A DNA stretch of 63,756 nucleotides, counting the filler, from Parasitella parasitica NRRL 2501 (lineage: Eukaryota > Fungi > Mucoromycota): NCBI GenBank assembly GCA_025201805.1. It is 15 parts of 15 records of this genome, joined end to end, with 100 filler letters (N's around TTAATTAATTAA, not from the genome) between each part and the next. Parts side by side here need not be neighbours in the genome. Positions count along the whole stretch, not along the records: positions 7,638 to 10,044 come from MU619562.1; 14 more parts are not named here. One strand, 5' to 3'. Positions 1 through 63,756 of this stretch are shown here, in pieces (the first letter of the stretch is position 1; the number at the start of each line of letters is the position of its first letter). The position numbers were made by a program, and so were the translations under genes. A model generated the notes under the pieces. That model worked only from the letters and a program-made list of their open reading frames with translations, was not told the origin of the DNA and searched no databases.

Positions 1-94
1 CACCAGCAAAAGTACTCAGCTTGCCAAAGACAGTTGGTTTTTTGATCCCGTAAGCCGAATTTCTCTAAGAAAAAATACGATGATGGTAAGTTTT

Positions 95-308
95 TGTAAT
101 ATTTGAAAGGTTGCTATAAGTAGATTTATAGTTGAAATGGATGTTTCTTTATTGTTATAAACTGTTAAGGTATTTATACTAAATGATGTTGCTACGGATA
201 ATGATATTGCTATGGATTCGGGCATGAAGTTTGAATTGTCTGCGGGCATGGAATATATATGGCAGTTATATTGATGCATACTGACTTTGTCAGGTGACGG
301 ATGTCACA
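95..308 (-). repeat. 3' LTR
   Basis: Direct repeat of 4931-5144; TGTAA...TCACA termini. Confidence 0.95.
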
Positions 309-320
309 TCATTCTCCCCT

Positions 321-3300
321 TCATTTTGAGTACCACTTCCTGAGATCACCGATGTTTGCCTTCGATATGGTCCTTGGGTTTTGCTTGTTGTAAATTTGGT
401 AGGCAGTTTCTTCCTTGTTGGTTGCCTTTGTAATTACCCATGGCCCTATCCATCGTTCCTTGGGAAAGCTTCCCATCTTCATGTTTTTCCTAGCTACTAA
501 ATCCCCTGGCTTGTACTTGTCTTGAGTTCTTCTGCCTCGATCATATTGCTTTTTCTGTTGGTCTTGAGCCTTTCTGATATTTGCAATGGCCTTTGCATGT
601 ATCATTGGTACAGTTCGGTTCAAGAATGTTCCCCACTTGCGGATAGGTATTCTGTCAGTTTCATCAAACTGGATAGCTGGTATGAGCGGTAGTTTGGCTT
701 CTCTTCCATGCATGATTCGAAACGGTGTCAGTTTTGTACTTGATTGTGTAGCAGTGTTGTAGGCAAAAGTTACAAAGGGCAGATAATCGCACCAGTCGTT
801 TGGCTCTTGTCCCACCACGATAGCCAAGCTTGCCTTCAGCGTTCTGTTCAGTCTTTCTACCAATCCATCGGTTTGTGGATGTTCCACCGAAGTTAAAGAC
901 CTTGAGATTCCTAGTCTATTCAATACCGTTGTCATTGCGTCCGAAACATAACTTGATCCATTATCCGAGATGATTCTCTCCGGCAATCCATATTTCAATA
1001 CTACTTCATATAACAGTACTTGAGCTATCATATCGCTATCAAACGTATTCAGAGCACAAGTGACAGCCCATTTCGATAGATATTCCATAAGTACTATAAC
1101 GTATTTGTTGCCATGCTTTGATGTGGTGAGTGTTGCTATGTCTGATGCCCAGATCTGGCCAATTCTAGTAGGGGTAATAGGTTTCATCGGCGGCTTGCGG
1201 TTATCGTTTCTTACTTTGTATGTCTGGCATCCCTCGCAGCATCTTACCCAATTCGTTACATCTTCCGTGATGCTGTCCCACCATCCAAGTCGTTTCACCT
1301 TCTTGATTGTCTTTTCAACGCCAAAGTGTCCGCCTTGATTGTGTGAAAAGTGAAGTACCTTTTCTATCAATGCTAGTGGTATTACTGGTACTGTAAGGTC
1401 TTCCTCTTGATAGCATACTAGTTCATTCACCCACTTGAAGGGTTTCTTGATACCGTCCTGTAGCATGAGTGAAATCTTGGCGTCCACCAGCTGTAACTTC
1501 TTGATATCCTTGGCCGTGATACTTCCTATGTCTATATCTGCAGTCTGACTGTTCTGGTCCAGTCGTGATAGTGCGTCGGCATCTACATTCAATGTTCCTT
1601 TTTTGTGAATAATGTTGTACGGGTGGTATTCTTGTAAGGCCACGATCCACCTGGCTATGCGTCCTCTTGGTAGTTTGGTCCCTAAGATTGACTTCAGTGC
1701 CATGTGATCTGTATATATGTTAAGTTCTGCTCCATATATGTATGGGTGGAAGTGCTGTAAAGCCCATACGATTGCTAAACACTCGATTTCAGTGGTGCTG
1801 TAATTCTGTTCTGCAGTGGTTAGTGTTTTGCTTGCAAACGCTATTGGCTTTCCATTTTGTACTAGACAGGCTCCTAAACCCGTGTTCGATCCATCGCAAT
1901 GCAAGTCATAAGGACAGTTCGGGTTTGGGTATACCAGTGTTGGTAATGTCATCAATTCCTGCCTAATACTGTCGAAAGCTTCTTGTTCTCTGGCTGTCCA
2001 CTGGAATGACTGCGTGTCCTTTAGCAAATGATACAACGGTCTGGCCTTGCTGGATAAACTGTTGATGAACTTATGGTAAAAGTTGGCAAATCCTAGAAAT
2101 CGTAACAGTGCCTTTTTGTTCTCTGGAGCTTTCCAATCTTTTACTACCGCCACCTTCTCCGGATTTGATCTGATGCCTTCGCCATTTACTATGAATCCGA
2201 GAAATTTCACTTCTTGTTGGAACCATTGACATTTCTTGATTGTGATCTTGAGGTTGTATCTATTTAGCCGTTCCATCACCCGAGTGACATCTTCTACGTG
2301 TTCTTCATAGGTCCTGCTGAAGATTAAAATATCATCACAAAAGTTGCACGTTCTAGGTAATCCTTTTAGCACGATCGACATTAACCTAGCAAAGCTGCTT
2401 GGTCCCGTAGAAATCCCGTAAGGTAGCGAAGTAAATTCGTATAAGGACCCGTTGGCTTGGAACGCCGTTCGCTTTCTGCTGCCGTCTGTGCTATTCAAAG
2501 GTAGTTGCCAAAATCCTGACTTCAAGTCGCAGGACGAAAAGTAGCGATATCCGCGAAGCTTTTCTAACAAGTCTGGAATTAGTGGTAATGGGAACTCATC
2601 CTTTATGACGACCTTGTTGAGGTTTCGGTAATCGACACAGAATCTGAACGTTCCATCTGGTTTCTTGATCAGTATGACCGGCGAACACCAATCGCTCTGG
2701 CTGGGTACTATAACTCCTTTCGCCAGCATAGTTTTCACCTCGGCTGCGATTGCTGCGTTCTCTGCTGCTGATCTTCTAAAATCCCTGGTGACAATGGGCT
2801 TTGCATCTCCAGTGTTGATGGAATGTTCGTATGGTGCTGTAGTCTTGTTCTGTATTGTCGCCTCACTGGTCAGGTTCGGGAACTTCTTCAATATTTCGTC
2901 CACTGTCGTTTCCATATTGTTGGTGAATTCCACTTGATTCCTTTTGCTGATCTTTCTTTCCTTGGCTTGTATAATGATGTCTTCTTTTTCCAACCAATCC
3001 ATTCCTAGAATGATGTCCTCATTTTGTTGTTCTACCACATAAACATACGCTTTACTTTGTTCTTCCGTGCCAAATGTAAAATTCATGATTGCCTTCTTTG
3101 TCGTGTACTGTCGAGAGTTGTTTCCATACGATATAGCGATACCTGGTGTTGAAATAATCTCTAGCTTGAGCTCCTCTGCTATCGCCTGTTTGATTGAACT
3201 GATTGTTGACCCGGTATCTACCAATGCTTTGCGTATGAACTGTTCTTCCTTCATTTTGACCTCCACCTTGAATCTATTCCCTGTGTAGAATGATCTTTCA

Positions 3301-4904
3301 GCTTCCTGGCTATTGTTTATCATCAAATGAGCGAACACATTTTCCTCCTCTCCGCGTTGCACCTGTTGAGTGTTTTGTGTCTTCTTCGTACTCCAGCAAT
3401 CCCTGCTTATGTGTCCCACCTTGTGACACTTGAAGCATTCTCTTGTCTCCTTACGCTTGTTCATCTTCTTGTCAGACCTATTGTCAAATTTCTTCTTGTT
3501 ACCATGCTTGTACTGGTAGTTCTGTTGTGCGGGAGCATACTCTTCCTTGGCTTGATTCAGTTCCGGTTTGATTGGTCCCATGTAAGTGTCAGCTTGATTG
3601 TTGGCCAAAGATCTCTCTATGTCAGTAGCCACTCTAATACCATCGTCCAAGTTAGTTACTCTGGACATAATCACAGCTCTTTCCAGTTCGGGTTTCAGCT
3701 TATCCCTCAGATAATCCAGCTGAATGTTCGGCAGAAATAGACCTGCTCTCTGCAAAAGCGTCTTCAACTCTGGCCCGAACACCTTCATTGGCTTGTTTCC
3801 TTGCTTGTACGTTTTCAATTCGTTGAAAGCTGCTAACGTTGGGTCGTCTCCCAATGCGTGTTGACGCAAGAATTCCTGTTTGACCTTTTCCCAGGATTGT
3901 GCTATTGCTGGATCCAAACCAATATACCAATCGAGTGCTGTTCCTGTGAGGACTCCCACTAGCTCTTCTGCTTTCTCTTCCTCCTTGAATCCCAAGTACT
4001 TAGCCAATACTTCGTATCGCTGTAGCCATTGTTCCGCATCAAATGCTGAGCCCTTCTCGAATGTAGTGAATCGATGACGTTTTCTCCTCTCCAAGTAGAC
4101 TTGTCTCATATCCTTGCTTGGTGCATCCTCCTTTCTGGTGGTCGGTGTGCTTTCCGTCTTGGTGTTCATGTTGGATCGTGCAATCGTATTCTCCAACATA
4201 GTAATGTGCTGTCGCAATAGTCGCAACTCTTCACATTCCGTATCCGTGTCGACCAATTGAGGTTCTCCTTGGTTATTCCTCTGTAATGTCACAGCCGGAA
4301 AATAGCGAGCTGTACTCATCATATGGTAATCCTGTGCCAATAGCAAGTCTTGACACACGGCTAAGGTAGGCCATTGCAAGTTCTGTACGGCCTGATTTAC
4401 CTCTCCTCCTGATGCTGAATGTAACAAGTACAACATCCTTTCGCTTAAGCGAGCTCTCTCGCTGTCCAATAGCCCGTCGTAGTGAGCTATCAATTGTTGC
4501 ATTTCCATGGCTTTCGTTTCTTGTTCGGCAATGATGAATTGAAGCTGGTGTCGCTTCGTCGGGTGAATGTGGTCTAATGTATTCCTGATCACCTCCGCCC
4601 TGTTAAGGCTGTCTGTCGCCGTAACTGCCATCTCTTGCCTATCTATCATGACATAGCGAACCATTGCTTCGTAATGGTCCCTACATGCTTGTATTTGGTC
4701 TTGTAGGGTTTCACCGTCCACACGGGATCCATCATCCTCTCGGACACCTTGTACGTCCGTGAAGTCCATGAGAGTAGCTCGACTCTCCCTCCTCCTGGCA
4801 TCTACAGAGGCAACGTTAGCTTGACCGAATTCGGTAACTGGGTCTGGGGAAGGAACCGCAGTTGGGTGAGCAGTAGCAGGATCGGGGTTAACAGGGTTAG
4901 ACAT
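321..4904 (-). CDS. Gag-Pol polyprotein, 1527 aa, single ORF (Gag, CCHC knuckle, protease, RT, RNase H, integrase)
   Basis: CFKCHKVGHISRDC zinc knuckle; ALVDTGS aspartic protease; RT motifs RFCVDYRNLN, DLKSGFWQ, PYG and FCDD; RNase H CDGS...EIECLAIVWAL; integrase HHCC plus WASD...SDNG...GLVER. The PR-RT-RH-IN order is Ty3/Gypsy. Confidence 0.97.
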   Translation of the reverse strand: MSNPVNPDPATAHPTAVPSPDPVTEFGQANVASVDARRRESRATLMDFTDVQGVREDDGSRVDGETLQDQIQACRDHYEAMVRYVMIDRQEMAVTATDSLNRAEVIRNTLDHIHPTKRHQLQFIIAEQETKAMEMQQLIAHYDGLLDSERARLSERMLYLLHSASGGEVNQAVQNLQWPTLAVCQDLLLAQDYHMMSTARYFPAVTLQRNNQGEPQLVDTDTECEELRLLRQHITMLENTIARSNMNTKTESTPTTRKEDAPSKDMRQVYLERRKRHRFTTFEKGSAFDAEQWLQRYEVLAKYLGFKEEEKAEELVGVLTGTALDWYIGLDPAIAQSWEKVKQEFLRQHALGDDPTLAAFNELKTYKQGNKPMKVFGPELKTLLQRAGLFLPNIQLDYLRDKLKPELERAVIMSRVTNLDDGIRVATDIERSLANNQADTYMGPIKPELNQAKEEYAPAQQNYQYKHGNKKKFDNRSDKKMNKRKETRECFKCHKVGHISRDCWSTKKTQNTQQVQRGEEENVFAHLMINNSQEAERSFYTGNRFKVEVKMKEEQFIRKALVDTGSTISSIKQAIAEELKLEIISTPGIAISYGNNSRQYTTKKAIMNFTFGTEEQSKAYVYVVEQQNEDIILGMDWLEKEDIIIQAKERKISKRNQVEFTNNMETTVDEILKKFPNLTSEATIQNKTTAPYEHSINTGDAKPIVTRDFRRSAAENAAIAAEVKTMLAKGVIVPSQSDWCSPVILIKKPDGTFRFCVDYRNLNKVVIKDEFPLPLIPDLLEKLRGYRYFSSCDLKSGFWQLPLNSTDGSRKRTAFQANGSLYEFTSLPYGISTGPSSFARLMSIVLKGLPRTCNFCDDILIFSRTYEEHVEDVTRVMERLNRYNLKITIKKCQWFQQEVKFLGFIVNGEGIRSNPEKVAVVKDWKAPENKKALLRFLGFANFYHKFINSLSSKARPLYHLLKDTQSFQWTAREQEAFDSIRQELMTLPTLVYPNPNCPYDLHCDGSNTGLGACLVQNGKPIAFASKTLTTAEQNYSTTEIECLAIVWALQHFHPYIYGAELNIYTDHMALKSILGTKLPRGRIARWIVALQEYHPYNIIHKKGTLNVDADALSRLDQNSQTADIDIGSITAKDIKKLQLVDAKISLMLQDGIKKPFKWVNELVCYQEEDLTVPVIPLALIEKVLHFSHNQGGHFGVEKTIKKVKRLGWWDSITEDVTNWVRCCEGCQTYKVRNDNRKPPMKPITPTRIGQIWASDIATLTTSKHGNKYVIVLMEYLSKWAVTCALNTFDSDMIAQVLLYEVVLKYGLPERIISDNGSSYVSDAMTTVLNRLGISRSLTSVEHPQTDGLVERLNRTLKASLAIVVGQEPNDWCDYLPFVTFAYNTATQSSTKLTPFRIMHGREAKLPLIPAIQFDETDRIPIRKWGTFLNRTVPMIHAKAIANIRKAQDQQKKQYDRGRRTQDKYKPGDLVARKNMKMGSFPKERWIGPWVITKATNKEETAYQIYNKQNPRTISKANIGDLRKWYSK

Positions 4905-4918
4905 ATTTGGAATTTTAG

Positions 4919-4929
4919 CTTCTCCACCA
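4919..4929 (-). promoter_or_regulatory. Primer-binding site, probably tRNA-Ala
   Basis: TGGTGGAGAAG is complementary to a tRNA 3' end ...UUCUCCACCA; the UCCA-CCA end fits tRNA-Ala (G3:U70, A73). Confidence 0.65.
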
Positions 4930-4930
4930 A

Positions 4931-5144
4931 TGTAATATTTGAAAGGTTGCTATAAGTAGATTTATAGTTGAAATGGATGTTTCTTTATTGTTATAAACTG
5001 TTAAGGTATTTATACTAAATGATGTTGCTACGGATAATGATATTGCTATGGATTCGGGCATGAAGTTTGAATTGTCTGCGGGCATGGAATATATATGGCA
5101 GTTATATTGATGCATACTGACTTTGTCAGGTGACGGATGTCACA
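4931..5144 (-). repeat. 5' LTR
   Basis: Direct repeat of 95-308; followed on the minus strand by the PBS. Confidence 0.95.
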
Positions 5145-6039
5145 GTTTTTTAGTATTCTTGAAGCCGAGTAATATTATATGCATAGTAACCACAAGAACT
5201 TACAAATAGTGCCCTCTTGTCATTCAAAAGAAGACTTTCTTTGCTTCTTAGAGGTGCATTTCTGTCCGCAAAATACATGCCAGTTGCATTATTTCCATCA
5301 GTGCGGTGTTCTCCTTTTGCTATACAGAAGCGGCAGCCATATGTGCTAGGTGCAAGATAGATTAATGATGTTGCGTTGCGTGCTGGAACCTTGAATATAC
5401 TTACGACATATGTCTTTGAAAGTTCAGCATTCTATTTGCCTCGATACCATCACCATTTATAAAAATTATATACACTTTGCACTTCACCGCTGCTTCACCA
5501 TTTGCTTTGACAACAAGAGTTTTTTCGGATAGAAGATTGACTTCATCTATTATGGGCGCCAGAAAAAAATCAAAATCTCCTTTTGCTTTGCTTGGTAGTA
5601 TTGCTATTTGAAATGTGGCATGGCGTGCATATCTATATTTCAATATGGTGGTTACTATCCTTTGTGTTTATGAAGCTTTGTACCATATGCAACTCTACAA
5701 TACCTCTCAGCACTATCCAGATTTAGCAAAACACCATGAATCATGACCAAAGAATTGTGGGAATGTGTGCATGTGAAGCCATCAATATCGATCTTGAGAT
5801 ACAAGTTCAACACATCGGCATCATTATTGAGAATTTTGGACTCGTACAACGATTTGAAAATTTTGCCGTCGTAAATATCACCGTATTCATCGTTGCTCAT
5901 GGTCATCTGTGCTTGGCGCTCAATCAAGTTTTCTCGGATNNNNNNNNNNNNNNNNNNNNNNNNNNNNNNNNNNNNNNNNNNNNTTAATTAATTAANNNNN
6001 NNNNNNNNNNNNNNNNNNNNNNNNNNNNNNNNNNNNNNN

Positions 6040-6470
6040 TGCTTATTTTACAGCTTATTTGAAGAATGACTTTTGTTGACATTCTCTCACTTGTATTGTA
6101 GTTGAGATTTCGATATGTTGGTATTGAAATTGATACTATGATTTTGGGCAGGATTGTAATATTTGAGGATCCTGATTATTTCTAATGCGACTGAGTTTTC
6201 CTTATTGTGTAATAAACAAGCCATTTCTGGCATCTAGAATTATTGCAATTGCTGAAACAATTGCATTGTTTATAATACATGTTTGGAATTTGTTTATTTG
6301 TGATTATGAGCAGCGTTGTTCAACATTAGCATGTGCCAGGGTTGTAGGAGATTGTACTTTGATCAGGAGTGCAAGCCTCTACCAACACTTGTTAATGTTT
6401 ACTTGTGCTTTTCATGTATTTCTTTCTTGGATGGATCAGCCATGATCCATCTGGATTTTATTTTAATGTA
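6040..6470. repeat. Dispersed repeat; inverted copy at ~11770-12185, partial copy at ~34810-34940
   Basis: Near-identical reverse-complement match, e.g. gcttattttacagcttatttgaagaatgac versus gtcattcttcaaataagctgtaaaataagc. Confidence 0.85.
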
Positions 6471-6519
6471 ATTTTGGCACCATACGATAGGTGCCATTTC
6501 ACTGCACAAGCAATGGCAT

Positions 6520-6880
6520 AAAGTGGGAAGATTATGTGCAGTATTTTTTAGTTTTGTTTATTATTTTTTTAAAAAATCGCGATTAATTTGGCTAAGTCAA
6601 CACCAAAATTCTAAAAACAAAAAAACAGGGTTTCCCCCTGTTTTGATGTTAGCGGGGCTTGAAATTCGACCAAAAATAGAAATTGGTAGATTTTCAATGA
6701 ATACCCCACCCTAAATAGCTGGAAAATGCCTTACCACACTTCACAGCTTCGGATAAAATGGCCCATCTCAAGAACTGCTAGGGTAAGCACAGCCGATGAG
6801 TAGAAACAGCCTACATGCTCCTGTATGACCCGGATAAAGACCTAATGTCAAATTTCAATGATAGGCCATCCACTTGACAT
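6520..6880. repeat. Dispersed repeat, probable DNA transposon terminal segment; inverted copy at ~46660-47050
   Basis: Shared aaaacagggtttccccctgtttt palindrome and ~300 bp of reverse-complement similarity. Confidence 0.8.
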
Positions 6881-7637
6881 GAAAATAGAACCAAACCTAA
6901 TAATGTAAAACAAAAATGATTTTTCAGTTAGCAAAAAAGCTCTTACAGAAACATAATAAATGGTAATACCTGAATGAACTACTGCACTAGAAAGATGACA
7001 TTCTGTATATTTTTTTCTCGTGATAGGTTCTATAAAAAACGCGTATGAGAGTTTAAGTTAGTGTCCTTTAGAAAACGTGGGGAATATTCGACTTTACCCA
7101 CAATCAAAGAGGTTTAACGTATAATACTAGCAATAATGAACACAAAGTGCATGCGTTTGCATCGTAGATAATCAAAGATAGGGGTATATAGTAGTAACAT
7201 AATAGCGTAGTAGTAGAAGTAGAGAAGCAGCAAAAAAAAGAGGTGGGGTTGCCAATTTTTTAATACGCCTAATAGTGACCGTATTTTTGCGTAAACAGTA
7301 AATGCATGCATTACAGTAAACAATATAGTGCCAAAACTAAGGGTAAAACTATAATCTGGTGCACCAAAGCTAAGTGACAAGATAGAATTAATGTTGTTGA
7401 ATGCGGTACTTTTCATGTTTTGAAAATTGGTTGCTTGGATGAAAAGTTATTTCAACCAAAAGTCTTAGTGAAAAGAGAAGAAAATGGGAAAAATAGTTAT
7501 TTCAGGTCTCATTATTCTTTTGTAGACTTTTAGTTATNNNNNNNNNNNNNNNNNNNNNNNNNNNNNNNNNNNNNNNNNNNNTTAATTAATTAANNNNNNN
7601 NNNNNNNNNNNNNNNNNNNNNNNNNNNNNNNNNNNNN

Positions 7638-7752
7638 AAAATCACTGGTATACCAAATTACAGCCAATCAGGGATTTGTATGTGGACCAACCTGGACCAA
7701 CCTGGACCAACCTGACCAACCTGGGCCAACCTTTTCTTAAAATCACTGGGTA
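7638..7752 (+). repeat. Left repeat array: ~100-bp unit with nested (GGACCAACCT)n decamers and a CCAAT box
   Basis: aaaatcactggtataccaaattacagccaatcagggatttgtatgt, then ~5 decamers, then ttttcttaa and the start of a second unit. Confidence 0.93.
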
Positions 7753-7795
7753 TGGCTTTTAAAATTTATTTTCTCTTGAATTCTTATAAATTGTC

Positions 7796-8017
7796 ATGGA
7801 TGCAAACATCTGTAAAGGCAAAATAACAAGGGACATGGCCCTCTGCATTTTTTTTTGCCAGGAATATAGCGAAGACAATGCAAAAATTTTGTCTAAAAAA
7901 CTTGAAGCCATGAAAGTTTTAGAGATTTGCTATACAAATGACCCGAATTTACCAATGTTGATGTCGCTAATAAGGATACAAACCAACTCATCAGAATATC
8001 ACAAGTACTCATCGTGA
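7796..8017 (+). CDS. 73-aa protein, stand-alone paralog of the N-terminal domain of the 9855-8549 gene
   Basis: Ungapped alignment with the N-terminus of the facing gene gives 28/62 identities (ITR..A.CIFF..E...N...L...L.....LEICYT.DPN.PML...S.YH.Y). Confidence 0.8.
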   Translation: MDANICKGKITRDMALCIFFCQEYSEDNAKILSKKLEAMKVLEICYTNDPNLPMLMSLIRIQTNSSEYHKYSS

Positions 8018-8548
8018 CAAATGGCACGAATATACATTACCCCTTTAACAATCTTGTTTTTGAAAACAAACTCCAGTCAATGAATCAAAAATGGGCATAA
8101 ACCCATACAACTTCAATTTTTGTAATTGAAATAAAATCTAACAATAATAAATAAGTATTACTATTATATTACGTCTGTCATGAAGCTCATCAAGTTTTTT
8201 TTTGATTTTGAAGACTATGTTAATTAATAGCGAGTCAGTAACTAGAACTTACGGTCGTCTGCATTGAGCGAAACAGCACTTTGAGATGGCTATTCTGCGA
8301 ATTGTAATAAAGTAAACGCTATCATGTCAAGATTTTTAACTGAGATAGCAAAAATAACTATTTTAAACTTTTTATGTCTACATAATTAATGTCAATCGAC
8401 AGATCAGAAAGTGTGAATATAGCACATTTTCCATGAAATCGTTAATTATTTTGTAAAATTTGATTGTATTCTCTGCTATCTTTAATTTTTTTTTATGAAT
8501 ATGATCTTTATATGAGTAACTAATAATTAAAACACGTAGAGTGACAAG

Positions 8549-9855
8549 TCATGGCATCAGAGATCGTCGTACTGGAGCAGAGCGACAATCGAAAAGCTGA
8601 AGTACAGTCTCATCTGAAAGAATCTGCTCCCTGGTTAAGTAATAAGCTTCGTTGTGAGATTCGATATTGTCGATCACTATGTTTTTTACAGTCTTATGAT
8701 CACTATAACAATTGCATTAGAGGACATGATAATTTAAGCATATTGCTGCATTACCGAAGAAATTGGACCAAGTCAGGTTTGTTTGTTGTTAAACCAGCGA
8801 AGTCGATTGCCACAATTGTAACTGGATAATAAGCAGCTGCTAAAAATTGCAGAAAATCTAAAGCAAATTGTTTTAATTTAAGAGGAATCTTCGTAACACT
8901 TCAATGTATTACCTTGAGTGTTTCCTTTAGTCCTTGGGATGACGGTGGTTTTAGTGGTATCACGTTTTACAAAGATTTCATCTGAAGCAGAGCTGTATGA
9001 ACCAAACACCATGTCCACGGAAGAAGCTTTCATCAACTTGTCCACCATACTTTCCAAAAGACGGAGTCTTGTCGTGATTGATTCCTTTCCAGGCAATTTC
9101 CTTACATAACCGATAATTTTACATCCATTGCTTATGAGTTCGTGTAATCTGGCTTGATGTGTTGCTCTAACATTTAGTATTTGTCTAGCTATTGATTCTA
9201 TAGTAAAAAAGAAAAAAACATGAAAATCAAAGGTATGAAAGTATCAGTTTTATTAACTAGTATAATATACCTCGATGTATGCTTTTTAAAACCCATAGGG
9301 AGCGGTATCTTATCTTAGTCTTGGAGGCATCGTTTTTTTGAAATTTGCGGGTTTGGTCAGCAAGCATTAGATCTAACTTGGCTGCGCCGCACCATGTAGA
9401 AAATGATCTTGATGTTTTCTCGTCAAATAGATCGGTAATTACAACAGTTTCTGAGTAAATCTGTTTCATTGATATTTGCTTTTGTTCGTACATGTCACTA
9501 TCCACCGGTTGACCAGATCGATATACTTTGTTCAGGTATTGGATAAGTTGTCTCTGGTTAGCTAGTAAAGTCGTTAAATTAATACATAACAAAACACTCT
9601 TCTTTATCACTTACTTATAATAATTTGTTCTTGAAGATTGGTTGATTTTGGGAGGTCATCTTTGTATCGATGGTAGTAGGATGGAAAGCCATTCACTTTT
9701 AGCTTAGTTTGGAGCATGGGCTTATTGGGATCATCGGTATAGCAAATCTCCAACCCACAAAGTTTTCCGAGGTCTTCTTTGAGTTTTTCAGAGTTTTCAT
9801 TTGTAAATTCTTCGTTAAAAAAAATACATATAGCATGATTTCGTGTTATTGACAT
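8549..9855 (-). CDS. 5-exon, 357-aa protein: conserved N-terminal domain, central region and C-terminal serine-recombinase (resolvase)-like domain
   Basis: Exons 9855-9615, 9561-9271, 9197-8913, 8857-8755 and 8702-8549. All four introns are GT-AG, 52-73 nt, and the frame stays open throughout (1074 nt). The C-terminal half reads KIIGYVRKLPGKES...RLRLLESMVDKL...VDMVFGSYSS...KRD...GNTQDFLQFL...VTIVAIDFAGLTTNKPDLVQFL...VKNIVID. The gene model is well supported; the fold call is pattern-based. Confidence 0.75.
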
Positions 9856-9856
9856 T

Positions 9857-10044
9857 TAAGAAAAAGGTTGGCCCAGGTTGGTCCAGGTTGGTCCAGGTTG
9901 GTCTTAAGTTGGTCCACATACAAATCCCTGATTGGCTATAATTTGGCATCCAGTGATTTTAAGAAAAAGGTTGGTCCAGGTTGGTCCAGGTTGGTCCACA
10001 TACAAATCCCTGATTGGCTGTAATTTGGTATACCAGTGATTTTA
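9857..10044 (-). repeat. Right repeat array: two units (~104 and ~84 bp), inverted relative to 7638-7752
   Basis: (aggttggtcc)n-acatacaaatccctgattggct-taatttgg...ccagtgatttt occurs twice, with 5 and 3 decamers. Confidence 0.93.
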
Positions 10045-10144
10045 NNNNNNNNNNNNNNNNNNNNNNNNNNNNNNNNNNNNNNNNNNNNTTAATTAATTAA
10101 NNNNNNNNNNNNNNNNNNNNNNNNNNNNNNNNNNNNNNNNNNNN

Positions 10145-10486
10145 TAGAAATAAGTATTTCTTCGTCACTTTTTGCTTTCAGATGAACATTTGTATGATTG
10201 TGAGAGCATAAATAAACTTTTACTCAAAACAGATGCGATCTTTGGAATGCAATACCTCAACAAATATTTGGTAGCAAATGTTACTACCAGCACAAAAAAA
10301 ACCGAAATGTCTCAGAAATAGTATTATGTCATTAAAAATGAGCTATCTCAACTTTTTATTTATAAACGCACATTCTGTGGCAAAATTATTTAAGTTCTCA
10401 CAAGCACATAAATACTCCCATGACCCTAATAATGTTCCCATTTAAGCACATTTATGTTTACCGAGAACATCCAGGAGGCCATAGTG
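10145..10486 (+). mobile_element. CACTA element right end
   Basis: Ends in gagaacatccaggaggccatagtg (reverse complement CACTATGGCCTC...); near-identical to ~15853-16197. Confidence 0.8.
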
Positions 10487-10792
10487 AGACCTTGCTATGT
10501 TATTGATATAACACGAAATTACCACATGACAGAATTTTAAGCGTAAGAAAGTTCGATTTATTTCAAATATAAAGCATAATTGTTGGATCAAAAAGATAAT
10601 AAAAAACCAAAGATTAACGAGATACGAAAACTAAAGATACTTTATTTAAGATCGAAATTGCATCTGCTATTTATACTTTTTACAACTACATAAATTTATG
10701 GTGACTTATTTAGATTACTAATTGAAAAGACTAATTCACAGTGGCAATCTACTTGACAGGGTACAATATGAGGTTATACAGCAAGGACTACA
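10487..10792 (-). repeat. Solo-LTR-like repeat; inverted copy at ~49084-49475
   Basis: Reverse-complement match to tgtagcccttgctgtataacc...ggtctcaca (TG...CA). Confidence 0.6.
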
Positions 10793-11089
10793 CGTCTTTG
10801 ATCTGACAGAGCCCTAACCTTTACCCTGGTGCTCAGATCTGTGTTACTTACAGGAATAACCTTCTTGATTTGAAACAGAGACTTTATTCTCCAATTTACA
10901 CAAGCGTATCACATCACATCATTGAACAATCTTCAATCTTCAATTGAAGTACATTGCCATGATCTCCTATCTATAATTATGGCAGATCATTGACATAACA
11001 TCTAGTTTTGAAAACAAACTTGAATTACAACATTTACCAGATTAAAGAAATAGAAGAAAACGTTTACAATATGATTGTAATGAAATGGC

Positions 11090-11700
11090 ACCTACTGCAG
11101 TAAATTTGAAAGATTTACGAAATAAAAAAATAAAATAAAAATAAAAGTGATATGAAACTACAATTATAATCAAGTTTGGGGTTCTTTATTATAAAAGTAT
11201 ACTGAGGTTTTATGTAGAGAAAAACATCTTAGTATTTATAGGATTTGAATTGTTGTATATCAGTTCTCATGAATGAAGCATTGATCCTAGAGTCAATGCG
11301 TTAATTTTTTGTTGTTTAACTTTAGGTTTTAAGGAGAAGGAAATTATGCTGAATGCTTTCACCATTGATGGAGATTTGCGTAACATTAGTTGGCCGTGTT
11401 AGGATGGCTATCGTCATACTATAGTTATTGTGTTAAAGATATCCTTATCTAGAATGATGGGAAAAACTCATTGAATGACGAGCTGCCATAATTGATACCT
11501 TTGTCATTGTTATTCTTATTCTGAATGTCTATTGTGTAAGGGAAAGCACATTGATCAGGAGTGTTTTCCTTCACACGACATTCATTGATAAGGTCTTAAA
11601 TTGTATTTGTAATTCGATTTGATTTATATATGACTTAATATGTTATGCGAACTCGAATGGCACGAATTGACTATGCGTGACATTTAAGTCTTATTTTTTT
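11090..11700. repeat. Dispersed repeat; inverted copy at ~22660-23278, fragment at ~23485-23565
   Basis: About 600 bp of reverse-complement similarity. Confidence 0.8.
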
Positions 11701-13048
11701 TTAGATACTTGCTTTTAGTTATACCATTCCATTGCACCTATTATTTGGCACCACAATTACATTAAAATAAAATCCAAATGGATCATGGCTGATCCATCCA
11801 AAATAAATATATGAAAAGCACAAAGTAAACTTTAACAAGTGTTGGTAGAGGCTTGTACTCCTGATCAAAGTACAATCTCATACAACCCTGGCACATGCTA
11901 ATGTTGAACAACGCTACTCATAATCACAAATAAACAAATTCCAAACATCTATAAACAATGCAATTGTTAAAATAATTGCAATAATTCTAGATGCCAGAAA
12001 TGGCTTGTTTATTACACAATAAGGAAAGCTCAGTCGCATTAGAAATAATCAGGATCCTCAAATATTACAATCCTTCCCAAAACCATAGTATCAATTTCAA
12101 TACCAACATATCGAAATCTCAACTACAATACAAGTGAGAGAATGTCAACAAAAGTCATTCTTCAAATAAGCTGTAAAATAAGCATTCTCACTGTAGTGAG
12201 GCAATTTTACAAGTAGTGCAGCGAAACGCAGTAAAAAAAAGTGTAAAAAAGTAAGATACGATTAAAATCCTTCTTCATTTAGAAAGTAGATTAAATGTGC
12301 AATAAGCTGTTATTTTACATCTCTATTTATATTATTTGAGTGTCGTCTTACTAGCAGACAATTGTTTCGTTATTTCTTAACCGTTCCATTATTCTTTATA
12401 TGTTGTGTTATGAATTCTAATCAGCCGTTCTGGCTTAGTAGTAAACTATCATACTACTTGTTGGGTTGATTAGAGATGGTCATTCATCAGGTCAACAGGA
12501 TAATTCTATCGTAGCTATTCTAATCTTACCTGAGTGTGAATATTATTGAGTTGTTTATTGACGTTGTTGATCTAACGATGGATCAAGGACGGCATTTGAA
12601 ACATAATTATTATTCATGCGATTAGGAAGCTTTCATTGTTTGATGAATTGTTCCTTTTCAGGCTTTAGTTTGTGGCACAACATGCTATTTTGACATAATA
12701 TGTCGATTTCTATCCCTGCTATATTTGTTTATCTTTGTAGTCATAGCTTCTATTGTTGGGAAGATGACAATATTTTATGATGGGAATCTAGTCTTGTTCA
12801 CTTCAAGTAGTATAAATACAAGCTCTCTTAAAGAGCATGTATCTTTTCTTCAGTTGTTTTCTTTTAATCGAAAATAGTCTCTGGGTTTATTTTTTACTCT
12901 TTTTTATTTTCACATAAAATTGATCCCAATTTTATTGCAATGATGGTGCTAAAACTCAAAAAGCTTGGTATATTCCTTGTATTATTGCTAGAGCAAAATA
13001 GTAATTTTTTTTTCTTTTCTACTTGAACTTTTTTTGGGAGGAAGGTAG

Positions 13049-13540
13049 TGTCAGTTGTTCACAGATAGACTTTGTGTGTAACCTTTTTAATTAGTATAAA
13101 TATTAATTGTATCTTAAAATAATAAAGGTGTCTTTCCTCTCACATATAACCTTCGACATACTGTACTTCCCTAATAAATCTACTCTAGAACATATATATC
13201 TGCAAACGACACTTTGATAGATATTTATATTGACTGAAATGTTACACATTGTCAGGTTCACACTGAACTTGTGTGTAACATTTTAGTCAATATAAATATC
13301 TATCAAAGTACAAAAGAATAAAGGGCATCTTTTTATCTCTTAATATATCTTATACTTATATCTTATAATAATTACATCTGTCAGTTGCTCACAGACTTTG
13401 TGTGTAACCATTTTAATTAGTACATAAATATCAATTGTATCTTAAAATAATAAAGGTATCTTTTATCTCATATATAACATTTTACATACTTCCTTATAAA
13501 TCTACTCTAAAACATATTTATCTGCACACGACAACTCGAC
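13049..13540. repeat. Cluster of short related LTR-like repeats, including a ~38-bp-arm palindrome (13211-13309)
   Basis: tgtcagttg(t/c)tcacaga...tgtgtgtaacc unit at 13049 and 13379; ctttgatagatatttatattgactgaaatgttacaca is inverted to tgtgtaacattttagtcaatataaatatctatcaaag. Confidence 0.7.
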
Positions 13541-13572
13541 ACTGTGGTCAATTGTCTGGTAAAAAACAAAAG

Positions 13573-13655
13573 TGAAAAGAGTGGGATTTGAACCCACGCC
13601 TCCGAAGAGATCACGACCTTAACGTGACGCCTTAGACCAACTCGGCCATCTTTCC
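13573..13655 (-). tRNA. tRNA-Leu(AAG)
   Basis: GGAAAGATGGCCGAGTTGGTCTAAGGCG-TCACG-TTAAGGT-CGTGA-long variable arm-GTGGGTTCAAATCCCAC-TCTTTTCA; full cloverleaf, anticodon AAG, followed by a T-run. Confidence 0.96.
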
Positions 13656-15529
13656 ATTTAGTTTTTGATACATGCGTATTTTTTTGTGGTGTCAACTTAC
13701 GATATACTATTTCTCAAAAAGGCAACTCATTTTCACGTGATGTTTACGAAGAGTCAAGTAATACGTATTTTTAAATGGTGTTTTGAATGCATGTTTATTC
13801 TCGAGATGAAAGTCAATCTAAATTTAGCCTCTTATTTTGGATTATATAATTGTTGCCGATGGCTAAATGTTGAAGTTCATGGTTACATTTTGACCTGGGG
13901 CATTTATTTTTACTTTGAAATGGAGATTTGACAGTTCGATTTGACAGTTTATGATAGTTTGAATTTAGAAAATAGACCTGTAGATGTAGATAGACATTAT
14001 GAAATCGTATAAAAACGATCATTTTATTTTTAATAAACCATATCGAATTTTTCTTTCTTTTACACTTTAGTTACTATTGTTATTTTTTCACATTTAACAC
14101 CAACTACCCTAGATCATAATTCATTTTCTCGATATACAATTTAAATAGCTCTTACAGTCTCCCTATTTACAAACAAACTTATATCACTTTGACTTACCTG
14201 CTCACTTACGAAGGTAATCATAAAAGAGAACTTGACATTTATCACTTTTTGTCCGATGTAAAATCTAATAGTATGCAACCAGTAAGTATAATATGGAGAA
14301 AAAACATGTGATAATCACTATGCAATGTTCGGGCAAATGTTAGATAAGAGAGAATATAGTAGACTTTGATTAACAGAATAAAGATGGTGTTTATTTAGTT
14401 CAGAGCTTGGATCGATGCACTCATCTCAATTGTAACTTCCCTTATTTCAAGATTCTTCTGTTCGGTGTACCTGTTATGGTTCTCAGCAGAAAAAACGTTA
14501 CTTGCCAGGTGCTCGGCTTCAGGTTCTTGTTCCATTTAGGTTTTTAAAATTTTTATGTTTCATGTTCAATCTAAATGCCTGTATTCTTCAATACAACATC
14601 CATCCATGTCGAACAAACATCTGACTTTGTAACCTTCTTAGACTGTCGGTACCCAACGTACTACTCTCGCCCTCAAAGCTGGATGCTGTATTGCTATTTC
14701 GTCCAAAAGTATGGCCGATGTCATTTTGACTGCAAGATTGTTCTTTTGACTCCAGCATGAATATCGACAATAAATACATCGTTCCTGATCTTCCTCAGAT
14801 AATAGATAGAGACGAGCACTTTGAATGTTATATAGTAGATAACAAAACTGGAGGCTACATTCAATCTGTAGGCGGTAGTAGAGAAGATAACACTGAACCC
14901 GTCTCAGCCAACTATGAAATTTGCAGATTCTGGCTCCTTGCTCATTTGTCGAGGGACAAGCAACATTATCTCAGTTCTGTTCCAAAGGGCCCAATTGTGA
15001 GAAAAGGAAAGCTTAGTGGATCATCAATCAGATTGGGGGAAATTGAACTTTAGGTTATATAAACTTCATGTTTTATTTATATTAATGTTAAACTATTTCC
15101 AGAAGTTACCATGGTTTTGTATTTGTCTGTCTTGGTTTCTAGAAATTGCTATCTATTTATAATATAAATAAGCTTATGTTTCTTGAGCTTTCTGGAAGGA
15201 GGTGCTCTTGGCTTGAACTTGCGCTTACCCGGCTTGGCCATTGCTACCTCCGGAATACCTGCCGAACCAGCACTGATATTTTGTTACAAATATAAATTTG
15301 TTGTATCCATAGAATACCGTGGTTACCATTATTTCAACTCAGTTGTCATGGCAACCGTTCCTGATCGGATCTAAGGTTAAATGGCATCGCTTATTCTACT
15401 TACAGTAGTAAATAGAGAAGTATTCAATAGAATGACTTGTATAAGAAACCATCCATTTGGGCTCTACTTATTCTAAATTGCGAAGCTCAACTTATCGATG
15501 AATGATTCACACATTGATAACGTTTATAT

Positions 15530-16197
15530 TTGGCATAATTGTGCTAACGTCGTATGTTTTTTAAGTTAAAATACCAGTTCATAAAGTTGTAAAAAGATAG
15601 ATAAAACAAAAGAAAAAGGCCAAGAAGAGCTAACAAAGAAGTTAAAATATGCGTTCGGTCATCACAATATGCAATGTTTTGGGCTAAGCATACAGAAAGA
15701 AGCCAATGGAAAAACACCGCTACAAGAGGTCATCTCAACATTTGAAAGCAAACATGTACAAACAAAATATATACTTTATTCAAATATATTGCTACTGGTG
15801 CTAGCATTATTACCACCAGCGTTTTCTTCAACATCTTGAACAACACTTTGGTTAGAAATAGGTATTTCTTCGTCACTTTTTGCTTTCAGATGAACATTTG
15901 TATGATCGTGCGAGCATAAATAAACTTTTACTCAAAACAGATGCGATCTTTGGAATGCAATATTTCAACGAATATTTGGTAGCAAATGTTACTACTACCA
16001 GCACAAAAAAAACCGAAATGTCTCAGAAATAATATTATATCATTAAAAATGAGCTATCTCAACTTTTTTTTTATAAACGCACATTCTGTGGCAAAATTAT
16101 TTAAGTTCTCACAAGCACATAAATACTCCCATGACCCTAATAATGTTCCCATTTGAGCACATTTATGTTTACCGAGAACATCCAGGAGGCCATAGTG
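15530..16197 (+). mobile_element. Non-autonomous CACTA derivative: internal segment joined to the right TIR
   Basis: Ends in ...ggaggccatagtg. Its 5' part matches ~17840-18180 and ~62700-63140. Confidence 0.75.
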
Positions 16198-18227
16198 TGT
16201 AGCTTATTCTTTATCTGTAAAAAATGAACTACCAACAATTAATATCATGATCCGTGCATTCTGACTAAGTTAGATATAACATTAGCCTTTATATGGATAC
16301 AACAAAATAGAAGATGCAACTTCGATCTTGAATAAAGTATCTTTAAGTTTTTGTATCTCGTTAACCTTTGGGTTTATTATTTTTTATATCCAATATCAAT
16401 TTGCCTAAGCATAGAATATAAGTGTATCGCCTGTTTTTGCTCTATATTTTAAATACCATCAGTTACTTGATATTTAATTTTGAAGCTAATGTAAATGTCA
16501 GTGTAGATGTAGAGACAGAGAGCGATTATGAACTGCAGAATACTATAGAGTTAATGATGAAGTCAAACCGAAGTAGTAGAAAACGAAAGTTTAACCCCAC
16601 GATATATTGTCGGTTTTCGCCTATTAATTGTAGAAGGTTGAATCTCATCTCAATTCCAATATTGCACTATGGCCTCGCCGATGTTCTCATGAGAGTATTG
16701 ATGTGCATGAACGGGAACATTTTTTAGAGCCAAAAAAAGTGCTTATCGAGCTAGGTTAAGGCGATAAATGTGCTCATGCGAGAACAAAAATTGAAATATC
16801 TTATGATCACATTTTTATGCTCAAATGAGCACATAAATTACTAGTTTCATAGGCTTAAAATTGCGCTCAAAAGGCTTGAAAAAATGTGCTCATGAGGCGA
16901 AAATGTGCCCGTACACTCAAAAAAATGTGCTCAAAAAAGTAAAATTTGCGTATAAAAATGTAGCTTTAGCTTTTGTTTATTTCTCATTGTAGTATGAACC
17001 AGTAGTTTATTATCGCTTTAATTTCATATCGTCACATACAGTATTGTCTTGATTATGTAGCCTTTGGTTGACACAGGCAATGATGGAGAACAGTGCAAGA
17101 TTAGCTATTACCCGATTTGAAATTGAAGCAGCTACTGAGGTATTTGCTACATAAAAAAAAAGCGCGTCAGTAAAATAAATTTTGTTCACGACAATAACAA
17201 ATAACCACCTACATTGATTGTGAAAAGAGATGATACACTAGATCATATATAATACTCGAAAAAAGAAGCAAGGAGGCAGCATCTTGAAAAAAAGTAGCAA
17301 GGTTTAGCTTCAGAACTTCTAGAATCCAGTGCAAAAATGAGCAACAAACCTCTCATATTATCGTATATGTTCAGATACCGGGCACAAAATTATACCTGTA
17401 GCATGCCTAAATAATAGAAGAGATTTAGTTTTAGTGTATATTAATAAAGCAAAAGAAGCAAACCAAAAAGTATTCAATACTACCTTGACATTGACACCCA
17501 AACGAATTAATGCAAAAAAGTGATTCATACATAGTATTATCTTTAGCTATTGCCTATATTCAGCAGTAAAAGAAGTCAGTCATTTAGTTGCTACAAACAA
17601 TTTAATGTACATAGCAATACCATGCTCTCATATGAAAGATTAAACTAAGCAGCGCCTCTATATATTATAGACAAAAGGATTAGTAGTTTGTTAGAATAAA
17701 CCCGAATACATACCATGATAATAGCAAAGCACAACACAAAGCTATACTGCAAGCTGTTCCTTAATGAAAGAGAAGCTACAATTTCTTATGATGAAACTAC
17801 AGATACGTGAAGATGTTATTACTCTGTATAATGTACTTATATTTGGCACACATGTGCTAATATTGTATGTTTCTTAATTTAAAATACCAGTTTATAAAGT
17901 TGTAAAGTTAGTAAAAACAAAAGAAAAAGACCAAGGAGAAGCTAACAAAGAAGCTAAAATATGCATCCGGTCATCACAATATGCAATGTTTGCGCTAAGC
18001 ATGCAGTAAGAAGCCAATAGAAAAACACCGCTACAAGGTCATTTCAACATTTGAAAGCAAGGCGTGTATAAACAAAACATATGTTTTATTCAAGAATATT
18101 GCTAGTAGTGCTAGCATTATCATCCCCAGCATCTTCTTCAACATCCTGAGCAACACCTTGGTTAGCAACAGGTGCTTCTTCCCTCTATTAAGTATACACA
18201 AGTAAAATTCAAAAATAAATAAAAACG

Positions 18228-18610
18228 TTATTGTGAATGGCAATAGCAATCTCTTACCTGGGCACGTTGGGCAGCTCTTGTTGCTCTGGCCCTCACGGCT
18301 TTAAAGCCTTGCGAAAGCAGGTTTCTGGCGCACCATTGCTTTTTGCAGAGGTGGATGGCAAAATGATGATGGGTAAACACCCTATCCTCCAAGGTTAGGG
18401 CATAAAACATTTGATCAGAGTCATCCACGTCCTTCCAATACAATGCGTTTGGATGCTCCAACAAAACCAACTCAACAACATCCCTAGCCAGGGCGTGCAT
18501 CTTTCTTCGCCTGGACGCTAATTGCCTAGTTGTCAAGGGAAGAGCGTTGGCACCGTTGCTGAGTTGATCGAGCCTTTGCAACAATGCATCGTATTTGCGC
18601 ACGAGCCCAG
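18228..18610 (-). CDS. Partial accessory ORF of the CACTA element, function unknown
   Basis: Open frame running into the gap. The motif YWKDVDD...Y...IHLCKKQWCARNLLS is shared with the relic at 36226-36570. Confidence 0.55.
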
Positions 18611-19451
18611 NNNNNNNNNNNNNNNNNNNNNNNNNNNNNNNNNNNNNNNNNNNNNNNNNNNNNNNNNNNNNNNNNNNNNNNNNNNNNNNNNNNNNNNNNN
18701 NNNNNNNNNNNNNNNNNNNNNNNNNNNNNNNNNNNNNNNNNNNNNNNNNNNNNNNNNNNNNNNNNNNNNNNNNNNNNNNNNNNNNNNNNNNNNNNNNNNN
18801 NNNNNNNNNNNNNNNNNNNNNNNNNNNNNNNNNNNNNNNNNNNNNNNNNNNNNNNNNNNNNNNNNNNNNNNNNNNNNNNNNNNNNNNNNNNNNNNNNNNN
18901 NNNNNNNNNNNNNNNNNNNNNNNNNNNNNNNNNNNNNNNNNNNNNNNNNNNNNNNNNNNNNNNNNNNNNNNNNNNNNNNNNNNNNNNNNNNNNNNNNNNN
19001 NNNNNNNNNNNNNNNNNNNNNNNNNNNNNNNNNNNNNNNNNNNNNNNNNNNNNNNCTGTGATACATGACATATTGAAGTTAACTCAAAAAATTAAACATA
19101 ATACGAGCAGATGCATACTCACAACCGATCACTAATAATTCAATAATAACAAAGAGTCACCATGAAGACTTGAAACATAAAATTTGCATTTGGGCCGCTG
19201 CAGTAGATGCATAACTACGCAATATACGACAGAAATCAAGACGGTTGTCATCTTCTCCATTGACAGCATTGATCAAAGCAACATCATATATAACAGAGAT
19301 TGTAGACATGATGTAATATGCTACATTGAATAGCTCCAAATCCATATTCATCAGAATCTGTACAAAAAATCAGATGTCAGCAAAAAAAATCATATAAATA
19401 GTGCAACAAATGTCAACCTGATTCATCATCATCATTTTACCAATAACCATT

Positions 19452-22083
19452 ATGTCTCAAAACTACGCACAACATAGAATTAGAATTACTGAGCCCATAT
19501 CATGCCCAAACGCATTTTGTGAGACTCAGTTGTCTTCGGCGAGGGCCTTGAGAAATCATCTCCGTTACTGTGTAGCTGAGAACACAGAGTTTGAACAAGA
19601 AAGAAGAGTTGTAATGCCAGCAATTATAGACGGCGATGGTGATGTCGAAATGCCTGATTACACAGATGTGGGTATACAAGCGGATGAAGATGTAAATGGT
19701 TTGCTTCTTCAGGAACAAAGAACAGAAGGTTAGTAAAAGCAAATTGCGGTTACAACAATCATTTTATACTCACACGCAAAAAAAAAAATTTTTAATAATG
19801 CGATAGAAGCTGGCCCAGTGAACACTGTTGCTGGTGATGATGAGACTAGTGAGGATGAAAGCGTTGTAGATGATGATGGAATTGAAGATGATGAAGACCA
19901 CGTTCGTTTGATTGATACAAAATACAAAACAAGTGGTGTCATTGAAGATGGTTCGGATGATTTAGCTTGTGTGTATGATTGCAGATCAATTGAGAATATT
20001 GGTCCAAACAGTTATTCCACATCAGAATTAATCTCCATTGAGCTGTATGATTTGATCAAAGAATTCAGTATTCCAAGAGATGCTTACCGAAAAATAGTAA
20101 GACTGATGAATACTACAATCCGGGACAATGACAAATTAGCAAGAGGTATGGTTACGAAAAACCACAGGATGTAAATATATGCAGTATACTTACCAACAGC
20201 AATTTCGTTTATTAGAAAGCGACCCTCAGGTCCTTCATGGTCCTCAGGTTGAGCGTATGATGCAGCAGCAGTCCACTTTGAGCGGTCATTCATACGATGT
20301 ATGTGAAAATGGCTGTAAACTCTACAATTTGGAAGACGATGATACTGAATGCCGCCATTGCTCGCATGATCGCTTTGACATCCGAAATTCCAATAAGCCA
20401 TTTTCGACGATGAAAATTATGTCTATTGGCGACGTCCTTTCTCGTTTGATAGCAAATCCTGTGACCCGAGAAGAACTTAGATATAGACATAATTTTGGTG
20501 CTGAACATGAAGAAGACGAGCAACCGGAAGATCCATTAGATCGAGTCATAATTCGAGATGTGTTTGATGGCCAAGATTATCAAAATCTTAGAGCTACGCA
20601 TTTTACAAACGAGTACGATATCGGCCTGTGTATTCAAAATGATGGATTTGTTATTGATAAGCGTGGTTCAAGACTTTTCAGCATGATTCATGTTTTGATT
20701 TTGAATTACAATACCAACAATCGCTATAAAAATGAATATTCTATTCAGCTTTGCATTCTTCCAGGCAAGAAGAAACTTGCTTCTTTTTCCTCTTACCTCT
20801 CTGTAATCTTGGCTGAAGTCCAGTGGCTTTCAACGCATGGTATGGTTGTCAAAACACCGGATAACATGGAGATTAGATTGCGCGCACATTGTCTAATTGC
20901 TGGTGGAGATATTCCAGGTAATACTAGTCAGAACCAACGCTCAACTGTATCCCGAAGTTTTTAATTCCTTCACTTTTGATACCTTTAGCTGTTTTCGATT
21001 GGAGTCGTTGTGCATACCATTCTTCAGAATACGGCTGTAGAATATGTTACAGTCGAGGAGTCCACCCAGATAACAGGCCCCATGGCCTTTACTTTCCAGA
21101 CTCAAATGCATCAATGAGAACCCTCGAAGATTATAGGGAAGCAAGCTCGAGCCTTGGATATAACGGCGTGAGCTTGTTTACTCAATTCTCTACTTTCTCT
21201 GGACCGCAGATGTTTTCTCTCGAAGAGATGCATTTACTTTGTAGAGGTGTCTCTTCTCAATTGCTGCAAATGCTGACGGTAGACCTTTCAACAAGCAACA
21301 CAAAGTTTTTTCACAAATACGAAAGTGGTGATTTCGAAGTTGAAAGCTATCCTTTCTACATTCCAAAGCTGAAGCTGAAAGAAATTGGGCAGCAGATTGA
21401 AAAATCAAGGCAGTTTATTCCTGTGGCATTCGATGGAGCATTTCAAGATGTCATACAAAAAGTGAGAGGTACACGCGCAGTTGATTACCTCGACATTGCA
21501 TTGGTATGTTTTTCATATTTAAAAAAAAACAAGTTAGAAACTCATTTACATCGTTTGCAGTATATAATCCCTACTCTCTTTGTCCCTGAATTAAGTGATC
21601 CACAAGCAGCAAAAGCCATCATGAAATTGACCAGAGGTATCTGCCTCTCGTTGCAATGGGAGTTTACGGAGCGAAGTCTGAACGAAATTGATGAATGTTT
21701 CCAACTCTTTCACGACTATTGCAAGAGAAAAATAGCTGCCAAGCAACTGTCTGTTTCTGTTTTCCGACCAGTACAGCATTATCTTGTTCATGTAACCTGG
21801 ATGATCCGTAAAATTGGTCCCATTACGGCGTATTCATCAAGAAGCTTGGAGAGGTGAGCCACAACACATACTGGAGCATGCATTAGTTCACTCTACTAAA
21901 ACACAATTAATTCAGATGTATTGGCAAGTTTGGAGATCTCATAACTGCTAAAGTACGTACCAATGTGCAAGCGTCCAATTTGATCGAAGTTGTGGCTATT
22001 CGAAACCACCTCAAAAGAACTTTTGATGCGAATGAATTCTTGCAAGGGATAAGACCAAGCCCTTACTCGGATAATTCGTATAG
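19452..22083 (+). CDS. CACTA/EnSpm-type (Transposase_21-like) transposase, multi-exon, 3'-truncated by the contig end
   Basis: N-terminal CPNAFC...H...C zinc finger; YDVCENGCKLY...CRHCSHDR; RDVFDG; QNDGF; ILNY; LCILPGK; GGDIP; YGCRIC; LEEMHLL; RAVDYLD; QHYLVH...GPITAYSSRSLER. Confidence 0.85.
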
Positions 22084-22183
22084 NNNNNNNNNNNNNNNNN
22101 NNNNNNNNNNNNNNNNNNNNNNNNNNNTTAATTAATTAANNNNNNNNNNNNNNNNNNNNNNNNNNNNNNNNNNNNNNNNNNNN

Positions 22184-22570
22184 ATGACCCCATGGATGTT
22201 GCTCAAGAGAGCTCATCGTCTAAGGCAATTGCTTATGATAATAATCGTGGCAATGCCGGTTCTGCAACTGATGCTATTCAAGAGAATTCATCGAGCAGTA
22301 GTGATGTACCTGTACAGAGTGCAACTCTGGCAAATACAGTAAAGGATGGTACCTTTGTAAAAGAATTCCTCTCTCTTTCTGCTGATGATACTATAGTCAA
22401 TATCATGTTTTACAGAGTAATCATATGGTAACAGTTCCTATCTTGAAAATTTTGCTCATGGATCGACTGTCACATTTTGGTGAAGTTCTTGATTATGGAA
22501 TCTCATTCACTCAAGGTGATTATGTTGGACAAGGCTATGCAACACGGAATATCACGCCTAAATATTACTG
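22184..22570 (+). pseudogene. Degenerate non-LTR retrotransposon ORF1-like fragment
   Basis: RLSHFGEVLDYGI...GDYVGQGYA resembles the RRM-like ORF1 of fungal LINEs; frameshifted. Confidence 0.4.
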
Positions 22571-24310
22571 TGCCATTCTGGATGTTGTCGGTGAGCATAA
22601 ATGTTTTCAAATAGGAACATTATTAGTGTTGCAAGAGAATAGTATAGCTAAAAGCGCATAACTGAAAAAATAAGACTCAAATGTCGCGCATAGTCTATTC
22701 ATACCATTCGAATTCGCATAACATATAAAGAAATACAATTCAAATCGAATTACAAACACAATTTAAGACCTTATCAATGAATGTAGTCGTGTGAAGGAAA
22801 ACACTCCTGATCAAAGTACTTTCCCTTATACAATACACATTCAGAATAAGAATAAATAATGATAAAGATATTAATAACAGCAGCTCGTTATTCAATGAGT
22901 TTTGCCATATCATTCTAGATAAGGATATCTTTAACACAAAAACTAAAATATGACGATAGTCATCCTCACACGGCCGACTAATAATGTTATGCAAATCTCC
23001 ATCAATGATGAAAAAAGCCTCAAGCATAATTTGCTTCTCCTTAAAACCTAAAAATTAAACAACGACAAATTAACGCATTGACTCTCGGATCAATGCTTCA
23101 TTCATGAGAACTGATATAAAACATTTCAAATTCTATAAATACTAAGATGTTTTTCTCAGATGAAAACTCGCGAAACTTTTATAATAAAGAACCCCAAACT
23201 CGATTATAATTGTAATTTCATGTCGCTTTTATTCTTATATTTTTTTTTATTTCGTAAATCTTTCAAATTTACTGCAAAGGAGATGAATGTGCTCATGCGA
23301 AAACAAAAAAAAGACCTTAAATGACCACGTTTTTATGCTAACATGAGCATTTAAATTATTATTCCTATAGGCTTAAATTTACGCTCAAAAAGCTTGAGAA
23401 ATAGTGCCCATGAAGCGAAAATATGCCCGTATACTCAAAAAAAAAAGTGCTCGAAAAAGTAAAATAGGCATGGAGTAAATTTGAAAGCACTTAGATCAGG
23501 AGTCTTTTCCTTCACACGACATTCATTGATAAGGACTTAAATTGTATTTGTAATTCGATTTGATTTAACATATTATTAACAAGTTGGGATTACCCCGATT
23601 GGCCCATTTGGGCCGACTCTTTCATAATAAATTTCTCCACAGAAATTGAAAATAACATGTTAAAAACTCTTAATACTGAAATGGGTGTTCTTGTCAGCGA
23701 TCTAATTGATTTTGTTTGAAAAAAGTGAAAATTGAGCTATCCGTAATTGATTTTCCGGAGGCTGTTTTGCCCGATTTTAATCAGCCCAAATGGGCCGACT
23801 TTTCGATTATATGTAATTTGTATAATGTATAACAATTTATTAAAAAAATTTATATATATGAACTTAAGCTAATGTAGAATAATTCAAGAGCTGTTGGCGA
23901 GACCAAACTTCTTGTATATGTCTGTCATGACAAGGTTTGCACATGGGCTCATCTGGGTTACAAGTGCAAAATTTCTCAACTCTTACACCGCTTTTACAAC
24001 TTCTACAAACTAATCTTGTACGTTTGCGGCCGTTGCCATGGTTCATTGATAAATGCTGGTGATTTCCATCACTTCGCAATACCCTTCGATCATTGTAATC
24101 ACTTTCAGAGGAGGAACCCAAGTTCAAAGCCTCTCAATACTTCAAGAAAGCATAGGCCATGTTATCCTTGAATTGAGAATGATTAATTGTTCTTCCCTCA
24201 TAAGAAAACACGCGGAAAGAGCTATAAGCATTTGCCTCACAAATACTTAAGAAGAAACTAAAGAAGCGCGTTTCCCATCTTTCCGTCTTGATGATATCGT
24301 GGTATGAGAT

Positions 24311-24618
24311 TGATTTATCAGAATGAGAAATTATTCAAATAAAACGGTTGTAAATTAATCAGGTAAATCTCTCGTTTATTACATGGAAAAAATGATGGTT
24401 TATATACTAGTGAATCTAAATGGGCTGATGGGAGGATAAGATACAAGTGTGAGACATGGTGTGATTTAGAGAATGGAACGATAGGTTGTATCTATTGTCC
24501 ATGAACATGTCATGTTGAGTTATAAATAAGGAACATGATCCATTAGGATATGTTCCTGAATTGTGTTCAGGATTGAGTTTACTTGAGTTTGACTTCCGGT
24601 TGGGAAATTGACACATCA
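24311..24618. repeat. Solo LTR with TSD
   Basis: TGAT...ATCA, 308 bp, flanked by GAGAT on both sides; near-identical copy at 30836-31142 and a partial inverted copy at ~35103-35199. Confidence 0.92.
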
Positions 24619-24798
24619 GAGATCTTGTTGTCTCTCAAGCTGTTAGCAGCATCAACGGAACCTAATTTTGGGTTAATCAGTTATTATATTCATGCAAGAG
24701 TGTTTCAACTGTTCACTTACTTTTATGAGTTTCATACTCATGTACAACCTCTGGTCTTTGAATAGCTATTTTTCGGCCCCCAGACGCAACATAGCTTC

Positions 24799-25052
24799 TG
24801 ATTTATCAGAAAAGTTCAAATAGAAATTAATCAGGTAAAGATCCGTTTATTACATTCAAAAATAGAGGGTTTATATACTTTCTATGAACTGAGGGAAGCG
24901 ATGTGAAGATAAAGGTTTTAGTGATGAGATCCGGGAGATAGGTAGATTGTATCTAACCCAAATGTCATGTCATATTATTTTATGATCTGATGTTTTACTC
25001 TTCAGTATGAGTTAATATTATATTGACATCCGGTTTTAGAATTGATACATCA
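24799..25052. repeat. Solo LTR of a related subfamily, no matching TSD
   Basis: TGATTTATCAG...GATACATCA; flanks GCTTC and GCGTG differ. Confidence 0.8.
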
Positions 25053-27149
25053 GCGTGGTGGTACTGCAAGAGGAAATAAAGCGTTGACCTTCTTGTCGCG
25101 ATAGGCGCATGTCAACATCTTGCCACTATCAGCGCTTTTTTTCATTGTGTAGTGGCTTCCAGGCTCTTCCTCTACTTGATCAACGATGTCAGTATTGGGC
25201 ATTCCACGAGGCCAGTATCTACGCTTGAAAACTTGCATGATCGCGAACAGGCCAAGATCCGACAACATTGATATCATATCGGGAGACCCGAACCACGAGT
25301 CAGCGATCACTGTTCTACCACTTCCAAACCAAGACTTGGTAAGGCGTTTGACAATTGCAGTCAACTTCTGCATGCCAGGATCTTCATCATACTCCTTACT
25401 TCTTGGATCACTGACAGTATCCATACGCAGGATACAATAAGTATGATGATCTGCTAATGTCTTGAACTCCTGTCCGATGGGATGTGGCTTTCGGGGAACC
25501 TTCTTCAAGTTGGGCATCCCAATACCCAACCACTGGTTCATTGAATCATCAATGACCAAGTACTTTCCAGGAGTGACACAGTCAGCCATCTTGTCATTGA
25601 AGGCCTTGATGGGAGCACGGATCTGATATAAGGGATCATTGATTTGTTTTTCGACAGTAGGAATTTCAAAAACATGCATATGCATGATGTCCCCGAATCT
25701 TTTAAAAGATATGTATTGGCAAAAGTCCACGTTCATGGTGAAATTGATGTATACGCACTGCTACATCTGCACTATATCAATTCCTACAAGTACTACGCTT
25801 GCTGATTTACTGCAAATATATTATATGATTGTATCAGATACGAATCAGTATAATATCTCAACGGTCACTGGATATCGCAATATCTCGGCTGCCATGACAT
25901 CAACAAGATATGCGGACTTGCTCTCAAATGTCAAGATGCGAACAAACTATTTGATATGTTACATCAGCTCATATTCTTGGATCAATCNNNNNNNNNNNNN
26001 NNNNNNNNNNNNNNNNNNNNNNNNNNNNNNNNNNNNNNNNNNNNNNNNNNNNNNNNNNNNNNNNNNNNNNNNNNNNNNNNNNNNNNNNNNNNNNNNNNNN
26101 NNNNNNNNNNNNNNNNNNNNNNNNNNNNNNNNNNNNNNNNNNNNNNNNNNNNNNNNNNNNNNNNNNNNNNNNNNNNNNNNNNNNNNNNNNNNNNNNNNNN
26201 NNNNNNNNNNNNNNNNNNNNNNNNNNNNNNNNNNNNNNNNNNNNNNNNNNNNNNNNNGTATTTATATCATAATAAACGATATACTTCTTTTATTGTTCGG
26301 ATACAGTTGAAAGCTGTGAATTATTACAAGTCTCTTTTTATTGTATTGAAATATCTGAAATATACATCAGAAATGACTATGCCCCAACTTCCAGTATGCG
26401 TTGAGGTTTGAGTGGGCAAGCACTGTCATTACGGTAAAGAGTGCCAGCTGTTGTGCCAGTGTCAAAGGGCGCAGCGTAATGTGATGTAAATATGATTTGT
26501 ATAAAGTAATAAAGACTTTTCTGAATAAAACCAGATACAAAACTGAAGACTTTTATTGACATAAGATATGATCTCTATTTATACTAAAATATATCCCAAT
26601 CAATGTTTATCCACATAACATCTGATGTTTGACAAGAAATGTCAAACCTTATGAAATCACTGCATTTCCAGGACAGACCTATCTTTCTAATTTACATTAA
26701 AGAGAAGATTGGGTAGGATGTCTTCCCGACATCCCACGACACCATGGCTAACTTCAGTGCTATTTTTTTTCACATTTATCATCAGTTNNNNNNNNNNNNN
26801 NNNNNNNNNNNNNNNNNNNNNNNNNNNNNNNTTAATTAATTAANNNNNNNNNNNNNNNNNNNNNNNNNNNNNNNNNNNNNNNNNNNNCGTAGATTTGTGA
26901 TTGCTATTCAACCGGCTATCCCCTTTGGTTCACCCTCTTTCAGCGCGAAGCTTTTACAATACATGATACTCTTTTTTTATTTATTTTTTATTTTTTAAAC
27001 GAGTTTTATTTGTTGCACAAATGCTCGAGGAAGAGAATTCAAGCAAAGCAGTGCTCAACAAGGATTTACAAGATGAATAAAAAAAATAAAAGAAAAACCA
27101 TAGCCAGAAGCTAGAAAAAACAAACAAACAAAACAGAAGAAAGATCATA

Positions 27150-27908
27150 AAAAAAAAAAGAAAAATTGCCATCCACTACTCAAGCTCTGAGAGGTGATCC
27201 TCAGCAAAGCGTTTTGGAAGGGCAGTGGAGATGCAAGCAACAACATTTGCAGGGTGAAACCGTTGGCGTTGAATGACGAAGCGCCAGTGGGCCTTCGACA
27301 ACTCGGAGATGGCAATAATGACGGAGATAATAGCAGGCTCCTAAGGACAAGACAGCCCAGCTATGATCTTTCCAAAATTGAGGGTTGTGAGGGTGGATTG
27401 GATCTCGGAGACAGCAGTTCCAGGCCAAAGAAATTCTTGAATCAAACTTGGACGGGCACTCACAAAAAACAGATGTTTAACGGTCTCATCGCAGCTCGAG
27501 CAGAAGAGGCAGGCAGGTTGATAGACCATGGGATCATACAGCCACAGTCGGGCTCGCGTAATCGCCTCGCCATGCAGCCACAGCGATATATCACATTGCG
27601 CTGGACAAGCGTTAGAGACAGTGTCCAAAAACGAGACCAAGCAGCGGCAAGATGGGGCCAACGAGAAACTAACAATGCGACTGGAAACATCCACTAGCAA
27701 CTGACGAAAGTGTTTTGTTTGGTGCTTAGGCTCGTCGATTTGCCAAAGAGAGAACGACACTTCCAAACTCGACATAAAAGCGGAAAAGTGTAGCGTGGAC
27801 TGAATGATGGTACAATCGGCAGCGTCATGGAGATCAAGAGCAGAACGTCGATGGAGGCAGCGCACAAAGAAGGGCTCGAATTTTCTTGCCAAATCGGGCA
27901 GCAATGTA
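27150..27908 (-). pseudogene. L1-like LINE ORF2 C-terminal fragment (zf-RVT region)
   Basis: CLFCSSCDETVKHLFF CCHC-like motif, then EFLWP and a downstream Trp-rich region; frameshifted. Confidence 0.7.
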
Positions 27909-28009
27909 CNNNNNNNNNNNNNNNNNNNNNNNNNNNNNNNNNNNNNNNNNNNNTTAATTAATTAANNNNNNNNNNNNNNNNNNNNNNNNNNNNNNNNNNN
28001 NNNNNNNNN

Positions 28010-28443
28010 CCCAAACAATTATACATCTTGATCTAAAAATATATATCACCTCGTTCTTCCCTAATCAATCCACATTGCATTCTTGCCTCTCTGATTCACA
28101 CTGTCATTCTTGCCTTACTCATCCACATTATACTATTGACTTATTGATCCACGATATCCTATTTACCTAATTGATTCACGTTATAGTAAATAGTCTAGTT
28201 CACATTTCAGTGAACTAGACAGCTCGCAAAAAGTATAAATAGAGGCCATTTTGACCAGCAAAGAAGAGTTTTCTTCGTCAGATCTCCTCATAGAATTCCC
28301 TTATTAAATATCCCTAGCAATCTTCTTATCTTTCTCCACCTTTCCCTTATTAAATCATAGCCTCCTTATTTGAAATTAACTTCTGCCTATCTTCTCTTAG
28401 TACTCTGTCCCTGATTATCTAATAAGGCCGTAGATCCCTGATA
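28010..28443. repeat. LTR-like repeat truncating the Helitron; inverted partial copy at 36674-36790
   Basis: ctgtccctgattatctaataaggccgtagatccctgata matches tatcagggatctacggccttattagataatcagggacag. Confidence 0.65.
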
Positions 28444-29553
28444 ATTCGGCTGATAAAAGTGTCTTCGGTTTGACTTCGCGTATCCACAGTGGGTAAAGAA
28501 AAGCCTGAGAAGTTGTTCAAACTTGAGCCATGTTGGGTGACTAAAATGTCTTCTATATCCAGCATGCTATTATTGTATGCTTTTTCTTCAATTTCTGCAG
28601 TAGGCCTGTTCACTCCAGCAGTAAACACTGCGTTATTTTCTAAAAGCTGGTAAATATGGTCTTCAGACAAATGATATTTGAACTTGGCCCATAACTGATA
28701 AGGGTTGCCAGGCTCACAGAATACCAGTATAATGCAAAATAGTTTGCGCAGAGATGCAGGCGATTGAAAATGCGCTGCTTCTTGTAGGCACTGATCCCAT
28801 TGTTCATCAGACGTTAAAAGTCCAAGGGTTCTAGCAGCTTCTTGAAACGTTTCGTACTGTATACCGTTTACTGTTTTCAAATTGCTAAAAGACGTTGCTC
28901 CAGGGACATGATATAACAGCATCCTTAAATGATACTTTTCGGAATTGCTTTGGCGAAACAGCATATATTCTTCCAATCGTGCCTCCGAACCCACGTCTTC
29001 TGGGCGCTCACTCCTTTGGCCTCTTTTCTTCATGCCACACGTATTGCTCCGGAAAGATTGGGTATAGTATACCTCTGGCGTTTACATCGGTTTGGTTGAT
29101 CTTGAACCAAGGGGTAAGAGTTGTCTCTTGAAGCATTGATCTTTGTATGACATTGCTAATGTCATCGTCTTCATTAAAATAAACAGGATTTTTACCCTCC
29201 AATGAATAGCCAGTCGTTGATGAGCAAGAAAATCCCTGTGCATACTAAATGAAAATAGTCTCCAACACGCTTCTGGTGCAGAAACATATCTAGCATCGAT
29301 AAAAGCTTTGATTTCATCTTGTTGTTCGACTGACATGGAAGCTCGATCATGCCCTTTGTAAACATACTTATAAACGTATTTGATGCTATTAATTGATGAA
29401 CATAGCTCCACATTAATATGAGCATTGTATTTGGTGCAGAGGTAAAGGTTATTATGGGGTACCACCCATCTGTTATCTATGTTAATGGTCTGTCTGTTCA
29501 CAACTTTTGTTATAAATCTGCCGTTGTTTCGTCTTCTATAAATTGGATAACCA
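28444..29553 (-). pseudogene. Helitron Rep/helicase fragment, frameshifted
   Basis: WVVPHN...KYNAHINVE.C.SI.SIKY.YKYVYKGHD; RYVSAPEACWR; LRMLL.HVPGATSF..LKTVNG...TFQEAA..LGLL.SDEQWD.CL.EA. Confidence 0.92.
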
Positions 29554-29738
29554 NNNNNNNNNNNNNNNNNNNNNNNNNNNNNNNNNNNNNNNNNNNNTTA
29601 ATTAATTAANNNNNNNNNNNNNNNNNNNNNNNNNNNNNNNNNNNNNNNNNNNNGGTGGTCCGGCATTCAATTGTTTTTATATTTTTTAAACGATATGATT
29701 GGCCTGTCTATTTTTTAAAAACATAGTTTTACAGTATA

Positions 29739-29951
29739 TTATATGATAATGTTCTTATACCGCGAATAAGCGTAGTCCCTTCTGAACAAATCGAATTTCT
29801 CACAAAAAGCAGGAAAAGTGAGGGTGGCCTTATTTTCGATGCAATAGGTGATGTGTTGAGGATTGTTGACTTTCTGGTTCATTCCTACAGCCATTTGCTT
29901 TTTGTGGGCAGATTCGCTATCACTTTTGTTGGCCGGTCGCTTTTGTGACAT
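29739..29951 (-). CDS. First exon of an unknown gene (MSQKRPANK...), truncated by the contig end
   Basis: Plausible ATG-initiated frame ending near a GT donor; no recognisable domain. Confidence 0.35.
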   Translation of the reverse strand: MSQKRPANKSDSESAHKKQMAVGMNQKVNNPQHITYCIENKATLTFPAFCEKFDLFRRDYAYSRYKNIII

Positions 29952-30130
29952 CAAGAACTTCGTCAAATTCAAATAAATGGTAAGAAAACAAGGTAACAAA
30001 GCAGGAAGTTGGAACACTGAAAAAAAACTGAAAAATTGGAATGATGACGCAATCAGCTGAGAAATGTATCTTAAAAAGCAATAATGGGAAATTTTTTTCA
30101 TTTTGTTTTCACAGTTGAGCAACAAAAGAG

Positions 30131-30402
30131 ATGTTTGTGTTCAGTAAGCTGGTTTATGAATCATCTGAACGACCATTCTACTGTTCCTTTGTCTTAAACG
30201 GTAGCATTGGGACGTTGTTTTGTCCCTTTGGACTATAATATAAGCATTGGAATGGGTTCACTTTTGTTTTGGAATGTTTGTGCTTAGTAGGGTGGTTTAC
30301 GAACCATCTGAACGGCCATTCTACTGCCCCTTTGTCTTAAGTAATAGCAGAGACGTTGTTTTGTCTCCTTGGCCTATTATATAAGCATTGGAATAGGTTT
30401 CC
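30131..30402 (+). repeat. Two-copy tandem repeat, period ~143 bp, with conserved hairpins
   Basis: Units start at 30131 and 30274; internal GGGAC/GTCCC versus GAGAC/GTCTC stems. Confidence 0.85.
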
Positions 30403-30599
30403 GATTGCCTCGTGTAAAAAAACCTTCACATCTAGACGGACAAACAAGCAATATCATCCTGTGTAGATGATTACCAGACCCTTGCGAGGAAGTCGAAAAC
30501 ATCATGAGCTGCGTATATATTTCGTACTAACCTTTTCACTTTTTATGATCTAGTAATTTGATTGTTGTAGGTGTTCAGCCATTCAATAAACGACATCGC

Positions 30600-30714
30600 T
30601 GGCTACGTAGTACTACTTTGACCAATATCGAATCGGATGCCAGTGGTGATAAAAGACCAGATGCAACCCTGACAAAACTCACCCAACTCTCGTATGGGCC
30701 AAGCCTGGGCTTTG
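30600..30714 (+). pseudogene. Fragment of a PD-(D/E)xK-like nuclease domain
   Basis: KRPDATLTKL...YGPSLGF runs into the gap where a GE.K motif would be expected. Confidence 0.35.
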
Positions 30715-30835
30715 NNNNNNNNNNNNNNNNNNNNNNNNNNNNNNNNNNNNNNNNNNNNTTAATTAATTAANNNNNNNNNNNNNNNNNNNNNNNNNNNNNN
30801 NNNNNNNNNNNNNNAGGTAGATACAGATTAAAAAA

Positions 30836-31142
30836 TGATTTATCAGAATGAGAAATTATTCAAATAAAACGGTTGTGAATTAATCAGGTAAAGATCTCGT
30901 TTATTACATGGAAAAATGATGGTTTATATACTAGTGAATCTAAGTGGACTGATGGGAGGATAAGATACAAGTGTGAGACATGGTGTGATTTAGAGAATGG
31001 AACGATAGATTGTATCTATTATCCATGAACATGTCATGTTGAGTTATAAATAAGGAACATGATCCATTGGGATATGTTCCTGAATTGTGTTCAGGATTGA
31101 GTTTACTTGAGTTTGACTTCCGGTTGGGAAATTGACACATCA
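30836..31142. repeat. LTR copy of the 24311-24618 family
   Basis: Near-identical sequence, TG...CA, no TSD. Confidence 0.88.
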
Positions 31143-32542
31143 CTCAGTTCGTTGACCGAAGGGAGGAAAAACAACAAAGTAGTATATCGGTAATCACAAG
31201 AACGCTTTTTAAAGGTCGGGTAAACTACATACCAAACGCTTTTCTCCCCTATTGATAGTGATCGAGTTGATCCTGAGTTTGAGTTTAACAAAGCAGCAAC
31301 CATAATGTTGTAATTATATATAAGCTCTTTTAAGAGAACATCCGTTTTCCCTTATAATTTGGAATAGATTCTTTTTACTGTATATATATCACGGAAGATC
31401 ACCTCACCGTTTTCCCAATATAAAATGCACAGCAATATAAATGTTGTGCAAATGTGTTATTTTAACGTGATTATGAAGACTTTCTGGATAAATGCTCCAA
31501 ATACACAACTGGAGGCTTTTATAGACGTAAGACTTGATCAACAATCATTATCCACATAACTTGCTACAAAATCAGCAAGATCTTGTTTTGGTAGTATCTC
31601 GACAACTAAAATAGATATTGGAATTAGGAAAGTGTGGTGTAGAGATACAGCTGTTGTACTAGTATGAGGATGTATACTTTCCTTGGGACCCAAATTCTTA
31701 CCTCAAAAAAAACCTTGAAGGTTTACCCAAAGTTGAAAATTGAATAAGAGGTTTGGGGTCCAAACATCCCAAAATCCGAATCATGGTCAGAGATATTTGA
31801 GAATTGGATATGTTGTAGAAGAATAGTTAAAACGGGAGATATTTTGGCTGAAATTTATGTTTTCATCGCTTAAAAGTTTGTAAAGATATCAGTAATTGCA
31901 AATTATGTCTTTTAAGCAGAAAAAGAAGTAATACTTCAGATTTGATGGTATTTATTTCATCCAAAAATAAAGGTATACAGAAATTGTTTTAGCCCGTATT
32001 ATGCAGTATCTCAGTTATCGATTCATATGGAGACATACGCAAGGTGCCTATTAGAATCATGCTTTGCTCTTCAATTGAGAATAGGTGTTGGAATCATTTA
32101 CAGCGAAAAAAAAGGCTGCAGATTGAATCTCAGCACTGTGTTTCCATTTGACCCAAACCAAATTTCGAGCTTTTTGCACATGGTTCATTGCTAGATATCT
32201 CATAAACAACGCAATAGGTATATCGGATGTGCTTACTAAGTGTTTTATGACAAAAAATAAATTCTGCATCCAACCATATAGATTGCAAGAGAATAGAAAC
32301 ACCTTTTTTTATTACCACTTTTCAAATATTCAAAAAACGCCTTTTTTGATAGTTTTTGAATAAAATCAAGCATATTTTGAGCACATTCAGCTCTATGAAG
32401 TTGATCAACCAAACCACCATGTCAATGCCTACACATCGATATATTGTCCACAACTGTAGCTTCAATGTATCTGCCAAAAATCAAAATCTTGTCTCGACCA
32501 AAATGCATTTACAATTTTCCGGTCCTATACTCAGAGGGCCAA

Positions 32543-32794
32543 AATTGCTATTTAGACCTGAAGAACAAAATAGGAAATGTTATTATGCTAGAATCTTCTT
32601 GAAGCTTTATTTCATAGCGAATTCAAAGATATATAAAGGAAAGAAATCTAATCAATATACTATTAATCGAATTTTGAGCTCGGTCAAAAATAAAGTTAAG
32701 AAGGGAGGGAAAGACTATCAATATAATATAAGAGAAAAGAAGGGTGGGTCATAATAACATTTCCTATTTTGTTCTTCAGGTCTAAATAGCAATT
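32543..32794. repeat. MITE-like fold-back with perfect 45-bp inverted repeats
   Basis: 32543-32587 is the reverse complement of 32750-32794; a third partial copy lies at ~32838-32866. Confidence 0.75.
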
Positions 32795-32975
32795 CTAGGT
32801 CGAAAGAAATTTCTCGAAAGAATTTCTTGAGACCGTCAGAACAAAATAGGAAATGTTATTATGCTAATCCAGAGTNNNNNNNNNNNNNNNNNNNNNNNNN
32901 NNNNNNNNNNNNNNNNNNNTTAATTAATTAANNNNNNNNNNNNNNNNNNNNNNNNNNNNNNNNNNNNNNNNNNNN

Positions 32976-33293
32976 ACCATCACCAAGATCCACACGAACT
33001 TCCACCGGTGAAGGCTTCCATTTTTGTGGGATACTGACAGGCGAGAGGGTAACACCAGAAAGACCAGGACAAGCAAGCAGAGAACGAAGAAGTGGCTCAA
33101 ACGCCAAATTGAACAGCAATGGAGACAAGGGATCACCTTGACGAAGACCTCGCAATTGAGGCACAGGAGCACCAAGCCAACCATTGATAGACACCGAAAT
33201 CCTTGTTCCAAAGAACAAAGACAACAAGCAAGACACCAAACCAGCAGGAAAACCAAAATGCAGCAAAACACGACGAAGGTACTCGGGATGCAC
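32976..33293 (-). pseudogene. L1-like LINE reverse transcriptase fragment
   Basis: SINGWLG...RGLRQGDPLSPLLFNLAFEPLL. Confidence 0.9.
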
Positions 33294-34316
33294 CCAGAAA
33301 ACGATCTACAAAAGCATACAGAGATTGTCAAAGAGGTCATTGCACGTTTAACAAAAGCCAACTTACGTATAAATACGGATAAAATGCATATTGCCCTAAA
33401 AAAGCATATACATTTTAGGGTTTTGCCTATCTAGTGAAGGATTAGCTTTGGATCCACGCAAGGTTTCAAATGTATTAGATTGGGAACCTACTGTCAAGAG
33501 TAGCCGTGAATTGAGTTCACGTCTCGGGTTGATAAATTTCTTCAGATCCAATTTACCTCGCTTGTCAGTATTGACAGCACCACTAGATAAGCTGCGTAAT
33601 GCACATGACATTACCAAAGTATGGAAACCAGAGCACACTGCTTTAATGAAACAGTTGCAGGAATTATTAGTAAGCTCAGCTGTATTGAGTGTACCTGACT
33701 TACGTTATCCGATCTGTGTTGTTACAGATAGCTCTGCTTATGCAATCGGCGCTGCGATGTATCAAGTTATTGGTAAAAAGGTCAAATACAGTATCTTGGC
33801 TTCATTGCGCGCAGTTTAAGCCCATCAGAGCAACGATGGGGCAGTTCCAAACGCGAACTTGCTGCTGTAGTCTATGCATTTAAAAAGTTCCATCAATGGT
33901 TGTATGGACGCCACTTTCATTTATTTGTCGATAATCGTGGTATTTTGTTCTTGCATTCACAACCTAAATTAGATAGAATGGTTGAAAATTACTATGATAC
34001 TATTTTCGAAATGGATTTCGATATTGCCTTTTGCAGTGGTATTAACAATACCTTGGCTGATACGTTGTCGCGTCTTTTCTGGCCATACAATACGCTGGTG
34101 GAGAGTGGTGACAAGCGTTTGAAATTGGTCAAACAGGATATTGTTGAGCAAAAGAACAGTAGTAAAAGAAAGAGCAAAGAACAAGTAGACAAAGATGTGG
34201 TTACAAAGAAGAAGAAGGGGTTAAAAGGGAAAGAAAAGCTTGTTGAGAAAGATATCACTATGGCCTCCTGGATGTTCTCGGTGAACATAAATGTACTCAA
34301 ATGGGAACATTATTAG
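33294..34316 (+). pseudogene. Ty3/Gypsy pol fragment (RT C-terminus and RNase H), frameshifted
   Basis: DPRKV..V.DW...LGLINFFR...VVTDSSAYAIGA...SSSKRELAAVVYAF...LYGRHFHLFVDN...NTLADTLSR. Confidence 0.88.
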
Positions 34317-34480
34317 GGTCATGGGAGTATTCATGTGCTTGTGAGAACTTAAATAATTTTGCCACAGAATGTGCGTTTATNNNNNNNNNNNNNNNNNNNN
34401 NNNNNNNNNNNNNNNNNNNNNNNNTTAATTAATTAANNNNNNNNNNNNNNNNNNNNNNNNNNNNNNNNNNNNNNNNNNNN

Positions 34481-34795
34481 CCTAATGTATACGCGAGAAC
34501 AATTTATGAGAGATAAATACGATACCAATATAGTGATTCTATTTTCTATGTTGTGCACAAATGGGCATAATGGTGTACACATGAGCATTTCACATAGTAT
34601 TAAGCATACGGGCAGATTATATGAAGAGCACATATGAGCTTAACAATAAGCACATGTGCTGTTTTGTCTATTATGCACATTGTGCATATTGATGTATTAT
34701 TAACCATATTCACTGTGCATAATAGCTTAGGCTTTAGTGGTATGCCCACTTGGGCATAATAAGGTAATAATGTGCATACTACTTCGGCCGTAGTG
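34481..34795 (+). mobile_element. End of a second CACTA family
   Basis: Ends in cttcggccgtagtg (reverse complement CACTACGGCCG), preceded by dense gcaca/tgtgc/gggcat subterminal repeats. Confidence 0.7.
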
Positions 34796-36225
34796 GATCC
34801 TTAATAAATATTATAATCCTGCCCAAAATCATAGTATCAATTACAATACCAACATATCGAAATCTCAACTACAATACAAGTGTAGAGAGAATGTCAACAA
34901 AAGGCATTTTTCAAATAAGTTGTAAAATAAGCATTCCCAGTGTAATGAGGCTATCTGGCATGTAGTATAATAAATACAAGCTCTTTTAAAGAACATATAT
35001 TCTTTCTTCAGTTTTCTTTGAATCGAAAATAAATGTGGAAAGGCTATAATTGTATTACTTTGGCTTTATGTTTACATAAAATTGATCCCAATATTATTGG
35101 AACTATATAAACCATCATATTCTCCATGTAATAAACAAGATCTTTACCTGATTAATTCCCCAACGTTTTATTTGAATAAGTTCTCATTCTGATAAATCAA
35201 TAATCATTAAATCGTAGAGCATCATCCAGACTTTTTAATTGAATTTCCATACGTTCTATTACCTTTGAATAAAACAAGGTCCTTCCTATATTTTAATGTT
35301 AAATGAAAGTTGCGCTAATAGCGTTATGCAAAAAGCCCAATAGGCTACTCACCTTGAAAAAAAAACAAGTCATCAACTCTTTTCGCGTACACAATACGTA
35401 ACAAAGCAAATTTTTTCCATTCTTTTCTTTTCCTTTCCTTAGTCATTCAGTGTTCGAAACCTCTGTATATTTGGTGGTGCTGTACAGCTGGTGAGAGCCG
35501 CTTGGCAATCTTCTTCTGACTCCGGTGTCAACTGAAGATGTTACCATACCACAAGCCGTATATTTTTATGATTCGGTTGCCTTTGCATACTAGCATTAGA
35601 TTTGCTGGCAGGCAAATTGCTAGAGCCTTTTGTTGACTCATGAAGAACTGCGAGCTCATGTTTAACATTTGTCTACTTAACGCGGCTGGTCCAGCTATGT
35701 ACATGGAATGACATCTAATTGATTGTCATGTGGGCATTTGGCCCTGTTCTATACATTTGGTTTTATTGGGATATCTAGCGGTACTCTGATAATATCGTAT
35801 GTATGGGTAGCTTGCTACCTACTTGGCTGCTGTGCTAGTGATGGTTGACTGATTTGGGGAAGAGGAGGGGGACGGACTGTAGTAGTGGCCCTTATAGTCT
35901 TGAACCTTGGGATCATACTGCTACTTTGACCTTCACGCTGGTTGATCCTGTTAGTATCATAGTTATATGAGAACCAACAAGAGTAGCATTTTAAAGTAAA
36001 AAAAAAGAAAAAAAATTATAAAATTTAACAGATTTTAATAAAGATGAAAATTTTGCACATGGTGGTAGCTAGATTTATAGCATTAATACAAACGGATAGC
36101 CTTCTAAATAAAGTTGCTCCAATCAATGTGGTTGTTTTACATTGTTGTGGAAATGGTAAGTCAATCACTTAGTGCAGGATACGAGAAGCGCTTAAGAGCA
36201 ACCATAGAAAATAAATTCGGAGTAT

Positions 36226-36570
36226 ATGCCGCGTATTTTTGAACCTGTTGATTGTGATTCCAAATGGGTTACTCCAAGTACTAGGCTCAATATTCTGATC
36301 AGGGAATCCAAATATGCTGACACGGCTGCAAATGTCGAAAAAAAGAAAAATATGCACAGGTTCTACAAGAGCCAGCTCAACAATTTCACTTTGTCAGAGT
36401 GCCATAACCTCGCTGCTAAGATTAGAGAGGTCTATGGTGAAAGCACCTTCTGGAGTCAAATTGATGATAGAATTAGAACGAAATATAGCAATTGGTATTC
36501 TTTAGAAAAATGCATTTAGCAGTGGACCGCAACTGCTTTTCTTTCAAAATCTTTTGAAAACAACTATAAT
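36226..36570 (+). pseudogene. Relic homolog of the CACTA accessory ORF at 18228-18610
   Basis: FWSQIDD...Y...SLEKCI*QWTATAFLSKSF aligns with YWKDVDD...Y...AIHLCKKQWCARNLLSQGF; one in-frame stop. Confidence 0.5.
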
Positions 36571-36790
36571 TTAGAGATAATTATATTAAATACATTGACC
36601 CCCGGACTGATAATAGTATCTTTCTAGTTACCCTCCTAAAAATCCAAGAAGGAAAAAAAGCGACAAAGGGTTCTATCAGGGATCTACGGCCTTATTAGAT
36701 AATCAGGGACAGAATACTAAGAGAAGATATGCAGAAGTTTATTTCAAACAAGGAGGCTATGATTTAATAAGGGAAAGATGGAAAAAGATA

Positions 36791-38067
36791 CTGTGCTTCC
36801 ACTCCCAATTTACCGAATTTTTGAAAACTTCGCTCACTTTTTTGAATTGTTTTGGACATTTAATTTGACCAGATGTTCGACCAATTTTATGAAAATAAAT
36901 TGACCACTTTTTGGTGAAAAATAAAAGTGATTATATAGCTTTATTAATGCATTTTGGAAAAATATCGATTGAGTGTTGAATAAAATTTTGTAAATGCTCA
37001 ACGGGAACATCTTCGCTGCCCTCTATAACTCTGGAAGTAAGAGTTTCAACATCACTAAGCTTGCCTCTTTTGACTTCGTCCTTTAAAACTTTCCAAAAGT
37101 TTCAATAGGATTCAGCTCAGGCGACTTGGGTGGTAAATATACAGGTATATACCCTCTTTCTTTGATAATAGGTCAATAACTCCCGGGATATGGATGGAGC
37201 ATTGTTCATTACAATATGGAAGCCTTTTATACTGGGAAATTCATCCATGATATCCAACGTATCGCTGATAAAATGTATAAAATGTACAGCTGTAGTGCGT
37301 TTGGGAATAGCTGAGACAGCATCTCCAGTGACCTTACGTTTTGTAGCGCCAACAACTTTTCTTTTTTTGACATTTCCTGGCTCTCTCATACTTACATTTA
37401 CTACACCAAATGCTGAAATAGCACCGATAATTGTATGGGAAACCCCCCTCGCAGAAGGTGACTCGATGACTGCCTCAGTACCACCTTCTGACCAAGCTCT
37501 TGAACGACGCATGTTAATGTCAAAACCTGCCTCGTCAAGAAAGACATAGTTTTGCATAAAAAGCATGCCCTTTTGAACCCATTTGGCACGGGCCTCCAAA
37601 GTTGTTTTGCTGTTTCTTGCCTGAGGGTGGCGAGTAACAACTTTTATGCTCAGGTTGCACTCTTCTTTCATGAACTCAGCAACCCTACTTTTCTTAATTT
37701 CTAAGCCTTCAAAGCTTCTCGTTAAATCTTCCACTGCGTCTTGGATGACTGCGGATGGGTTTTCATCAAAGAAGGAGGTGATATGTTCCTTATGGCTCTC
37801 GTTTAGCTTACGTTTATGACAGATAGGAGCGCGGTTTGTTTTTTTTAAAAGGGATGTTGTGATCTGGATCTTTCTTGTAAACTGCTTTCCATTTTCGAGC
37901 AGTTTCATGATTAACATTAGCCAGTTTTGCAGCTTCTGCTGGTTTCATAAGTTTTTCCTGAATAAAAAAGAAGTATCGCAATCGGTCTTCGGTGGTGTAA
38001 ACATTGTGCTCTAATAGCCTTGCATTTTTTGTAGGTGCTTCTTGCATATCAGTGTCTTTCGGTTCTT
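36791..38067 (-). mobile_element. IS630-Tc1-mariner transposon with a frameshifted DDE transposase and one terminus
   Basis: HTH region AEAAKLANVNHETARKW; VFLDEAGF; IVMNNAP; PELNPIE-like region near 37115. The terminus CTGTGCTTCCACTCCC follows a TA at 36789-36790. Confidence 0.88.
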
Positions 38068-38203
38068 NNNNNNNNNNNNNNNNNNNNNNNNNNNNNNNNN
38101 NNNNNNNNNNNTTAATTAATTAANNNNNNNNNNNNNNNNNNNNNNNNNNNNNNNNNNNNNNNNNNNNAAAAAAAAAAAAAAAAGTGATGCAGCGTGATGA
38201 GGG

Positions 38204-38512
38204 TTAAAAGATCAATACATACCGCAATTGCTTTGAGAAGTCATCTTCAATATCGTCATCATCCCAGTTGTCTTCCCAGAAATGGGCATCATTCTGGTCC
38301 TCTTCATTCTCTCCCCAATCTACATCAAAAGCCTTAGCTACATTGCGCAGTCGCCCTCTTTCCAATGATTTACCTTCAGCAGTGAATTCTTCAAATTCAT
38401 CATCTTCTTCAAGGGCGCCAAGCTGAGCCAAGTTATTCTTTGATTGCTCGTCAGTCAACTTTTGCTGTTGCTGCTGTTGCTGCTGTTGTTGCGGTTGTTG
38501 GGCACTAGACAT
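38204..38512 (-). CDS. SEM1: 26S proteasome lid subunit Sem1/DSS1 (spliced; last exon lost in the gap)
   Basis: [17 protein letters not shown]...[20 protein letters not shown]. Confidence 0.95.
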
Positions 38513-39390
38513 TTTGTATTATGAGATTAACGTATATCTATGAGAGAAAAAACAAAAGCTTGGTTGGAAAAATGTTGCTTGTCTTAAATAGAGGACGAAA
38601 CGCGTATCCATCTTCTTTTCTGTGACGACTCGAAGGTTCCAAAAATGACGTACCCTCAACAAGTAGCAATACAACACATCGAGTTACCAAACTAGAAGGC
38701 CTAAAGAATTTGACAAACTTGGTGTGGAGCAAGGCATAACCTATTCAAAGCTCACACGACTTTTTAGGATCTCTTTCATACGATGTTTCAACACTAGTTT
38801 TATGTTTAGAGCTGAAATTCAGGATCTTTATAATACAACGTGAGAATTCAGGTCAGCTTTTCTTCCGACAGAGCACATCTGGATATATTTCAGGTGTTGT
38901 AAATGGTTGCATTCACTCCCAACATTGCTTATAGAGGGGGTCCAAAAGTCATTTTGACATCACAAATCAAGCGAGCTAGATTGAGCAAAGAATTTACAGC
39001 ATATACAGGCAATTTTTGAGCATATAAACATATATGCATTTATATTGTAGGTAGATGGAAAGATATACACTGTTTATGTTGAAGCGCTCAAATTTGAAGA
39101 AATGAGCCGAATTTGCAGTTCTCTTAAATTCGAAAATATTGGCTTACTAGATGTAGAGGTGTTTAAGCTTAAAGGACAATGCTTTAATTTTATTTGATAT
39201 TTTAATTTTGGCAGAGAGAAAAATCTAGAGTGATATTTGCTTTTGTGTAATAAGTTTTTGTTTTGTTTTTCTTTTTTTTTTGTAAAGAGTGCAAAATGAC
39301 TATGTATAAGCGTAGATTGGGAGGTTATAGTAACTACAAGGCGAAAGAAGAGAGGCATGCTGAGAGGGAACAATGAGAGAAAATGCAAAT

Positions 39391-40718
<1,328 letters not shown>

Positions 40719-40873
40719 TTTTCAAAGAAAAAAAAAGTTTAAGTTGGACAGACAAGAAGAAGAAAAGTGCACGAGGAGAGAAATCTGAAAGGTTTTTTAA
40801 AGATCCAGGAAAGCGCTAAAGCAGTCCATGGACTAGCATATCATCGATTTGCTATAACACTACAATTTACCAA

Positions 40874-40882
40874 ATGACTCAC
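40874..40882. promoter_or_regulatory. Gcn4/CpcA-type element ATGACTCAC upstream of DAHP synthase
   Basis: TGACTCA core ~155 bp upstream of the ATG of an amino-acid biosynthesis gene. Confidence 0.55.
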
Positions 40883-41282
40883 ATAAACTCATCCAATTTT
40901 CTCGCCGATTCAAGTCTGGTTATTTTTACACATGTCAAGCAGGATCTCTTTCTTTTGTGTAGCCTTGTACCTTTTCTTTCTAGCCCAGAAGCTAAAGCTG
41001 CAGAAATATTCTAAAAGCTGAAAACAAATAAACACTAGGAAATGACCCGAGTTTTGGTAATTTGAAAATGCAAACATACCCGAGGGTGTTTTTTTTTTTT
41101 TTTTAAATGTATAAACTACTTGATACAAGCCAATGTGACGTTAATAACGCAGCACACATTTATATGCATATGAATGCATTCAGTAAAATACTTCTATATA
41201 TAATGCTCATCCTCTCTTTTTTTTTTCTCTCTCTCTCTCCCCCTCTCTCTCCGTTTCTTTCTCTTGATTATACAACCACATT

Positions 41283-44074
<2,792 letters not shown>

Positions 44075-44238
44075 TAAAAATAGAAGCAATTTATTAATGT
44101 TTCACGCTGGTCTGTGTAATTCTTATAAAAGAGCATTTGGGCAAACAATGAAAGTTTCTCTTTTCTTCTCGTTTGATTCCCTTTTTTTTTTTTTGCTTTT
44201 TTTTTCTTTGCTAAAACCCCCCCCCCCCACGCAAGATA

Positions 44239-45730
44239 ATGTCTTCTGTATCAGTCTCTTCAAACGGCATAGGTGTAGCAAACCTCCCAAACCAAAAGCA
44301 CAAGATCATCTCGGGTAAAGGCACCAACTTTACCTTGATGGTGTGCGGCGAATCCGGACTCGGTAAAAGCACATTCATCAACACACTGTTTACAACCACC
44401 ATCAAAAACTACAAATCCCCAGAAAAAAGACATGACAAGCAGCTGGACAAAACTGTCGAAATTGAAATCACAAAAGCAGGTATGTGTGCAAAATGCAAGA
44501 GAAAGAGCTAGGCCCTAAAGCGCAGGTCTACAGAGCTGGAGGAAAAGATGTTCAAAGTAAAGCTATCAGTGGTTGACACACCAGGGTTTGGCGATTATAT
44601 TAATAATAGAGATAGTTGGCTACCCATTATTGATTTCATCGACGATCAGCATGAAAACTACATGAGACAGGAACAGCAGCCCTCTCGCCAAGGTAAAGTA
44701 GACATGCGTGTCCATGCTTGTCTTTACTTTATTAGTCCAAATGGACACAGGTACTACATTTTATTAGAACAGAAAAACTGGTTTAACCTAATCCTGTGTA
44801 ATGTGTGATAGATTAAAGCCACTAGATATCGAACTTATGAAAAGACTTGGCTCCCGGGTCAATCTAATTCCTGTCATTGCCAAAGCAGACACTTTGACTT
44901 CGGATGGTTTACAGAAATTCAAGCAGCATGTAAGGATATTCTCATTATATAAATATATTTATATATATATATGTATATATATATATATTGACCAACAAAC
45001 CCTCAGGTGCGTGAATCAATTAGCAAGAACAATATCACCATATTTTCATCCGCTGTTGAAAGCGAAGACGAAGAAACAACGGCCCGCAACCAAAGCATCG
45101 CAAGTGCATCGCCTTACTCCATTATTGGCTCGACCGAGACTGTCCAAACTGCAGACGGTAGACAAGTAAGAGGCCGTGAGTACAGCTGGGGTGTCGCTGA
45201 AGTAGAAAACGACAATCATTGCGACTTTAAAAAGCTTCGAAACCTGCTGGTCCGTACTCATATGCTCGACTTGATCTCGTCTACCGAGGAAATTCACTAT
45301 GAGCACTACAGACAACAAGAGATGGCCACTCGTAAGTTTGGCGAACCAAAGTAAGTTTAATATAAAAACATGTATAATACAATTGAATCTAAACCCGCCG
45401 TTTCGCATGTTTTAATAGACTCAAGAAGAGTGAAAATCCCAAGCTCCGCGAAAAGGAAGAAGCAGTGAGAAAGACATTTACCGAAAAAGTCAAAAGTGAG
45501 GAAGCTCGATTCCGTCAATGGGAACAGCAGGTAATGAAAATCTTTTAAATTTTTTTTTTCTCCCCGTTATTACACTGGTGTTCTAATCCATTCGTGCACA
45601 GTTGATCAGCGAAAGAGATCGATTGAACAAGGATTTGGAAAGTCAGCATGCAAACATCAAGAAACTTGAAGCAGATTTGAATCATTTGTATCGACAAGGA
45701 GGAGGACGTAGTCAGACAGTGAGAAGATGA
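44239..45730 (+). CDS. CDC12: Septin, Cdc12/AspC type, multi-exon
   Basis: [50 protein letters not shown] and a C-terminal coiled coil. Confidence 0.9.
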
Positions 45731-47091
45731 TCAGGAAACTATGGCCTGGTGTCGTCGTTTTTGGGAGGTTTTTTTTTTATATTATTATCTAGCACTTATT
45801 TTATTCGTATATCTTAATAAATTATTCTATTCATACCTGTTGGCCATCATTATCATTGCCTCGATGCTCAGTAATCTTTCTGGCTGATCAATTCGAATTG
45901 AACATCTAAAAGCAGTTTCATATTGCATCACGCTAACTTTTTATTATCCGTTTTGCGGATTTGCACAAACATCCTGGTATTACTTGGATCATCTGTGAGA
46001 TCGCAAGAACAAAAATTGCTCACATCAAGTCTCCAGCGCAAAAACAAAAAATTCGACTTTTCTATACAGGATTTTTACAACTTGCCAAGTTAAATGTACC
46101 TGTATACATTGCTAGTGATGCAAGAATAATGTTCACAATAGAAGGGAGGTTTCCAGGTCTTGGAACCCCGTAATTCAGCTACATTGGAGCAATGTACAGT
46201 TGGGTACATCATAGAAAGATTCAAATGCATGCAATCCACAAAGAGTTATTCTTTATGCTTCTTTTTTTTTTTTTTTTTNNNNNNNNNNNNNNNNNNNNNN
46301 NNNNNNNNNNNNNNNNNNNNNNTTAATTAATTAANNNNNNNNNNNNNNNNNNNNNNNNNNNNNNNNNNNNNNNNNNNNGCAATTTGTGTTCATTATTGCT
46401 GGTACTATACTTTGTACCGCTTTGATTCTGGGTAAAGTCGATTTTTTTCCTTAAAGACAGTGAATAATACATACGTTTTCTAAAAGACCATAACTAACAC
46501 TCTCATGCACATTTTTTATAGTACCTATTACAAGAAAACAATATACAGGATGGCGTGTTTCTAGTGCAATAGTTCATTCAGGTATTATCATTTATTATGA
46601 TTTTGTGAGAGTTTTCTTACTAATTGAAAAGTTTACATTTGTAGTTTTAGTTCTCTCTTGATGTCAAGTGGATAGCCTATCATTGAAACTTGACATTAGC
46701 TTTTTATCCGGGTCATACAGGAGCATGTAGGCTGTTTCTACTCATCGACTGTGCTTACCCTAGCAGTTTTTGAGACGGGCCATTTTATCCGAAGCTGCAA
46801 AGTGTGGTAAGGCATTTTTCGGTTATTGAGGGGGGGTATTCATTGAAATTCTACCAATTTCTATTTTTGGTCTAATTTCAAGTTCCGCCTAACATCAAAA
46901 CAGGGGGAAACCCTGTTTTTTTGTTTTTAAGATTTTGGGGTTGACTTAGCCAAATTAATCGCTCGATTTATAATTTTTCAGCACTTTTTTTTTTGATAAA
47001 AAACATAATAAACACGACTAAAAAATAAATCGTAATCTTCCCACTTTACTTGAATATCGAGGCTTTCATATCAATAGCATGCCATAGACCT

Positions 47092-48680
47092 TGTAGCAAG
47101 ATCAAGGGGTTAAAAACCAATGTGCGTGGTAAATCAGGGATTTACACCGCATGCTCTATATACAAATCTTGGTTACACTTGTGTATGATGATGACGTTAG
47201 CAGATAATTAATGTTAGTTTATATAAGTACATCCAGAGGATGTATTTTTAATAAAGTGTAACTCTTTGGCAGATTCATTTTACTAACTTATTTTTGACAT
47301 AACACTTTTTTGAATTACCTTAACATTTTTTATACTTTCACAATTGTCATGAACTACGCCTGTCAAAGTATATCAAGAATTCATGCAGATCGAGATTATG
47401 TCATTGTGTAGATCACATGTGATTCATGCGTACTCAAGCACTGCATAATCATAAACCATGTAATGTTCCACAGTTCAAGACAAACACCAATCAAGACTTA
47501 TGCCAAGCTTCTCATGTTTCGATATCCCACACCAAGTGAAACCAACACCAATCAAGACTCACGCCAAGCAATCAATGTTACCCACGACTCTTCCCGACTG
47601 AAACCTACACCATTGAGCTCATGCCCCACGAATCAGGTAACCAAACCTTACGCAGGTCCCATGTGTTTATGTAACGGAACTGCATCTAGTTCCCATGTAA
47701 TTATTAGTAATCGTGTTTCATATCGAAAGATATAAATACGATTCACTTTCATAACTCTTTCCTTTCCTTGTCAATTATCCTAAGTCTATTTTCAATATCA
47801 AGTCTTTATAATAAACACACTCACAGAATCAATTATCTTGCCAAGCTCACAGTTCCTGACAACAATTACGATGAACTCTCAACAAAACAACAAGACTGAA
47901 ACTTACGCTGCTATTGCAGCACGCGCTGTTGGCTCACGCCAAGCTACTTCTCGCCGAAGCAACTCGCTTGCATCTGGTAAGCGTTCACGTTGTTCATCCG
48001 ACGTGAATGTGGACTCTGACAACCAAATGTCTGAAAGACAGGAAGGTCGTCCTAGCTCCGTACCGAGCAATATTGCTGCTTTACGTGAAGCTGAATTCGA
48101 TGAAAATATCGAGAGGGAATTAAGCGATGAGGCTATTCCTGTTTACACGCGCTCTGTAATGAGTGATAGTGTCGAGTGGGATCTCTTGTTGCATCAAGAG
48201 ATGAGCCCTCTAGATGAGGAGCACCGACGCCGTCAATTTTACCATGCTCTTATGGTATTGAAAGACGATCTTACAGGGCATCGCATTTGGCGATGATGAA
48301 CCCTGATAATGAGGCATATGCCAATTGTGCAAAAGCATTGGAAAAACACTTTGAGATAATCAAGTCTAACTACAATGTGTTGTTTGCAGACTTGCTCAAG
48401 AAGACAGTTTCTCCTCCTACTCCCACGGCAGGACAGGGCTTGATTGTGCCCACTGATACCCTTTGTTGCAATGGAAGAAGGGTGAGATTGTGGATAGTAG
48501 TAGCAAGCGTGTCTTTACTACTATGGACAAATGTCTGTTCAGATTCAGGGATGTTTTTGAGCGATGTGGTCTAGACATCGATTCTAACTGGCAAGGGATT
48601 ATTAAACCTCAAATGCCTGCCAACATGGCTACATGGACTCGTGCATTGATCAAGGAATCTCCCAAGATGAATTGGTCATG
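47092..48680 (+). mobile_element. Degenerate Ty3/Gypsy 5' portion (LTR plus frameshifted gag) with nested insertions
   Basis: LTR-like 47092-47304 (related sequence at ~49560-49656). Gag-like frames 47871-48680 (LQWK.G...VF.T...CL.RF.DV....GLDIDSNW) are cut by another TG-starting repeat. Confidence 0.6.
47345..47861. repeat. Solo LTR with TSD
   Basis: TGTCATGAACT...AGTTCCTGACA terminal inverted repeat; ACAAT on both sides. Confidence 0.9.
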
Positions 48681-51188
48681 ATGTGAATTACTGGCAGTCT
48701 TTCACACATCATATTGAATTAGTAAAGCAGATCTTAGTTCTTGACTAAGATCCTGAGAATAAAGCATTAATAATAATAATTATACCATTAATATTATACA
48801 TTTAAAGACGATTGTACAACTTGTACTCCACATTAATCAAACACTGCTTACTGCTTTCCCATGAAGCTTAATTTAATCAAGATCAAGTTATTACATTAGT
48901 AACTTGAATTCACTATATTTTACTTTACTATAAATAAGATGAAGTTCAAGGAGCTAACCAGAACTTCACTTACATTTTAACTTNNNNNNNNNNNNNNNNN
49001 NNNNNNNNNNNNNNNNNNNNNNNNNNNTTAATTAATTAANNNNNNNNNNNNNNNNNNNNNNNNNNNNNNNNNNNNNNNNNNNNTGTAGCCCTTGCTGTAT
49101 AACCTCATATCGTACCCTGTCAAGTAGATTGTCACTGTGAATTAGTCTTGTCAATTAGTAATCTAAATAAGTCACCATAAATTTATGTAGTTGTAAAAAG
49201 TATAAATAGCAGATGCAATTTCGATCTTAAATAAAGTATCTTTAGTTTTCGTATCTCGTTAACCTTTGGTTTTTTTATTATCTTTTTGATCCAACACTGA
49301 GAATGTCTCATCTTAGATATATATATGGAATTATGCTTCATACTTGAAATAAATCGAACTTTCTTACGTTTAAAATTCTGTCATATATAATTATTTGCTA
49401 TTCTATCGCTGAGATACTATACTATCCTAGTTATTCGACATAATATGTTATATCAATAACATGGCAAGGTCTCACATCAGGATCTCAGATCAGTCCCAGG
49501 GTCTTACAGTAAATCATGGGTAGTCATGATTCACATTATACAGTTAGACAATAGAACCCTAGTGTTATGAACGTGTATATAATACATCGAAAGATATATT
49601 ATGAATAAAAGTGTAATTCTTTGGCAGATTTATTTTATCAGACTTTTGACGTAACAGTCTGATAGGTCAAAGGGCTCTAATGGCGTAATCTGGAGCTATA
49701 TCAATTGGTATGATCCTATTATATGATCAATACCTATATGATCTGTTGTAAGAGATTGAGGTACTAGATATCAACAATAATAGGCAACTAATATTGTTAG
49801 GATACATTTAATGGAATTGGGTTATTCATAAATATATGAAGGAAGAAGAGCAGATAAATTTACTAAAATACATTGATCTGAATGATTAACGTATCTATAT
49901 GTGTTTTAGGAAGATTTTAAAAAATTGACACTTGCATGCCAGTTATGCAATGATCTCTTGGTTCATTACACAAACACAATTATCTTGAAATGATATGCAC
50001 TATATTTTCTACTAAACAAAATAAAGACTATAGATGTCACCGTTGAGATGTATAGCTCTATATACGTATATGCAACTTTTATTTCACCATGAGTCATAAA
50101 CATTTACCAAATTTACAGTATGTGCCGTGTGATTTTTGCTGCATAAGCCTTATGCTTCTGATGTATACTCTCAAATACGTTTCATAAGGCATATACTTAT
50201 GGCTAGATACCAAATTCAGATGTATTATGAATTACAAACTTGTACAATATATGCAATGATATAGACATGCTGAAGATGGATATCCAATGACCAATTAATG
50301 CTATATTACTGGAAGTAATATAAGATCAAGATTAATAATTTTCATCTAAACGATTGATCAGGGTAACTTTTATGAAGTCTATCTCCCCACTCACAAAGAT
50401 CTAAATCATCGTTAGTCTGCTGAAAAGTCATTTAACACGAAATCGAGGTGTTAGTTATTGTCTTGTGTTTTAATTTATGATAGTAGAGCATTTATCTACA
50501 GCTAAGGTATACGATATCCCTAGCAAGTAAAGGAGCTGGGGCTTTAAACAGCTACCAACTTGATAGTAAAACCCACGTTTTAATAAAATGGACATCCATG
50601 TCTATTTTGCGTGCCTATCTCTCCTCCAAAGCTTCCTGTTGTTTAGACTTATCGAGTGCTTATGCTAATGTACGCTATATACATTGCACACAAATCGTAC
50701 AGCTGGACTCATACCTGCATTCTCAAAATTTTGTGCAATAAACGATATTTTACTACTCACATTTCCTTCAGTCTGTTGCAGGCGGTGCATCTAACAGACA
50801 TTATTTACTCAACAATCGGCATAAAACACAACGGACATGTTTACCGCCGCGGTCAAAGTTACCGATTTCGCTAATTTTATTGAAAATATACTATTATTTC
50901 AATCATATTTATGTTTCTACGTGCTGGCGTTACTGATTTCATTATATATAAAGTGCATACAGTTATTCTATTATCTATATCATGTTGTAAGTTTTCTCGC
51001 AAGATGTAATCAATGTTGGCCTTAGAAACTTTTGGACCTGAATTTAATTCGATTAGCTAGTTTTGGTGGAGTCAACGACAATGTTCTATTTAAATCTTTC
51101 GGTTTTTACTAGATATAAAAATCATTGTTTTCTGACGAATACCTCTCTATCAAATATTATACATACTTAACAACGATAAAAAAAAATC

Positions 51189-51686
51189 ATGATTGGAATC
51201 GATAATTATCTCGCCGTTGGGTCAGTAAAGAGCGCATGGATCTCTCTCTACATCCTCTTTATTGTTTGGGGTATTCTCTACATGCTCCGTCCTCTCTTTG
51301 ACAGCAGTTCTGAAGTGTCTGATGCAGAGTACGATGAAAATAAATGCAGCAGTTTCATGGTGGGTATTTTTACTTTTAGGTGGCATTGTACAGTATATCA
51401 TCTAACAAACGGTCCGATCTTAATCATGTAGTCTCGTATCAGTAAAGCCTATGATGTTGTCAGGGACAACATGCTTATGCAATTGTTTGCATTGTCTCTC
51501 AACGCTTTTGGAGCTGCGTCTACCAAGGCTTTGTCAGTTCTCTCTTGGATTTTCTTTGCGTTAACTATCATCTATGCGATTGCTGTCTTGTTTATTCAGC
51601 AAAAGATGATCCGTGCTGCATTTGGAGTTGTTTTCTTTGTATTGACATTGATAATGACCTCTCTTGCTTTCAAGCATGGATGGTAA
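51189..51686 (+). CDS. Small multi-pass membrane protein, 141 aa, 2 exons, unknown function
   Basis: Exons 51189-51359 and 51432-51686 joined in frame by a GT-AG intron; about four hydrophobic helices. Confidence 0.75.
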
Positions 51687-52244
51687 TGCCAGTACCATTA
51701 TTCTCCAAATATATATCTAAAAAAATTAAACTTTATACTTGCCATCTCAATAAATAATGAAAAAATCAAGAATATTAGATGATTAGTTATTATTAAAAGC
51801 GATTCATCAAAAAATAGCTCAACTAAAGGCTAAATAGCCTTGGCCCATCAAGCTATCAGATTACCAGACTTTTTAATATGCAAGACTAGAAATTATCCCG
51901 ATCAATTATGGATGAGCTGTGAGCAGCAATTGCAGCATGCGTTTCATACGGTTATATACATCAGGATCCAGTCAGTTCAGCACAATTGACCTCTGGCTTT
52001 CGTGTGTAGATATAAAGAAGAGTAGTACTTTTCATAACATTACTCAAGATTGGACAGGCCTTTAGGATTTCAAGACTAATCGGCATTTACGGGTCTTGCC
52101 AAGAAGTTGATGATATGTGAAGGCTGATTTTTATGTTCTTGTCCAAAAAAAAAAAAAAAAAAATAAAAAAAAATAAGTATACAATAAATCTAAAATGAAA
52201 GAATAGATAACTGAACGAGGGGAGGGGTGGTGGTGGCAAGGCTG

Positions 52245-53818
<1,574 letters not shown>

Positions 53819-54146
53819 AGAAACAAAATACGCGCCACTAGGAATCAAAGAAANNNNNNNNNNAAAAAAAAAAAAAGAGTGTTGTAAAAGGAGGAAACTT
53901 TTTATAATTTTTTTGCGTGGCAATAAAATGCTGGTGGGACCAAAGTGCACGTAGTTTAGGGAGATAATCAAGTAGGTTGAGTGGTGTCACTTTGGTTGTA
54001 ATGCAATTAATTGGCAAAAGAGAGGTTTCACATGGCTGCTGGCTGCTGCTGCCAAAATCCCTATCGAAAACTCCATCAATCGATGTGGCAAAATCCGGGA
54101 AGCATCTGGTCATGCAAACACACACACACAGTTTATTGTATATGCA

Positions 54147-55949
54147 TCACCACTCATCATCCAAATGAGGCTCTAGCACTAATGGCTCGCCTAATTCAGG
54201 AGATACATTTGGCTTGACAAGTTGACTTGAATATCTCGTCTTCTCGATTCGTTCCTTAAGAATGAATTGCGGCACCTCCGCCAAGCTAAAATATGACGGT
54301 GGCAATGATTCGTCCAGAGGCGGCGAAAGCGACAACATGTCAATAGGAGGCATTGTACTTGACAGTATTGGCTGGAGCAAGACCTCATCATCCGCAGTCA
54401 ATGCTGGTGGTGGCGGTAGCGGCGCAGAGTATCCATCCAAACCCATTGGATAGGGCACGCTGGTGCTGTTGGCACTGCTGCTGCTTCGACTTCTGCTTGC
54501 AAAATCACTCGGTGGGGCATCCAATTCGGGGTTGAAGAAGACCGGTGCATTCCGACACTCCTTATAGTCTTGAATGCAGGCCAGATCGCGCACACGGGCT
54601 AGATTCCGGTTTGACAAGTTTGCAACACCTATTGGAATCTCTGACTGAGCATACTGTGTGGACTTTAGCAAATGACCCGAATCGAACTGAATCATGAAAA
54701 CAAGGTAGTAGTACACTCGAACATGATTTGACGTAAAGCAAGGCGAGACTAGTCTGGAGGGCATTTGAACGCTAATGCCGGATAAATGTATTGAGCCACT
54801 GTTGCTTTTTACTGGTATCATTGTTTGCTGGATATCTCGTTTATACAGCCGATGCACGGTACCACGCTGCAGCAGCAATTTACCTTCGTACACCTTGCGA
54901 AGCTTAAATGCAACGCTGCCAATCACGACGTCCGGCGGGATTGTGTCTATTTCAAGATCAATCTGGAATTGTTGGTCGGGACAAAAGACCTGTGCCGGTA
55001 ACTTGGCTCTGAATGTGGCTAATGGCAGCTTTTTGTTCGTATTGCTCTCCTTGTGAAGCGTTTCTTGAAAGGTCCAAGGAGTCTCAACTGGCGCTACAAG
55101 CAATGGTCGATAGGGTGTCACTAGCTGTTCACTGCGGATTCCCGGATGATTGGCAGGTCCATCCAAATAAGCTGTCCATATGTAATGAATAGAAAAACCT
55201 GTCGGGTCATCAATGGATGGAGGAAAGTTGACATTTGGAAACTGGTAATAATAATTAGCGAAAACGATGCTTCGCAGTTTGCTGCTTTGTTGTATGCCAT
55301 ACTACCTTGAGTGCAAACTTAAAGTCATGTTCCCCAGGTTCAATAGATTGCCAGGAATTGACGGCATAGGCTACGTATATGTGTTATACATGTTAATTGA
55401 ATAAAGGGCGGAACTTTTCAATTGTACGCACCACTTCTCTCAGTTCCCCATACAATTGTCTCTACATCAAAATAAGTCGTTGCGATCTTCTCAATGCGAT
55501 CCAACTTGGAATCAAGGCCAGCTTCTTTCACTTTAGCGCAAGCACATTCGACGCCTCTAAACTTGATGATTTCGGCGGATTAGCCTAGAAGCATTATCAT
55601 AAAGAGGTTAGCTTACTTTGATTCGCAACTGACTCGAGTAGATGGCCTTTTTGGTTTTGACCTTGACAGTGCCTGTTTAACAAGTCATCCGTTCAGAATC
55701 AAGCTTAAAGTAAGCGAGAACAAAGAAACATATATGCATACCTCGCATTATTTTGTTAGGGCGGATGGTTGCCTTTTCTCCCCCTTCCAGATGGATAGAT
55801 ATTTCAATTTCTTTTGTAGTTTTTGTAGTTGATGCATCAGCAGCATTTCCAGCTATCGCCGCTGTAAACGATGCTGGTAGAGGTCTAGAACTAGGAATAA
55901 TAGACAATCTTCTAGTAGTTGACGCATGTCTTGACAAGGTAGTTGACAT
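54147..55949 (-). CDS. Alpha-arrestin (arrestin-N/C domain) protein, multi-exon
   Basis: Arrestin-like strands (F.C..PNVNFPPS...PTGFSIHY.W.A.LDG; SPCF.S.HVRVYY.L.F) and a PY motif LPPSY. Confidence 0.75.
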
Positions 55950-57895
55950 TTTTTGTTTTTTATGTAGTGCTTATGGAAAAAAAAAAAAACGGGAAAGCTG
56001 CCGGTTAATCCAGATCATATTTATATTGGAAAAGTCTGCATGAATTGTAATCAAAAAGACTCTTGAAGGGAAAAGTCGCCTATTTAAAACAACATCATTC
56101 AGGTTTTCTATTTTATGAATTGGGAAGAATGAATAAAGTTGATATTGGTTTCATGTTGTATGGCAAGTTTTGTTCTAGCAAAAATAGAAAAATCAACCAT
56201 TTGACGTTGGTTTCAGTCAGTTTGCAACTTGACACCACATTTGGGGGGCGCACAATGACCACTGCCTCAAAGCCGTTTTGATGGTGTTGAGAGTCCTTTT
56301 CTCAAATCTGATTATCTCTGCCACATTGAAATAAAAGGTTAACAGGCCCACACGCTTAATTTATGAGCTCTCTAGCCCGAAATCTTGCTAAAGTGCTCTC
56401 TTAACTGCCCATATTTTCAAATGATGAATAGTGTCCAATGTAGACATTCAACGTATACCATCGGTCGTGTGTTCGTAATTCTTTGAGATTTTGAAGGAAA
56501 AGTGTCAAACAAATACATTTGATGACTTTAGTGAAACGAATTTTTTTTTAATTACAAACATATACTAGAAATTATTGTATTAATGGTCAAGTGTATACGT
56601 AGTAAATTATCTTGCTCCGTTGTATTCATTTGAATTATAGAGACTTGTATGTCGAGGTTATCTAGTTTGGACAGCTTATACTGCTTACTTGCTACTTTGT
56701 TTGTTACAGTACTAGTCAGGAGACAAGTTATTTAGATCTTGTAGGGTGTAACTTTCTAGTTGAAAACTTGACATCTGCATGGGCCCTTTGTCTTTGGAAC
56801 AATATAATGCTTTTTACACGTGTGGGCTGTCTGTAAGGATTTGGAGCGCATACCATCATTTTGTACTAGTATTTCGGAATTCTCTTGTATTGCCCTGTAG
56901 CATAACAGTGAGATGATATACCTCAAATGCAGTGTGCTTTGTTGAGCACCTATGTTTGGTTGGTCCTAGCCCCCATTTGTCATTGTGCAGACAGCGTTTT
57001 GCCACACTCTACGATTGAGTCAAGTTTGTCGACTGCATATTTTGAGAGCGGTATCAGATCAGTCTGTGTGGCATAACATGCCAAAATTTTGAAAGTATAA
57101 TGGCGCTCAACACACTTTCTTTTCCTCACATATATCTTCCTTGGCTCAAAGAAATCTACATGTGCCTTGACTTTTCCTAAGTTCTCACTAATCAAGACAT
57201 GCCTCTGGTTAGTTGTTACGCAGATATGGGAATTGCAGCCTATGGCTCGTTTTATGATGGTGCCTTTAGATAGTAGACTCAGAAGTGTGTGATACTCATT
57301 ATTGAGTCATGCACCACCTTTGTGTGTACATCGTTTCATTTGCCAATAAAAAATAATGAATATGCATTTCTTTCAGGGAAATGTACCTTTGTCGAATATC
57401 AGATTGATGGAGTTATTCATGCGTTCATTTGTAATGAGACAAGGTTATGGTGATGGATTCCGTTGGTTTATCTCAATACGTTTAACTAAGCTCTGCTTGA
57501 TAAATTAAATATGTTGCTTTATTGTTTATCTTTCGCACTAAAAAATGAGAAAAAAAAAGCCCTTGAAAGCATAATGAAAAATTGTGCTGCAAAACGTTAC
57601 AGTGCTTTTACAACCAAATTTGGGTAAAAAATCCTACGAGTTGCTGTCATTAACTCGAAAGTTTGGATTATACAGACTGAAGCGCTGCCTACAGCAGGGT
57701 GATATTGTTCATTTCTCACAGTTTCATAAACATTTTTGGGCCAAAAATGCGAGAGTCTTGATTATCGTTCACAGCCATCAACATTTTCACAGGAGCTCAA
57801 CAAAAACGATGAATTCACTACAAGAGAAACAGCTATGCTGTACTTTCAGACACCATCTATTTTAAAATCTCTATACATCATCACTATTATTGTTA

Positions 57896-59357
57896 TTAAT
57901 CTAATCCAAACAAATAGTAAGCAAGTTGAACAGCCCCAAAGATAATCTATAAATTTGAGAAGCAGGAATTAAGTCAATGCTGCTTGATTAGACAACGGAC
58001 CACACTTACTGGTTGCCAAACGACTAAATATCGAACACCGTCTAACAAGTTAAGATACAGCTGCTGTTGGGTATCCCATCTGCGTGAAATTAAAAGCGCA
58101 TTAACCATCTGCCACGTAGTCGAGTCTTATTCGATTATGTATAAGCGTTCAACTTACGGATTTCTTTTGAATTGTTTGAGATCGACCTTCTCCTTGCTGT
58201 AAATAATGCATAAAATTAGCTACTTGACCAGCGCACCACACAATGTGAATGCCTTACCAGTAAGGACAAATATCCTTCTTTCCAATCATCACCCAACCAC
58301 GAATACACTTTTCATGGAATACATGCTTACAGGTCAATTGATGAACCGGGTCATCTGAAAACATTGGACGTTGAGTGGGATCAGTTGTCAAAGATGCAGT
58401 ATGACCAACAGAGGTAGCATGTCCGCAAACAGCGCAAATGCCTTCACCTAAATATTTGTTTGGTAATCCATCCTCTGAATAGTATCCAATTGTTGCTGCC
58501 ATTCTATCCGTGCAAATTTCGACGAAATCTCTACCCAACACACTATCAAAAAAAAAAAGATTAACCTTCAAAGTGGTCTTTTTAGAATCTTAGACTCACC
58601 CAAAGTACAATCCATAGCTCAGCATCAGTATACCAGTTTGAATAAATTCAGAGCCGGCAGAGAAAATCTCTGCAATACCAAAAAATGCAACCAAAATCAG
58701 GGCATAGCCGACCACACCAACTACAAATGATACATTATAGACAACCGTGAACCATTTGTAAACCATGCGAGGAGTCATTGCTTCTAACGGCTTTCTCGAC
58801 GCTTTGTAAATAACTAGACAAACAGCTTCTCGTCAGGTTCCTATTCTCCAGCTACTGATTCCAGAAAATCTTACCGAAGCCGTTGACGACAGAGTACAGC
58901 GTCCAAACTATTAAAAATCTGTACCATTCTGCGTAAAAACCAAACAGCATGGGAAAGATATAAAGGCCTCCCAAGCTAACTGCTTGATATGATTTGTAAT
59001 GCTTCTTTTTCCACCATAAAATCAGGAACTGAGATGCGAATAACGCAAATAACAAGATGATGGCCATGAGTTCATGTTGAGATTCATGTCCTGGCAAAGA
59101 AATTGTAAGCTGGTCTCTTTGGGCCAATATTGCGAAAAAAAAAAAAAGCAATGCTTACCTTTGTGTTCTTTGTTGTATTCTAGCTGCGAATCATAGCTGA
59201 GCGAAAAAGTGGTTAATTTTCCAGATTGCTTAATATACCAAATGAATGAAATCTACCTTTCCAACTGTTCGGGTGTTAGGTGACTAATTTGTTCATCAGT
59301 CAATTTTCCTTCTAACCAGGCATGACTAAAAGTGATATCGTATCCTTCTTGACTCAT
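57896..59357 (-). CDS. RNF121: Transmembrane RING-H2 E3 ligase, RNF121/RNF175-like, multi-exon
   Basis: [38 protein letters not shown], CAVC...LTCKHVFHEKCIRGW...GKKDICPYCKEKVDL, LLDGVRYLVVWQP. Confidence 0.9.
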
Positions 59358-59490
59358 TATCGCAAATACAGCCAACAGCCAACAACAATAAAAATGGAAA
59401 AAAAAAAAAAAAAAAAAAAAGAGACGAATTCGAAAAATAACACATTTTTATATTATTGTTTGGTTTATTATGACTCCGTTTTTTTTTTTT

Positions 59491-61524
59491 TTACTTTCTA
59501 CCAAAGATCCCCCAGAAACCGCTGCCAGAACCTCCTGCTGATTTTCCGGTGCGAGCAGCTAATGACTCGTCTGGATATTTCACAAAGTTGGCAGCTAAAT
59601 CAAAGTAGAACGGTTTGCAAGCGACTGGCTGGAATTTAGGCGGGAAATCCACAAGATTTTCAGGGCTGATGCTGGAAGGATAGTCATCCAAATGTTCCAA
59701 CAATGTTTCTGCAGTGCTCAAGTCTAACTGCTGCATCTTTTGTGACACTTGCTGCTCATCACTGTCACCAGATCCATTTTCAAGGTACCAAGCAGCACGG
59801 GATTTCCATGTGCCTGAGCGGATCCTCTGTTCTAAATCACCTAAATCACCGTCGTTCACCTTCAAGAGAGCATCTTGAGCAAAAGAGCGAATTTGTGAAA
59901 GTGCTTGCTTGGCTTGAACAACATAGGTCTGTCCTTTTTGATAGATTGCAAGCGACTCTGGTGTCTTTTTCATATCGTTGTAGGCTGACGCAACTTGAAC
60001 ACATCTACAGCCCTTGTAGAACAGCGATAACACGTTCAGTTCGCCATCAAGCGACATGTCGTCTTTAACGTGAGGTAATTCCCAGATATATTCAATGTTT
60101 TTCAAGATGTCATCATACAATTTGACAGCTTGCTGAGGCTTCTTTTCTGCTGATTCGACCAGACAAACATTACGCTCGATGGAAGAGCCAAACAAGTTGT
60201 ATTCGATATAGGTAAACAGATTGTTCAAATCTTCGGTGGCCTTGGCTGATTTAGAGGAAGTGACCTTGGCAGTCGCTTCATTGTCTTCCTTTAAAGCCTT
60301 CTTTGCAAACTTATCGGCTTCGGTCCAGGCGCTTAATACGGCATCAAATGCCGAGGCGTCAGATGTCTGAATCGACGCTCTGGCATCTTGTGCCTTCAAG
60401 ACAGCTTGTGCCAAAGTTTGGTTCTTGATAGTGAATTCTTTATCGCGCCACGTCAAAGTTTTCAGAGATTGGTGTTTAGAAGACTTGTCCTCACCGATCT
60501 TGGCAAGCTGCTCCTTTAATTGCTCCATGCTAGGGTTCTGATGCTTACCGATAATACCATTGATATCTTGTCCATCACTGGATTGAAGCTTGTAAGCACA
60601 AAAACGGATGTTGGGATCAATGTCATCAATTGCAGAGTAGCATAAAGCTTCTTGTTCTGCAGTGCTGTTGGTCTTTGCAAATTTCTCATAGACAGCTCTA
60701 ACAGAATTTCAGCTTCAAAACACTCGTATATATATATATATATATATTCCCGGCTTGACAGTTACCTTGATTCAATGAATTGACCCATCGCCTCTTGCCA
60801 CTGCTGCTGCTCAAAACAAAGATACCCCTTCATTAAAGAAGCATATGCCTAACAAATACGTAGGTTAACGGCTAGATTTCCAGTACAAACCCAAACATAC
60901 CTTGATATCCAACACGGTTCTAAAATCAACGCTTTGTTCTTGACTTTGCGTAGAGAGAGCTTGAGCATGTTGAGAAGCCCTTTTCAATCGCTTGATCAAA
61001 TGGTGGCGATGACGAGTTTCCATACTGTTGGCGCCTTCTTGCTTCAGCTCCATAGCAAAAGCCCAGGCACGTTCGGATTCATAGACACCGAGATGAAGAA
61101 AACGAGCATCATTGAACTCTTGGGGAAAAGGTTTGCGTACATTGGAAGTCTTGTTATTGGATTGCGTGAGTTTGAGGATCTGGCGAAGGCGGCGAATACG
61201 GTTGGTACAGTACTCGCTACAGGGAAAATAAAGATCGTTAGGAGCTGCTCCATTCTGAGGCATATAATTTGTACCGATAACGTTGATAGTCTTGATGTCT
61301 AAGACCATAGGTCATACGAGACTCGTTGATGAGGCCCAGCACTATCTACCCATGAGTAATTTTTTTTTTTTTTTTTTTTTACCAAACTATTGTTTGCTTA
61401 TTTACCATCTACACTCATTGGAGCTGAAGAAGAGGAAGTAGTTGTATCCATTGCTATCAGATGAGAATGTGTTATTTTCTGAGATACGCCATAACGTTTG
61501 GATTGTTCATTTACGTTCTGCCAT
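59491..61524 (-). CDS. SRP68: Signal recognition particle subunit SRP68, multi-exon
   Basis: YGLRHQDYQRYR.YCT.R.RRLR; ESERAWAFAMELK; IDPNIRFCAYKL; FPPKFQPVACKPFYFDLA; GFWGIFGRK. Confidence 0.95.
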
Positions 61525-62460
61525 ATCTTTGTTGTCCAGAAAGCGAGAGAGAAAAAAACAAGGCAATGTCTGTCCAACGCGAGTAGGACACAAGAAGCTG
61601 GAGAAAAGAAATTTTATTCGACTGGGTTTCTACTCAGCACAAGATCTTCTATACAGGCATAATGTATATTTAGTGATCTACCACTTTCAGGCTGTGTAGA
61701 GCATCAAAGACGTTGGCATCATTATTGATTGAGCTAATGTTGCTCGTTGCTTTGAAAGCGAAGTCAACCTTTTTTTTTTTTTTACAAGTATAGTTCCATC
61801 TACTTTTATTACTAGATTGTCCAAATGTTGGTGGAACATATCCATCAAGGACGTGTAGTGATTGGCTAGATGCTGATATTGAAGCGTGTGTTGTGCTGGT
61901 ACCGATGGCCAAGACAGTAACAAGAAGACATTGAGAACTGATAGATGGGATTATCAAAGCATCGCTCTATTGTGTAATTATCATATTGCCATTCCAATAC
62001 AGAGCCACTAAAGCAACATTTCCATTCCGCCATATCTTGCATGTTTCTGGTCTTTGAGGAATTTTGATAGTCTGTGAGGATCCAAACATTAGAGTACTTT
62101 ATAATGTCTAAATGCATCTGTTGGTTCTTAGACATGATTGATGTTGGTGCATAGTTATGGAATTATAATGAATGAAAAAAGGCATATAATGCTGCAAACA
62201 GATATAATACTGCAAACAGATGGATTTTGCCTTGCCGATATAGAGATCTATAAAGGTGTATTTAAACCAAGTATACATTAATATAAATGGTATCATTCTC
62301 TGGATTACTTGCTTGATAGCATGCTTTATTGCTTTTGAAAGATCATGCATACCACCAAGATCGCCCGAGATCCGCGAGCAGAAATAAGATAATATATTGC
62401 ATCCATGAATGCCCTTTTTCCCTGCATAATAATAAATAAACCTTGGGTCTTCCAAGGGTA

Positions 62461-62491
<31 letters not shown>

Positions 62492-62592
62492 NNNNNNNNN
62501 NNNNNNNNNNNNNNNNNNNNNNNNNNNNNNNNNNNTTAATTAATTAANNNNNNNNNNNNNNNNNNNNNNNNNNNNNNNNNNNNNNNNNNNNT

Positions 62593-63140
62593 TGCGTATC
62601 ATCTCCTTATACCAAGCTGTTCCTTGATAAAAGAGAAGCTACAATTTCTTATTATAAAACTACAGTTACGTGAAGATGTTATTACTCTGTATAATGTACT
62701 TATATTAGGCACAAATCTACTAACGTTGTATGTTTTTTAAGTTAAAATACCAGTTCATAAAGTTGTAAAAGAATAGATAAAACAAAAGAAAAAGGCCAAG
62801 GAGAGCTAACAAAGAAGCTAAAATAGTATGCATTCGGTCATCACAATATGCAATGTTTTGGGCTAAGCATGCAGAAAGAAGCCAATGGAAAAACACCGAT
62901 ACAAGAGGTCATCTCAAAATTTGAAAGCAAACATCATGTACAAACAAAATACATAACTTATTCAAGTATATTGCTACTGATGCTAGCATTATTACCACTA
63001 GCGTTTTCTTCAACATTTTGAACAACACTTTGGTTAGAAATAGATATTTCTTCATCAATTTTAATTTCAGATAAACATTTATATGACTGTGAGAGCATAA
63101 ATAAACCTTTACTCAAAACTGATGCGATATTTGGAATGCA
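62593..63140 (+). repeat. Further copy of the CACTA-derived dispersed repeat
   Basis: Matches ~17750-18180, ~15530-15960 and ~10145-10250. Confidence 0.85.
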
Positions 63141-63242
63141 AGATCGTTATATCCATAGAATACATGCTTAACACTATATCAACTCAGTTGACATGGAAAA
63201 CATTTATATAAGACAGGCCTAGAAATATAATAACATAATAGA

Positions 63243-63324
<82 letters not shown>

Positions 63325-63325
<1 letters not shown>

Positions 63326-63756
63326 AGAATAAGAAACAGGATTATGATCAAGATTATGATTAAGTTAGGGTTAATATTAGGACTAGGACTATGCTTAATT
63401 TAGAATTAAACTTAATAATAGGGTATAGAATACAATAAAAAATAATATATATTAGGATTATGCTTAAGATTAAGATTAAGATTAAAAGATAACATTAATT
63501 AGGATTAATATTAAGCTTAAACTTAATGTTAGAATTAATATTAAGTACAGATACTATTAGGGATAAGATTAAAATATTGATTAATATTAGGATAAATATT
63601 AGGACTAAACTTAGAGATAAGATTAGTGTTAAAAGAATAAAATAAGGATTATGTTAATAAATAGACATAAGAAAGGGATAGTGTTAAGATGATGATTAAT
63701 TAGGGTCATAAACAAGGCTTAGAATTAGAATAGGAATTAGGATAACGGGTTAGAAA
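63325..63756 (+). repeat. Degenerate 6-bp-period low-complexity repeat after a poly(A) run
   Basis: ttaggg, ttagga, ttaaga, ttaata and ctagga variants in register; very low C content on the plus strand. Confidence 0.6.

Follow-up and report, generated by a model that had tools for sequence, protein, structure and literature searches.

A Mucorales transposon core with a spliced serine recombinase-like gene and a facing paralog of its N-terminal domain

INTRODUCTION

To our knowledge, eukaryotic serine recombinases are known mainly as recent IS607 imports. IS607 elements have GG termini, no terminal inverted repeats, and no target duplication. The Flp/FRT system of the yeast 2-micron plasmid and the bacterial Hin/Gin systems resemble the locus described here in that a recombinase gene lies between inverted repeats that remain identical. 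However, they reside on a plasmid or at a fixed locus and use single short sites, and the DNA-binding domains of Hin and Gin are C-terminal. In IS607-family TnpA, a winged helix precedes the serine recombinase domain, a Y-x-R-x-S motif is present, and short direct repeats are found at both ends of the element (PMC6188088; PMC2715888). Such recombinases are already known in eukaryotes (PMC2715888, PMC3627910). According to a passage in PMC7325037 that cites Doak et al. (2003), the Tec1 and Tec2 elements of Euplotes, a minor family of Tc1/mariner, have inverted repeats of ∼700 bp, a DD34E transposase, and a gene for a site-specific recombinase.

Here, we describe a contig of Parasitella parasitica NRRL 2501 (MU619562.1) that occupies positions 7638 to 10044 of the window, by which we mean the whole 63,756-nucleotide stretch of joined genome parts that was analyzed. 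This piece is the unique core of a long-arm IS630/Tc1/mariner-type transposon of Mucorales, and its assembly broke in the repeated arms. A search of the open literature, which did not extend to subscription journals or Repbase, returned no description of a Mucorales family in which a spliced gene faces a mini-paralog between mirrored Tc1 arms. The family is apparently a jumping-gene family undescribed so far.

RESULTS

Layout of the contig

Analysis of the contig bore out the layout in the original prediction, which had been made before any database search. The two ends (7638-7713 and 9968-10043) are an inverted pair of 76 nt with 100% complementarity, and a 73-aa ORF (here, the mini gene) and a facing 357-aa, five-exon gene (the big gene) both lie at the window coordinates given below. 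The two proteins also have an N-terminal domain in common, as had been claimed, the mini protein matching exon 1 of the big gene with 45% identity over 62 aa (E 6e-21). The features of the contig are as follows.

7638..7749, plus strand: left repeat array, which forms the inner portion of the left arm and is truncated at the contig edge (the full array is ∼1 kb in the Backusella copy L026)
7796..8017, plus strand: mini gene, 73 aa, paralog of the N-terminal domain of the big protein
8018..8548, no strand: noncoding spacer between the convergent genes, with 89 to 96% identity in relatives
8549..8702, minus strand: big gene exon 5, predicted last strand of the catalytic domain and short C-terminal helix with a conserved F-x-C-R that can be aligned with IS607 helix E over its first half
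8755..8857, minus strand: big gene exon 4, with D-F-A-G-L-T-T where the recombinase D-R-L-x-R would sit
8913..9197, minus strand: big gene exon 3, predicted long helix and start of the serine recombinase-like domain, with the G-Y-x-R-K-S motif
9094..9096, minus strand: nucleophile position from the family alignment, a Leu codon in the window copy
9271..9561, minus strand: big gene exon 2, predicted winged-helix domain, a weak match to the IS607 TnpA DNA-binding domain
9615..9855, minus strand: big gene exon 1, N-terminal domain of ∼65 aa common to the mini protein, with no database match
9856..10044, minus strand: right repeat array, inverted copy of the left one, cut by the contig edge; the big gene start codon adjoins it

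Both ends of the contig consist of 10-bp tandem units nested in an 82- to 83-bp higher-order repeat. The contig ends within these arrays, a point that the original prediction had missed, as it had the Leu codon at 9096-9094. The 76-nt match is therefore only the visible part of longer arms. The start codons of the mini and big genes each adjoin an array, and the left array may act as a binding region and as the promoter of the mini gene. The big gene is spliced from its five minus-strand exons across four GT-AG introns of 52 to 73 nt, and the exons, free of internal stops, give a spliced frame of 1074 nt (357 aa plus the stop). All four introns are also present in two Backusella copies, and the annotated homologues of the big protein are of equal length and collinear in content. 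In the spacer (8018-8548), Rfam and RNA folding gave no match and no significant structure (folding z = −0.4). A Helitron or a Fanzor-like RNA in the spacer was rejected because the spacer folds no better than shuffles. Two small hairpins were seen at window positions 8091-8130, just 3′ of the mini gene and near the end of a truncated Gilbertella copy.

Complete copies and their Tc1-type ends

Copies with both ends were found at several loci, and they read TA, CAG, arm, array, mini gene, facing big gene, array, arm, CTG, TA. Five are complete: L026 and L027 in Backusella circina FSU 941, L013 in Parasitella, and L011 and L012 in Hesseltinella. All five have TA on both sides and terminal inverted repeats that begin with CAG, with one terminal mismatch in L026, and two of them carry a DD34E IS630/Tc1 transposase. 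No flanking TA is visible in the window piece because it stops short of the outer arm ends. The chassis thus belongs to IS630/Tc1/mariner, and the earlier statement that the element fits none of the standard superfamilies was wrong. The original prediction had also named an internal piece of a known DDE element as a result that would refute it. This is partly the case, given the DD34E Tc1 chassis, whereas the core and its mirrored arms remain unusual. The prediction was right that the element is eukaryotic, spliced, and mobile, and a fixed, single-copy syntenic host locus was ruled out by the occurrence of the layout at different loci in several genera.

The copies closest to the contig are L026 (5.3 kb) and L027 (2.6 kb), whose core differs at ∼1.6 to 2% of sites. 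The left arm of L026 has an outward-reading DD34E Tc1/IS630 transposase gene with one frameshift, followed by the ∼1-kb array, and its right arm has the transposase 3′ end and the terminal repeat only. In L027, the short arm type of the L026 right side is present on both sides. A DDE gene beside L027 was excluded as the element's own since it sits outside the right end. In the 9.6-kb Parasitella element L013, each arm contains an intact, inward-reading gene for a 438-aa DD34E transposase (D245/D346/E381; Pfam DDE_3, E 2e-21). The two Hesseltinella copies, 2.9 kb each, have arms of ∼390 bp and arrays of 12- to 16-bp period around the big gene and the facing mini. No DD34E transposase was found in L027, L011, L012, or the window piece. 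Across the elements, arm length ranges from ∼0.2 to >3.4 kb, and the whole transposase gene can be present twice. The array period is 10 bp in the window family, 12 to 16 in Hesseltinella, 12 to 15 in Parasitella, and ∼20 in L020.

The arrays and the facing mini-paralog are a conserved design and not due to chance, since the core layout recurs in Hesseltinella, Parasitella, Backusella, and two metagenome contigs. It is not seen in every homologue. For L007 and L014, the big gene was found with neither a mini nor an inverted arm within range, and the copies L001, L005, L006, and L010 are cut short. In L025, a core carrying a frameshift lies between host genes without recognizable Tc1 arms; it may simply be a decayed copy. 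L016-L024 (1-1400) contain an array of ∼20-bp period and a related mini gene; a DDE_3 fragment with a frameshift comes next, and the big gene is missing downstream. The metagenome contigs L008 and L009 were set aside as relatives because they match the array motif only (24 to 28 nt) and encode no family protein; they are probably unrelated to the family.

Several other features of these loci were observed. Tc1-like elements are dense around several of them. In Hesseltinella (L011:2876-12829 and L012:7300-15336), different Tc1-like elements lie end to end and have a single TA in common with the recombinase element, and their order is permuted between the two loci, which suggests insertion beside existing element ends or tandem comobilization. 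L011 and L012 also have the right flank in common and may not be independent insertions. In Rhizopus delemar, the copy breaks off before a degenerate right end at an apparent non-LTR retrotransposon fragment (L010:6943-7329), recognized by eye from a YADD-type motif on the minus strand. In Halteromyces, near-palindromic repeats 5′ of the big gene (L014:5820-5960) are related to the Parasitella array motif. In each Parasitella arm, the intact transposase also has opposite it the broken N-terminal part of a second Tc1 transposase (L013:4443-4990), an arrangement that echoes the big-gene/mini layout of the core. Finally, two near-identical family genes, two or three accessions apart, occur on one contig in the case of P0062 and P0129 and of P0150 and P0174 (Cunninghamella echinulata; Hesseltinella). 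These are possibly further mirrored or tandem copies.

Host range and apparent transfer between genera

Every named convincing homologue belongs to Mucorales, and the contig is not human DNA. The genera are Helicostylum, Mucor, Pilaira, Rhizopus, Spinellus, Gilbertella, Apophysomyces, Hesseltinella, Halteromyces, Cunninghamella, Blakeslea, Parasitella, Benjaminiella, Phycomyces, and others. No relative was found among viral contigs, GTDB genomes, or plasmids, and the weak tail of the homologue search contains chance matches, such as a Lactiplantibacillus surface protein. The introns and spacer are 89 to 98% identical in Gilbertella, Rhizopus delemar, and Helicostylum, and another subfamily has at least 90% identity across four genera. 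Because host introns would not remain so alike, the family has apparently moved between genera by horizontal transfer.

The big protein resembles a serine recombinase

The exons of the window big gene were searched separately, and structure work was done on the database homologues P0053 (Hesseltinella) and P0128 (Parasitella). Sequence searches of Pfam (each exon and 67 homologues), NCBIfam, PHROGs, and the PDB returned no recombinase. The AlphaFold model of P0053 (pLDDT 83) has a winged-helix-like middle domain, a long helix, an alpha/beta core, and short C-terminal helices. Several comparisons point to a serine recombinase. In Foldseek, the homologue model matched the Sin recombinase with a probability of 0.98 to 0.99 (TM 0.54 over the target) and a serine integrase with 0.94 to 0.95, with E values of only 0.01 to 0.05 and unrelated Rossmann-type folds ranking alongside. 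Among viral models, the top two matches were COG2452 integrase-resolvases (E 4e-4 and 4e-3). The profile of the catalytic part matched that of ten serine recombinases at E 4e-4, with the motif Ser on the nucleophile (probability 34%, compared to a shuffled maximum of 0.7%). The middle and catalytic domains both aligned in order with 78 IS607-type TnpA proteins (E 0.02 each); this alignment extends to F-x-x-R of helix E over the first half and the turn only, and the catalytic-domain score (19.3) is barely above the best shuffle (18.3). The N-terminal half also gave weak winged-helix matches. The matches to a winged helix N-terminal to a serine recombinase domain are thus each weak (E 4e-4 to 0.08) and agree in order.

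The putative nucleophile is Ser in 41 of the 44 family members. It is Leu in the window copy (GYVRKL) and in L027, and Ser in L026 and L006; the window copy is predicted to be catalytically dead. The Ser-to-Leu change is found in several lineages, and CpG decay is unsupported as its cause, with 8 of 44 transitions at CpG and CpG little depleted. Among proteins of 25 to 45% identity, there is hardly any variation at Y, R, K, and S in the active-site motif or at two more arginines, which suggests chemistry. Lys and Arg residues elsewhere in the big protein are invariant as well. The D-R-L-x-R arginines are replaced, the aligned motif being D-[YFH]-[AS]-G-L-[ST]-T. With other residues in place of these arginines, and with only half of helix E apparent in the alignment, standard subunit rotation is doubtful. 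The description of the protein as serine recombinase-like was upheld. These results are consistent with, but weak evidence for, a remote IS607-TnpA-like serine recombinase whose activity is predicted, and we consider IS607 ancestry likely.

The mini gene is maintained

The mini protein and the N-terminal domain had no Pfam or PDB match. The window mini is 51% identical to the Hesseltinella mini, compared to 39% for the big N-terminal domains between themselves. In a tree, four of the five minis cluster with modest support, and the fifth was put down to conversion. A mini-specific signature (Y-H-L-Y-P-like) was seen in the last third of the protein. Among three young copies, on which the contrast is based, the big gene has 27 nonsynonymous and 9 synonymous changes and the mini 0 and 3, respectively (Fisher P = 0.024); at greater distance, the mini dN/dS is 0.13 to 0.2. 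The mini is a maintained second gene under purifying selection, with its own lineage, conserved while the big gene decays. A role as an excisionase/MerR-type factor was hinted at by the predicted topology but gained no support from the profile comparison (E 0.29 versus IS607 N-terminal domains, below shuffles).

Arms were exchanged and ends recruited

The core family is framed by four different Tc1-type terminal sequences, and the L026 and L013 transposases are ∼31% identical and oppositely oriented. Therefore, the ends were recruited more than once. Exchange between sides is seen at a unique deletion junction, in which a transposase tail is fused to the array. L026 has this junction on the side of the big gene, and L027 has it at either end of the core. 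Likewise, the fourth arm type stands before the mini in L015 and before the big gene in L001, L005, and L010. In the Parasitella subfamily, the inverted repeat extends 48 codons into both genes, and in the inverted repeats of L013 versus L025, 14 sites group by element and 0 by gene. The arms have been homogenized within each element and exchanged between sides, and ends, once recruited, were mirrored, whether by the enzyme or by gene conversion in the host. Even with no contribution from the enzyme, the arms could be homogenized by ordinary conversion between long inverted repeats. The 100% identity of the L013 arms may come from the assembler copying one collapsed repeat because there are N gaps on both sides of the core. 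No fixed crossover site and no common crossover dinucleotide were found at the array edges inspected. At L013:6001-6145 and 7709-7853, the first 48 codons of big and mini have been made identical by gene conversion, and a similar pattern was seen in Blakeslea proteins, listed with P0109 and P0152.

DISCUSSION

The Tec elements are the nearest analogue of the Mucorales element, which is built alike but is not a Tec. Long terminal inverted repeats, a DD34E transposase, and a recombinase gene are found together in L013 and L026. However, the Tec recombinase is a ciliate tyrosine enzyme, whereas the Mucorales enzyme is serine type by fold and motif, is spliced, and faces a paralog of its own N terminus; the transposase is inside one or both arms, and the Tc1 ends around the core family are unrelated. 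With the IS607 family (IS607, IS1535, ISC1926, Fanzor2 elements, and the Lachancea kluyveri copies), the element has the domain order, Y-x-R-x-S, and repeats at both ends in common. The Mucorales protein differs in having an extra N-terminal domain, four introns, no D-R-L-x-R arginines, and apparently half of helix E. No ORF for a TnpB/Fanzor2 second gene was found in the core and, unlike IS607, the element is bounded by terminal inverted repeats and a duplicated TA, so it is not an IS607 member. With IS630/Tc1/mariner, it shares the TA target duplication, CAG-starting ends, DD34E transposase, and nonautonomous derivatives. It differs from Fanzor1-bearing Mariner in the wide range of arm lengths (∼0.2 to >3.4 kb), in a transposase gene that is sometimes present twice, and in a cargo that is a two-gene recombinase-like module with its own arrays.

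The model that we favor, with modest confidence, divides the work among three proteins. The DD34E transposase, from an arm or in trans, would carry out the jumping, as in Tc1/mariner biology, and Ser-to-Leu copies could still multiply for this reason. Less surely, the big protein, as an IS607 TnpA descendant, would bind the arrays via its winged helix, and would cut and rejoin DNA between two inverted arrays, a recombinase activity that we infer. IS607 TnpA polymerizes on short direct repeats at element ends (PMC6188088). Recombination within one element would flip the core, and recombination between sister chromatids or copies would leave the same flank on both sides. Any Tc1 end beside one array would then become a mirrored arm pair, a new transposable unit. 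Consisting of the shared N-terminal domain only, the mini protein would be expressed from the opposite array and would restrain the enzyme by hetero-oligomerizing or by competing at the arrays. A bolder reading, which we offer tentatively and regard as doubtful, is that the core is a transposon parasite whose IS607-derived, intron-containing serine enzyme, with its rebuilt active site, recombines inverted arrays across sister chromatids, mirrors the adjacent Tc1 end, and repeatedly builds giant palindromic transposons, with the truncated paralog as the off switch.

Alternatively, the big protein may be a DNA cutter, either persistence cargo like Fanzor or one half of a toxin-antidote pair in which the mini neutralizes a chromosome-breaking enzyme. 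Such an enzyme could have kept the nucleophile motif and lost the arginines and most of helix E, and the rapid decay of the big gene after insertion, with the mini intact and Ser-to-Leu in several lineages, fits this view. Tc1/mariner elements with Fanzor1 cargo are also known (PMC3627910). We nevertheless consider it unlikely, since a cutter alone leaves the mirrored arms and the arrays beside both genes unexplained, the selection contrast comes from three copies, and the spacer has no guide-RNA-like structure. Quite unlikely is an autonomous IS607-derived core without TnpB, in which the serine enzyme is the transposase, the arrays are the ends, and the Tc1 arms are chance composites, like Tn10, in transposon-rich DNA. 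The IS607-like domain order and repeated end motifs (PMC6188088), the dense Tc1-like elements around several loci, and the arm-less L025 would agree with this. However, all five complete copies end in TA and CAG with TA duplicated, compared to the GG termini and lack of duplication of IS607. Moreover, the arms mirror each other instead of being two halves of a disrupted target, the frameshifted L025 may be decayed only, and the array edges have no common crossover dinucleotide.

Very unlikely, in our view, is that the two proteins are regulators only, which bind the arrays for transcription or Tc1-end assembly and keep the catalytic domain as a structural relic. Both start codons adjoin an array, as promoters do in long terminal repeats, and key arginines are gone, but the near-invariance of Y, R, K, S, and two arginines at 25 to 45% identity speaks for chemistry. 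That the contig begins and ends in the same repeat could suggest an invertible switch at a fixed host locus, or else an assembly artifact. Both are extremely improbable, given that the layout is also found within long scaffolds, at different loci and in several genera, together with target duplications, and that the 89 to 98% intron identity between genera points to a mobile element.

The family looks long adapted to fungi because of its introns, its spread across Mucorales, and its apparent movement between genera. For the part that the recombinase plays in the ciliate Tec elements, it offers a fungal counterpart that can be tested, and it suggests one way in which giant inverted-repeat transposons may come about. 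A serine recombinase from fungi, directed at short repeat arrays and restrained by a small inhibitor of its own, could also provide a lead for genome engineering.

Follow-up and report, generated by a model that had tools for sequence, protein, structure and literature searches.

The analyzed window is a stretch of 63,756 nucleotides of Parasitella parasitica NRRL 2501 DNA, in which 15 parts from 15 records are joined with filler. The locus described here is the contig at positions 7638–10044 (MU619562.1). It comprises 2407 bases and is AT-rich, with a GC content of 0.23–0.43. A main gene is carried on the minus strand (9855–8549) and a short convergent reading frame on the plus strand (7796–8017). 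The two are separated by an AT-rich spacer, and repeats in inverted orientation lie at both ends of the contig.

The main gene consists of five exons with a total of 1074 nt, corresponding to 357 codons with zero internal stops. All four introns are of the GT-AG type and have consistent phases. The initial annotation of this DNA had proposed a resolvase-like domain spliced from three minus-strand stretches, 9197–8913, 8857–8755 and 8702–8549. These are true exons, with GT...AG introns, fitting phases and no stops, and the peptide strings quoted for them match the translation. Three is too low as a total, as the gene extends over five exons. RNA from the same organism as the source (run X13) gave a 1114-nt contig mapping to 9866–9615/9561–9271/9197–8913/8857–8755/8702–8551. 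This layout of blocks shows that all of the proposed junctions are used and that two further exons lie upstream. An oligo-dT RNA-seq run from a relative (X19) contained three of the same joints, and in DNA run X1 the introns were retained. The main gene is transcribed and spliced as predicted.

Exon A (9615–9855, minus strand, as are the others) begins with the ATG at 9855–9853 and is followed by a GT donor at 9614–9613. It encodes a small N-terminal α/β domain and aligns with residues 1–65 of family members. Exon B (9271–9561), with its joints 9615/9561 and 9271/9197 present in X13, encodes an RFX-like winged helix with a putative role in DNA binding. Exon C (8913–9197), the joints of which were found in X13 and X19, provides linker helices, a first strand with the motif G-Y-V-R-K-L, helix A, strand 2 and a K-R-D loop. 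Exon D (8755–8857; joints 8913/8857 and 8755/8702) supplies helix B and strand 3 and carries I-D-F-A-G-L-T-T-N where recombinases have L-D-R-L-G-R. Exon E (8549–8702, with the stop codon at 8551–8549) encodes strand 4 and short C-terminal helices. It ends in a conserved F-D-C-R-x5-R-S tail, in which the conserved columns are F340, C342, R343, R349 and S350.

The convergent mini-ORF (7796–8017, plus strand) encodes 73 aa, or 60 aa from a second Met at 7835, and is paralogous solely to the N-terminal domain, with 45% identity to exon A. Besides the main gene it is the only supported ORF in the piece. A 295-nt RNA contig on 7809–8101 had a depth of 5016 compared with 142 for the main transcript (about 35-fold). 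Examined as a possible structured RNA, this contig gave no Rfam or tRNA match and a fold z of +0.75. R. microsporus and two distant Hesseltinella elements have similar convergent mini-ORFs, and the window copy is 46% identical to the mini-ORF of the distant Hesseltinella element L005. No mini-ORF was found near three other family members, and a search of the ESM Atlas with the window mini-ORF gave no usable match. The spacer between the convergent genes (8102–8548, GC 0.23–0.33, neither strand assigned) holds the 3′ untranslated regions. It is 82–96% identical in loci L001–L003 and has no Rfam or tRNA match.

The right repeat region (9856–10044, unstranded) lies upstream of the main gene and is made up of 1.9 copies of an 82-nt unit, each containing a CCAAT-like box together with GGTTGGTCC(A) decamers. 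The upstream unit is conserved in Gilbertella and R. microsporus. The left repeat region (7638–7749, also unstranded) repeats the right one in inverted orientation and contains five TGGACCAACC decamers (7683–7732). Written as GGACCAACCT, the decamer is present in three to five copies per arm of the inverted repeat. The arms are perfectly complementary over 76 nt (7638–7713 compared with 9968–10043), and with a single 18-nt indel permitted the match extends to about 113 nt. The perfect length of 76 may be a product of assembly with k = 77. DNA depth was 130–500 in the left repeat region compared with 85 in the interior; the interior depth in the source equals one contig depth, and repeat parts reach 1.5–6 times this value. 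Moreover, an X13 RNA contig runs past 10044 into another repeat unit, and together with the repeat depth this indicates that the genomic contig ends inside repeat arrays. The sequence CAGGGATTTG at about 10011 was considered as a hAT-like terminus and was rejected, as similarity in other genomes starts elsewhere.

A first search with exon C identified eight proteins from Gilbertella, Backusella and Rhizopus with 82–93% identity. In a second search, further relatives came from Mucor saturninus, M. circinelloides, Zychaea, Benjaminiella and Phycomyces, and the closest available genome to the window was that of M. saturninus. A profile search of 1.84 billion representatives returned 416 clusters at E ≤ 1e-3. 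Full-length members have 340–390 residues, with the resolvase-like domain at the C-terminus. The source was looked up for 20 representatives; all 20 were Mucorales ‘hypothetical proteins’ and none was bacterial. Under an automatic rule, UniRef names one member ‘Resolvase/invertase-type recombinase catalytic domain-containing protein’. In the literature, no paper was found that joins serine recombinases and Mucorales, nor any on this family. The gene family is large and undescribed, is known so far only from Mucorales, and is probably mobile.

For fold assignment, the exons were searched separately and a structure was modelled for a natural homologue from Hesseltinella (P0041, 353 aa). This homologue is about 36–38% identical to the window protein in the C-terminal domain, and the evidence on the fold is that of its model. 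AlphaFold2 with 150 family sequences gave a pLDDT of 93.6 and a pTM of 0.76. DSSP assigned strands to residues 202–208, 236–240, 281–286 and 308–315 and helices to 214–232, 268–277 and 295–304, in agreement with the order of strands and helices proposed earlier from the sequence. The best PDB matches in Foldseek were Sin, TP901-1 integrase and the γδ and Tn3 resolvases. With VIA-align, 23 recombinase entries had Z scores of 7.6–11.0, and anything else scored 6.2 or less. An exhaustive structural alignment against 48,161 PDB chains placed serine recombinase catalytic domains in the top 13 positions (Z 7.2–10.2), followed by the next fold at 6.0. The ESM Atlas has its own ESMFold model of P0041, whose nearest neighbors are PF00239 clusters. 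In the alignments, model residue 201/202 falls on residue 1 of γδ resolvase and Sin and on residue 3 of TP901-1 integrase, and model residue 203 on residue 2 of Gin. The known nucleophiles (S10 of γδ resolvase, S9 of Sin, S12 of TP901-1 integrase and S9 of Gin) therefore fall on the family serine S210, assuming that strand 1 is free of gaps.

Sequence comparison gave a different picture. The resemblance to Pfam Resolvase (PF00239) that might be expected from the initial annotation did not materialize: no exon and none of 15 homologues matched it at E ≤ 10, nor did any of 47 domain sequences at E ≤ 1. Searching the PDB sequences with P0005 by phmmer gave no match. The family HMM matched γδ and Tn3 resolvase at E 0.075–0.27 over 97 residues, with GYaRkS placed on GYARVS. 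The second half of this HMMER alignment is shifted by one strand–helix unit relative to the structural order and was not used. The HMM scored highest in the PDB against an AI-designed TIM barrel, a match over four 28-residue stretches that was set aside as a repeat artefact. With hhalign, Gin alone aligned over 20 columns with a probability of 7%, while a set of 120 invertases, too uniform for a good profile, gave a probability of 37% with confidence at the motif only. The resolvase-like domain is thus upheld by structure, its top PDB matches being serine recombinases without exception, and falls below the sequence thresholds.

These sub-threshold searches would fit a convergent origin, in which an unrelated three-layer α/β domain superposes on the resolvase fold and has a Y-x-R-x-S-like string by chance. 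The alignment tool itself rates Z scores of 7–11 as ‘middling’, and Rossmann-like folds are common. Nevertheless, there is a clear gap between the 13 serine recombinases and the next fold. The alignment begins at residues 1–3 of the enzymes and sets the nucleophile on the single conserved Ser, and the two resolvases are the sole non-artefact PDB sequence matches. One member already carries the automatic resolvase label, and the proteins have an attached DNA-binding domain, like genuine recombinases. Convergence is on these grounds quite improbable. From the model we infer that the C-terminal domain is homologous to the serine recombinase catalytic domain.

Intron positions are common to subfamilies whose members are only about 35–40% identical. 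This indicates that the family is old in Mucorales and was not recently imported from bacteria. A recent transfer of an IS607-like or other prokaryotic resolvase gene, or a bacterial contamination, would be in line with the domain order, which resembles that of IS607 TnpA, and with the IS607-like sequences known in amoebae, Ascomycetes, Basidiomycetes and Stramenopiles (PMC3673617). It is already contradicted by the four spliceosomal introns removed in RNA at these shared positions, by the low GC content and by copies located within large fungal contigs among eukaryotic genes. The bacterial count of zero among the 20 representatives, the absence of a PF00239 match and of a TnpB/Fanzor gene, and the presence of inverted repeats also speak against a recent arrival, which we regard as scarcely credible.

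Residues 81–172 of the P0041 model, equivalent to window exon B, form a winged helix that is nearest to the RFX DNA-binding domain. The match is modest (Z 5.9, 71 of 76 residues aligned), and all of the listed neighbors are winged helices. On the basis of the model, this part of the main protein is a putative DNA-binding domain. For the first 60 residues (exon A), a small α/β unit, a structural match was not found.

At the position of the nucleophilic serine the window has a Leu codon, TTG (9096–9094, minus strand), as the initial annotation stated, and TTG was read in both X1 and X13. The eight exon C relatives have GYVRKSPGK compared with GYVRKLPGK in the window. In the DNA of organism C (X7, three contigs) and the RNA of run X19, position 9095 reads G, giving TCG (Ser). 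The sequence variants of organism C, of which there are at least two, all carry Ser. The prediction that homologues would read GY.RKS was borne out, with Ser in 8/8 first matches and in 101 of the 123 sequences (82%) aligned at this column in the 150-sequence alignment. The same column has Leu in seven sequences, Pro in four and Thr in three. The replacements, which include Phe and Met, each differ from TCN by one base and are found mostly in fragments. The Arg two residues before the serine position, equivalent to R8 of γδ resolvase, is present in the window and in 117/123 sequences. Within the motif, conservation of Ser, Arg, Lys and Tyr is 82–95% among sequences that are only 30–45% identical.

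Leu at this position was also found in M. saturninus (P0009) and M. circinelloides (P0016), as well as in other subfamilies. Because both Mucor species have it, Leu is regarded as a derived change within a Mucor lineage and not as a private lesion. No other conserved position is altered in the window copy, which retains G, Y, R and K within the motif, R-D following strand 2, G-x-T-Q-D, D-x-A-G-L-T-T-N, I-D in strand 4, T-R-E-Q and the F-D-C-R-x5-R-S tail. Owing to the change from TCG to TTG, the prediction is that this protein cannot form the covalent intermediate. The window copy is expressed yet predicted to be catalytically dead, and its putative DNA-binding activity is probably preserved. 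The Leu copy is intact and expressed and has a dN/dS of 0.43 compared with M. saturninus, and the serine could perhaps be dispensable for the role of the protein.

The D-R-x-x-R motif was the second point of divergence raised earlier. After strand 3 the window has I-D-F-A-G-L at the D-R-x-x-R position, within I-D-F-A-G-L-T-T-N, and the replacement noted for this one copy turned out to be family-wide. In the columns equivalent to R68 and R71 of γδ resolvase, the two arginines of D-R-x-x-R, the residues are Tyr (66), Phe (63) and His (6) and Leu (118), Phe (13) and Ile (7), respectively, and never Arg. Here, equivalence was assigned by strand order and alignment ranges and not by a residue-level superposition. 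The D-R-x-x-R arginines are considered essential for serine recombinase chemistry. The family as a whole lacks both, which makes its chemistry uncertain. The C-terminus of the P0041 model, a monomer, has only short helices (327–332 and 334–338) before the chain ends at 353, and the helix that matches the long E helix, on which the dimer/tetramer interface of the enzymes is built, is short. The initial annotation had left a choice between recent inactivation and a divergent or non-catalytic derivative. Inactivation holds in part, as the Ser-to-Leu change is derived and extends beyond a single copy. Divergence applies to the entire family, as the R68- and R71-equivalent columns never contain Arg.

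Several observations point indirectly to mobility. One frameshift and one deletion disrupt the Gilbertella copy. The copy in R. microsporus has a 245-bp insertion and two stops, and that in M. saturninus a 193-bp insertion. Genes flanking the copies vary from species to species. Between the window and these three copies the DNA identity is 86–94%, introns included, and exons are no better conserved than introns. Between genera, dS is 0.07–0.24 and dN/dS 0.26–0.43. Identity of this kind is far too high for vertical descent between these genera. A member that is 35–40% identical (P0045) has two copies in Hesseltinella with 98% identity to each other. The inverted repeats on either side of it measure 405–622 nt and stop about 30 nt short of its start codon. 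The stretch common to the two Hesseltinella copies is 5 kb, exceeds the element and sits among other repeats. Terminal inverted repeats around the coding region, a feature of terminal-inverted-repeat DNA transposons as a structural class, are present both in the window and around P0045. Short tandem repeats next to the gene starts differ between subfamilies, with GGACCAACCT in the window, AACTCGGGCTTC in L005 and a palindrome array of TGAACCGGTTCA in L007. The window decamer is absent from the distant elements, which have these other repeats instead. Such subfamily-specific repeats would look like co-evolving protein-binding sites and are candidates for this role. Taken together, the sequence comparisons suggest that the element is, or has been, mobile.

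The loss of both arginines in every member could also mean that these proteins descend from serine recombinases and are no longer enzymes. They would then be sequence-specific DNA-binding regulators or silencers acting on the tandem repeats, with Y-x-R-K-S serving a structural or phosphate-binding function and the Leu copy being fully functional. The Leu copy is indeed intact, spliced and expressed, and Leu recurs in M. saturninus and M. circinelloides. The dN/dS values of 0.26–0.43 and the short equivalent of the E helix are in keeping with this view. It is less easily reconciled with the conservation of the motif Ser, Arg, Lys and Tyr at such low overall identity. Many copies are pseudogenes and introns are conserved as well as exons, as in neutrally decaying repeats. 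Inverted repeats, duplicates and near-identity across genera suit a mobile element better than a host regulator. A purely regulatory family is therefore unlikely in our judgment, albeit a good deal less so than convergence.

We consider it reasonably probable that the locus represents an undescribed, Mucorales-restricted mobile element of serine-recombinase-like type, of which the copy in the window is expressed and lacks the nucleophile. On this mobile-element reading, the piece would be the inner part of a Mucorales genetic element bounded by repeats. The protein is predicted to comprise, in order, a small N-terminal domain, the winged helix, a helical linker and a catalytic domain of the serine recombinase type. 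The winged helix would bind the short tandem repeats within the inverted repeats, and the serine of G-Y-x-R-K-S would attack the DNA so that the element is moved or rearranged. As the family has replaced both D-R-x-x-R arginines, catalysis would require other conserved basic residues in their place. Candidates are the Lys beside the Ser, the R-D that follows strand 2 and the C-R-x5-R-S tail at the C-terminus. In the window copy, Leu would block the covalent intermediate while expression is kept and DNA binding probably so.

A more far-reaching version remains tentative, and we would place it somewhat short of an even chance. It sees an old and diversified Mucorales superfamily that moves by means of a serine-recombinase-derived enzyme with a rebuilt active site that does without the canonical D-R-x-x-R arginines, has subfamily-specific binding arrays in its inverted repeats and a regulator encoded by the mini-gene, and has spread horizontally between genera. 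If active, the family would constitute a new type of eukaryotic transposon and a serine-recombinase class beyond sporadic IS607 imports. It would also offer a natural experiment in which a serine recombinase works without two canonical arginines. The family might be a source of compact recombinases already functional in eukaryotic cells. The Ser/Leu polymorphism of close relatives and the highly expressed mini-gene provide ready controls for function tests.

The other major classes of eukaryotic transposons are the DDE, tyrosine-recombinase, rolling-circle and self-synthesizing elements. Among these, the fungal terminal-inverted-repeat (DDE) transposons are similar in having a coding sequence of about 1 kb between inverted repeats and short subterminal repeats. 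As with them, the family shows decayed copies and a distribution that suggests horizontal spread. Unlike DDE transposons, its catalytic fold is that of a serine recombinase, and no DDE/RNase H-like domain was found in the family.

The catalytic domains of small serine recombinases and large integrases (γδ/Tn3 resolvase, Sin, Gin and TP901-1) have the same fold, with Z scores of 9–11 and an rmsd of 2.5–3.1 Å over 96–116 residues. Like PF00239 enzymes, the family closes strand 1 with Y-x-R-x-S, keeps Asp and Gly in the D-R-L-G-R turn and has an Arg following strand 2. It differs in the C-terminal rather than N-terminal location of the domain, a 26-residue loop after strand 2, Phe/Tyr and Leu in place of the D-R-x-x-R arginines, a Lys before the Ser and a short equivalent of the E helix. 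It also differs in lying below all sequence thresholds and in being eukaryotic, intron-bearing and restricted to Mucorales.

The catalytic domain of IS607 TnpA (6dgc, 6dgb, 3lhf, 3lhk and 3ilx) superposes on that of the family with Z scores of 7.5–9.8. In both, the DNA-binding domain precedes the catalytic domain and the element is small with one main gene. IS607-like elements of eukaryotes and giant viruses provide a eukaryotic precedent (PMC3673617, PMC3627910). They often carry TnpB/Fanzor2, and sequence similarity identifies their TnpA as a serine recombinase of the IS607 type (PMC3673617, PMC3627910). Serine-recombinase transposons known so far are without terminal inverted repeats (PMC3627910), and the only elements of this kind found described for eukaryotic genomes are IS607-like and have no inverted repeats (PMC3673617, PMC3627910). 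Unlike these, the window element has long inverted repeats and short tandem repeats and no TnpB. Its family has an RFX-like and not a MerR-like winged helix, no PF00239 match and conserved spliceosomal introns. By sequence the family falls outside PF00239, and by its repeats, partner gene and type of DNA-binding domain it falls outside IS607. It is set apart as a large, intron-bearing family of one fungal lineage that combines the resolvase fold and nucleophile motif with inverted repeats and is missed by Pfam. Its nearest known relatives are small serine recombinases from bacteria and, in domain order and lifestyle, the IS607-type transposases.

Copies of the element were located in three further genera or species of Mucorales, namely Gilbertella (L001, 5225-7027), Rhizopus microsporus (L002, 5152-7636) and Mucor saturninus (L003, 281-1984). 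DNA identity to the window is 86-94% for these copies, counting introns and untranslated parts, which suggests, at the level of sequence comparison, a recent horizontal spread of the element among Mucorales genera. Synonymous divergence (dS) between the window and the three copies is 0.07-0.24.

Convergent to the main gene lies a mini-ORF of 73 aa (or 60 aa) on the plus strand (7796-8017), a paralogue of the N-terminal domain, which is the sole part of the main protein that it copies. The RNA contig covering it (7809-8101) has a depth about 35 times that of the main transcript. R. microsporus has a comparable mini-ORF facing its main gene (L002, 7380-7547), and so do two distant Hesseltinella elements (L005, 7699-7905; L007, 5613-5804). 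The product of 7796-8017 is a candidate that could act as a regulator or inhibitor.

A short tandem repeat immediately precedes at least one of the two genes (main gene and mini-gene), and its sequence differs per subfamily. In the window it is a 10-nt unit, GGACCAACCT (7683-7732, 9865-9916 and 9968-9998), in L005 a 12-nt unit, AACTCGGGCTTC (5828-5969 and 7962-8230), and in L007 a 21-nt unit that contains the palindrome TGAACCGGTTCA and is repeated more than 36 times (5825-6600). These tandem repeats look like binding-site arrays co-evolving with the encoded winged helix. Each 82-nt repeat unit of the window also carries a CCAAT-box-like motif, GCCAATCAG, in the stretches 9908-9949 and 9990-10031 and, in the opposite orientation, in 7650-7691. 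Because the gene is preceded by this conserved motif in Gilbertella and R. microsporus as well, the 82-nt repeats may double as putative promoters for both convergent genes.

The contig stops at the perfect inverted repeat 7638-7713/9968-10043, whose length of exactly 76 nt equals k-1 for an assembly with k=77. RNA and DNA contigs (runs X13 and X1) with loose ends at 9905 and 10007 enter further units or other sequence. The true ends of the element lie outside the piece 7638-10044, as perhaps do extra solo copies of the repeat.

In a relative sampled by the oligo-dT RNA-seq run X19, the first joint of the main gene differs (9564/9637), with 72 nt skipped. The skipped stretch starts with GT and ends with AG on the plus strand, and is non-canonical for a minus-strand gene; the same contig holds 11 gaps. 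The joint probably stems from the divergence of this copy, either through a deletion or through the alignment, and not from alternative splicing.

The literature search found no paper on a link between the family and resolvases. That link is nevertheless already silently present in a database, since the family member P0129 from Helicostylum pulchrum is named in UniRef, evidently by an automatic profile rule, 'Resolvase/invertase-type recombinase catalytic domain-containing protein'.
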